From assembly GCA_964106915.2 (NCBI GenBank), contig OZ066922.1: a stretch of 64,000 nt of DNA. One strand, 5' to 3'. The notes under the pieces were generated by a model, which saw only the letters and a list, made by a program, of their open reading frames with translations, was not told the DNA's origin and ran no database searches. Numbering within the stretch: the first letter of the stretch is position 1; each line of letters begins with the position of its first letter. Positions 1-64,000 of this stretch are shown here, piece after piece. Position numbers and translations under genes: made by a program. The stretch is from Podarcis gaigeae. Lineage: Eukaryota.

Positions 1-2558
1 TGTTTTGGAACATTTTTGCGGTGGGGGGGCACACATAATGGACAACCAGCTCAAGAGGAAACATCTGTGTACTCTCAACAAAGCAAAACACATCCCTTTA
101 AAAAACATGCAAGGTTTTAGTCTTATTTGCTTTCTTTTAGCAGTCTCACAGCAGGTACCTCATTTACATACAAATGAGGTGATGTTAATGAACCTGCCAT
201 GGTGGAGTTGAAAAGGCCTTTGCATTGTATAACACAGGTTCATTTCCTGTAAACTCAATCCCACTGAGTTCTGGTTCATTAAGTGAAAGTTATGATATGC
301 TCCTTGATTTCACTGTTCCCACCAGCGTGCCACAGTGAACAATACCTGAGAGTGAAAGAAACCATGAATAAAAAGTTTCACATTCCTGCTCAGGGATGCA
401 CTCAGAATGTGGAAAATGGAAGAAAGGGGGAACAAGATGGTTTCTCTTTTTTTTCAAAGGAGGAACATTTATTGAAGAGAAAACGCAGACCCTTGTAAAA
501 TGGAATTGGATGGCTAAAAGCTGGCTTTTGTAACTACTGCAGTCCCAAAGCACATGCAGTCTCTTTAATGAGAACTGATTCTAAAAGCATTTGTGGAATG
601 TGTGGAAGGATCAAGTCTGACTAAATGGTTCAAACTGGCTGCGGTTTATCTGTCTTGTTCTTTGACTGCTGCAATTTAGGCATTGATTGAGCCCCAAATA
701 CCAATAACTTTCTAAGCCTGTAAACTCAGAAGACTTCAAATCCTGGCTCCATTGCAGGTTAGCTGATCCAAAAGAAAGCTCCCTTTACAATAGAAATTAA
801 GAAAAGGAATCTCTCTGACCACTGGGAACTGTTGGACAGTCAGGAAATGGAGCAGATAGGCAAACAGCTTGTTTCTATGTTTCACTGCTGCTGATTCCAA
901 AGCATGCTTGTATATAAAGCCAGTGGAAGAACTAGTTAATGAACAGAAGGTGGTGCATTGGATTTCAAGTTTCAGGATGCAATCATTCCAGGCACTCAGT
1001 AGTTGGCAAATTTATATTAGAAGCTCTATTCAGCCATTATAAAAATCAGTAATTAAATAAAAAAATTTTTTTAAGAAAATGGGTAATTTACCATGTCATT
1101 GAGAGGAGGGGAAAAAACAGAGATGGCTCAGATACTGTAGCTTCATCATCCGAGCCCATTTTGATTGCTTCCTGTGAGTTGCAGCCGGGAACATCTTGTA
1201 ACTGTGGATGTCCTGGTTTCCAAAATGCACAGAGAACCACCACAGCTACAAGAGATTTGCAGGCAGTCATCTTCCAACTAACAAAAGGTGACATTAAAAG
1301 GCATTAAAAGAGTGTGGGAAGAGTCAGTGCACTCATTTGCACTGCCCTTGTTAGATAGTAAGTTACCCATTTTTGTAACACTTGAGGATACCTATAAAGA
1401 TACAGTCCATCAATTCTAATACCATGTGCCTTTGAAAGCAGACGTTGCCAAGTGTCTGACCAGCTGATGCATCTCATTGTGGCTGATGCAAATTGCTGGC
1501 TAATCCTCAATGTAACACTGCATCTTTCACAGCTTTTTATCCTTTTGCTTTTCTGTCTGTGGTACGTTAGCATACAGTTTTCCTTGTATTGCTTTGTATC
1601 CAGTTTACAGTCTACTCCAAAGCAAATTTGTTCAGAAGCTGGAATGAGCTTAATGAGACTTAGCTTTGAAGAAGTTCTGAGTAGGATTCCAGCCTAAGAT
1701 TTAAGTTTAGATATGGAATCAACAGAAAGGAATGTGTTCATCTGTCATACATTTGCCACATGTCATCAGACTGCATAATCTGCTGGTTCCTGTCGTGGCT
1801 CTATGTCAATAAGTAGACAAATAAATGTTGTATCTTTATCATTTGAGGGAACATACTAAATTCTGTTCCACTTGGACTGACCTTAAGATCCTGTTAGCAT
1901 TTTAACTGGGCCACAAGTTTAGAAAAGTAGTTTGGTGATTTCTCTCCCCCCCCCCCCAACCAAGTAATCTCTAGCAGATTTGCCTAGTATTTTAAATTCT
2001 TGTGCTGTATCGTGAAACAAGCCTTATTTTGTCTTTCCAGCAAGCAAGTGAAACTGCCTGTTTCATAAACACAATCATGTTGTTTTTATTACTATCAACA
2101 TTTCTCGTTAAGCTAAATGCTAAGAGCCAGATTCGCAGCAAGCTGAGGTCATTACACACATGCGCGCACGCACCAAATAGAAGTTTTTAAAAAACAGTGA
2201 AAGGTCTTGGGGGATTCAAACTGCTGAGTGTGTTTATATGGCAAAGCACATTCAGGTTCAAAGTAAAAATTCAGTGCCAGTGTGTTAACACCTACCTTGT
2301 CTCAAAACAGCAAAATCTGCCAAAGAGCTTCACAGATTTTTTTTAAAGGAACCAAAGAATTATGTGAAGTGCCAGTCCTAAGGTGAAGTACTAGGTGTTC
2401 TCCGCTGCAATAGCTGCAGGAGAATGTGCAGATATAAAATTGATACCATATGGCTCTTGCTTGTGTGTATACTTTTATCCTGACTTTCCAAACCCATTCA
2501 CTTATTGAAAAGGTGTTCATGATCAGCTTCGTAGCACTGGCATTATTCTTTTGGCTTT

Positions 2559-2865
2559 GGCCACATTCACACCATACTTTTAAAGCTCTTTGTTACAGCT
2601 TTAAACAGCCGTGGTTTCCCCCAGAGAATTCTGGGAGCTGTAGATTGTTAAGGATGCTGAGAACTACGTTGCTGGAGGCCTCTGTTCCCCTCCCATTGCA
2701 AAGTTCCCTGTGAAGAGGGATTGGTTGTTAAACATCTTTGGGAGTTGTAGCTCTGACAGCAGAATGACACCCTTAACAAACTACAGCTCCCAGAATTCTC
2801 TGGAGGAAGCCACGACTGTTTGAAGTGGTATCATAGCATTTTAACTGTATGGTGCGGCTGTGACC
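2559..2865. mobile_element. Palindromic non-autonomous DNA transposon (PIF/Harbinger-like MITE)
   Basis: Termini GGCCACATTCACACCATAC / GTATGGTGCGGCTGTGACC are inverted. Long inner arms (2622-2653 vs 2771-2802). TTT on both flanks is a possible 3-bp TSD. Confidence 0.7.
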
Positions 2866-5800
2866 TTTGTCATGCTAAAACGGCCCCTTCTCAAAGTAGC
2901 CTTTACACTGTGGCTGCTGCTGCAGTGTAGTTCCTTCTGATGCTGCGAGACCAAGGGAGAACCATTTGGGCAAGAACCTCCACATGAGCTTTCCCCTTGC
3001 AGCCAGAAGCGCTACCTTTGTGACATTGCAGCAGCACACTTTGCAAAGCTTATATGGAAATGGGACCCTGGAAACAATGTTCACGTTTGTTAGAGCAGCA
3101 GACAGAGAATGAGGGTCTGGGCAAGAGCATGATGTACGTAGGCCTACTTTTGGGTTTTGCATAGGGTCATATTTTGTTATTGGTACACTGAGACATATTT
3201 TGCGTATCTGCACAGCCAAGCAGGAAAGAAATAAGGGGAGAATGAGTGTTTCCGAAGCACAGGAGCCAAGAACCATTTTCAAGAGGTACTTGAAGGGAAA
3301 GTATGCTGCTTTAAAATATCTTTAAAAGGGCATCACACAAGTTTAGTCTGCTCTCATGCCACAATTTACAAAACGCTGGTATTTCTTATTTAAAGAATTC
3401 AGGTATGTTTGCATTATGACCTAAAGCAAACTATTCAAGTTTTCTACTGATTGATTTTTGGCTTTCTTTTCTCCAGTTTACATCCACTTTTCTTCCACAC
3501 ACACAAAATGCCATGCCTTTGACTCAGCTGCTTATTTGGATTATTGTAGCATTATTTTTATTCCATTGTTGATTCCATTTTGAAGCTAGATGCTCATTGA
3601 AAACCAATTTCTTTCACTGTTATTCCAAACCTCAGATGGGTTTTCATGTCACGTTTCCTTATAATGTTGTTGCAACTAAGCAGAATTTTTCAGCAGAATT
3701 TTTCTTCAAGACTCTGTTGACTTTTCCCAATGAATTAACATGGTACTTAAGTATGTTAGCTAGAATCACACAACAGTGGGACCAGTGCTTGTATTTATCC
3801 TCTCCTTGCTTTACAAAAGCATGCTGGTGAAACCACCAGAAATAGAGCTCATGTCTGGATGCCATGAGATCTCTAGGCTTGGTTTATATAGCATTATAAT
3901 ATTTTATACATTCTTGTGGCTTCAGAGTTCAGAGGTATGTAGCACCAAGTGCTGAATAGGGGCTGGCAAAAGGGCTATTCCTCCCTTCCTTCGGCCTCTT
4001 CCCAAATGCTTCAGTTTGATCTCCAAAGCCCTCCAATGATCCAACAATAGCCTTGCCAACTTGTATTCAAAGTTCTCCATTTGCTGCAAACTCTCACCAC
4101 TCATTCAATAACCTTTTGCCTTTTGTGTGAAGTGAAAATTCAAAACCCTCCATTCTGCTTCACTGATCACTTGATGTCCTGAAGGCTTTGAAGTGCTCCC
4201 AGTGTTCAGACTACAATTCCCATCATCCCCAACCAGCATGAGGTTGGGGAAGGTGGTCTACGCTAAGCATTCCAGAGGGCCATGCTAAGTGCTGCCTCAT
4301 CTGTTACATATGATGCGTTTGCTATGCCAAGGGTACCAGAATAGGGAGTGAACTTGTTCATTCTGCTTATCCATACATGCTTAAATAGGCTTTGTAGTGC
4401 TTTAGCCTTTTGGAAGTCTATCAAAACTTTCTGCAAGTCGCAGCATTCTGGGTAAGCAATACCTTCTAAATAAGCTTTTGCAACCACACAGGCAAGATAC
4501 CAAGACTGGGTGAAATGGAGATTTTGGATAACTTGAGTGAAATATAAAACAAATCTCATGCTTTCCACAATATCACACATACACTTTCCTTTTCTATATG
4601 TGAGCAAAAGCTCTCTCGTATGAAGCTCAACAGCGGGTTTTTTTTAAAAAAAGCTGTCTAAATTCATGGGATTAATTTTAACAAGGGTTTTTCCCTCTGC
4701 CAGATGTTCTCTCTGCAAGTGTTTGTTTTCCATAAATATATATGCTCCCCTTTGTACTTTACAAATTAAAAAGAATGCATCGCACCACATCTGAACTGCA
4801 GAATGCCTTTTTGTTTTATGTGGGGAAGCATGTCTCATGTGCATAAGGATCTCTCTCTCTCTCTCTCTCATTCTCCCTATCTTCTCTACTCTTTCTATAG
4901 TATTTTCCTGTGACTATATAAGTGAAGGGGAAGCCGTGCATGCAGCAGAGCCCTGGGTCAATATGGTGGAGAAATTTGATTCGGCTCCCTTATATAATAT
5001 GGGACAAGTTCTACTGCATGGGACACGCAAAAAACCACTCAGACCCAGGCTTTCTAGGTACCAGACAAGCAGAAGTATGAGCAAGCCCTTAGTCTTACAG
5101 AGTTTTTGTCTAGATAAAATGGAAAGGATAAAGCTTTGCAATTTGTTCCAAGCTCCTGAGAGGAAGGGCATATTTTTAAATTTGTAACATAATTAGAACC
5201 TGGGGAAATAGGCTTTTGCTGCTGTGGCTGACTGTTTTCAATGCACAGCGGTCACAATTCAGCACCAGCTTAGGTGAATATAAATCCAATTAAATTAATG
5301 GGCTTATACCTGCCTCGCTCTTTCCTGAACTATGGTATTTGTACCTGAGAAATAACAGTGCATTCTCTTCTAGTTTTGTTCTATTGTATCCACCTGGCAG
5401 CAATTCAGAAACAAACTTCTAGCAAAGAAAATGGGGTTTCTCGTATTCCATCCCACATAAACTTCATTGTTCTGTTGCAGCCAGTAAAGTTGGGGAAGTG
5501 ACTTTTGCATTCATACTCTGGCTTCTTCCGCTTTTCTGATCCTGACATAAGGGGAATGTAGCTGTAAAGCTCGTTGTTACTGCATAATTTCCATGCAACT
5601 CAGAAACAGCTCATTTGAGCCAAACACAGATGTATTTTCTATTTACTGCTGCTGAATAGCTTTTGCTACTCAGCTGTTCTGTGCATGCAACATCCAAAAC
5701 GTGATATTATAGACTAATGTTGTGGGACACAAGGAATTAAACAGGAATTAAAATTCTGGTATTTGGCATGATTAGTTGAAATGAATGGGCTGCTTTGAAG

Positions 5801-6207
5801 TCATAATCATAGTCACTTTATTTGCACATATACATTACACTCAAAGAGGTTCACAGCAAAGCATAATTTTAAAATAGAGCCAAATGAGGTTTGTATCTGG
5901 TGGTAACTTTGTCTCAGCAAAAAGGGTTTTCACTAATGCAAATCAGGGCATCTGATTTCCATTTATTCCCCCGCTACTTTTTAAGTCAGAACTATATCCC
6001 ATTCAATTCTGGAGAAACCCCACCCTTTGGAGCAGCTTTAAAATGGGGGATAGGAACTTTGGAGAGGTCAGTGAAAATCAAGTGATAGAACCATTTTCCA
6101 CAAAGGCATGATTGCTTTCAGCCCATGATGTACAACCCTGTCCTCCTGATACAGTAGAACTGATCCATTTTTCTCCTTAGGCTTCCTCAGAAAATCCAAG
6201 ACAACTA

Positions 6208-6414
6208 CAGTGGTACCTCGGGTTAAGTACTTAATTTATTCCGGATGTAGGTTCTTAACCTGAAACTGTTCTTAATCTGAAGCACCACTTTAGCTAATGG
6301 GGCCTCCTGCTGCCACTGCTCCGCCGGAGCACGATTTCTGTTCTTATCCTGAAGCACTATTTCTGGGTTAGCGGAGTCTGTAACCTGAAGCGTATGTAAC
6401 CCAAGGTACCACTG
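6208..6414. mobile_element. Tc1/mariner (pogo/Tigger-like) MITE, copy A
   Basis: TA|CAGTGGTACCTCGGGTTA ... TAACCCAAGGTACCACTG|TA: TIRs with TA TSD. Homologous to 31122-31258 and 54779-54987. Confidence 0.9.
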
Positions 6415-7590
6415 TAAATCTGTGGCCTGATGGGGACAAATATCCTTTCAAAGCTGTCTTCTCCATTTGGGCCAATACCATAGTAGATGACTATAGAAAA
6501 CTGTGGCTTTGATACATCATGGAAACATGAAAAAGTCCCCCATATTTCTGTCCCACTGGTTCCTTTTGCGACTGATGCATTGTGGATTGTGTGAAGGGCA
6601 CAATGCCATGGGCAGCTCTCAGCTAAAAGAGTAAAGAATTCATTTATCAATTCATTCTCTGAGATACCAGAAGCAGGGAAACAAACAAAGCTGACAACAA
6701 CTGAGATGGAGGTTCTGATTATCCGACTGCATGCATAAGAGAGGCTTGTAAGATTCCTGTCTAATATCTTGGCCAATCATTCATGATTATTCATTGTATG
6801 ATATGTCAGTTTTATCACATTAAGAAGATGATGATTACTTGGATCCAAGCAAGATGGCTCAAGACTACTTCTAAAAATACTCAGGGAAAAATGGCAAAAA
6901 ACAAACAAAAACATTTCAGTTCACCCCTGAACAGAGAAGACATATTTCTGCTCAGTTTCAGGGGAGTTGGAGGTTGAAAACAACATAAAACATTCTTGAT
7001 TTCTGGCTCACGAATCAGTCCTACAATTTAGAAACTAGGAAACCAAGGGAAACCAGGCACACACACACAAAATAATCTTTATCTACTTAGATTTACAGTT
7101 AAGAGTTGCCAGAGGCTCCACCAAAACTAACACATAGAAATTAGTAAGATTTTTTAGATTATTATAATTCAGTCCCTGGTAAAGAAAAAGTGTCTCAAAA
7201 GAGATGATCAAGATAACTGTATCAAGGTCCTTGATAGCACTGCACTCTTGATAGACCCAGTGCAGCACAAGTAGAGTGATGTCCCAACCCTAAGTAATAG
7301 ATGTGGAGCAATCTTGCAGGATGGAAGAAAGCAATGCTGCTGTTCACAGGATTTCAGCCTTAGTAAGTTATGTATCGTATACATTTTATGTTCATAACAG
7401 GGTCTCAGGCATTTCATAGTAACCCCCTAGTTTGGTGTCTCTAAGACAGTTAAGCTCTGGATATCAGCCTCTGGGAAAATCTGGTGTCCAAAATGGGCTT
7501 AATGTGTTATGTTTTTGTTCACATTGCTATGTGCAACTGTTATGTGCTAATAGTACAATATAATCAGTCCTAGACATCTTATGTATGATA

Positions 7591-7937
7591 GGTAAAAGGT
7601 AAAGGTACCCCTGCCCGTACGGGCCAGTCTTGACAGACTCTGGGGTTGTGCGCCCATCTCACTCAAGAGGCCAGGGGCCAGCGCTGTCCGGAGACACTTC
7701 CGGGTCACGTGGCCAGCGTGACAAAGCTGCATCTGGCGAGCCAGAGCCGCACACGGAAACGCCGTTTACCTTCCCGCTGGTAAGCGGTCCCTATTTATCT
7801 ACTTGCACCCGGAGGTGCTTTCGAACTGCTAGGTTGGCAGGCGCTGGGACCGAGCAGCGGGAGCGCACCCCGCTGCAGGGATTCGAACCGCCGACCTTTC
7901 GATTGGCTTTAACCCACAGCGCCACCTGCGTCCCCTT
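7591..7937 (-). mobile_element. Sauria (Squam1) SINE, near full length, young
   Basis: Minus strand shows a tRNA-like head with B box GGTTCGAATCC, core GCCAACCTAGCAGTTCGAAAGCA and an (ACCTTT)n tail. Perfect 12-bp TSD TTATGTATGATA at 7579-7590 and 7938-7949. Confidence 0.92.
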
Positions 7938-9379
7938 TTATGTATGATAACTGGCTATTATCTAGAGGTTTCCGCAACTTTGGTTTCATTCTATAATGTG
8001 ATTTTATTACAAAGGCATATTACTAGTGGGCTAAGAAGCTCAAATCTATTGGCATGGGAAAGCAAAACTGTCATGCATATAGACCTCAAACAAGTTTCAA
8101 ATTACTTATGGAGTTGTTTCAGCAATGGACAGAATTTGGAAATTTGTTCCAGGATCATGTAAAAATAGAAAACTCTTAATGTGTGTTTTAATACCAATAC
8201 AGCTCATGAACTCAACAGGCAGAAAAAAAGTTTATTTCCTTTTTTGTCAATGGGTTGAGGGTTGCATAAGATTGCCTTGCTCCTATCCCAATCTAATTTA
8301 TGTACATGTGTGTGTCAGTGGAGTGGAACCCCATAAAAAAAAGTTACCAATTTTGTATAAAAAGTTAAAGCAACTGTGTACTTGAAGTGACAATTGGTAA
8401 CTGGAGAGAAAAAACTATGGGGAAATCAATGCAAAAGAGATTAGAAGAAATCAGATCTTCCTGTGAAAGCCTTTATTCTCCTTCAACAACATGAAAAATC
8501 TCTGGCTTGGTTACATGTAACACCAAACCATGTTTGGCACTACATGAATGACCTTTGTGCTGCTCATAGACGACTTCCCAACTCTACTAACATGCTTAGT
8601 TTTAATCAATTACTTCCCCTTTTGGCAGAGACTACAGTTTGTGGTTCTATCTCAACTGGCAAACTATGGTTTGTATGATTTGATAAGCCATGGTATGCAT
8701 TATATGTGAACTAATCCACTTTTTATATTGTCTTGGGCCAGGTTCTGATATGTAAATATCAGTATGCCATTGGAAAATACATACACGCCCACTTCTGGCT
8801 GATAAGCTGGACTTTCCTATAGTAAACTAATTAACTAAGTATGGATCAATCTGCAGCAAAAGCAACATCCTTCACTCACAAGAGACAGAGGTATCAGCAG
8901 GGTGGGAGAAACCCCAAGGTTTGCAGAATGCAAAACACATTTTATCCAAGCATTTTGATGGCTGAAAGCCCTTTCCCTGGCAACCTTGAGATTATTGGTC
9001 TGGGTGTAGGTGATTGCTTTTGGAAGTTTTCCATTGTTTTTAGAAGGTTGCTTTTAACTGTTTTTTTTAAATGTTTTAATAGTATTGCATTAGGATTGAT
9101 GTGTTTGTCACCCTGGGCTCCTTTGCAGGAAGGGTGGAATATAAATTTAAGAAATAATAAATAAATAACAAAAACCGTAAGGGGCAGAAACCCTCTCCCC
9201 ACCAACACCTCATTTAGGGCAGTGCGTTGCTCAGTGGGTATAGAATGGTTACTGTTTAAGTAGCACCAAAAACCAGAGAGCGGGGTGTAGAATGGAGTGT
9301 CCTGGATGACGGCATAGTTGAATGGCTGGAACCCTGAACAGGAGTAATCCACACCACTTTTTTATTACAGGTCTTTAAA

Positions 9380-10290
9380 GAACATAAGAAGAGCCGATCT
9401 GGATCCCATCAAAGGCCAATCTAGTCCAGCATCTTTTTCTCACAGGGACCAAGCAGAAGCTTATGAGAAGCCCACAAACAGAACGTGAGTACAACAGCAC
9501 TCTATTTATTCGCCCTAGCATGCTGCTTCTGATCTCGAAGGTAATACATATAGGTAGCGGAAATTGATTGTCATATCCTCCACATATCTGTCTAATTCCC
9601 TTTGAAAACTGTCCCAGATGGTGGCCATTGCACTACAACCTGTAGTCGCAAATTCCAGAATTTAGTTACATGCAGTGGGAAGAAGTGCTTCCTTTTGTCT
9701 GCTCTGAATTTGCCAATATTTAGCTTCTTTGGATGACCCTGAGTTCTACTTCCTCTACACCATGCAGAACTCGTGATTTGCTGCCCCCTGTTCTTGTGGG
9801 ATCACCTTGTGCAGCTAGCACCATGTTCCCAGAAAACAGAAGCCGCCAGCTGACCAATGCCAGGTCTCATGATTCTTCCCTCGGTCTCATGGGACATCAT
9901 CAGATCCCTTACAGTCTCATTAGTCTTCACAGGGAGGCGGAGCCTACCTGACTTAAAAGCCATGGCCCTGCCATGATACCTGGTCATGATCCACACAATT
10001 TTACACACCTCTGTGTCTCCTCTTCCACACCTTTTTATTTCCTAAACTAAAAAGCTTCTTTTCTCATATGGAGAGTTGTTCTAGTCGCATTATAATGTTG
10101 GTTGCCCTTTTCTTAATCTTTTCAATGAGTCTGCTGTGAGTATGTCTTAGTTGGCTATAACCCTAAGTTTCTCCATCCTGAAAAAGTTAGCATCATCTAC
10201 CTTTTACCTGCGCCCAGATACCTTATGCTCAAGTTAAATAGCACCAGCCCCACTACAAATATTTCGGAGACCCTCCTGTGTACTTCCCTC
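9380..10290 (-). mobile_element. CR1 LINE 3' region, interrupted by an unidentified ~220-bp insert (~9770-9990)
   Basis: AACATAAGAAGAGCC...GGATC...AAAGGCCAATCTAGTCCAGCATC is the reverse CR1 3' end; CR1-like text resumes at ~9995 (AATTTTACACACCTCT...CTAAACTAAAAAG). Confidence 0.6.
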
Positions 10291-11787
10291 CATTATGAAC
10301 AAAGCAAATTGATAAAGCTCCTGACAAATCCATACAATGAAAACTTCTCCCAGTTCTTGGACATTGCAGTTATCATAATATTTTTATGCTTCAGGAAATG
10401 GTGACCTGGGAAATTACAGTGAAAGAAACATTATCTTTTCAGAATAAAGCAAAAGCTTTAATTAATCAGACCTGCCAAAATGTTTGGATGCTGTTCAAAT
10501 GAGAGATTGCTTCTCTTAAGCCACCTTCATATAACCAGCTCTGAGATGCTATTCATCCTTTATTTACCATCGCATGATCAATGGAAATGGAAGACACTGG
10601 ATGTGAAAAAATACTCAATTTTAAAAGAGAGATAGTTGAAGGATAGTTTTCAATGAACATTTCTGCATGATATTCACTACCAGGAATATCTTATTATGCA
10701 CAATAGGACCCAAATGCCTCCACTCCTCCAAGGCCCCAAACTCTTCCCAATGCCACCATTTCACCCACCCAAAAGCCCTTGCACCCTTGCCCTGCTACCC
10801 CTTCTCTTTACCCAAACTTACCTGATGGCAATGTATTCTGATCAGAGGCTGTAACCCTGTTCACACATCCTTTCTACACTGAGATCTGTAGGCTACCCTT
10901 TTGAGCAAGCATGTACGGATTGGAATAAAAAGATCATGATTCACAAACCATAGTCACTGGCACATGCATGCATAGTCTAGTTCCATCCCTAATTAAAGTT
11001 CAATAGGTTTAAAGTAGCTTGAATGTAAGTGTTTTGATTTAAGGGGTGTCTGGAGGTCATGATCTTTTTAACTTGATGAAAAGAGCTAAATCTCCAAATT
11101 ACTGCATAAACCAGTGCAGGATAAGCAGGCATCTCAGTAGCTAGTAATTATTCGTATTCTTTCATGTTAGCTGTGCTTTGACTTTAGAATACAGTTCAGA
11201 TGAAAGAGTATTTCCACGCTTATAGACAAAGGGATATATTTATGTTGACTGTTCAAATGCACAGTCTTAAGGTTGGTTTTATATGAAATTAGAGGTCATT
11301 CTTGAAGCTAAATCTTAAATGCCCCTGAACAAATCCTTCCTGTTTTGCATAGAAATGGGTGATGAATACAAAGCCCCCAAAACTATCAGCTACTTGGAAC
11401 TGCTTAAAATCAGGGATAAGCAGCAAATTATAGGTCAATGTTTAATGGCTGAGCTCAGATATATAATATGAACCAAAGGGTACCAGGCACTCAAGACATC
11501 AAATGTCAAAGGGTCCCTTTAAGACTCTTGTACAAATTGCCTCATGATTCTATGATCAGTAACAGATTTATAAGATTACAAGGAGTGTGGTTGCTGCTAA
11601 AATGCCACTATCTTTAGCCATTTACTATACTGGGAGGGGAAAGCCTGCTGGGTGCTGAAACAGGGGGAAAAGGGGATTTATTGTCTAGAAGCAAATGAAG
11701 CAAAAATAGTTTTGTTGACTGTAGGTGGGAAATGCTGGACACAGCAGAACACCTGTCCTGTTACCACAACAGCCACTAAGGTCGGTG

Positions 11788-12140
11788 TGATGATGATAAT
11801 GATGATGATGATGATGATGATTTATATGCTGCCCATCTGACAAGGTTGCCCCAGCCACTCTGGGCTGCTCCCAACAAAATATTGAAAACACAATAAAACA
11901 TCAACCATTAAAAACTTCCCTGAACTTCAGGTGTCTTCTAAAAGTCAAATAGTTTTTTAACTGTTTGACATCTGATGGGAGGGTATTCCACAGGGTGGGT
12001 GCCACAAATGAGAAGGCCCACTGTCTGGTTCCCTGTAGCTTCATGTCTCACGGTGAGCGAACTGCCCTCGGAGCTGGACCTCAGTGTCCAGGTTGGACGG
12101 TGGAGGTGGAGACACTCCTTCAGGTATACAGGGCCGGGCC
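11788..12140 (-). mobile_element. L2 LINE 3' end with (ATC)n tail
   Basis: (GAT)n then TTTATATGCTGCCC...GGGAGGGTATTCCACAGGGTGGGTGCCAC...GAGAAGGCCC, the reverse of the L2 'RAFS..AP.LWN.LP' region. Confidence 0.7.
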
Positions 12141-15100
12141 ATCTACTACTTAAAGCAAGAATTGATGTACCAATACAATTCCACAACATCCATAACATTG
12201 ATCATTATTTTACCTTGTGCCATTTGGCACCTGATAGTGCATGATTTGTCATTCATGTGTAGCTTTCCTCCTCCCATGCCATCACAAATTCATCGTGCTT
12301 TCCTCCTCCCATGCCATCACAAATATAGTATTTACTTTATTTAAAAGACTTTCAAAACACAGATTTCACAGACAGGTTGCAGTAATCACAGCTCCTTAAA
12401 AAAAACACAGCCTAGCATAGCCAAAGTATTAAGAACTAGCAGATTACAATTCTAAAACAGGAGCAACCCAAAAGTCACCTTCATTAAAAGTCAGTTGGAA
12501 CAACTGGGCATCAGGGCTTAAAGCCAGTACTGAGGGGGCCAATAGCTCATTCCAAGGGTGGGAGAAGTTTGCCTTGGTGTGGATAAATGTTTGCTATGTG
12601 GAAACAGAGCAAATGAGGAGGTAATTTGTTTATCCTTTATACACTGAATGTGTATATTTAGCACATTTATCATTTAAAAATAATCTTATTATAAAGCATC
12701 TGGACAACATCTGTCTAGTGGGAAGGAAAAAGAATAGTGGAGACAGGGCAAAGACATCATCATGGCTTGCTCTGGGCAGACTGCCCCCTCTCCCCAAAGG
12801 GCCAACTTCATGTTTTATATCATTTATTTGTTTTAGTATTTTAAAATTGTAAATTGCTTTGGCAGAAAACCCGTCGGTATATAAATACAATAATTAAATA
12901 AACGAACACAGGCAGATGTAAGAGTAAAATCCAGCCATGTTTAGATTTCATTGTCTGGATCTGAAAATTCAGCATAAGTTTATTACTGAATATTCTGTGT
13001 CCCATTGATCGAGAACTTATTTTGATTTATTAAAAATGTTAATTGTTGCATTTGAAGATGTTTTGCTTTCTCTTGGCATATGCACTTTTATTAGTGGATA
13101 ATGCTGGCTGGGAGGAGGTTACTGGGGTAGCACAATATAATTCTGGATGCATTCTGCCCTCAAATTCAGCCTTGGTTAGGGTAAATACTATTTTTGCACC
13201 AAAAGAATTACACGACATAATAAACTGGTTTGTGGAAGATGTAGAAAATCTGCAGACTTGCCAAATGTCTTATGTACAGAAATTAATAATCAGGGGGAAA
13301 TTATTGAATTGCTTATTAATTACCTTGCCCAAAGTATTCAGTATTTATATTTATAATTGCTAGAAAAGGAAAATATTTTGCTATGCAATACTGTTTGCAG
13401 CACAATCCTATACATACAATCCTATACTTTCAAAATCCCATTGTGTTCAATGGGGCTTACTCCCAGAGATGTGTAAAGAATCACAGCTTAAGATGGTTTA
13501 GAAGGGAATTTGGTAAATGAAAATTAGGGTCATTTGGCCACAAATGTGGACTTTTAGATCTCTGGAACATTAAATCTCCCAAGAATGTATTCCCTTAATC
13601 CCTTTCACCCATTTGCAAAGTATTTATAGTTTCCAAAAGCTCTTGGTCTGTTTTACTTCTTCTTGATGATCACCAATAGTCTGCCTGTTCCATCTAATAA
13701 ATCACCTCCCCCAGTGGATATGGAGTTTGGCGATATACTTTATGGCAACAGGAGATGGCAAGCAACAGATGAAGGAGGAGGGGGAAAACAGGCATTAATA
13801 CTGAAAGAAGAGTAATAAAACAGGAGAGAACAAAAAAAAGTGTGGAGGGAATGCTAGAGAAGACATTGCTAGGTTTAAGAATTGGTTTTAGATGTTTAAC
13901 ATGGAAGGATTAACACCTGTGACATTTGCTTGGTGAAATAACAAAGAATGTGCTATCTCAGAGAAGAATGGTATATTCTCACTACTGGTGTTCACTTTTG
14001 TTTGGGAATGTGAATTCGAAACAATATTTGGTTTTGAAAATTACTGAACAAAATGCTGTTTTCAGTTAATTTTGTGTGTTGATTGCACTGAGTTCCAGCC
14101 TAAGAACACCCCATGTCAACAGTTGGTGTGTGAAGTGTGTAAGGTGCCCGTTCACATGGTTCTGGAGTATTAATGTGACAGTTGTAGAGACACTACAGCC
14201 ATCCGTGCAGATTACTGACATCATTGGTCCATGCAGTGCTGGCTGCCAGATTTCTCTGTTCAGGCACAGCATTCCAGTGGAGACTGATCCATTTGGACAA
14301 AGGGGAACTGCCGCACAAATCTCAGACTTCCCCTGGCCAGCCCACCTGCCTTCCTTTTTATTTATAACCACTCCAAGGTATGACACCATCAGCAGCCTTC
14401 CACTTAGGCTCAGTGTTGCCCTTGTTGAAAGCAGAGAGGAGGATAAGAACAAAACTAGAATAAATTGGTTCCCCCTGTCATTGGCTCTGGCTCTTCCTAT
14501 CATTGGTCTGCCTGCCTTACACCCTACCAAGCCCAGTGAACACCACCCATCATTGATTATGACCTCTGCACTACATGAACTGGACTCTCCTCACCCAAGA
14601 CTGCAGCTGATAACCGGTTCCCCATAAGAACACAAGCCATACTGGATTGGAGCAAATATCCATTTAGCCTCTGTCTCAGTAGTGGTCTGCAATCTATCCC
14701 CAGGAAATATGCAAGTGGAGCATGACAATGGTGGTGGTAGTAGATGTCCCATGTTGTTTGAGTCTAGTCTCTTTTAATATGAAATATATATTACTATATC
14801 CGAGTATGGAGCTATCAGAGCTATCAGAGCTCGAAAATATCCATAGATCTACCTTCCATGAATTTGCATTATATTTTTTAAAACCCATCTAACGTGACCA
14901 CAACACCCAGTGGTTGGGGCATTCCACAGGTTAATTATGTACTGTATGGATGGTTCTTTCCTTGAGTTTGTCTTCAAACTACCCTCAATGAGTTTGTCCT
15001 CATCAGTGCCACTCATTGGTGGCCGTGGCCTGAAAATATAGCACAAATTATTTTTATTTATTAATTTTTTAAATCACACTATCCCTTCCTTAGTCCCAGC

Positions 15101-18100
15101 ATAGACTGAAACTGAGATATATCCTATTTTAGAATGGGTATTTTAATTGCAGGACATTTTAGAGAGATATACAGGTTAGAAATCTTAGTGCCCATCTCAG
15201 ATTAAATATATTAACTCCAAGGTCACCACGGAAGCATTGTTTAAAAGGTTTAAACCAACATCCCAAGGAGACTCATTTCAATCTCAATGAAATTCTGCAC
15301 AAGCAGAACTGTGCCTTATTTGTAATGCCTGGTGGGGCACTTAAAGCTTCCATTGTTTATGAAGTAGTCCAGTGTAAGTAATTTGCTTGGGTAAGAGATC
15401 TATGGCATGGGGGTTAAAGGTCTTGCTGGCCTGTGACTCAGAAACAAGAAATGCTCCCGCTTTGTGTGTACATAAAGTTTGGCCACTTCAAATCCTTTTG
15501 AGTAATCATTCACGTGCCTGTGCTTCTGGAGTTTTGCGGCATCTCGTAAGAATTGTTCCCCGTCGCTCCTTTTTAAGAGCCCCTCACAGAGGCTCTTGCG
15601 CCTTTCAAGATGCAGTAATGTGGAAATAAATGCCATGTTTAGCTTAGCATTTCGGATCTCTGAGGTAAATGATATGCTGATTAATGTTGGCAAGGGCCCC
15701 GATGGGTTAGGTAATCAAGCAGTAGCCCAGTCCATTCTCGGATCGCAAGCAGAATTTATTTTGAAACGGCAATAATAAATAAAGAGGAAGAATGATTCGT
15801 CTATAAAATCTCTATGGTTGCCTCATTTTGGAAGCTCAGGAATCACATTATCCTGGTGAGATAATTGTAAAAGCAGCAATAAAAAAAGAAAAACCTGATC
15901 TGAGTAATTGCAGCCATCCTTTTACAAGCAAAGTTATGTCCTCTGACATCTAAACTATCACATATCACCCTCAACACATCTGCTGGAAGATGCAAGGCAG
16001 AGTATCATTTGAAATGTACTCTTTACATGTGAGCATGGGTTGGATTGTCTTTGTTGAGGTAATAGCGTCCACTCTTGCATCTGAAGAAGTGGATGACAGC
16101 CCAGTAAGGCTTTGTGTATATTACCAGCTTAAAACACAGCTATGCCTTTATTTTTCTCAATTTGGATTAGAATATGGTTTTTTTTGGGGGGGGGGGATGC
16201 TGCAAAACACAGCATTCCATATATATTTAGAAATCTTTGAGATGCCACAAGACTCTTTGTTGTTCTACAACAGTCTAATATAATTACATTCTGAAAGTTC
16301 TCACTCTTGGTATTCAAACTTACTGAGCAATCCTATGTTTGTTACCTGAAAGAATTGACTCCCAAGTACATGTACATAGAACTGCAGCCTTATTCACTAC
16401 CTCATTGGAGTTGTTCAGTAAAAAAACCAAGGCTCTTAGCCCCCCCCCCCCTTTCCTTATCTTACATATCACTTTGACTCAGATTCAGAGATTGCTTAAT
16501 TATAGCATGCAGGAACCTATTACTTGCAGCCTCAATACTAGCTCTGATTCAGGCTCTTTCTTAGTCACATATGACAAGTTTCCCATTTTGATGAAAAACA
16601 CATGCTATTTAAGATGGACTTTGCTCGCTCTCACTTTTAAAATTAATGCATTTTATTAATAATTTTAATACAAAAGTAAACAGAATTGAAACTATTGTTC
16701 CAGTACATGTGGGGTGTGGAGTATTTGTCCAATTTGTCCAGTTAACACTATTGTCTTTTGTGACAATATATATAACAAGTTCAACAAGATTTTTGACTTT
16801 TTTCTTTCTCTCTCGCATTATTACCCATAAGGTTGGTTGCATCAGCATCATTGAAAGGTCCCATCATTGCTGTAGAGTAATAAGAAAAGTTGTGGTGTGT
16901 TTTCTTTAATGTGGCAGGGTACCTACATAGGCAATTTGGGAGGGCCAAAGAAACTATGTGAGTCCTAACATCAGCATTGTATAGCATTAATGTTGTTAAC
17001 CAACTATGATAATTTCCCCAAGATTCTGCAGCCCTTTGTATGAGTTTAAAGGCCCATTGGTCTTCAACCACTGCATTGTCACCCCAAACTAGATGAAATA
17101 AAAAGTAAGGTGAAATAGAGAAATGGAAGGAAGGAAGGAATTTCAATAATGCTCCCAAGGCAGTTTAGCACATCACTTGAAATAATTAACATATCACCGT
17201 AATAAAATATCAGTAAAACAGTAGCACACAAGTTTTTAAATTGTAAATTAAAAGCAAATTCCATTTAGCAAGTTGAGATTAAGCTCTAGGTCTAAAAATG
17301 TATTAAACAATACTGCATTCAGCTTTTGCGTGTAGTTCTGGGCTGACACAGAGAGTATTGTCATAGTCAGAGGTGAGTTGAGAACTCATCACGCCTGTGC
17401 TACTCTGATACATGGACACTGTTCTCGGCCATCACCATAAACTGGCTTTGTCCTAAGGTTATAAAAATAAATTATATCTGCAACTTTGTTTCCCCCCCCC
17501 CCGCCCCACAAATATTAACAACAGCTTGAAAACTCATCTTACTCAGTTTCAGATGTTGTGTAATGTTCTTTCAGTGCAGGGAAAGAAGAAGCACAAACAC
17601 TTCTACTAATGCTTCCTGTGGAACATAAAAAGTAGGGAGCAATCTTCAGATGTGTCTGGAGGAGGGAACACATCCTCCCCATGGAAGATGTGGTGCTTGC
17701 AGCTAAAAACTTTATAAAATGATGCCAGAGAAAACTGAAACATGGAACAAATAAGCATTCAATGGCTACTGCCTTAGGCTTCAATTATATGCTGTATTGC
17801 CTACTTCTCCCTACGCACCTCCTGAGTTCCTACTGCCATTGCACAGGAGATGAGCCACTCTCCACTCTTCTCCCCATTTACTCCACTATATATCTCTGCA
17901 CCTCTTCTCCCCATTTACTGCACTATATATCTCAAGCAACTGTATGCCTCTAAGACTGCTTAAATGAACACATATTAGCTAAACATCCCTTTTAAGCTGA
18001 GTCTCGGACTTGGGGCTCGTCCACAGGGAAACCCCACTCTTTGCTGCTGAATCAGAGCAAACATCAGTTGAGTTTTCCAAGGATTGACATTTGCTCTGAT

Positions 18101-18451
18101 TCAGTGGAAAAAAGTGTGTTTCCCCAGGATAAGCAGCAGGGCAAATTGAAAACCATTCAGACCCATGCCTACAAAGTATGAGACAAGTGGAAAACCTTTT
18201 GGATCCATGCTTTCTAGGTACTGGATAAGCAGAAGGGTAGATGGGCCCATGGAAATTGTCATGTTGCAGTTCACCCAATCCACTGGTTGTGAATTTAATT
18301 CATGGTAGATAATTTGATGGCTAAACATACTGGCCATGGCAACCTTAAAGGTAACAACTGTGAATGTATGTGATTGCTTTTAGATGTTTCTAGATATGTT
18401 AAATGCCTTCAAACATTTTTAAGTGTTTTAAATATGTTACTGTATTGTTCA

Positions 18452-18687
18452 AGCCCCTGCCAACCTAGCAGTTCAAAAGCACGAAGTGCAAGTAGATAAA
18501 TAGGGCGGGAAGGTAAGCAGCGTTTCCGTGTGCTGCTCTGGTTCACCAGAAGCAGCTTAGTCATGCTGGCCACATGACCCGGAAGCTGTACGCTGGCTCC
18601 CTCGGCCAGTAAAGTGAGATGAGCGCTGCAACCCCAGAGTTGTCCGTGACTGGACCTAACGGTCAGGGCTCCCTTTACATTTACCTT
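18452..18687 (+). mobile_element. Sauria SINE, different subfamily, 5'-truncated
   Basis: CCTGCCAACCTAGCAGTTC...GATGAGCGCTGCAACCCCAGAG...CCTTTAC tail; 9-bp TSD TATTGTTCA at 18443-18451 and 18688-18696. Confidence 0.88.
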
Positions 18688-21600
18688 TATTGTTCAGGCA
18701 TTTTGATTTTCACAGGCCTGGGATCCTTTGGGAAGAAGAATGGAGTTGAAATTTAATAAAGAAATCAATAATAGTATTTGAGGATATAAAAGAAACAAAA
18801 CGTGAAAGTCAAACAGCATAAAATACTCTTTCTTGCTAACCAGTATCACATTAGCATTTGCGAACGTATTTTTTCCGCAAAAAATACTCAAGAGCTTCCT
18901 GGAGGACTTTGAATCATTAAGACCAATTCAAAACCCAATTTTGATGAAGTTGGTCTCATTGAAATAGGTGGGACTTACTTTTGAGTAAACATGCTTTAGA
19001 TTATACTGCAGGTCATTTGTCAGATACACCATAACCAGTCACATTTTAGTCTGAAGTAATCTTATCCACTCTAGCTTTCAAGTAATTCTTTTGGGTCTCT
19101 AGGTTATTCCCAGATGTTGCTGGACAACAACTTCCATCATTTCTGAACATTTGGAATGATGATAGTTGTAATTCAACAACATCTGAGTAAGGACACTAAG
19201 TTAAGGCAAGCCAGTTTAGACCCTGATACTCCAACAACATAAACATGGTAGATATAAAGACTAGTGGCTTATTTAACTCCCTTTCAGCAATAGCATGTCA
19301 ATGCTTAAATGTGTAAAACTGTGTGTTTACCAAACCCTTATGCAGTAGTTTGTCGTTCCATTGACCTCACTGGGAATTAAATGTAGTCCTTAGAGAGGAA
19401 GTGCTGAAACTGTGCTGCTATAACAGTGAAAACAGGGCATAAATTATTCTACTGAAATATAGAATGTCCTTCTGTCAATACACATATTGTAAAATGTCTA
19501 TAAAAAGTCAGCTGTTTGTTTATTACTGACACATGGCTTGGATTAAGGCAAAGGCTACCTCCCCAATGGCTTGCAATAATATTCCAAAAATCATTCGCAG
19601 CAGACACTGCAGTTTAAAAATAGCTACATGAACTTTTTTCTGTCTAAAGAATATTCTAAAACTGATTTGAAGGCCATTTCTTAGGTTATTATGTTACATG
19701 TCTTTGAGACTAACCCGGACTTCTCTAACTTTGCTGGAAACAAGTTACAAGAAAATACTACATGCTGTTCCCACCCACCCCCACTGCAATTCTAAAGGGA
19801 ATTTATCTTCGAAATAAGGCTGCATTTAGGCACCAAACCCTATAGAAGTCATCCAAGTCAATGGTAGCAATTCTCAGACCTCTTGTTCCAAAGCAATTCT
19901 GCTGACTCAAATGAGGCCATGCTGGAGTAAATGGTTCAAAGTGTCTAAATAGTGTGGCTTGTTTTATATTCAGAGATTCACCACTGCAGCTACATTTCAC
20001 TGGTTCACATGCCAGAAGGAAGCAGGCAGCAAAGAGACACAGCCAAGCAAGAAAGCTCTGGAGGTCAGCAGTAGGTCTTTAACTAAGATGTGGATCAAAG
20101 GAGTTGCCCAGCTAAATTGACTTCCAGTGAATGCACTGCCATTCCATAGGTCTTCTGCTTAACAAGGTCAAAGAAGAACTTTTTTAAAAGGAAGATGTGG
20201 GTTATAATATTGGCACGGTTTCATTAGATTCTTGGCTTAGCTCCCCTGCTTCATGTAAAGAACATAAATTCCTCATGTAAAGAAAAGTCATTCTGGTAAC
20301 AATAGAGCAAGCCTTCAATGTGCCTCATCATGTATAGGCTTTACTTAACAAACTTCTCTAGTAGGAAGAAATTGAAACTATAATGCCTAACTGTGCCAAG
20401 TTGGGAGAAGAGCACTATATACAATTTCCCAGTGTACAGGATTGAACTTGATTTTGAATCAAGAATTATGACTTGCCAGCACCAGCAGCTGGCATTTCAC
20501 TACTATGGTTTCCTTCACATAATGTAAATGGGGAGGGAATACATTTTTTTGTAAATCAACACTTTCGTGCAGAGAAATGTTTCAATGTGAAATATGACTC
20601 TGAATCCTGGAGGCACTCTGGGTGGGTAGTTCCTGAATCCAGATAATTGGTCTATTATCTGCTTTGGATGGGGTCATACTTCTCCTGAAAAAAACAGGCT
20701 CACTGTCGGTGGGTGTTTCTGGGTCCATCTTTGTCCAAGAAGAGGACCAGCTGACCTCATTATCTAGGGGTGCCTTTTACCAGCTTTGGCTGAACTACAT
20801 ACTGTGATTATTCTGCAGAGGAAACATTCACTAGGCCACCACAAACCAACCCTTCCCTCCCCAAGAGCTTCTATCTATATCATGATGAGGTCTTGGGGGG
20901 GGGGGGGATATGGAAGGCACAGCAATGAAAAATGGGATATTCTTACAGGGCTTAACTATACACTAGCCCTTTGGGAGGGGATAGAGTGACTCCTGTAAAT
21001 GAACACTAAGACATACCCTGTTGAATGACCTTTTTACTCAATGCCACTTCCATTGATTCATATGAATATAGCCATACAGTGGTTGTGCATTCTTCTGAGA
21101 AGTCCTCATGAGTTCAGTGGGACTTATCTTCAAGTATCTATGGTACATCCAGCCCAGTACTATCTAGCTGACTGGTAACAGTTCTAAAAGGTCCCCAACA
21201 GAGGTCTTTTGCTATACAGAGAACTTTTGAGATTGAACCTGAGACCCTAAAAAGCAAAGCACACATTCTGTTATTTTTATTACCACCACTTAATTTCTGC
21301 CCCATTGCCTTCTCTTTATACTTCAACTGGAATTTCCCATGCAACAGAACTAACAACTGCACTGATTCTGAATGACGCTTAGGATTTATATATTTTTTTA
21401 AAAAATAATCATGTGGAAATGTTAAGTCCTAATTACACTACATGCTTGTCATCCTAAAATATGCTTTGGTGTACTGCAAAGCCAGTACTAAGAAAATTGC
21501 AATGCCAGCAGTTCCAATGTCAATACTGGAACGTTGCTTTGTGGAAGCACATAAAATGCACTTATTTATTAGCATAGCAAATCTTTGGCTAATGCCAGAA

Positions 21601-22820
21601 GCAAACAAATATATGGAGCTAAAATGAATATGTAAGGAAAGAAGACATATTGGTCATCTTGCTACAATCCTGTTAATGTGGCACACTAGCATCTAAGGAA
21701 AGAAAGAAAATCTCATATTGTGAATGTGCATGAAGCATACCTCTAAGAATATAAGATAAAAGAATTAGCAATGAAATTTGCAGAGTAAATCTGACTTTTT
21801 ATCTTTGTTCTTGTATCACATTGATGGATAGTTGAATGGTATGATACCATTCATATGAAAGCAAAACATAAAGGAAGCTGCACAATGGCCAGTTGTATAT
21901 AAGACACTAATCAAATTTTAACTAGCTGAAACAAATTACTTCCACGTATCTGAAAAGGAAGCCTTATTTCAAAATACTATATTTCTATCTAAAACATTCA
22001 TTTAATGGGAGTCCAAAATGGTCAGAAACTATTAACATGATTAAGTGTGAGTCCAAAATTGTATTCACTTTTTAATAAGAGAGTCATCTCAATCTGGAAT
22101 TTCCACAGTTGCTAAGAAGCCTTTTCTTTATTTGGTGGCCACAGTAACTATTACACCAATATAGTTGGTTCTATTGTATTTGCTGTTCTTAAAACAACAA
22201 CAACAACAACAAAACACATTGGAATATAAGATATTCTGTTTAAAGCACATTTAAACAAACCAGGAGTGTAAAGCTGCCTGGGAAAATGAGATTTAAGTGT
22301 CTAGAAAACTAGATTAGCCTTCTCTACTTGATCTTTGGTGAAATAAAGTTGAACTGAGATGTTTCAAAGCTGACAGGTCCTGGTGAATTCCATTTTAACT
22401 TTGCATTACTGAATCGGAGAGCAGAGGCCATGGGCCCTGTAGCCTTTTTATTGTTCCATGGTTCCACTGAGTTGAGTCTTATGTGAGAATTTCTATTACA
22501 TATGTCTACCAAAGAGCTAAGGCCTCACTAATCGCTTTGCAGTTTATAATGGCCTTCTGCCAATCCTATCGACTCCTTCTGGTTATTGGAGAGACTCAAG
22601 TCCTTGTGATTAATAGCATGTGACATTTGGTTTTTAAAAAAAAATCAAGAAAAAAATAAAGACACATACAACCGATTCACAATAGAGAAATCTTCTAAGT
22701 ATGTAATTCATTTAAACTATTTAAATACTGCAGCCTGTATGTGAAATCCTCCTAGTCTTGAAAAAGTCCCATTAGGACTGGAGTCTTATAGTACTTCGTA
22801 ATGCAGTACTGATTATACTT

Positions 22821-22845
22821 TGATGATGATGATGATGATGATGAT
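22821..22845. repeat. (GAT)n microsatellite
   Basis: About 8 TGA/GAT units. Confidence 0.9.
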
Positions 22846-23779
22846 ACTGTTCCATATAAATATATTTCACCCATTACAAAGCAATAACACCCTTCCTTTT
22901 ACTGAATTATTTTGTTTTATGCACAATCCAAAACAGTTATGAGTAAATAAATAAGTATAAACCGTTCTCTACTAATTTTTCCAAATCAAGTCAACGCTGA
23001 AAATGTCAGTGGAATAAAAACTATGGTTTTCATCCATGATCCTCAGTTATTGATACATTTTTGTGCTACTCTTCTGAAGAGAGTTGGGAAGTGTCTGTCA
23101 TTAACCTCCTAGCATTCTCCCACTGAATTTCTGCTTAGCCCCTCTAGCCAATGATATTATTATTGGCTTAAGTCCAAGTATTCTGTCTTACATGATTTGT
23201 GGATGGAACTTTAAGTCATGTTGTTACTTTAGACACAAAAACAAATGGGTTCTATAGGTGACTATATAACTATGAAGATTACGTCCCAGTGGTTTATTAG
23301 ATTCTAGGGAAAGTCCATAATTTATGTTTGGTTTTATTTTATGCCTAGGTGTACAACAGCTTGCTTCCCAGCCACCCATCTTCTTTAGTTTCTTCATTGC
23401 ACTTTGTCAGCATCTGACATGTAAAATCAGTCAACCTTGTATTTCTTGTCAGGCAATAAACCACTGTTTCTCATTAGGTTTTTAATTACACACCACACAA
23501 AACACGCAACCCTGAAGAAGATGAAGCAATTTTCCTCTTGGTTAATGTAACAGCTAGAAAATGTGCTGTGTTCTAAATAGAGCTCTGTATCCACAACAAT
23601 AAGCAGTGTTTAACTTTCCAGCCAGTTAAAAGGTAATCACATAATTTTCTTTTTTTATTATTCACTTTCTCCAGTGTAAGCGATATATTAATAACTTTAA
23701 CTAGACGGCACTGCTTATTCTCAGTCCCCACAACTAATAACTAATTGCCAGCTCATATCCTAACCGGAAAGACTGCATT

Positions 23780-23990
23780 TCCTCTTACAAACTTGCCCGG
23801 GTTCTGAGATGTTTGGAAGAAGACCTTCTCTTGGTCCCACCACCCTCACAGCCATGCTAAGTAGGGACACAGGAGAGGGCCTTCTCATTGGCTGCTCCCA
23901 GACTTTAGAACTCCCTCCCTAGAGAAGTTCAACTGGCTCCATCCTTGTTGTCCTTCCACCAGCAGATGAAGACCTTCTTGTTCCAGCCGC
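23780..23990 (+). mobile_element. L2 LINE 3' fragment
   Basis: GAGAGGGCCTTCTC...GCTCCCAGACTTTAGAACTCCCTCCC...AAGACCTTCTTGTT (RAFS..APRL.NSLP...KT.LF). Confidence 0.7.
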
Positions 23991-26199
23991 TTATGGGAAC
24001 TGGCTGCTTTTAAAGAAAGGGCTGGTGGCGTTCTGTTTTCATTATCATGATCTGCATGTTTTTAATAGATTTCAGATAACTAGGAAATTGGAATCCGTTT
24101 GGTATTGCAGAAGATACTTAGGATTTCCAGATGCAAAAGAGTACTATGTTTGCTCAGTGTACATCTGTTGAAATGAGTGAATTTGACTAAGTTAGGTCTA
24201 TTAATGCTACTGGGTCTACTCCTGGTAAAACTTTGCTGAATACCTCTCATGGTTCCAACATCTATTATAGTTGTGTAGAAAAAGGGATTTCAGCAGATCT
24301 TGCTTGCATGACAAGCTATACCTGCTGAATTCCCCTCATCTACATACTATGAAAAGTGCAAGAGCACTGTCCCCTCTTGCACCAGGCCACCCTAGAAACT
24401 ATATTGGTGAACTGGAGAAAAATATTAAACCCATTCCACTTCTCCATTTTCACACTAAGCCTCCTCTGTTTCTGTTAACAACTATGCCCTCTTCTCTCTG
24501 AAAAGGTCAAAGGTTAAATATCTTCTTAGTTTTTTTTTAATTGCTTCTTCATTGTTTTATTACTGTTTTTAAAGGCTATTAAGCTGATATCAGTAAAATT
24601 ACAACAGTTTAGTTTAGCACTTCAGGGCAGAGAAAAGGAATTTCATATAAGGTCAAGTTATCAAGCCAACCTGAAAGAATTAACAGTGTTTTTCATAAAC
24701 ACAACACTGCATACATCAAACAAAACAGCTCAGGGGCTACGGAATTTTTTCCTCTAGTGTTGAATTCAGCAGCAAGTGGACAGACAAGAAATACATTTAT
24801 TAAAAAAGAAAGAAAAAACCATGGTATTTCATTCACAGTTCTGTCTGACCTTGAAATGTGGAGCAAAGTCGTTAAGGTTTTCCTCCCCTCTACTACCCAG
24901 TAGGACTACTAAATATAATCTATTATTACCATACATGGTGTAATGAAAAAGCAAAATGTATTTCCATTTTAGGCCACACCTCTTGTCATTTTATGCCTTC
25001 TTCACGTAGCTCCATATACATCAACGAAAAACACTTATGCCTTCAGTGTTTTCTTATAACAGTATTTTTGTACTACTATATATTAAATCCTAATCTCAAG
25101 CCCCTTTAAAATTAAGTCCGCTGTAAACAGATGCAGTTCAGCTTTGTATTTTTGAAGGGGCTAGAATCTTAAAAGGGACAGTTACACACAATTACATGAA
25201 ATTGACAGGAGCAGCACTGAATTGAAAGACGGAGAACAGTGCTCCACCGCATTATATAGAATGCCATGCCCCTTTAACTCATATTCTATACACACAAATA
25301 TTTCTCAGTCCAAACAAACCTCCTAAACAATAGCCCAGTCCAAGAGTCTGTTCAGCATGCTCAACTTTTGAAGCTCGAGTCAGTGAGGGCCCCACGCTCC
25401 CTGGCCAGATAGAAAATGGCCTGCAAGGTCTTCCGAGACTCACAACCAAGTGCTATGTGGACCTTGTAGTTAAAGAACCAGTCACACACATATGGAATCC
25501 CAGTCTGGCCTGGACTCTACACTCCAGCATACTTAAGCCTTTTGACTATTCCCACTATGCATTTGACATTACAATTTACCTCTAACTGATTTGTTCACAT
25601 TAAGTGAACAATAAGCTCAAGCATGGAAAAAGGATTTAGGAAATGTTAAATAGGGTCAATTTTTTGTTCTAGGAATCTAAACACTATATTAACCAATATT
25701 GACAATAGTCATGTAGGCGATGACATAATCTGCTCAGCCGCTTTGGCACAGACTGTATAAGATTTCATGTTTTCGTTTGCAGAACAGTTAGCTTATTTCC
25801 TGCCATTCCTTTTGTATTTTGTCCGTGAACCACAGAACAGGAGTCAGAGTATTAGCTCATTACATTTTTATGAAGCCTAAGGTGTGGGATCATTAGTGAT
25901 CTGTGCAGACTTGCTTCTTTTAAAAGAATAAATACATCCCTGAAATAAATTAGTTCTATAAACTGAGCTTGAATTTTGGTGAGATGGAGGCTCTGGGGAT
26001 GAGGAGTCCCCAGGTCTAGCACATAGTTCTCATGTTCTGCATGGAGTTGCACTTTCTTTGAAGCAGTAGGTAGGTACGTAGCTTAGGGTTGCTCCTGCAT
26101 CCATATTTCTGACTGTAGGCCCAAGTGGCTTCAGTGGCTAGAATTGCCTTCTGCTAGCTGGTGTGACAGTTATGGCTGCTCCTGGTTCAGGATAGAATT

Positions 26200-26680
26200 A
26201 CTTGCCAGGCATTGGTAGCCTCTCAACTGAATGACTGCAATGTGCTCTATATGGAGATTCCCTTCAGTTTGGTTCAGAAGCCGCAGCTAGTGCAGAATGA
26301 AGCAGCAAGGCTACTGAAGGGGTGTGGTATTGAAAGAACGTGCCAACTTTGCTGAAAAAGCTGTATTGGATGCCAGTATGCTACAAGTCCATGTTTAAGA
26401 TCTTGCTATTGGCATACAAAGCCCTGAACAACTTGGATTCAGGTTACCATCAGGAACACCATAGATTATCTATCCTTGGCTGCTAACTTCAGTCCTTGGG
26501 AAAGACACTCTCAGTAGCACTGTATGCTCCCAAAGTTCATCTTATATTTCTAAGTCTAGGGCCTTTAGTGTGGTGGCACCTTCAGTCTGAAATGCATTTC
26601 TAATGAACATCAGACATGCAGCTAAAGTATTGTCATTTAGGTATCTGCTTAAAACTCATCCTTTCATCCAGGCTTTCCCT
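26200..26680 (+). mobile_element. Old L2 LINE 3' fragment
   Basis: Degenerate DYCN.LY, LVQ.AA, L.W.PV...FK.L.L.YKALNNLG and RAFSVVAP-type codon runs. Confidence 0.65.
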
Positions 26681-27993
26681 GAGGGGTGATCCTGCTCTTG
26701 CAGAGGAAAATTACCGTTCAATGTTGAATGTTGCTTATCTTTCTGTGAACTGCAGAAAAGATAACAGAAAGAAGAACTCCAGTTGTGCACAGGGTTTATT
26801 GTTATCATTTCTTATTTCAAATTTATTACCTGCCCTTCCTCCACACTGAAAGTCCAGGGCAGCTCATAATAATAAAAACATTCTCTTTCATGGACATACA
26901 TCCTGGTCTGGTCTTTACATTTCACCTACTGTTACTCCCATTGTCCAGGAGACAATACAGTGCTTAGTTTTTGATGTGGCTGGTCTCTTTTGAGTGCGGC
27001 TGTCGACAAAACTGCAATCAAAACTCAAGTTGTGCTCATGTTTCATTCTATGAATACATGTTCTGGCTTTGGATTCCAGTTTTACTTTCCTTGAACCAAT
27101 GTGAAATGAATCTTATGGATAGCGAGAAACACAAATACAACTAGATTTCAGTACCACCAAACAACATAATATAGTTTCTAAAGTGGAAAGGGAATAAGAA
27201 AAGTGAAAAATAACTGCTGTAATCTCCTTACCTAAGGTTTGGATTTAGCGCAATGCTTAGTAATTAAGCAGATATTCTAAAGGTATTTGTGCTTGATGTC
27301 CTGTTTTTCCAATATTAGAAGTGCTAGTGGGGGTGGGAACTTTTAAGTCAGTAATTTGTATTTTTGAAGAACAGCATGGCAAGAGTTATAAAATGTTATA
27401 GGAGATGTGTTGTTATATTGACTTCAAATATTTTCTCTGTGGAATCTGGAGCTATTTATATCACTGTATGGTTCTGATTATACATGACAGAGATTGTACA
27501 CGTCCTTTCAGTAAAAAGAGGTACACATCAAGCTTTTGTTTTATTGCATTTATCCAGGAGTTCTGATTCTATACTGTAGCACTATGTTAAAAAAAAAGAA
27601 GCAGCAAAAAGCCGGCTTTCAGGAAATTAAACCAACTTTTCAAGAAACATACTGAAATGTGTGCAATGCTTGCATCTCTAAGGAAAACCCCTTATTTGCA
27701 GGCATTTCCATATTGGCAAGTAACAAGGTTTTAGCCTGCTCTGTGATAGAAAAATCAGGATCAGTTGCCTGCAACTCATTACAAACAATGCAAAATTGGA
27801 TCAGATAGTGTCCTCTTCTGTCCTCAGCTGGCCTAGATATTTCTAATTGCTGAGTGCCTAACACACACAAACCTGTGGAGCCTGCTTATAGTGGTACTGT
27901 TGAAGGCCACTCTGAAAAGACATTTTAAAAGCAGAGGTGGGCAACTTGTTTTGTACAAGGTAAGGTATTTTTTATTTTACTTTTTTTTAAAAA

Positions 27994-28106
27994 AAAGGTA
28001 AAGGACCCCTGGACGGTTAAGTTCAGTCAAAGGCAACTATGGGGTTGTGGCGCTCATCTCGTTTTCAGGCTGAGGGAGCCGGTGTTTGTCCACAGACAGC
28101 TTTCTG
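27994..28106 (-). mobile_element. Sauria SINE 3' fragment
   Basis: AAAGGTAAAGGACCCCTGGACGGTTAA...GCTCATCTC is the reverse complement of the 3' part of the 49770-50152 copy. Confidence 0.8.
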
Positions 28107-30114
28107 GTATTTTATTGCACTTTTAAATATGTAAACTAAGCCTTGAAAACTCTTTATGTATGTAACTGCAAGTAAGGGATAAAGAGGATAAAAATAATTT
28201 AAGCCTTCTTTGTACTTCCCTTTTTGCATAAGGTGCTTTTGAAGGAATGGGGTTCCAATAAGGCTACACTTTGAAATTGTGATGTCAAAAATTGTTAAAT
28301 TTTTGAGCGATGATGTCTAAAAACACATTTTTAAAAAGTAAAAGATGGAATTCCACCAAGAACTTGCAGCCCACATAAAATTACCTCAGGGGCTATATTT
28401 TGCCTGTTTCTGCTTTAAAGTTTTCAAATGGAACCTTTAAAAACCTTGGCATACCCAGATGATTAGCACTCTGTGTAGTAAACCTCAAGAAGAATGTTAC
28501 TTTTCAAAAAGTTACAAAAGAATGTTTCCAAGTGGCAATTTCTTCAGCTAGCAACAATGTAGGAAACTGCCTTAAAGAATAATGATCCGTGTTGGGGTGG
28601 AGAAGGTTAAATTTGCCATAGATGTTCATATATTGTGCCATCTGCAGCAGCAGTCAACTTGAGAACACATTAATGCTGGATGTCAGGCATTCTGAATTAA
28701 CCCAACTTACTCTCAGGATCCCCTATCTAGATTCCGGATCCTGAAAATGGCATGGTGGGTCAAATGGGAATAAGGCCTAATAAGTTTGGCCTGCAGGCTG
28801 GAGATTTCCTACCTGTGATCTAGAAGTACCTTAACAATATTTCCCACTTAGGGAACAACTTTAGGAAACTTTTAAAATTGTCCCCTAAGGGGCAATATAA
28901 TCAAAACAGTCAACAAGAATATCCTAGTCATTGTGGTACAATATAAGCATGCTGTCTTATCTGGATTAGGATAATCATTATGAAACTCAAATGAGACTCT
29001 AGCATTATTGTGTGTAACAAAAGTAAAATAACACCAACTGCTTCTTCTTTAAGACTTTTATACTTTCAGTATTTAGTCTCATGTGTTTTGCAGTGGGAAG
29101 TCAAGGAGCACAGTGCTAATTGTGCAACTAAGGTCAATAAATTTCTTCATATCCCACCCCTGCCCTTCAAGCTCAGGTTTCCTTATTTCTTTGCCCATCT
29201 GACATATCCTATCATTGATGTATCCTGCTTCTGAAATGGCCTTTCTGTCTTTAGGCATTTGTGCAAAATATGACCATATCAGGTATGTCTAGACAGCACA
29301 GAGGAATGTGCTTGACAGATGTACCTTGTACGAAACACATCAATTAAAAGGCTTGGATTTTAGTAGCAGTACTTAAAGATTCTATTGACAGAACTCTTGA
29401 AAATGTTCTATTTAGGACTCACTTGTGCTAAGTGTAGTTATCACAGCATATGCAATGCTTTTTAGAAATGTGCTTATCTGGTTTTAGCAACCACAGAGCC
29501 TGTGTATTGCTGAATCCCACTTGCATTCTTAAAATAAGTTTATGCAGACCTTGCAGTGGCCTTGTGAACTATGTTGAGCACAATCATAAACTAATGTACA
29601 GTGCAGTTGCCTTTAGAGATAGGCAACATAATTTGTCCTAGCTGTAGTCGCCAAATTATTTTCAAGGGCAGCCCTATGTAGGGTGCATTGCAATGCTCAG
29701 CTTGGAGCTAAACAAAACATGAGTGAACAAACCTTTATAATCAAGGCAGGTTAGTAGCTTTTATATCAGATCTAAAAGTCTGCTTTCCAAATATTTTGGC
29801 TCATAGATAAGGTGAGTTAAGAGTATATAATTATGAAGCCTGAGACATGTTGCCCTGCTAGTGTTTTCCAGCAAATTAAGATGCTTAGTTAAGTACAGCA
29901 CATAGAATTTTTTTTCCAAGCATTTCAGTAAATTGTGATTTAGGTTGTAATTTTCATGCACAGGAACAAAGCTGTTTCTAGTGTGTATGTACAGTGCCAT
30001 GTCTTGTAATGAGATGTTTTGTGAGCTTCATCCTTCTAGAGTATTACAGTAAATAACAGGTTGATTGTGTGTGTCTTCTTTTTGATTCTACTGCTGTATA
30101 GATTTAAGGCTAAT

Positions 30115-30297
30115 TGCATTGGAGTTCTCCTAGGGAATGAGAGGTCTTTAGCTCCCCCCCCCCTAAAATATTTGAGTGGGCTAGGGCGCCCCAAGGTTGA
30201 TGGACATCGTCATTCAAATAGTGTGCGTGCACCGCATCATGTGGGTGGGACTTACCTGACCCCTCCCCAATATTTTATTTTAAGTTGGCACCCCTGC
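30115..30297. mobile_element. Short non-autonomous DNA-transposon-like repeat (hAT-like)
   Basis: Ends in AAGTTGGCACCCCTG (reverse CAGGGGTGCCAACTT); internal CCCC..AATATTT motif occurs twice. Confidence 0.45.
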
Positions 30298-30448
30298 CTT
30301 TACCTCTTAAGAAATTCAGACTGGCCTTGTTGTCCTGCAGATGACAAGTGAAGACTTTTTATTATTATTCTGGCAGGCTTTTGGGAACTGACTCTTTTCG
30401 ATGAAAGGGCTCTTAATGGTGTGTTGTGTGCTGTTCGTTGTTTTTTTT

Positions 30449-30796
30449 GGTGGCGCTGTGGGTTAAAGCCTCAGCGCCTAGGACTTGCCGATCAAAAGGT
30501 CGGCGGTTCGAATCCCTGCGGCGGGGTGCGCTCCCGCTGCTCGGTCCCAGCGCCTGCCAACCTAGCAGTTCGAAAGCACCCCCGGGTGCAAGTAGATAAA
30601 TAGGGACCGCTTACCAGCGGGAAGGTAAACGGCGTTTCCGTGTGCAGCTCTGGCTCGCCAGAGCAGCGATGTCACGCTGGCCACGTGACCCGGAAGTGTC
30701 TCCGGACAGCGCTGGCCCCTGGCCTCTTGAGTGAGATGGGCGCACAACCCCAGAGTCTGGCAAGACTGGCCCGTACGGGCAGGGGTACCTTTACCT
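30449..30796 (+). mobile_element. Sauria SINE, near full length, same subfamily as the 7591 copy
   Basis: A box TGGCGCTGTGG, B box GGTTCGAATCC (30505-30515), ACCTTT tail; almost the reverse complement of 7591-7937. Confidence 0.92.
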
Positions 30797-31121
30797 ATAC
30801 ATTTTTTTACCTTTTGTTTTAATTCCATCAATAGCTCAATTACTTTTTCACGATAACCTTTTATATGTTTTTAGCTCTGCCTGTTTAATTTGTATTTGTT
30901 TCCATTTTTGTGAGCCGCCTTGATTATGCGGGGGGGGGGGGGGAGGCGGGATATAAACAAAGAATAGCCAAAGAATGAGGTGAATAGTGCTCCAAGTTTG
31001 TGGTCCCCAGCTAGTGGCAATTCAGAGGTAGCTTAGGGCCATGATGCCTAGCAGCCAGTTGCACCTAGAGATGGAAAAACTTGAAGGACAAGTTTCGATA
31101 GGAGACCAAGGAAACACAGTA

Positions 31122-31258
31122 CAGTGGTACCTCGGGTTAAGAACTTAATTCGTTCTGGAGGTCTGTTCTTATCCTGAAGCAAAGTTCTTAAACCGAGGTA
31201 ATATTTCTGGGTTAGCAGAATCTGTAACCTGAAGCGTATGTAACCCGAGGTACCACTG
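31122..31258. mobile_element. Tc1/mariner MITE, copy B (internally deleted), just upstream of the CpG island
   Basis: Perfect TIRs CAGTGGTACCTCGGGTTA / TAACCCGAGGTACCACTG with TA on both sides. Confidence 0.9.
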
Positions 31259-32202
31259 TATTTAGGCTTATCTCTGGGCGGTAAGCGGGTAACTGCTGCC
31301 TCATTTTCTCCTATAGGCAACGCCTTGAGTACCATTTTCCAACCATTTCTCCCACAGGGTGGGTGGAAGGAAAGTATGCATTGAGCCACCTCGGCTCGTC
31401 TGCTTATCATTTCTGCAAAAAGCCTTCCACGGCATCATGCGTGGAAGAAGGCACCGCAGACCCCACAGCCAGCCCTGCGCTCACCCGCCGCTCTGCGAAA
31501 GCGCGGCAACAGGTCTGGAGCCTCGGGCAGCGCCGCGCGAGGCGCAGTTGCTCGAACGAAGCACGCGCGCGCCTCCGGCTTTCCGGCAGGCTTTCCCGAG
31601 GGGGGCCAGCAACGCACGCGCGCGCGCCTCCCGTCTCACATTTCCACCACGTTTTCTTTCTTGGAAAGGGCTTTTGCGAGGCGAGCGGCTACTTTTGGAA
31701 AAATGTAACCGAAGGGGAGGAAGGAGAAGAGCTGAGCGGGCGGTGGCGGGGTGTGTGTGTGTGGAGGAAAAGGAGGGACACACACACACACACACACACG
31801 TCCGTCCCGGGCGCCCTCCGTCCTTTCCTTCCTTCCCTCCCTTTCCTTCCTTCGCCAGCCACTCAGTCTCTCCAAGGTACAGGCAGAGGGCGCTTTAGCC
31901 ATGCCCGCCCCCTGCGGTTGCTGCTGCTGCTGCTGCTGCCGCTCCAGCTCCGCTCCACGCGCTGAGGAGGCTCCCGCTCCCCGGCCCCTGCTGCTGCTGC
32001 CGCTGCCACTGACAGACGCCCGGGGAAGCGGCGAGGAGACGGAGCCGCGCCGCTGCCCCTCGCCGCCTTCGTCCCTCCTTGGCATATAGCCCCCGGGGGG
32101 GCTGGTGGCTGCAGAGGAAACCTCTTCCCCCCCCCCTTACTACCCTCAACTGGCCCGGGAACTCCTTCGACCTCCTCGTGCTCCTGAGGGAGCCCGCTTC
32201 GG

Positions 32203-32262
32203 ATGTCCGGTTTCCTGGTGCCTTTTTATTATTATTATTTGAACCTGACCAACTCCGAGTAA
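32203..32262 (+). other. Upstream ORF MSGFLVPFYYYYLNLTNSE* in the putative VEGFC 5' UTR
   Basis: ATG at 32203 and TAA at 32260-32262; out of frame with the main ATG and ends 194 nt before it. Confidence 0.55.
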
Positions 32263-32456
32263 CTCGTCGGAGAAGGAGCGAGCGAGCGCCTGGGCCGGCG
32301 AAGGGGAGGGGGGCTCCTGCGCACCTTTCCTCTCTCCATCCTGGGGAAGTTGCCGCTTCGCTGCTGCCTCGGAGAGAGCCGCCGGGACTCGCTCGGAGCC
32401 GCGCGGCGTTGCCCACGCGCTGCCTTCACGGCTCCCGCCTCGCCGCCCTCTGCACA

Positions 32457-32603
32457 ATGCACTTGCTGGGATTCTTCTCTCTGGGTTGCTATCTGGCTGC
32501 TGGCGCGGTGGTGCTGCTGGGAGCTCGGGAGCCCGCGACGGCCGCTGCCTATGAATCCGGGCAGGGCTACTATGAAGAGGAGCCCGACGTGGGGGATGCC
32601 AAG
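32457..32603 (+). CDS. VEGFC: VEGFC coding exon 1 (signal peptide and start of N-propeptide)
   Basis: ATG at 32457 (A at -3) gives MHLLGFFSLGCYLAAGAVVLLGAREPATAAAYESGQGYYEEEPDVGDAK, the VEGF-C N-terminus (MHLLGFFS). 147 nt, followed by donor AAG|GTAAGC at 32604; lies in a CpG island. Confidence 0.97.
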
Positions 32604-35600
32604 GTAAGCAGGGGGGGTGGGGGGCGCAAGCCCTTCCCGGCCCGGCCGCAGACCGCCGGGACTTCGCTTCGCTCAGGCTCCCCGAGCGTCATGTGACCCG
32701 AGCGCTTGGTTGGTGCAGATGCAGCGCCCCTCGAGAAGTGCATGCATACCAGCCGCTCATAAAAGCAGGGAGCTCGAAACAGAGAGGAAAAGGTGCATTC
32801 CCACCTCCCTCCACCCCTCTTCCAATGCAAGGCGGGTGGGAAGCGGTATTTCTGTCCCACCATAGGTATTTTTAGGCTGGTCAGAAATTCTCCAGATTAA
32901 CATGCAATACACTGTGTGTTTATCACTTGTCTGGGATTGGTTGTTGCATTTAGGCGGAACGCTTAAGGATTCTATGAAAGTTTTGTCTTCTGAAGTTTTA
33001 GGCAGCCAATATGGCTATATGGGGGAATTATTGGTTTGTTTTTGTTGTTGCTTTTGTTTTCTTGTGTATTTTGTGTTCTCATTTTGTGTTTTTCTGTTGT
33101 GACTTGCCCTGGGATCTTCAGATGAAGGGCAGTATACAAATTTATTAAATAAATAAAACAATAATAATTGCTTCTGGGCTAAGGGTTTGGACACAATGAC
33201 TTCTGGTCATTCCTGTCTTTGCGGTGAGCTTATAAAGGTGATTCCTAGCATGCAGAATTAATTGGCCCCCGAGGATGTGGAGATCCGTAACCCTAGTTGT
33301 TTATCCTGTTATCTTTTGCTTGCACAGGGCTCTAAGTACTGTACAGACAGATAAGAACTCAGAGCACCATTGCTTCCCAGGGAAGTCATGTTAGTTTACA
33401 AACTAGTCACAGGGACAGGCTTGGTCTGGGGAATGCAGTATTAGTGCCTCCCTACTAGAAGTGGTTCACTGACTGTATGCATTCCTAGCTTCTTTATCAA
33501 GGGCAAAGCTGTGGAAAGCAAGGAGGTCTGTGTCCTTGGAGTGAAACGTGTGTGTTCTCGAAACTTTCCAGTATGATCTGACTAGCTGCTGGCTAAAATC
33601 TTTTAAAGCCTTTTGGAAGACTGGTGTGCATGGCAGTGTAACTGCAGCGTAAATCCACAAAGAGAAATAATTGCATTAGAATGTCTTCCTATTTTCTAAA
33701 GGTCTGTGGTGGTATTTATGAAAGTCATAATTTCTAAAGAGCAACGTGGTTTCAGGAAATTAACTTGACCTTTGACGGTCCTGCCTGGATAATTCTCGTT
33801 TGACAGCATTAACTTTAAACATAGGGCATACATAGTCTTTTCATGTTTGTAGAATACATGAATAACATCAGAAATATCAAACTCAGAGTTTTTATAGAAG
33901 ATATCAGTTACGGATACGTTGTCTACCTCTGTCTGCATTATGTGCATTGCAAGGATACCATGTTTTGCGAAGGAAACCTAAAACTGTTTATAAAAGAAAG
34001 TTTCTTTGCACATTGCATCTCCCTTTTAATGGGATATTTCCACAACAATCTGGACATTTCAGATTGGTGCTGACAGTTTTAAAATATAACAGCTGATCCC
34101 CACACACTGCAGGATAAATGCTGGCTTGCTGTGTGTCTCCCTCCACCCCCAATTTCTAATGTGTGAACACAGAACAAGTCCAATTGGTAATCACTTTAAT
34201 TTGATTAAAGCTAATATATGCCAAAACCGTAGCAAAACTGAGAGGCAGACATATTTCTCACTTGGTTTTACCTCATGCAAATCAGTTGACAAAGGCTGAA
34301 CTTGGTTGCTTGTTATTATGACGACTTTTAGTTTGCAAGTTATATTCAGTAATAATAGTTTCTACAGTGTATTGAGCATACACTCACAGGAAACAGTTTG
34401 GTGAAAGATGAATGGTGTGGAACAAAGTATGTGCTTTCTGTGTTTATTGCATCTTTGAAGTCTTAAACTTCCACCACAGTCTGCTCTGTGTTTTACTGAA
34501 GTATCATGACTCTGCGAGAAACCTGGGACAATAAAGCAAAGGAAGTGAAGAGTATGTGAGACTGGAAAGACAATGGACAGTGGATATCGAGGAGGTTATA
34601 TATTTTTGTTTTGGGGGTGAGCACCTGTGCTCCATGTGTGTGTGTATATAAAGGCATGTATGAGGAGGGGGAGGGAATTAAACACACATTCCAAGTTTTT
34701 ATAGGACATCCCCCCCCCTTACCATTGCTGTCCATGAGCATGAATGATGTCATTGACCTAAGTAGAACTGCTCAAGTAAGAACAATTGGAAGGATTTGGT
34801 CCCTGTTGATTCTGCATATTGGTCCCTGTGTGATGAGAGAATGCTAAAAGGAAATTCTTGAAGGAATTAAAATATGATTCGATAACTAAACTGTAGGTAA
34901 ACATTTCAAGGAAAGTACGATTGCGGACCCACACCCTGGTGGGTGAAAGGCAAGACCGACAACAGGTGTAAACAAGACTCCGCCCCCAACCTGCCCATGA
35001 TTGGGCAGTTTAATTCTGAGGGTGGCCGCCTCTCACACCATCCCTTGCAGCCGGCCAGGGTAATTCCCCAACGGCTAGCCACCATGTGAGAGCATTATGC
35101 CCCAGGGAGCTGTGGGTGATGGTGGTGGGCTGCAAATGCCGCCCACCCTGGGAGCAGGTGAGCAGCCATTATGGTGTCATTTTTTTCAGTTCAGATAAAA
35201 CGGAGTACTCTAGAGCCAAGTCTGATTGTTTGAAATTTGTGATTTCCTTAGCTTTTCCTCATTCAAGCCATTTTTTAGTTGAAATAGGACTGAAAATTTT
35301 GTTTCCATTTGTGTTAATAGATTCTATATTGTCTGTTAGGATTTAAAGTGGTTGTGTTGAGGAAGCTTCAAGTGGACAGCAGCTTTTTAAATACAAAGAT
35401 GGATGGGTATCATGGACCTGTTTTTCTAGGTGTTATGCCATAAACTTATGAAAATAGTATAACGTTGGTTGGTTTTTCTAACATTTCAAAGACATGTGGA
35501 AGAAAGGTAGCTCCATATGCATCAGAACAGTCATGTCTTCCTATTTAACCTCAAACTTTTGGAAACCTGAGGTAGCACAAGTAGTTCTTATGGGGCTATG

Positions 35601-36045
35601 GTGGGGGCACAGGTGGAAGAGGAGACACTCAACAGCTCCTGCTGTTGAGTATCTCAACTGGTGTCAAGCCAACCTGTCAGCTGTTATTCATTTTTTATAC
35701 TTCCATCCCCTTATACTTCCTTAAGAAAGCACAGAGCAGTTTGACATGAAGCTTCCACTGATGGTTGATCCAGGAAATGTACCAGGTCCATGCTTTCTTG
35801 GCTTCAACAATGGCATAGCAACAGGTGCTTCCAGACCAATCACCGGGTGTTTTCTTTCTCACCTTAAGTCATTCCATTCCTTTGAAGCAGAATCCCCCTC
35901 TAGCTTATTTGCATGGGTGTATAACTCCTATTGGTTTTAGGATAAATTAAAGAAACTTTCATCCAGCTCTGTTCTGTATTAAAAGGAGGGGGAAACTGTA
36001 GGTAGTTGTTGATTTTGAGTTCTGTCTTTTCTATTGTCCTGAGTC

Positions 36046-36876
36046 AATCAATCCTGAGTCAATCCTTTATTGGCATAATAAGAGTGCGTCATATACATGG
36101 ATCAGAACACAGCACGGATAGCGAAACATAGTAGGAGGTACTTTAGGATAAAACTGTTCAGATGTCGTGAGATACAAAAGTGGCTCTTAGGACCTATGGT
36201 GGTGTAATTTCATGGGTCATTCAAAAAATCTTGCACGTTCTCCACAATGTCATTCCTACAATTATTCAGGATACCCTGGAAGAGTCAGTGTGATAGATTC
36301 CCCTCCTTCAATAAGGGGGCCAGATACTTATCATACATTTTTGCATAAAATGGGCAATGAAATAAAATGTGTGTGATGGATTTGCCCTGTTTTGTGCCAC
36401 AAAAGCAGTAGATTTCAGTATATGGGGTTTTCAAGAATCTACCTTGCGAAACTGCAGGCAGCAAAACATTAAATCTTGTGAGGGAAGAAGCTCTGCGTCG
36501 GTGGGGCTCATAAAGGTGATGTAAAAATGGAGAATCCTGGCCAAACGAGGGTCAAATTCCTAAACCTAATGGGGAAAAGGTTTTATTGGCTGTGCTGCTA
36601 AGCGTTTGGAATTCAATCTCTAGAATTCTACGCTTGATTGTCTGGAATGCTTCCAATTGTGGGAGCATAAGCAGTGACTCGAGTGATAGGCCACAGGTTC
36701 TGATTTTGTTCTCAATGCGAGCTAACCATGCCACCAGCATATGGAAAATTAAAGAAGACAGATCAGACTTGAAATGTAGGCGGAGCCAGAATTTTATAGT
36801 GGTGAGCCACGCTTTGGTTTCCAGAAGCCCTTGGCCAGTTGCCAGACACATGGCTTCATACGGCACACAATTTAGC
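36046..36876 (-). mobile_element. 5'-truncated non-LTR retrotransposon (RTE-X-like ORF2 C-terminus)
   Basis: Minus-strand translation includes RRRASSLTRFNVLLPAVSQGRFLKTPYTEIYCFCGTKQGKSITHILFHCPFY (CCHC knuckle). AATAAA and (GATT)n tail. 13-bp TSD ATTGTCCTGAGTC at 36033-36045 and 36877-36889. Confidence 0.8.
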
Positions 36877-37188
36877 ATTGTCCTGAGTCTTTATGGCTCA
36901 CTCTGCAGAGAAGGGGATCCATTGTTTGGATAGATGTGTACACATCAAAGGCTGAGAAAGATAACTGGACACATGGGTCAGCTGGGTGGCTATGCGAGTC
37001 CTGTGTGTTTGTACATACAAGAGTGTACATAATATGAGTGTGGGGTGGCTACATCCACACCACTGGCATGAGGACCATTGGCCAAGGGTGAATGTGGCCT
37101 TTGGGCCAAAAACTGTTAGCCACCCCTGGTTTAAAGAGATTATAAAACATATAATCAAACATGTCATTCAACTTGTAATTGTTATATT

Positions 37189-37345
37189 AAAAGGTAAAGG
37201 TAAAGGTACCCCTGCCTGTACAGGCCAGTCTTGCCAGACTCTGGGGTTGTGCGCCCATCTCACTCAAGAGGCCAGGGGCCAGCGCTGTCCGGAGACACTT
37301 CCAGGTCACGTGGCCAGCGTGACATCGCTGCTCTGGCGAGACCAG
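37189..37345 (-). mobile_element. Sauria SINE, 5'-truncated (3' half)
   Basis: (AAAGGT)n followed by ACCCCTGCCTGTACAGGCCAGTC...; near-identical to 7591-7745. Confidence 0.9.
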
Positions 37346-39842
37346 TGGGGCTATTTTTGACCTTGTCCTCTATGCATCTTGCATCTGTTTTTCTTTGGGT
37401 TGTTGTTAATTTTGTTTGGCTAATATTGCAGTCCAAGACACTTTCTGGGAAATTAGTCTTCTTGAACTCTGTGTGATTTATTTTTGAGTAAATATGCTCC
37501 ATATTTCCCATGTGTTTACTAACAGAGTACTCTTAACCTCCTGATCCCTGCTCCTGGGCAGAGTTGAGGTATGATGGAGGTGTCTTTCCACTGACCTCTA
37601 GTGGTGGTAGATTGGGCTCCAATATTACAGAGCTTCCTGGACTGGAGCTGACACAGCACATATACCAGCTTACCCTGCCTGGGGTAAGTGGCAAGGCTAA
37701 TAGTATGTCAACTGATCTGCTGCTCTGCTCTCTCCAGCCAGGGTTTAGGATATCTCTGCCTGTCTTAGGGTAAACTCTTGGGGGAGTGGTAGACCTGATG
37801 GCAGGGTATAAATTGATAGACACATAAATAAGTACCTACATTTATGATCATCTGGCCTTCAAAATACTAAAAACTTGGAGTTGGAAGGAGGGAACCATCA
37901 TCTGCTAGGAATATATATATTAGTTCACTTTTAAATTTATTATGTGTGAGTACACCTGTTCACAACTCAGTATGATGGGTTTCATATACAGAAAAAGAAA
38001 ACCTGGCCAAGTAGACGAGGCTTAAGACAAATACTACTCCTTTACAACTGATTTGCTTCACTGATTATCATGGAGGATGGAATTTAGAGTGCTCTGCAGT
38101 CTCTTTCTAGAAACTGCTCTATTAGCATGCCCGTGCATAGGCTTACACTTAAGGAAACTTGCTTGTCCATGAAGACACAGATACAAGCCTTGGACCCAAC
38201 CCCAGTGCAAAAACAACTGTGAGCAAAACAACATGTGAAAGTCACTGATAAGGTTGGAGCAGGACAAGCAATGTTCCTGTAGTATAGCATACCAAGCACT
38301 ATTTCAATAGTCCTGAAGCTTCTTCCTTGGTGCTCATATTTTGATGTTACTGTAGAGACAGACCATTCTATTAACACTTAAAAAAAAAAATCTTAATGTT
38401 TAATATAATCAGGTAGCTTTTGTTTTACACATCTTAATTTGCAGTAACGGAGTCACATGTGAGCAGGCCAAATCATATGTGATATAACCTGTTCCTTCCC
38501 TTGCTTTTTTCCACTTATTGTTATAAAGATTGAGAAGTGTTATTATTAGGCTGTTTCTTGGTGTAAAGTATAGAAAGTATAATCATTAATAAACTTGTGT
38601 GAGAAATAAAGGGCAGAGTAATCCTATGGAGGTCAGGGAGAGGCAGTTCCTAAACCTTTCTGGTCTTGCACTGGTCAAGGCAGAAGGTGAGGGTTGGCTT
38701 ATCTTCAGTGGAAGGGAAAATAACAAGCACCAGCTCCAGGGCCACTGCAGCTTTTCATCCCATGTTGGAGATGCCAGGGAAATGGGGTGGATTTAGATTC
38801 TGTGGATCCACCCTCAGCACTCCTCTTTTCATTGTCTTCTGCCATCAGAGCAACGATGGTGGAGTTTTCCACCACTGCAAGAAAGAGGCCCATGGCAGTG
38901 AAACTCCTCTGTCCAAGAACTCCATTTCTACCACTGGATGGTGAGGTTCGTAGCTTCAAGTGCACCCTCAGCCGTTCTGTCTGGGAGCTTAAAATAGCTG
39001 CCTTGATTAGGCTTGTTTCTGGCATGCTATACAGATAATCTATTTGTTATTTCTGTTAATCTTTGAAAATGCAAACATTGCTGAGCAGACAACCAGTGTG
39101 GAGGCTCCCAGTTTCAAATGCCAGCAAACTTCCATTAAAACATTATGGGGCAAGTTATACTCTTAGTTATTTTAAGTATATTCATTGATTCTGTTATAAT
39201 ACGATCCTTTGGAAGCCAAAACATTTGGGTCCTATGGCCAATGTGAGCAATTATATTATATTACTTTGCTTTGGAATGTTATGAGCATTTAGAAGAACTT
39301 CTGTTCAAATGCCTGCAACTATTTGCCCTGCTTATCCCTGATCCCTTCCCAAGGGCCCACTAACCGACTTAAATTAGTTTCCACCAAGGGCGTCTTGCAG
39401 GGGAGATGCATTTTGAGCAATTAGATGCAGTGTTTGCCAAATATCAACCCCGCTTTGGGGTGCATGTAAAGATGCTTATGCATTCATATTTCTTATTTAC
39501 ACCGTCAGTTTCAATATTCTGTTTTATTTTCTTTGGAATGTATAGGTCACCTAGTCCAACAAAGCCCTACACTAGGAATGTGGCACTCCAGGTCTTTCTG
39601 CCTGGTGCCTGGGACTCTGCTCAAGTCCCATCCACTCCCTAGTCTGCACCACTCACTAAATATAAAAATATCAGGCTACACTTATCAGAGCAGTTGCACA
39701 TTGCATTAGAGCCCAGGAAATGTGAACTTTTTTCTGTGTTGCCCAGTCCAGACCACACAGTACTTTTCTAAAATCTCATTAATTAATTGTTAACCACCAA
39801 GAATTCAGGCTCTGGAATCAGTTGCACGTTTACCTCTTCTCT

Positions 39843-40038
39843 TACAGATAGGTAGCCGTGTTGGTCTGCCATAGTCAAAACAAAAAAATTCCTTCCAGTA
39901 GCACCTTAAAGACCAACTTAAGTTAGTTCTTGTTATGAGCTTTCGTGTGTATCTGAAGAAGTGTGCATGCACACGAAAGCTCATACCAAGAACTAACTTA
40001 GTTGGTCTTTAAGGTGCTACTGGAAGGAATTTTTTTGT
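39843..40038. mobile_element. Penelope-like element remnant (inverted pLTR arrangement) carrying a minimal hammerhead ribozyme motif
   Basis: ~72-bp inverted arms (39877-39949 vs 39970-40041). GGTAGCCGTGTTGGTCTG / GCACCTTAAAGAC / CTGAAGAAG..CACGAAAGCTCAT motifs typical of reptile Penelope ends (from recall). 14-bp TSD with 1 mismatch: TTTACCTCTTCTCT 39829-39842 vs TTTACGTCTTCTCT 40039-40052. Confidence 0.75.
39949..39986 (+). ncRNA. Minimal type I hammerhead ribozyme motif
   Basis: Stem I GUAU(39949-52)/AUAC(39983-86); core CUGAAGA (39953-59); extra A; stem II GUGUG-CAUG-CACAC; GAAA (39975-78); palindromic AGCU in place of stem III; predicted cleavage after C39982. Confidence 0.6.
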
Positions 40039-42085
40039 TTTACGTCTTCTCTGTCATTCATGAACCCTTGTGAAACATCCATTATCAGTTTTTGGTTGCA
40101 ACACCCTAATTGTTCCTCTCACCAACTTATTCTTTATGATTATTATTTATTTACAGAGCATACCACTGTACATTGAAGTTACAGAATTAGAAAAGAGTTA
40201 GATAATTATATAACATGTGACAGGTTCCTGCCACAAAAGGGTTTACAACTTAGAATAAATCCTTTTGTATTTCCTATACAATAACTTACACAAACATGTA
40301 CACACACCAGGTTTTACCTAAAATAGCATTTCCAACTTACATCATTTCTAGGTTGCCATATCTTTATTAGCTTTCAGAAGTTTGGTACCTAGGGCTTTCC
40401 CTGTCATTATGCAAAAAACCTGCTGAAACAGTACTTCCTGACTCATACTCTTTTGCCACAGGAGTACCCCCTGGTGGCCATTCAAGACATAATGGCTGCA
40501 TTTGAGATGCATCTTAGAGCAGAATATGGTTTTGGGAAACACTATTACTAATTGTTACACCAGTGTTTCTTATAGTAGATGTATGCAGTGCAGATGTCGT
40601 ATATGTTTGCATCTTAAAACTCTCATCTACACATACCTGGGAACAGGATAGTGGACCAGATAGACTCTTGGTCTGATCCAGCACGGTGGTTCTTACATCC
40701 TTAAATCTAGCTGTTGGGAGGGTTTTTGTCATAAGCTTTCTTATGTACTATATTTGTGATTCCACCCCCCCCCCAAAAAAAGTATCCTGTAAAAAAGCAG
40801 GACACTGCTTAATAACTCCAGACACCTCTGTACACATTTCAGAATGAAATTCCCTCTTGTTTTTTGGCTAAATATTCAACAGATATTTTGGCTTTATCCT
40901 TGATTTGTGTCATAGTGTAACTTTTTTACTCGTTTCATCATTCTGGAATGTAGCAGTTACAAGAGAAGTTGCTGTTTTGGTTCCAGAGAAGGGGGAGGGC
41001 AGAGAGAGAGAGAGAGATCCAAAACTGTTTGGATAGTTAGTTTTATTGGATCAACTGTGTTGCTAGATTGCTAGGAACCTCTACTGCATTGCACTGTGTT
41101 TCTTTGTCCAAGAAGATATAGCACAGCACAGCACAGCACAATGCAGTGGTGGCTGCCAATTCTGGCTTTCTTTCCAACTGTTGGCCAAATGTGTGTGTAA
41201 CAGAAAGAGAGAGAGAGCTGCAAGCACAGCCATGATAGTGCTGTGCAGCGTTTATCTTGGAAGAAAGCACAGCAAAGTACTATGGTGGTTGCCAGTTTGG
41301 CTTGAAAGGGCAATGTTAGGCTCCCAAAATAGGTATCAGGTGCAGTGGGTCCAATGCAGTTAGCCGGTGGCAATTGGCTAAAGAAGGCGAAATAGTTCAG
41401 AACAATGAAGCTAATATGCCTTAGTAGCAAGGTTGTTCTGTAATATTTCACTTATGCCAGTGTGGATAGTTTGCTAATTGTTGAAATTCAAAGGTATCTC
41501 TGTGTTTACAACTGAAAACTATCATAACATAAAATGGTATCCTTATTAACACAATTTCCATGTGCTATATCATGTCAGCAGTTTTTAATACTGTAGGTAT
41601 TAAGTTAATTAATTAAATTAATTAAACTATTAATTAATATAGTAATTACTGTTACAGGGTTCTCTGTTTTGCTATCCCTGCCCCATGTTGTGTTGGATAT
41701 AGTGTAATGGGTAATGTGTGTTTTTTGCTGTTACAAGACTGCCTAACTTATAACCAACAAGTCAAACACAGCCCATTAGTTGCTGTAGTTGTTACAGAAA
41801 GCAACACAGTTGAACTTAATTTATGACTGAAGCCAATATTAAAGCTACTGTGTGATAATTTAGTCTCCCTCAATTTTTGGAATCATGTCCTCTTGTTCTG
41901 CAGCCACTTGTAATATGCATCATTGTTGTTGATGCACAGCTGCAAGGATGACTCCCTGAATAGATTAAGAAACAGAGCAAGGTATGAATCAGAAATGGAT
42001 GGTCAAGGGCATAAGAACCCCAACAGGAGTGCATACATCTTTTGTGTCATGATTGGGTTTGCTCAGGGAGGTGCAGTGTTTCTCT

Positions 42086-42370
42086 AGCCAGCATGGTGTA
42101 GTGGTTTAGAGCGGTGGACGCGTAATCTGGTGAACTGGGTTCGCTTCCCCACTCCTCCATATGCAGCTGCTGGGTGACCTTGGGCTAGTCACACTTCTCT
42201 GAAGTCTCTTGGCCTCACTCACCTCACAGAGTGTTTGTTGTGGGGGAGGAAGGGAAAGGAGAATGTTAGCCGCTTTGAGACTCCTGAAAGGGAGTGAAAG
42301 GCGGGATATCAAGTCCAAACTCCTCCTCCTCCTCCTCTTCTTCTTCTTCTTCTTCTTCTTCTTCTTCTTC
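42086..42370 (+). mobile_element. tRNA-derived SINE with (CTT)n tail (Squam3-like)
   Basis: A box TGGTGTAGTGG, B-box-like GGTTCGCTTCC, CORE-like GGGTGACCTTGGGCTAGTCAC, L2-like end (CGCTTTGAG...GGCGGGATAT), and a (CCT)n(CTT)n tail. Confidence 0.8.
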
Positions 42371-45300
42371 TATACTTCTGTTGCAGACTGACAATTATTC
42401 TCAGACGTATGCATCTAGTGCTCACGATTACAAAGAAGGTTTGAAAATATAGAAATACTGGATTTGCCTTATACCAAATCAGACCATTGGTCTGTCTAGC
42501 TCAGTGTTGGCAGCATCTTTCTAGGATTGTAGACAGGTGTGTTGTTGTTTTTACACCTACCTAGAATCTACTGAGTCTGAGCTTTTGAGTGCAAAGCAAC
42601 TAATAGTAATGTATGTGGTGGAGCACAAAGCTTCCATCTTAACATTGGCATCACTTCTACTTCCACAGATGTGGCTGGGTGCACTGTTGGGAATGCCAGA
42701 CTGGTGGCAGCATTCATGCTGTTATACTGACATGGTCCCTATCTCCTTGCCACACTGCCCCAGCCCTGTCCAGTTAAGCACTTTAACTTCTTAATTTTGC
42801 AGAATGTAAATTTATATATATGCGTATACAATGATTTTCATTATTTAGTGGAAATGTCAATGAACTGACCGGTACCTGAAATGTATTCTTCTGCCTGGGC
42901 ATTAGGATCATTGGCAGAGGCCCTCTTATCTGTCCCAAACTCCTCTTTCACTGGAGGAAGGGACAGAGCCTTTTATGGATTCTGAGTTATATCTAGGCTC
43001 TAGAGCATCTTGCCCAGGGAGTGTCATCTTGTGCCATCCACGATGACTTTCCACCATAGTATAAAAGTCTTCCTTTCTAAGAAGGCCTTCAGTTGTGTGA
43101 GTAGGGGAAGGGGAACCTGTAGCCCTTCAGAGATACTCATGACATAAAGTTCACTGGGTGGCTTACAATAAATAAGGTTGCTGATTACAGCTTCAATCAT
43201 CCCTGATGTTAGGCCATGCTGGCTGGGGCTGATGTAGCCCAACAATATCTAGAAAATCACAGCTGTGATAGAATAGCCAGACTTCTTTTGCTTTTACTGT
43301 GACTCTCCAGTGTTTTAGTAGCTTATATAATTTCTGTTATTTTATTTCTATTTAGCTGCCTTGGATTTTTTTAAATGAAAGCTGGGATAGAAATGTTTAA
43401 ATAAATAGTCATTTTTAGCTTTGCTCAAATGGTTAAAAAGAATGTGTGACATTCCAGCCCTTTGTGATTTTTTTTTTTTTACCACATTAATGGAAATTTG
43501 ATGTGTAAATTAATTGCATCCCCCCAACTGAGGATACTTTTCTAGTATGGTTCTCTGAGCTGAACAGGTTGCATACACCAACCCAGATGTTCAATATAAA
43601 TAAAAGTTGCTTTGAAATGTTATGATTTTAAGTTCCTTTATATCACATTGTATATGTTTTGTCAGCTGACTGTTTATACTTAGCAGTACTGTGTACTTCT
43701 AAAACAACTGAAATATAGCTCAGACAAGCAGTTCCTTGCAGCTTTGATAGACATTTTGCCTTGAACTGGAAGTTCCGAAAACTGCAGTGGAAAGTAAAGC
43801 CTATATCAGCTTTTCCCAAAGACATTTTTTCCATAACAGCCATTTGTGACTATAGTGCTCCTAAAACTAGAACAGAATTTATAAAACAGGTTTTTATAAA
43901 TTTTTAACTTTAATTAATTATCCTTTGTCTCAACAGATGTGAAAAATAAGAGGTAGAATTGAACTTAGTACATTAGTTTTGAGAATTTGTTGTTTTTTTC
44001 TTAAGCAATAAGTCTTTGTCAATAAATTATAATCTTAAATTGCTGGAGTGTGGGTAGAATGAGATTTTAGTGATGTATGTAAGCTTAGAGCTATGTAGTT
44101 CTGACTTTCCCCCTTGCTGTAAACTCACTGGTTGACCCTCATCCTGAATATTGTATCTTGTTATTGACATATTGGATATCATGAACTGAAATTAAAGCAG
44201 AAAGGTGGGGGGTGTTAATAAGAAAACCTTTCTCACAAGGAGTTTGGTAAGCCAATTCTTCCTTGGGCTGTGTGCTTTACCCAGGGACACAGATCTGTCC
44301 TCTCATAAAGACATAGAAACTCTCATTTTTTCACATGTGCTTATGCATAAGATATACGTTTTCTATGTGCCCTTCAAAAATTAACATGTGGCATGATTTT
44401 GACTTACAGAGGGTAGCTGTAAGTGCTTTTGATTGTGGCTGGCAGACTTCCTTGCTTTGTTGAGAAGCTTTCACCTTTTTTAAGAAACCTATGAATCTTG
44501 ACACTGTCATTGCACCATTGAAAACCCACCTCATTAAATATACAGCTAGTTTTACCATGTAGTACATCATGTTCACAAACTTTGGATAGGGTTGTTCATT
44601 CTGAGTTCCTTGTGGGTGTTTTAAATATCTCTTACGAGCGTATTCAAGGTTTCAAAAAGATAAATATATCATGTCTGTACAGACCAAAAATTCATACTCC
44701 ACACAAAGGAATTTTAAATGGAGAGAGCTATTCACATTATAAGAGTTTGTGAACATGAAACCTAAAACTATCTATAATATGTCTCTTGTTTTCTTTCAGC
44801 TCCTATAAATAACTGGAGATACAGAAATCCAGTTCAACAGCCTGAAAATAGAGTGAACTAATTATTTCCAGATATGGGATGAAATGTCTGGAATTTTAAT
44901 GTAGATTTCTGTCATCCTATGGAACTCTGCTTTGTCACAAGGAAGATAAGATACTGACATAGATATCATTTCTTAATGACACTCATTCGTTTTGGCAGTG
45001 AATATCTTATTTCTAATTATTTTTTAAAATAATTATTATGAAAATTGCACTAATTCTGGACATAGCCACCCAAACCTGGCAGAATTATGGACATCTCTCT
45101 CTTTCTCTTTTTTAAGAAAAGGGAGAAGAAAAATTGTCCCACCATTAGGTGTTCCAGAGGGAGCCTCTTTAGCTACCCATTAGTTTCCCCATTGGGAAAT
45201 GCTTTCCAGGAAGTGTGGCAGCCAGTGAGGCTACAGAGATCTATGCAAGGGGTGAGTGGGGGCATATTGTTGTTGTTAAAAGAAGAACACACCCCTCACC

Positions 45301-48300
45301 TACCTTTCATCATCAATAAAAGGTAAATGCCATACCAAATCCATTCATCTGAGAATTTCTCTCATTCTTTCTCCCACTCCACCCCCACCTTTCTAAAGAG
45401 ATAGAAAAACAGCCTATTCTTTTACTAGGGATAGATGGAGAAGAGCTTCCAAAAATCAGAAAAAAGCAACCCACTCTTTTGTTATTTAGTACCTCTGCCT
45501 GCCTTCTTTAAGAGCTCGATGCTTTCTCCTAGCTAAAAATGATCCCCCTCAGACATTCTGTAGAGATTTATTCTATTGCTTCTCCCTGTTCTTCTATAAC
45601 ATTGTTTAGGAATCTTTTCTTTGCCCTTTAATGGAAGGAAGGTTAGAAGTCTATATGAAAAATTCTGTTCTCATTTAGTTATGGTGAAAATAATAACAGT
45701 CTAGCATTCTATTTGATCTCTGAATTGCAAATTTTGGAAAAATATTCACAAATGGAATACACAGGCACATCAGATATAATCATGGGACTATATCAAACAT
45801 CAAGCACTTTCTAAGAAGTGCGTAAGTGATGTGATTTTTATTGCATGTTTTAAAAACATTTTAAAATGATCCTTTTGTTTTCATATTTCATGTTGTTCTG
45901 AATGCTTGTTCTCAGAAATTTTTAAACAACTAAGGTAGTTTAAGGTATTGATTATCCTGTTAAAACCCTTTAGCCAAATTACCATTTTAATCTCTCCATC
46001 TCATTTAAGCCTCACCAAAACTATAAGCGAGCACTTTGCCAGAAGCCTTTTCCCCAATCCCTTTACTGACTTATAGAAGTGCAGGTGGGTCTTCCTATAC
46101 TACCCTAGGAATCTTGTCTGTTCAACCTAAGCCAAATGATTCAGCCATATTCAACAAGTCTTCAGCCACCAAGCCAATCCATCTGCCTCTCTAGTCTTCC
46201 TTTTTCTTTAACAAACCTCTTCCTTCGATGTTGTCTTCTGGCCAACTCCACAAACGCCAAGCACCAACAACCCTAACTCTCCCTCTGCTGACCAGCACTC
46301 AGCTGTTACATAAACTTATTCTGGCTCTTCTACTCCAGTCCCAGCCAATCATGCTATCCGACTGAAAATTCTAAACCTGCACCCATCAATCAAAATATGC
46401 ATACACCAGACCTTCCACACAACTGTCAGTTAAGGCCCCAGGTAACAGTTAAACAAACTTTTACCAGACCAGACATAAAACTTCCCATATCAAATACACT
46501 GCAATGCACATTGCAATAGTGTTTTCAGTTTTGGGAGTGGTTAGGGCCCAATCAGTTCTGAGTACAGGTACAAGTCCTCTGCATCAGGATCCACATAAGT
46601 TTCTCTTTCTCTCTTCTCCTGCATATCAACCCATGTCATTGCAGGGAATGAAATGTCTATGAACACCAATATCCATCTAACTGTCCCTCTCTCTACTCTA
46701 CAAGTTACTTCTGCTCTGGAGCACAAATAATTTGCATGGCAGAGGGATGAGGGGCTTCCATTCCTAGAAGCTGTCTCTTACATACATTGGTCAATGGACA
46801 GCCCAGGCAACAGGATTCTATTGAGTCCTAGGGGAATCCTCTATATACAGGTATTGTATAGCCTCTTAATATTTATACATAAAAATATACATAATTATAC
46901 ATAATTATAATTGATCAAAGCATTTCATATGAATTATCACAGTAAACTTGCAACACTCTTGTAAGATTGCTTAATTTTATTCTTTCTTATAAAGTAGAGC
47001 CTGTGAGACATGATGAAGCACAACCAGAAAGTTCATGGTAGACCTGAGATTCACACTAGAAGCTTCCATCTCATAGCACAGGCCCCTTAGCACTCACCAG
47101 CTCTCATACAATGATGCACTGGATGTTTCGGTATTGATCCACTGCTGAAACCCGATGCATGCAATTTCAGATCAAGAAATTGTCTCTTCAGAGACATAAT
47201 TATGAACTTTTGTATCAAAATTAATTCTTTGTATATGGTGGGAGAATTTATATTTACTTTGTATTTAATTGAACACCTAGAAGTGTATTATGTTGATTCT
47301 GATAAGATTCCGTTTGGATTATTATCAGTTAGCACTAGTAGACACATCAATGGCACAAGACAACTGAAGAAGCCCAGAAAACTATACTCAGGGAGTGTGC
47401 CATCCACCAGCCCCAACAAATTGGTCCCACCGGGGGCAAAACAGCAGCCTCTCAACTGCACAGACTGCTAGGGTGAAACAGGGATAGAATGCTGACACCC
47501 TGTCTTCTTTATTACTTCATACGCTGCTTCATTAGCACCTCACAGCTACCGGGAACAACGCTGAACTTACCCTTTTCTTGAACCTTCTTGAACTTATTTA
47601 AAAAACAAGAAAAAATGAAAAACTGAGTCAATAATTTGTAAGAACCTAGTAAAATCTGAAATTGCAAGTTCACTTTATTTTAGGCAGTTTGTAAATTTTC
47701 ATGGCACTTATTTGATAAATGGTGCCAAATTATTTTTGAACAACTGTGTGAATGCTTGTCGCCAACGTGCTGTATGAGTTGCACTATCTTTATTAACAGC
47801 ACAGGTTGCACATTTCTAAAAATTCCTGAATAAGCTAAGCAAAGCAAATAAGCTAAGCAAAGAGAACAAGTGCTATGTTACATTTACTATAGACATCATT
47901 TTTGCGGCACCCATAATCTATTTTGGCATTTCATAACAGCCATGGTAGCTAGAATTCCTGGACTCATTATGTATGCCAAGCAAATGTCAGGAGGCAGGTG
48001 GCATAAATCTAATATACTAGTTGACTCAAATCTGTTTTCATGGTAATAGAGACTTCCTTTTTTCTTTGTCAAAATATTTTGAGTAATGGCTATATCTGAT
48101 TGTTGTGGAAAGAAAGGAAAATATTGGTGCATTGCAGTTTTGATGTTATAAACTATTAAAGAAATATATTTTGATCTTCAAAATGTTACATTGTGGCTAA
48201 CTACTAAGTTGCATTTTTAAAATACATTTGTGTCCATATGTATTTCATTTCCTCTCTCCCTTGCATTTATTTATTTTATCTATCAAAAAACACTAAATCT

Positions 48301-49562
48301 AATCCCTTTTGACATGATAATTAATTGCTCCATTTTCAAGTTCACTTTCATTTTTTTGAGAGGGGTACATTGCATCTATGCAAAGTATTTTCATCAAAAT
48401 AAACTCAATAAGGGAAATTAGAACAGGTTTGTGGAAGTGACATTCACAGCAACAAGAAGTCTTAGTCATATGGAAATACAATAGAAATGTATGTAGTTTA
48501 GCAAATTAGATATTATTTAATATTAGTTTGCATGTAATAATAAACTATGGCTTAGCATACATGCAAGGTTTTCCAAACTTATGTGCTCCCCCCCCTCCTT
48601 TCCTCTGGTACTGCTGCAAGAAGATAGGAAGCTTTTGCTTCTGTCTTCAACTAACTGCAGTTACTCTTTGTGTCTGATAAACTCTGCTTTGTCTTAACTA
48701 TAGTTCAAGGCATCATTCACCAACCAGGTGCACTCCACCTATGCTGGATGGGAGCTGTAGTCCCAAATATCTGGAGGACATCAGGCTGGTGAAGGTTTAG
48801 GGAAGGAAGGAAGCCAACTTCAAACCATAATTCATGATCGACTTGTTTCCTTAAATCATGGTTAGCTAAACTGTGGCCCTCCAAGTACTGCTAGATTGCA
48901 ACTTCCATCACACGAGGCCATTAGCCATGATGGCTGTGGCTAATGAGACAGCATCTGGAATGCCACAGGTTCACAACCTCTGCCCTAAACTGTAGTGAAC
49001 ACTCAGTTAACACTCTCTGTTAACACTCTCAGTTTCCACAATAAACAACAAAAGCAAAAACTTAAATATCCTTCCCGCATCTGTGTTGGAGTAGGAAAGC
49101 CTACAAAAGGTTTACTCAGCTCATTCCTATAGTGTCAAATGGTGGTTTAGCATTATGTTCAAAAGTTACCCTGTTATATTTACAGAATACATAAAATACA
49201 CAGTCTTGTACAAGGAGGTCTTACAATTGGCATAAGATGAATAAAACAGAGTGCATTCAGACAGAAAAGGAAAGCTTGAATGCAAATGTTTCTGTAGTTC
49301 AGAGAGTTAAGAATGAACCGTAAGCTCAAGTGATTCATATCTGTTTCTGCTTCTTCTCAACTTCACACACATGAAGGTGTATTCAGCCTATATCTTGGTT
49401 GGAACTCCCTCACTTTGGGTCCCTCGGTGCTCTTTCCAGTCTCGTTTAAGGACATATTTATTCACTCAAGCCTTTGGAGGAAGTTGAAACATCAGAGTAT
49501 ATTGTTTTTCGAGTTTCTGAGGTTAGACTCTCTGGATTAGATTAATTTAACTTAATTCCCCC

Positions 49563-49565
<3 letters not shown>

Positions 49566-49608
<43 letters not shown>
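49566..49608. repeat. (AT)n microsatellite
   Basis: About 21 perfect AT units. Confidence 0.95.
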
Positions 49609-49610
<2 letters not shown>

Positions 49611-49769
49611 CAGCTTATATTATCTGAAGATTTTGAAGTGATTTGCAATCATAAAAATATAAGTACAATAAAAACTATGTCAAATTATTTACATAAGAAA
49701 AAACACAAACACAGCAGCAATATCCCTATACATAAAAACAATATCAAACAAGGTCAGAGAGCATTACAA

Positions 49770-50152
49770 GGCCCATGGGTGGCACTGTGATCTAAACCAC
49801 TGAGATTTTTGGACTTGCTAATCAGAAGGTTGGTGGTTCAAATCCCTGTGACGGGGTGAGCTTCCATTGCTCTGTCCCAGCTTCTGCCAACCTAGCAGTT
49901 TGAAAGCACACCAGTGCAAGTAGATAAATAGGCACTGCTGCTGCAGGAAGGTAAATGGTGTTTACATGCGCTTTGACTTCTGTCGCGGTGTTCCATTGCA
50001 CCAGAAACGGTTTAGTCATGCTGGCCACACAACCCGGAAAGCTGTCTGTAGACAAACGCCGGCTCCCTTGGCCTGAAGCAAGATGAGCGCCGCAACCCCA
50101 TAGTTGCCTTTGACTGGAATTAACTGTCCAGGGGCCCTTTACCTTTAACCTT
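49770..50152 (+). mobile_element. Sauria SINE, older subfamily, full length
   Basis: Head GGTGGCACTGTG...GGTTCAAATCC, core GCCAACCTAGCAGTT, tail CCTTTACCTTT; many CpG-decay changes. Confidence 0.88.
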
Positions 50153-50605
50153 TTACAAAGGCAGTATGAAATTACAATCAAACACATTATTCATACAATT
50201 ACTCATACAATCTTACTATCCATCCCACACAACTACTACAGTCATTCACTACCTCAGATACTACCTATTCACACATAAACCATTCATACTCAACAGGATT
50301 ACAACCCACATACAAAGGATTGCTGCCAAGCATATAGATGCAAGTTTTTCTCCCCATCTGTAAAACACTAATGGGCTCATGCCCCATACCCACTGGGCCA
50401 TCTAATACTCCTCTCCTATCTCTTACTTGAGAGTGGCCCAGTTCTGTACCAGAGCAGTATTTCACCCTGGGGGGTATCAAACTACTTGTATCCATTCAGT
50501 TCCAGGTACATAAGCACAACATGGTACTGCACAACCATTTGCTTATTTAGCAGTGCAATGAGCGAATTGGCCTGCTCCATCTTATAGTCCATTGAATACC
50601 TGCCA

Positions 50606-50721
50606 GTTAGCTCAGTTGGTTGGAGTGTGGTGCTTATGATGCCGGCCAACTAAATATTCCTGCATTGCAGGGGATTGGACTAGATGATCCTCAGGGCACC
50701 TTTCAGCTCTGTGATTCTATG
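50606..50721 (+). mobile_element. Deleted tRNA-head SINE with CR1-type 3' tail
   Basis: TAGCTCAGTTGGTT A-box head joined to GGATTGGACTAGATGATCC...GATTCTATGA (CR1 3' end). Confidence 0.6.
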
Positions 50722-53700
50722 ATATCTTGTTGGCCAGTATCTCATGCTCCGGCTGATCATCCTTGGCTGAGACCTGCAGGACAAGATCCCTTTTGGGAAG
50801 TGGGAGGGAAGGAGAATGAAAAAAAGCAAATTTGAATCAGGAGGCTAGCTGGATCTTCTTCCACTAACAAACCAACCTCACCCTCCATAATCCTTACTGC
50901 AAGTAACATGATGCTAATCCAGATATAGAATATTTAATATTATGCTAATAAGCACTGCATTGCATTTGGTCTTTATTATTAATTAATTAATTCTGTATGC
51001 CACCTTAAACCCACAGGTCTCAGGGCAGTTCACAGGGCAGAATTTGGTCTTCTATGTTTCCTGTTTTTTTTTGGTCTTTACCTGTTCTTCTAAACCCAAT
51101 CTGAACAGTTTGGCCCTGCTTTGCTCAAAGTATCATTTGGCAGTTTGGTTGTAACAGCAGGCTATCATACATAATAAATTGATTAATATTATTACTAGTA
51201 CTACCTGTACTTTCTTTTTAACCACCCTATTTCTGAAGATCACATGACCTTGTAAAGTTTGAAAGCAACAATAAAACATACCCAAAGAATACAACAAATA
51301 ATCTTAAAATGTCAACATATTGTCAGCATACCAGTATCAGATTTCTAGCTAGTAAGTGATCCTGGATATTTTTTTTCTTGAAATGCACATTGAAGGAAGA
51401 TTAGGAATAAAAGATGTCCTTATATGGCCATATTCTCCGTTCCAGTTACTTCTTGTAGATATGCCTATTTCAAAAGACACATCACAAGTGCATTTAGGAA
51501 AAATAATGTGCAAACAAAGTTTGCAGGAGGAAGCCTGGAGGCAAATGTAGCTTTAAAAAATAAATAAATCCCTGGCACCATGCTGCAATGCACCTTACTT
51601 TTTTCTGTGTTCAGAATTATCCTAAGTAAAAAATCACCATAAAACTTTCAAGAAATGCTGAAAAGATCCAGGAGTGACGCTTCCTTTTTGAGTAGCTTTG
51701 TATCCAAGGCTGGATCCAGATGGTACCTTTCTATGCTGGTCTCACATGGTATCTGGGGGTATTCCGGCCTTACAGAGTTTTGCTTATACTGTACATGCAA
51801 TGGCAAGAAACCCTGCATAAGATGTGAGTTACCTGTATATCATCTGATTATAATAATTATATTCTACAGTTTGCCGGATTTGCTTTCAGCTATAAAGTAG
51901 GGAAATTACATATCTGTACAAAGAGGGGAATATATGATGTGACTATGCAGGTAGAATGAGATGCTGTATTTCTGATTTAGGTCTACTAGGTTGAAGATAT
52001 TAGCATATCTCATTTCTCTATTATTTTCTTATTTTGGGTGTGCAAGTAAACATGGTGTTCAATTAAAGTTTTCCATAAACTCTTTATTCTGTTTGTATGA
52101 TGGACAGAGCTTTAAATTACGGAAAATTGAAGAAATTTTTAAAATGAATTCAGCTGTTTCTTAAGTCATTTTGGTTATTACATGCAGGAAGCACAGTGAC
52201 CACATAATATATTCAATGTGAGAACTTATTAAAATCTGGAATTGGACTTTTTAGCCATTGTAAATTAGCAACTGACACACAGTGACCTTTTATAATATTT
52301 CTAGTGTCTGCCTAGAAGTTTCTCTCTGTGTAAAATGTTAGAAATTCTCATGGAAATATTTCATCTTAACTTGCTTCTTGAACTTTTTTACATGTTACAC
52401 AAGAACCATATTTAACTGTTCTCAACTTAAGACCAGACTATTCTGTTTATATACTGGATTTGATAAATCATGCAGCTTATAGCACATTTAAGTGGAACAC
52501 TTAAACAGAATTAGTTCTTGACTGAAACTTTGCACACACCCATAATACTTATAACCCTGAATTATAAAGAAAGATATGTTGTTTGAAATATCAAAATGTT
52601 GGACTAGACAGTCATGAAATAAAAATAAAACATTAAAATATTTCAATTTTACCTTTTGCATGTTCCTTTACAGTGAAAATACTGGTAATTTGAACTGAAA
52701 TAGTAAAATAAAACTGAATTTCTCACATTTTTTCTTCAGAAAACATTTTTCTTTGAACACTGAAAAGTAAGATTACAAATAAAGTGCCAATTTTTAATAC
52801 TGAAATTTTATTATTAAATAGCTACCTGTTAATGGAATGTAAATAGAAACATTGCCTAGCTTATGTTTCAATGTGCAGGATACATAGCACTTTCCATTAT
52901 AGGACAGTGCTGTTGGAGAGGAAGGTTTAGAAGAGAGATTCTTACTCTCTTGTAGCAAAATGGCAATGTCTCCAACACATTAAAACTTTGTTAGATTTTA
53001 TATCTGCGCTCATCCATCTTAAAACAAATGTTCCCCGTTAAAATACTTAGGCTAGAATAAGTCACAAACACCTAGCTTTGCAAACAAGTGAAGATCTTGA
53101 TGCAGATTATACAGTAAACCACTCTCCATCCATTGGCAGTAAGATAAAGAAAAGGTTCCAACTGACTTAAAAGGAAAGAACTTGATTTCCTTACAAAAAG
53201 TATTATATAATATTTGGGTTAGCAATGATGTAGGATGTAAAATCTCATTTAGAGAGATTTTATTCACTTGGTTTTCCTTCAGCTGGAAGCCATAGCTGCA
53301 TGCCTCCTTGTTCAGATCTTGTATGGTGTGGAGATTACAAATGCCTATGTTAAAACCAGTTTTCTCCTTCATCTAATAGCCTTTGTATCATCAGAGTGAA
53401 GGTATTTTAAAGTGAATGTATATATGAGCAGCAGTCTCAATATTTGCAGCAGATGGTACATTTACAAGAAGAAAGAAAATCCAGTAACATTCGTGATCAT
53501 TTCTAGGAGTACACATTTCAGAACTGACTTGTGAAATACTTGGTTTTGCTTGTGGGAGTCTTTGATACTAATTTGTGTGGGAGGGGCAGATCCGTTCTAA
53601 ATGGCCTGTGGATTGTAAGTTAAAATGTCATTGAAATGGCAAAAATATTTTTTCACTGTGCCATTCCTGATTATAAGGTGACCTGCAGGCTTGTGAAGTC

Positions 53701-54722
53701 CACAATGTTTCTAGAGACATAGGGCCTTCTACAGCAAAAGACAAATCTAATAAAATGTCTTCCTTTTTATGTTTATGCTTGGCTTATCACTACCTTTACG
53801 TTCCTTCTTACTTTTTGAGATGTTATTTATGCACTGAATTATTGGGAGTGATGTTAATGTCTTAATTTATGTTGTCATTATTGACTATTCTTTTCACTAT
53901 TTTTGAACTGAGCCATTTGTTGGCTTGGCAATCCTTTATGTAGGTTTTTTCTTCATGGCCTACTATGCTTAAATTTGAAAATATTTGTTAGAACAAGGCA
54001 ACATGACAAAGTAGGTGGTCTTCCGATTAATATTTCTGTTCAGATCTGTAAACTATACAAGGATTGTTTAACAGTTCTGAATCCATGCCTTATGACATTA
54101 TTCCATTTGTTTTGGAATAAAGTTCAGCATTTGCATTGGAACTTACTGCATGTTACTCATGGACTAAGGCGGGGGTGGATTTTCTCCAGAATTGCTTTTT
54201 ATATTTGCTTACTCCACATACTTTGATCGTCTCTTGTTAAACATTTGGGCTATAGTTTACTTCTGTTTAGTCAAAAGTTCTAGTTATTACCATTCGAACA
54301 CATGCCAGAGAAAGAATGTTGCTTATTAATTTGTAGCATTTTATAAACAGTGGTAAGAAGTGAAATGAGCAACATTCATTTGAGATGTGGGCCATTAAAT
54401 TATCACAAATTAAAATGTTATATAGTAAATAAGGATATTATCATAATGAAAATATAATACAACTATGTGAAAGATAATATTTTAATTGATGAAGAACAGA
54501 TGCTTCCCTTTTATTAATAAGGCTATTATATTATGACAAGATAGAATAAAGGAGAATTTCATATGTGACTGAAATTCCTTTAGGGTGAAGGCATTAAATA
54601 TCTGAGACCATTACCTTGAAAAAAGTATTTTTCCCATGTTAATTGCATGACATACTGCAAATTCAAAAAGACTGCTTCAGCATAATCCAGGTGGTGTATT
54701 GTAAATGTGTACTCTTAAAAAC

Positions 54723-54780
<58 letters not shown>
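54723..54780. repeat. Compound (TA)n(CA)n microsatellite
   Basis: Directly visible; abuts MITE copy C. Confidence 0.95.
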
Positions 54781-54782
<2 letters not shown>

Positions 54783-54987
54783 GGTATCTCTGGTTAGTCA
54801 TTCTGGAGGACTGTTCTTAACCTGAAACCATTCTTAACCTGAGGTACCACTTTAGCTAATGGGGCCTCCCGCTGCCTCCGGCATGTGATATCTGTTCTCA
54901 TATTGGGGCAAAGTTCTTAACCTGAGGTACTACTTCTGGGCTAGAGGAGTCTGTAACCCGAAGTGTTTGTAACCCAAAGTACCACTG
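54779..54987. mobile_element. Tc1/mariner MITE, copy C (more diverged)
   Basis: CAGTGGTATCTCTGGTTA ... TAACCCAAAGTACCACTG|TA; shares the internal CACCACTTTAGCTAATGGGGCCTCC-type segment with copy A. Confidence 0.85.
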
Positions 54988-55618
54988 TATTAAAAGTTAT
55001 AGAAAATGGAATAATGAAATTCAGAAAAGATCATTCACCTGCTTTTATTCCTTCCTCCCCTTGCTGCCTTTTTCACTGCATTGCCCCCCCCCCCCCTCTC
55101 TCTGGTTCTTAGTTAATTTTTAAATGTTTCTTTTCATCAGATTAAAGTGCACTGTTTTTATGCTAAATCATTGCCATAGTGGGACACAAAATCAATGTTT
55201 GAAGGCTCTATAAGTTTAGCTGGCATTGCCTGCCTTGTTTCTAAATAAGCATGCATAGAATTGCAGCCTAAGTGATATTGAATGAAGAATCTGTGTTTGT
55301 AGTTTATTCACGTTTGCCTAAAACTAGATTTGGTGTTAGTGTTCATTTGTAAGTGTCCCCAATAGCAGTTTGTTTGGACCAATAATGGCAATATTCGGGG
55401 CTAACAAAGTCAATATATTGTTTCCTCCTTGTACTTTCATAACAGCCTTAACAAAACTAAGAAGGTAGGAAGATAGTTAGACAGACTTAAATACATTTTT
55501 GATAATGAAGTCTCTATAGGGAAAGAGACTTCCTTACTTGCTGTTGATCATATTAATATATATATATATAAACATTTGTATAATGTGGAAAGTAATTATT
55601 TTTGCTCTTTTTTAGCAG

Positions 55619-55838
55619 ACTCATGGAAGTAAAGAGTTGGAAGAGCACTTGCGGTCTGTATCCAGTGTGGATGAACTCATGACAGTACTTTATCCAGAAT
55701 ACTGGAAAATGTTCAAATGTCAGTTGAGGAAAGGGAGCTGGCAACACAATAGGGAACAGTCCAGCTTCGACGCAAGATCAGAGGATTCAAATCCAGTAAA
55801 ATTTGCTGCGGCACATTACAATCCCGAGATCTTGAAAA
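55619..55838 (+). CDS. VEGFC: VEGFC coding exon 2 (N-propeptide and N-terminal processing region)
   Basis: Pyrimidine tract then TAGCAG| acceptor. Encodes THGSKELEEHLRSVSSVDELMTVLYPEYWKMFKCQLRKGSWQHNREQSSFDARSEDSNPVKFAAAHYNPEILK(S). Donor AAAA|GTAAGT at 55839; 220 nt, ends in phase 1. Confidence 0.97.
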
Positions 55839-56011
55839 GTAAGTGTTGAAAATTTAATGTCCACCAGATACTGTAAATCAGTTTTTTAAAATTTAAATGC
55901 TGAAAACAAAACTGCTAAAATGTTATGTTAAAGCATAATTTAGCATAGTCAGAACCTCAAACCCTCACTAATAACAAGAAATTCCATAACTGTTTGCAGC
56001 TTTTTGAGCTT

Positions 56012-56362
56012 CCATATTTTTCTGTGTATAAAATGCCCACATGTATAAGGCAACCCCCACTTTTAAACCCAAAATCATGAAATCAGTATTTTAAACATCA
56101 AACAAAACAACTTTGATATTTTATTAAATATTCAAAGCACCGGTACCAGCGTAGCAATCCCCAGTGGTGGGGTCTGTGCATGCATGTGTTGGCAGCAGTG
56201 GCGCATGCCCCACCAACACCCAAGATCATCCAAAATTGTTCAGCTTTTGGGGGGAGGAAAAAACCTCCCTGTGCATTCACCATCCATGTATAAGAAAAAC
56301 CCATTTTTTACTTTTCTTTCCTTTTTGCAAAAAAACATTGTCCTATACACAGAAAAATGTGG
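56012..56362. mobile_element. Tc1/mariner (Tc2-like) MITE
   Basis: TIR CCATATTTTTCTGTGTATA vs TATACACAGAAAAATGTGG|TA (18/19 match); internal ATGTATAAG subterminal repeats. Confidence 0.75.
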
Positions 56363-57129
56363 TACATAGTGAAAAATAGGTGAGGTTTGCAGGTTTTTTC
56401 CAAGACCAAGATCAGCAACCTAGGCATGGCAGACAGAGGGAAATCTAAGCTAGGAAAAAGGAGGGCAGACCAAATGTGAAGTACAGATATGCTCATCTGG
56501 CAGTTTGTCTGACAAATTATTCAGACCAAAGAAGCAGGGAGTATTATCTGCTGATATCTAGGAGTCATTTGATTCACATGATTGGACAGGTGTAACTCCT
56601 GATGCAGTCTCTGGATGTAACAACTTAATAGAGCAATCCTAACTCCCTGCTGCCACTGCCATGTGTGTTATTGGTGGTAGCAGTTAAAGGAAATAGGGCA
56701 GTCAGATAGGTCCCTATTCATGCTCCAGTTGCAGGCTGGCACAGCAATTGGGCCCACTGGCAGGGATACTACCAGCAGTTTCGTGGACAGAAGTGGGAGG
56801 TTGCACTTGTAGGAGGCCAGCTGAAGCAGCACAACCACCCACCCACCCAGTCCAACATTAAGGGGTTAAAACTGCAGCCTTAGTTTTGCGTCCCGGTCCC
56901 AGACTAGGAGGAGGATTTAGCATCCCATTCCAGTTTGGATAGCTAGCTTTAGACTTGTGGAAAGTTACAACAAGGAAGCCTTTATCTGGAAATAGGTCTG
57001 GATATATAGTACTTTCATTCCAGCCCCGTTTTTTTGTAGTCTCTGTGCAGGCACATATATGGGTTCTGCAGCTGAGCAAAGGACCATTTGGAAACTTTCT
57101 AGAGCTCATGGCCAAAAGCTGGTGTCATG

Positions 57130-59932
57130 CCCACCCCCACCCATTCATCAGATGTTTTCTAATCATGCTTGCCTTGAGTATGTGCCTTCCCACTCATTTC
57201 TCTTTTGACTACCACAAAGGCAACAAAATGGAAAATTTTCTCAGGAAATTGCTCTTCATTGAATTCTGTTAAGTCCTTCCTTTGACCCTATTTTAGTTTT
57301 TTTTTAAAAGCTTCCTTTATGCTTTTGCTTTCTAACTTAAAAAAAATAAATCACTAGCTACATTTATATTTGGTAGTATTGCCCTTGCATTTTGTCCCCA
57401 TGCACCTGTAGTGCAGCTGATCTCTCTTAAGAAGTGTTGAAATTGTGGGAGGAAGATTCCCACCTCTGATAGCAGTTATTATCCTGCTTTAAACAGCTTG
57501 CTATCTGATCAGTTTAGGAAGCTAAACAGTTGATTCCTGTTCATTGCCAAAACTGCACTAAGCAAGTTCATATGAATTGCTGTTCTTATCTCTGTGGAAT
57601 GAGCTTTGCAGACCACAAAAGGTATGGTACCCAAGACTTCCTACATAGAGACAACATATAATCTCAGTTTATCCACTGTCCCTACTAACCTTCAGACTCA
57701 GGTGTCAGTTCATCAGTCTCTGCTTAGCAATAGACTTAAGGATAAAGACTGAAAAGGAAAGAATTGAGCCCATAGAATTGGTTTCATCCAAAAAAGGTTT
57801 CCCGTTCATGAATCAAAGGGAAAGCAGCATTACAATTATACTACTATCAACCTAAACCACTTGCCTCAACACAAGTAGGAAGCCCTGCACCACTTCCAAG
57901 TTTGACCTTGCTGAAACTCCTACCGACCTGCTGACTGCTTTTGTTCAGAACATCTCATCTTGAACCCTAACTCTGGACCCTGAGACTACAGCTTCAGCTT
58001 AATATCCATGCCACTTCCTGCAACAGTATCCTATTTTATTCCTTCAATTCTAAAAACTTCCAGTACTGGTGGTATTGGCTTCAACATCATCATTCCCTAT
58101 TCCCTATTAATATTGGAATCAATTTTGGAAAAAGACAAGGCTGACACAAATTTGTTCAAGTCCTTGAACCTTTGATATCTGCTTCAGTCTCTAGGGTTAT
58201 CCCCTGATGGACCTTTTCACCCTCTCTAAATACCATTAATTCTGCAGCAGAGCAGATCAAGATCCCCACCACTGAAAGAACCTCTCTATATATCTTCCTG
58301 CGCTTTTCCATCATTCCAAGAGTGCTACATATGGTGTCACTCAATGGGACAAACTGCATCCCCATTGACCTTAGTGCACCAAAATGCACTAATGATGACC
58401 CTAACAGCCTGAATATACAGCTTCCTTAGGGATCTCTAAAATGATATTCTTCCATGAGGCAATCCTATACAATGAAATAGATTCAATTCTTATTACTTTT
58501 GCAAACTCCACTAATCATACTTCAGATTATATGTTCAACCTGCTGTTCAGATTTTAACTATTCTTAACATCTGGGTTCCTCATTACACCATCCTATAGAA
58601 GTAATGTTAAGTGTTTGCTCATTCATTTCTTACATTTTCCTTTAAAGGTCTTAACAGTTTACAATTCCCAGTATCAGTGTCCAGTCCTGGAGTTTCCCTC
58701 AGTTCTTACTCTGCTGGTGTGAACTTCCCTGAATTCATTTCAGCTTCAGGATGTGTTCTTCTTCAGAATCTTTTTTGGTGAACACATGTTGGCAAGGACA
58801 CTTGGTGAACAATGTGCTCTGCATTTTTATTCAACTTATTTGAATGGCGACAGAGAAAGTTTGTGGTTTGTCCTCCTTTAGATTGTTTCACATTTTCTTC
58901 TCCAAAGGGACTTGATGGTTCCAGTCTTGTGGATTAATTGTTCCAGTCTTGCCTGTACATAGATGATTGGAGAGGTTTTAGTTTTCTATCTGGACAGAAC
59001 AGTTGCTTTTTACAACAACATAAGCATTCCCCCCCCCCCCCCGCTATGAGAATCTGAAAAGGGCCTTTTGGGTTTCTTCCCATTAGCGTTCATTTCCCCA
59101 GATGCTGCTACCTTTTTTTCCTAGGGTATTTCATTACATTAAGACGGATGGCGCCTTGTCCGCCTCCATCTGGCATCTCTTGCAGCCAAGCTGGTCCCAA
59201 GCATATTGTTCTGCTTTCCTTTGGACTATATCAGCGAGGCCGAGAGAGGGCTCTTGTTGTCTGGGCAGCCCAGGGTATCCATCCACAATGCCCAGGCTTG
59301 CGCCTCAGGTAGGTCACTTCAGTGCTGCTATTGCAGCAGTTTGACTTCATCCCCAGAAGTCCACTCCATTGTCTCTTGAGACAGATGGATGCCAACAATA
59401 TTACCAGTGGCTATATTGTTCTACCTTTCCACTTTAATAAAGCATTATGTGTTGGAAGTGAAAATAACCTCTCACTCAATCTTTGGGAGAGCTCTTCTGG
59501 ACAACTCCCCACCCATAATAATACCAGTGCTTCCTTCCATGTATGTTGGCTGCTAGTCTTCCATATGTGTAGCTGCACAGAGTCTATGAAGAAGAAAAAC
59601 ACGTTGCTTACCTGTAACTGATGTTCTTCAAGTGATCATCTGTGAAGTCACAATCCACCCTCCTTTCCCACTGCAGGTGCCTCCTTTCTTTTGGTGGGAT
59701 ATTCTCACAACAATCATGAAGAAACTGAATAGAAGTGCACGTACTGCCCCTTCAGGCATATGTAAAAGAGATATATCTCCCTTTTGAGGGTTAGGGGCAT
59801 GAGCATCAGCTCTCAGGCCTGAGTTCTAGAAAGTTCCAGGATGGTGCTCTGCACAGACACTGATCCCCTTTTTGTGACTACATATATGACCACTCAAACA
59901 ACATCTGTTAAAGGTAAGCAACATCAGTTTTC
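57130..59932 (+). mobile_element. Highly degenerate DIRS-like (tyrosine recombinase) retrotransposon 3' part
   Basis: Peptide relics HPFIRCFL (57138-57161), LLSPSFDP (~57266-57289) and VLVFYLDRT (58975-59001), in the order expected for DIRS YR. 50-bp inverted repeat (41/50) at 59603-59652 / 59873-59922 resembles an ICR plus right ITR. Confidence 0.5.
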
Positions 59933-60477
59933 TTCTCTTCTGTAGATTTTTTTCCAGCTAGGTTTTCTCACAACTATTGGAACCTTGCTAAGGAACCATT
60001 CAATAATCATTTATAAGTGCTAGAAACCTACGAGCAAATATTTGGTTGGTTATTTCAAGCCAGTAGGTGATTCCTCACCTCTAATGCTCCAAGGCATATC
60101 TACCTCCATTCTCTGCCATTCCATCTGTCAGATTTTCTTTCCTTCTCAGAATCCTCCTTTTTGGCCTTCCCTTAATTTATGTGACTTGCCTTCTGATACT
60201 CTTTCATTGGTCTCTAGCTGCCATACCTCTCTCTCCTTTATTGCTCCTGTTTCTTCTTCCTATTCTTCCCTAAATCCATTTGCAAGCCCCCACCCCCTGC
60301 TTGCTCTGCCCTTCTTTAGATCCCCAGTGCCTTTTCTAGAGACTATTCTAGCCTGCTCCACAAAGCATTTGCACCAGTGGCTCAAGCATACCTAAGGACT
60401 TATCCTCACTTACCTTTTGTCCTGCTGTGTCCAGGTCCATGCTTTAAAGCTCCATCTCCAAGTGCTCTTCTTTCGCC

Positions 60478-60605
60478 CTGGAGTTATCCCCACACAAAAA
60501 CCCCCACTTTTAAAGCTGAAGCACAACAAATGACAATCCAGGTTTTCCACAATTCAGCTTTAAAGAGCATGGGGAAAGCTCCGGAGGTTAGTGTGGATAA
60601 GCCCT
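60478..60605. mobile_element. Degenerate palindromic MITE-like remnant about 210 nt upstream of exon 3
   Basis: TTATCCCCACAC...TTTAAAGCTGAA vs TTCAGCTTTAAA...GTGTGGATAA inverted blocks. Confidence 0.45.
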
Positions 60606-60817
60606 GGTAATAAGACTACTGTTAGAGAACTAGCATTAAAGAACTCTGATATTTTTGTTGTTGCTGCTGCTGTTGTGTTTGCTTTTTACAGAACTCAGTT
60701 TCTATATAAACATGGTAAATTTAATAAGCAAGTTTTAACTACTTTCAGGGGAATCTGATTTTGAACTATTAAGAAAACCTGTGTTATAACTTATGAGCTT
60801 TCCCTGTAACTTGGCAG

Positions 60818-61008
60818 GTATTGATAATGAGTGGAGAAAAACTCAATGCATGCCACGTGAGGTATGTGTAGATGTGGGGAAAGAGTATGGAGCAACAACA
60901 AACACCTTCTTTAAACCTCCATGTGTGTCCATCTACAGATGTGGAGGTTGCTGCAATAGTGAAGGGCTGCAGTGTATGAATATCAGCACAAGCTTCATCA
61001 GTAAAACG
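60818..61008 (+). CDS. VEGFC: VEGFC coding exon 3 (VEGF homology domain, cystine knot)
   Basis: Acceptor ttggcag|. Encodes (S)IDNEWRKTQCMPREVCVDVGKEYGATTNTFFKPPCVSIYRCGGCCNSEGLQCMNISTSFISKT, including the PDGF/VEGF signature PPCVxxxRCGGCC. Donor ACG|GTAGGT; 191 nt restores phase 0. Confidence 0.98.
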
Positions 61009-61496
61009 GTAGGTTGTTATCTAAGCCACATTCTGGGTTTGTTTTAAGCTCTCAGTGTCTGCATGTGATTGAAATATGCACTGAAATCTGCTTTAAAAGG
61101 AATACATTGTTCTGTTGTTTACGTTGTAAAATATAATATGAATGCATTTGTTGTAGAACTATAAGAATCCCAACATTCTGTCCCGATCTCCCAGCACTAT
61201 ATCATTATTTTGGGACCAAACGAGAGCCTAATTTTATTATTAGTTAATACTAACACACAAGCAATAAGTGGGGCCACACTGAGTAGCCCCTTCCTCTGGC
61301 TACCATGTGACCAAGCAAACACTTAAAGGAAAGGGAAAGCCTTCAAACATACATTTCTGTATGTTTTCATTTTGTGCACCGTTTCCCAGCATGGTCCCAC
61401 TTCCCCACATGTTAGTATTAATTGAGAGAAGAATGTCCAAATATGGCCAATAATGTGACATTATTAACATCATTCGCCTTGGACGGCTGGTTTTTT

Positions 61497-62530
61497 TTGT
61501 CACTAGGCAGTTAATTGCTGTTTTCTTTGGGACTCGGATAATGGTGGCTGCTTTCAAACATGATGGAATGCAAGCGGTTTGCAGAGAGATGTTAAAAATC
61601 TTCATCAACACCCTGCTAATTGATCGGCACAATCTTTTACTATTTCCAGCACCCCACCTGGGCTAGCAGCTTTGCTGGGATTCACCCCTCACAATGCAGC
61701 TTTCACTTGATGGTCATATAAAACAAGTGGCTGTGAATTTGTAGGCTGGCAAACAGGAGCCAAGATATCTGCTCTTTCTGCCTCATAGCGGGTGAAGTAG
61801 ATGTTCAGCTCCTCTGCCAACATATCATTGGCCATGACCATGTTCGTCATATTGCCTTTATAGTTGGTTAGGTGCTGCAATCCTTGCCACACTTGTTTCG
61901 TATTGTTCTCAGCTAAGCAGTTCTCAACCTTGAGTTTGTATTGTTGCTTTGCCACCTTGATGCCTTTCCTAAGCTTTATTCTTACCTCTCTAAATGTCTC
62001 TATGCTCCCTGCCTTAAAGGCAGTATCCCAGGCTTTCAGGAGTGACCTAACTTCAGCAGTCATCTAGGGTTTGCTGTTCCCAAAAACTCTAATGCTCCTT
62101 TCTGTCATTACATTGTTGGTGCACACTTAAATATAGGAAAGTACAGCATCTGTGTATCTGTGCAGATCTTGATGTTCAAACACACTCCAATCAGTACTTT
62201 CAAAACAGTCCTGGAGCTGACTAAGAGCCCCCTCTGGCCAGATTCTAACTGTTTTTATAGCTGGCTGAATTCTTTAAGGGGGATGTACTTCGGACATAAA
62301 AAGAGTGAGGAATGGTCAGATGAACCTAAGTGGGGGAGGGAGATTGCCCTGTATACCTGCTTCAGATTAGAGTATACTCGGTCCAAGATATTAATCTCTC
62401 TAATGGGTGATTTCTGTTCAAACTTAGGAAAAATTGTATTCAGACAAGCTTAATTAAAGTCCGCCACCACAACCAGGGCACCCTCTGGATGTATTTGCTG
62501 CTGCATGGAGATGACGTCATATAATTTAGT
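61497..62530 (-). mobile_element. Rex1/Babar-type LINE internal fragment (endonuclease end, linker, RT start), degenerate
   Basis: Minus-strand peptides: HPEGALVVVADFN; ILDRVYSNLKQVYRAISLPHLGSSDHSSLFL (APE SDH motif); IRVFGNSKP*MTAEVRSLLK...VWQGLQHLTNYK; IFNISLQTACIPSCLKAATIIRVPKKTAINCL. Confidence 0.85.
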
Positions 62531-62782
62531 TATGTTTGCTATTTGCAATAGGAAGAAAGCCATGTTAGTATGACCAAAAAATGGGACCCAGGGCAAAGAG
62601 GGACTTGCTTCGTTGTCAGTAGCTTCTACCGAGTACAATGGAATTAAGTACAACAATTGAAAAGGGATAAAACCTGTTTCCTTTGGAGCAAACATCAATT
62701 CAAGTTTTCCAGGGATTGACATTTGCTCCAATTGAGCTTTAAATGGTGGGTTTTCATGGGGAAGGCTCCAGAGCAAAAAAAG

Positions 62783-63150
62783 CATGTAGAGCGTGTTGCA
62801 GTAGTCCAAGCAGGAGATAACCAGGGCATGCACCACTCTGGCAAGACAGTCCATGTGCAGGTAGGGTCTCAGCCTGCATACCACATGGAGCTGGTAGACA
62901 GCTGCCCTGGACACAGAATTGACCTGGGCCTCCATGAACAGCTATGACACCCAGGCTGCGCACCTGGTCCTTCAGGGGCACAGTTACCCCATTCAGGACC
63001 AGGGAGTCCCCCATACCCACCCACCAACTGTCCCCAAAGAACAGTATTTCTGTCTTGTCAGGATTCAACCTCAATCTGTTAGCTGCCATCCATCCTCCAA
63101 CCACCTCCAGACATTCACTGCCTTCACTGGTTCCGATTTAAAAGAGAGAT
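62783..63150 (-). mobile_element. L2 LINE ORF2 fragment (RT C-terminal part)
   Basis: WMAANRLRLNPDKTEIL...VRSLGVI and RLRPYL...VVHALVISCLDYCN motifs in the minus-strand ORFs. Confidence 0.85.
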
Positions 63151-63322
63151 AGATTTATTTATTGTATTTATATACTGTTCTTTCTCCCAAAGGAGCCCAG
63201 AGCATCAAACACATCCACAGGTTTATTTAAGCATTCTGAAACAGTTTAAGTAATTAAAACATTTTAAGAACATTATAAGCAGCATGCTAACACATTGCTC
63301 TCATTTTTGCTTTTTTGTGTAG

Positions 63323-63474
63323 TTATTTGAAATAACTGTGCCACTGTCTCATGGTCCCAAACCTGTAACAATCAGTTTCGCGAATCATACATCCTGCCGA
63401 TGCATGTCCAAACTTGATGTCTACAGACAAGTTCATTCAATCATTAGACGTTCCTTGTCAGTTACACAAACACA
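63323..63474 (+). CDS. VEGFC: VEGFC coding exon 4 (end of VEGF homology domain, furin/PC site IIRR|S); absent from the ORF track
   Basis: Acceptor tttttgtgtag|. Manual translation gives LFEITVPLSHGPKPVTISFANHTSCRCMSKLDVYRQVHSIIRRSLSVTQT(Q), with the NHT sequon, CxC and SIIRR cleavage motif. Donor CA|GTAAGT at 63475; 152 nt. Confidence 0.97.
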
Positions 63475-64000
63475 GTAAGTATTAGATTTGCATATTTCTT
63501 ACTCTGTTTTAAAAACTCTAGAATACAAAGCAGGTTACTGGTGACAAGTGTATTATAAAGTTATACAAAATTTTAGGAAATGTTATTTAGTTGATTTTTT
63601 TTTAAAAATTCAGAAGACCAAGGGTATGCCATTATTAGCTTTATGCAAAAAATCATGCAGATTCATGTTTCAGAGTGTGAACCTAACAACAAAAAGTGTG
63701 GTTTATCAGTTTGAGTCATGAAAGGACTGCAACAATTCAGATATTTAGTCAAGCTAGTTTTTAAATTAAATAAACAATTGTTTTGATATTAATAAGTATT
63801 CTCAACCTAAATTATGAATAGTCTTCCACAACCATTTGCCAGAGTATTGAATACTGAATAAGGATCATGGAATGTGGCAGGGAATTCATTTTTCAACTTT
63901 AAGCAACAATACAATATATTTTAGTTATTGTGAATTGCATGTAAATTCAAAGGGTTATAAATCAATTTGAAGTCTGAGGTGTGCTCTTTCAGACTGTGCT

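Follow-up and report, generated by a model that had tools for sequence, protein, structure and literature searches.

The hammerhead motif in intron 1 of VEGFC very probably belongs to a young, promoterless stub of a Penelope-like element (PLE): two head-to-head pLTR copies, made when both ends of the target site primed reverse transcription (RT) on uncleaved RNA, with a hammerhead that, by prediction, stays silent whether or not the inverted arm is present. The mirror-image arm is likely a by-product of element insertion and not an evolved off-switch. The stretch analysed here, called the window, comprises 64 kb of Podarcis gaigeae DNA.

The insert in VEGFC intron 1 and its hammerhead motif

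The insert consists of 196 bp in head-to-head layout and is flanked by a TSD of 14 bp with one mismatch (Table 1). Its placement in VEGFC intron 1, on the sense strand, was already part of the initial annotation and is borne out: among solved structures, the PDGF-domain exon downstream matches VEGF-C best (E 1e-30, versus 2e-22 for VEGF-D), and the insert is flanked by two further stretches which, by resemblance, we take to be coding exon 1 (32458..32604, plus strand) and exon 2 (within 55616-55846) of VEGFC. A Pfam search of exon 1 (32458-32604) returned no match. The window also has SINE-like repeat copies at 7584-7907, 30481-30805, 37185-37340 and 49811-50155, presumably of the Sauria SINE; one pair of these (30654-30805 and 37189-37340), with 97% complementarity, lies on either side of the VEGFC promoter and exon 1. 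The minus-strand frames 61689-62063 and 62450-63137 are presumably decayed LINE (L2/CR1-like) reverse transcriptase fragments.

Table 1. Coordinates of the insert, its hammerhead motif and the diagnostic exon of the host gene in the window. In element numbering, the A of TCAGT is +1 and the G of GUAU (stem I) is +4.
Feature	Position	Strand	Basis or remark
Left TSD (ancestral target)	39829..39842	+	14 bp; empty-site contigs from three other species
PLE tail, inverted	39843..39876	-	34 bp; ORF start codon and first 10 codons (MADQHGYLSV), by translation
Inverted arm, tailed pLTR copy	39843..39949	-	spans about +131 to +25 of the element; truncated within stem II
Head-to-head junction overlap (microhomology)	39947..39949	.	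3-bp GTG; read against the pLTR of L084
Direct arm, short pLTR copy	39947..40041	+	element positions +2 to about +96; no promoter, no tail
Minimal type I hammerhead motif	39949-39986	+	sequence reading, pattern match, folding; definition in PMC4209133 (excerpts)
Hammerhead stem I	39949-52/39983-86	+	GUAU/AUAC, 4 bp
Hammerhead core CUGAAGA	39953-59	+	followed by one bulged A
Hammerhead stem II	39961-65/39970-74	+	GUGUG/CACAC, 5 bp, CAUG loop
Hammerhead GAAA	39975-78	+	followed by palindromic AGCU (GC-UC) replacing stem III
Predicted cleavage point of the motif	after C39982	+	
Right TSD	40039..40052	+	14 bp; C>G at 40044; first bases common with the T run of the element
VEGFC PDGF/VEGF-domain exon	60847..61011	+	PF00341 match; structure comparison

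The arms (39877-39949 and 39970-40041) had been described as near-perfect reverse complements, and over their 72-73 bp a single substitution and one indel of 1 bp are indeed all that distinguishes them. The whole insert folds into a single hairpin of -128 kcal/mol (z = -20; 0 of 200 shuffles were equally good). A TSD-flanked insert of about 200 bp had been recognised before and stands; the part that was then left unexplained, 39843-39876, is the inverted tail of the element, and the peptide that it encodes also opens the long ORFs of four other loci (L081-L084). The inverted arm has no CUGANGA and carries one substitution in the 3' strand of stem I; the T at 39933 is specific to the window copy.

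The motif reads GTAT-CTGAAGA-A-GTGTG(CATG)CACAC-GAAA-GC-TC/ATAC, which confirms the core, the 4-bp stem I, the 5-bp stem II and the palindromic AGCU noticed earlier. This anatomy also agrees with the definition of minimal type I hammerheads given in excerpts of PMC4209133, as it combines a CUGANGA/GAAA/NUH core with stems I and II and a palindromic 15.2-16.2. Like the metazoan PLE hammerheads described there, it has a 4-bp stem I, a bulged base before stem II, the pair G10.1-C11.1 and no stem III; stem II has 5 bp, in contrast to 7-8 bp in the Schistosoma examples, and, unlike the hammerheads of that report, the VEGFC copy stands alone and pairs with its own antisense arm. Minimal PLE hammerheads of turtle and snakes are mentioned in the same excerpts.

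A loose hammerhead pattern has its single match in the whole window at this position, and CTGANGA is found on the plus strand of the insert only (no CUGANGA on the minus strand). An Rfam search of the insert gave 16 matches at E<=10, all to sub-threshold hairpin families and none to a hammerhead family, likely because the motif lacks stem III. Stem II and its loop (39961-39974) form a perfect 14-nt palindrome through which two transcripts could pair, and when two monomers were co-folded in silico, the minimum was an intermolecular duplex of this palindrome and not an AGCU helix.

Four of 14 sequencing runs, each covering about half or more of the stretch, were used to compare the locus. In all three other species among them (X4, X7, X10) the site is empty: one contig spans 39300-39834 and resumes directly at 40045, with exactly 210 bp absent (the 196 bp plus one TSD copy). 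In a second individual of the same species (X2), contigs enter the insert from both flanks. The insertion is thus young and lineage-specific, and with the orthologous site empty in 3/3 related species, it does not qualify as a conserved (domesticated) intronic hammerhead. It does provide a clean presence/absence marker between related species.

The parent family and the footprint of its insertion

Exact copies of the 34-nt hammerhead core number 11,151 genome-wide (0 for the reversed control); a 26-nt anchor downstream of it has 19,227. Tracing longer copies upstream led to an ORF, and a protein search of the genome gave 1,464 candidates, of which 150 were scored, with open frames of up to 966 aa. 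Eight of the longest copies were examined in sequence and four of these begin with MADQHGYLSV. The locus L084 is a 3010-bp pLTR-ORF-pLTR unit with the same hammerhead-bearing pLTR at both ends, and its 921-aa frame has matches above cut-off to RVT_1 (45.5 bits, E 1e-11) and GIY-YIG (26.5 bits, E 8e-6). A single ORF with RT and C-terminal GIY-YIG and a partial-tandem unit with hammerheads are the hallmarks of an EN+ PLE, and the insert itself adds the inverted 5'-truncated copy, the one-sided tail and the TSD against an empty site. The suspected Penelope origin is therefore well founded, in ORFs, in pLTR-ORF-pLTR units and in copy number.

The long frames carry CNKPRCQLC upstream, and CQQC between IVY and YIG. 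Such a CX4CX2C linker marks Neptune and Nematis elements (PMC8557442, excerpts) and, judged by these cysteines, the family would be a Neptune-type PLE, unlike PAc, the Poseidon element of Anolis carolinensis (PMC11167929). With PAc it shares the reptile host, the pLTR hammerhead, two RT starts that bracket the tail, and uncleaved RNA as main template; its ORF begins in the tail, some 60 nt downstream of the cleavage point, whereas that of PAc begins at stem II. Full-length open frames of 921-966 codons are present at the loci L081-L084 (contigs C29, C32, C17). Their proteins are 96-98% identical over the searched part, and the family may still be active.

Several loci have unusual structures. 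Six (L218, L222, L224-L227) join the end of an unrelated repeat (…GGTACCACTG or similar) directly to position +39 of the pLTR, which may reflect a chimeric family or a second mobile element that inserts there; this repeat end recurs in the window at 6206 and 31120. A second caged, sense-oriented stub with a complete hammerhead lies in an intron (L002/L003, C1:166871-167049) of a gene whose exons resemble those of ERLIN. At L014 (C1:1780216-1780383), two tandem hammerhead copies, the second mutated, have no inverted arm; to one side of them is a GC-rich region and to the other a 225-codon frame in the same orientation. In an attempt to name this neighbouring gene all Atlas scores were below 0.8, and we claim no uncaged sense-intronic example.

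A typical PLE insertion has an inverted 5'-truncated copy at its 5' end and a tail of 30-40 bp at one end (PMC8557442, excerpts), and inverted layouts are exemplified in parts of PMC3846280 and PMC2377424. The VEGFC insert shares with these EN+ insertions the head-to-head arms, the tail at one end over the first ORF codons, the TSD and the pLTR hammerhead; it differs in having no ORF and only 196 bp. Its TSD of 14 bp compares with 8-10 bp in rotifer Pen2a/Pen2 examples (PMC3846280, in part). The non-LTR retrozymes of a preprint (bioRxiv 10.64898/2026.07.22.740005, in part) are likewise non-coding, with a type I hammerhead and an origin from a PLE pLTR. These are, however, tandem repeats of two or more units with at least two complete hammerheads, and the VEGFC insert has one complete hammerhead in inverted layout.

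To see how regular this layout is in the family, we examined every one of the first 100 anchor matches on contig C1; the sample stems from the first 4-6 Mb of the contig, with some regions picked for paired or long copies, and fractions are approximate. A head-to-head partner within 1.4 kb was present for 63 arms: 57 are in tailed-plus-untailed and 6 in untailed-plus-untailed pairs, and none is in a doubly tailed pair. Clustered by insertion, 37 of 83 are head-to-head (23 of them shorter than 300 bp), and 32 of these 37 have exactly one tail, with none doubly tailed. Eight head-to-head insertions share the layout of the window, one complete hammerhead facing an arm that is cut inside the hammerhead. 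Junctions differ from copy to copy in the sample, indicating that the hairpin itself is not the mobile unit.

The PLE protein of Anolis cuts and extends both target strands in vitro; RT initiates internally, at two sites on either side of the tail, and hammerhead mutants insert normally (PMC11167929). The tailed-plus-untailed rule fits two primed ends that use two RT starts, and from the genomic structure we infer such twin priming for the VEGFC insert. The GIY-YIG nuclease would have cut the two target strands about 14 bp apart. From one end, RT would then have begun at the downstream start (about +131) and yielded the tailed arm; from the other, it would have used the upstream start (about +96). 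The short cDNA would have reached the 5' end of the RNA (+2 to +4), the tailed cDNA would have stopped at +25, and the two would have been joined via the 3-bp overlap.

Probable transcription start and RNA template

Where the short arms begin says something about the RNA that was copied. In the survey, 31 of the 100 arms start at 0 to +7, versus 1 at +36 to +40. Among 193 distinct copies that hold +8 to +20, 66 extend further upstream and the other 127 stop at a junction, which lies at +2 to +5 in 92 cases and exactly at +4 in 40. The pile-up lies about 30 nt below a TATA consensus, found at -30 in the pLTR, which also has an Inr-like motif and, at -84, a CCAAT. TATA and an Inr-like motif are also reported for the pLTR of Pen2a_Av from Adineta vaga (PMC3846280, in part), in contrast to the Penelope of D. 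virilis with its TATA-less internal promoter (34-bp repeat; excerpts of PMC2377424).

The base in front of +4 is a G in 27 of 40 copies, versus 7 of 52 at starts 0, +1, +2, +6, +7 and +8. The comparison omits starts +3 and +5, at which the reference itself has a G, as well as the 11 starts that lie below 0; its copies include loci selected for variation at +36 to +38, and its Fisher control is generous, T not being countable at +4. Leaving aside nine cases in which the inverted arm supplies the G, the count is 18 of 31 (binomial p 0.001 against 0.3). Excerpts of PMC11702581 describe an extra G as a sign of mRNA cap copying in full-length L1 insertions. Start pile-up and extra G together make it likely that transcription begins at stem I or immediately ahead of it and that short copies are run-off cDNAs; the sequence data suggest a capped, uncleaved RNA template whose start coincides with the ribozyme. 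The sense arm in the window starts at +2, through the 3-bp overlap, and has no extra G.

The rarity of copies that start at the cleavage site indicates a template of mostly uncleaved RNA, as in vitro. Genome-wide, the number of copies drops by 3.4% over +41 to +38 (16,113 to 15,558) and by 6.3% over +37 to +34 (to 14,576), with estimated junctions of 122 (47-236) at +38, 71 (46-95) at +39 and 49 (33-63) at +37. There is no clear peak of cleavage-site junctions genome-wide, and they account for at most about 1.5% of copies. We had considered an apparent excess as cleavage-site run-off, but it mostly reflects a C17>U variant: 611 copies lack the C at +37, 24 of the first 30 of these continue upstream, and 18 of the same 30 belong, with a T, to a subfamily with AACAAAC downstream. 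This AACAAAC subfamily (L172-L198) often has U for C at the cleavage position, which still gives a NUH triplet.

The 5' pile-up is unlikely to stem from a 3' splice site (TTTCAG|TG), as the sequences upstream of the junctions are all different, although such a site may exist in the full element. Among the runs listed as covering the VEGFC locus there was no RNA run. Contigs from four possible RNA runs of another species cover the pLTR of L084 with no splice-like joint; such contigs are blind to ends, strand and editing and give no evidence either way. A literature search, incomplete in coverage, found no paper that places a PLE hammerhead at a cap or transcription start site, and none on lacertid Penelope elements or PLE hairpins.

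Caging, predicted activity and the role of the inverted arm

The initial annotation held that ribozyme fold and hairpin exclude each other, and folding predictions support this. The full insert reaches -128.0 kcal/mol when free and -103.2 kcal/mol with the hammerhead enforced, a cost of 24.8 kcal/mol, and the cost is already 18.7 kcal/mol once the last hammerhead base has been transcribed. Stem II is transient: it has a probability of 0.95 at prefix 39975 and is then invaded by the inverted arm. In VEGFC pre-mRNA, the 72-bp duplex is accordingly predicted to beat the ribozyme fold by about 25 kcal/mol. With the right arm alone, the probability of stem I in the folding model is about 0.007.

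How common such caging is can be read from 100 listed core matches: 84 lie in examined DNA, and 75 of these have a stem I that is complete or nearly so (start at +5 or earlier). Among the 75, 44 have an arm that covers the core, a number that may be high as part of the DNA past 4 Mb had been selected for its paired or long copies; 3 have an arm that stops before covering the core and 28 none within 1.4 kb. The arm had been proposed as a built-in off-switch that explains tolerance of the ribozyme in an intron. This part of the annotation is not supported, as the arm is the textbook structure of a PLE insertion (37/83) and 28 of 75 complete copies have no arm within 1.4 kb. That the antisense arm is made first is mere geometry, given its upstream position in every head-to-head pair.

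The motif may need no cage at all. Single minimal hammerheads did not cleave and dimers did little in PMC4209133 (excerpts), and the Anolis PLE hammerhead made no cut without PLE protein (PMC11167929). The sense arm at VEGFC lacks the tail region. For a lone motif with neither a stem III partner nor a tail region the cage likely makes little difference, and the insert is likely to be near neutral; on this analysis, which includes modelled folds, the cage at VEGFC is probably redundant and the hammerhead predicted to be silent.

A different view would make caging a selective filter: uncaged sense hammerheads would cut pre-mRNA via trans-dimers or PLE protein and be purged, and sense-intronic survivors would mainly be arm-blocked. 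The strong cage in silico (18.7 kcal/mol at the last hammerhead base), the 44 of 75 caged complete copies and the intact core in thousands of copies are all compatible with it, as is the depletion of retrozyme-type sequences in Xenopus introns (preprint, in part), and some selection against genic copies is plausible. Yet the insertion mechanism alone accounts for the arm, 28 of 75 complete copies do without one within 1.4 kb, monomers are inactive in vitro (PMC11167929 and excerpts of PMC4209133) and stem I is unstable in folding even without the arm, and we consider the filter quite unlikely. A host role for the hairpin, as miRNA/siRNA precursor or ADAR substrate, or its movement as a MITE-like unit, appears very unlikely: the duplex in pre-mRNA is indeed 72 bp long and near-perfect, but the 56 bits that the mir-559 model scores on both strands fall short of its 95-bit cut-off and are explained by generic pairing, three related species lack the insert, and sampled copies have unique junctions where a MITE-like unit would present many identical hairpins.

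The remaining alternative changes only the origin of the inversion: fold-back self-priming, with an antisense template, would take the place of priming from two target ends. It has been proposed for the same layout (PMC3846280, in part), and palindromes (the 14-nt stem II palindrome, AGCT) lie near many junctions, at which microhomology is frequent. Fold-back would, however, copy the same 3' end, yet tailed arms pair with untailed ones (32/37; none doubly tailed). The extra G before +4 further points to a sense, capped template, and both-strand extension has been demonstrated in vitro (PMC11167929), so that self-priming is unlikely. We retain two primed target ends and uncleaved RNA as the likely origin of the VEGFC insert.

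The VEGFC locus itself is ordinary: one of thousands of stubs, young and probably neutral. The family, by contrast, is a dense genomic record of PLE insertion, and its copies support the in vitro findings from Anolis: two RT starts, priming of both strands and an uncleaved template. They also suggest where transcription begins, a prediction that can be tested. What PLE hammerheads are for is called an open question in PMC11167929 and in excerpts of PMC4209133, and we tentatively put forward one answer, which we regard as possible but doubtful: the transcription start of this Neptune element may be the first base of stem I, the ribozyme the capped 5' leader of its mRNA, and the whole a protein-triggered self-decapping switch that ends translation. 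If so, cleavage would not be a step that makes the RT template, but would strip off the cap together with 34 nt ahead of the ORF, and roughly six in ten of the dispersed ribozyme copies would be silenced incidentally by inverted arms.
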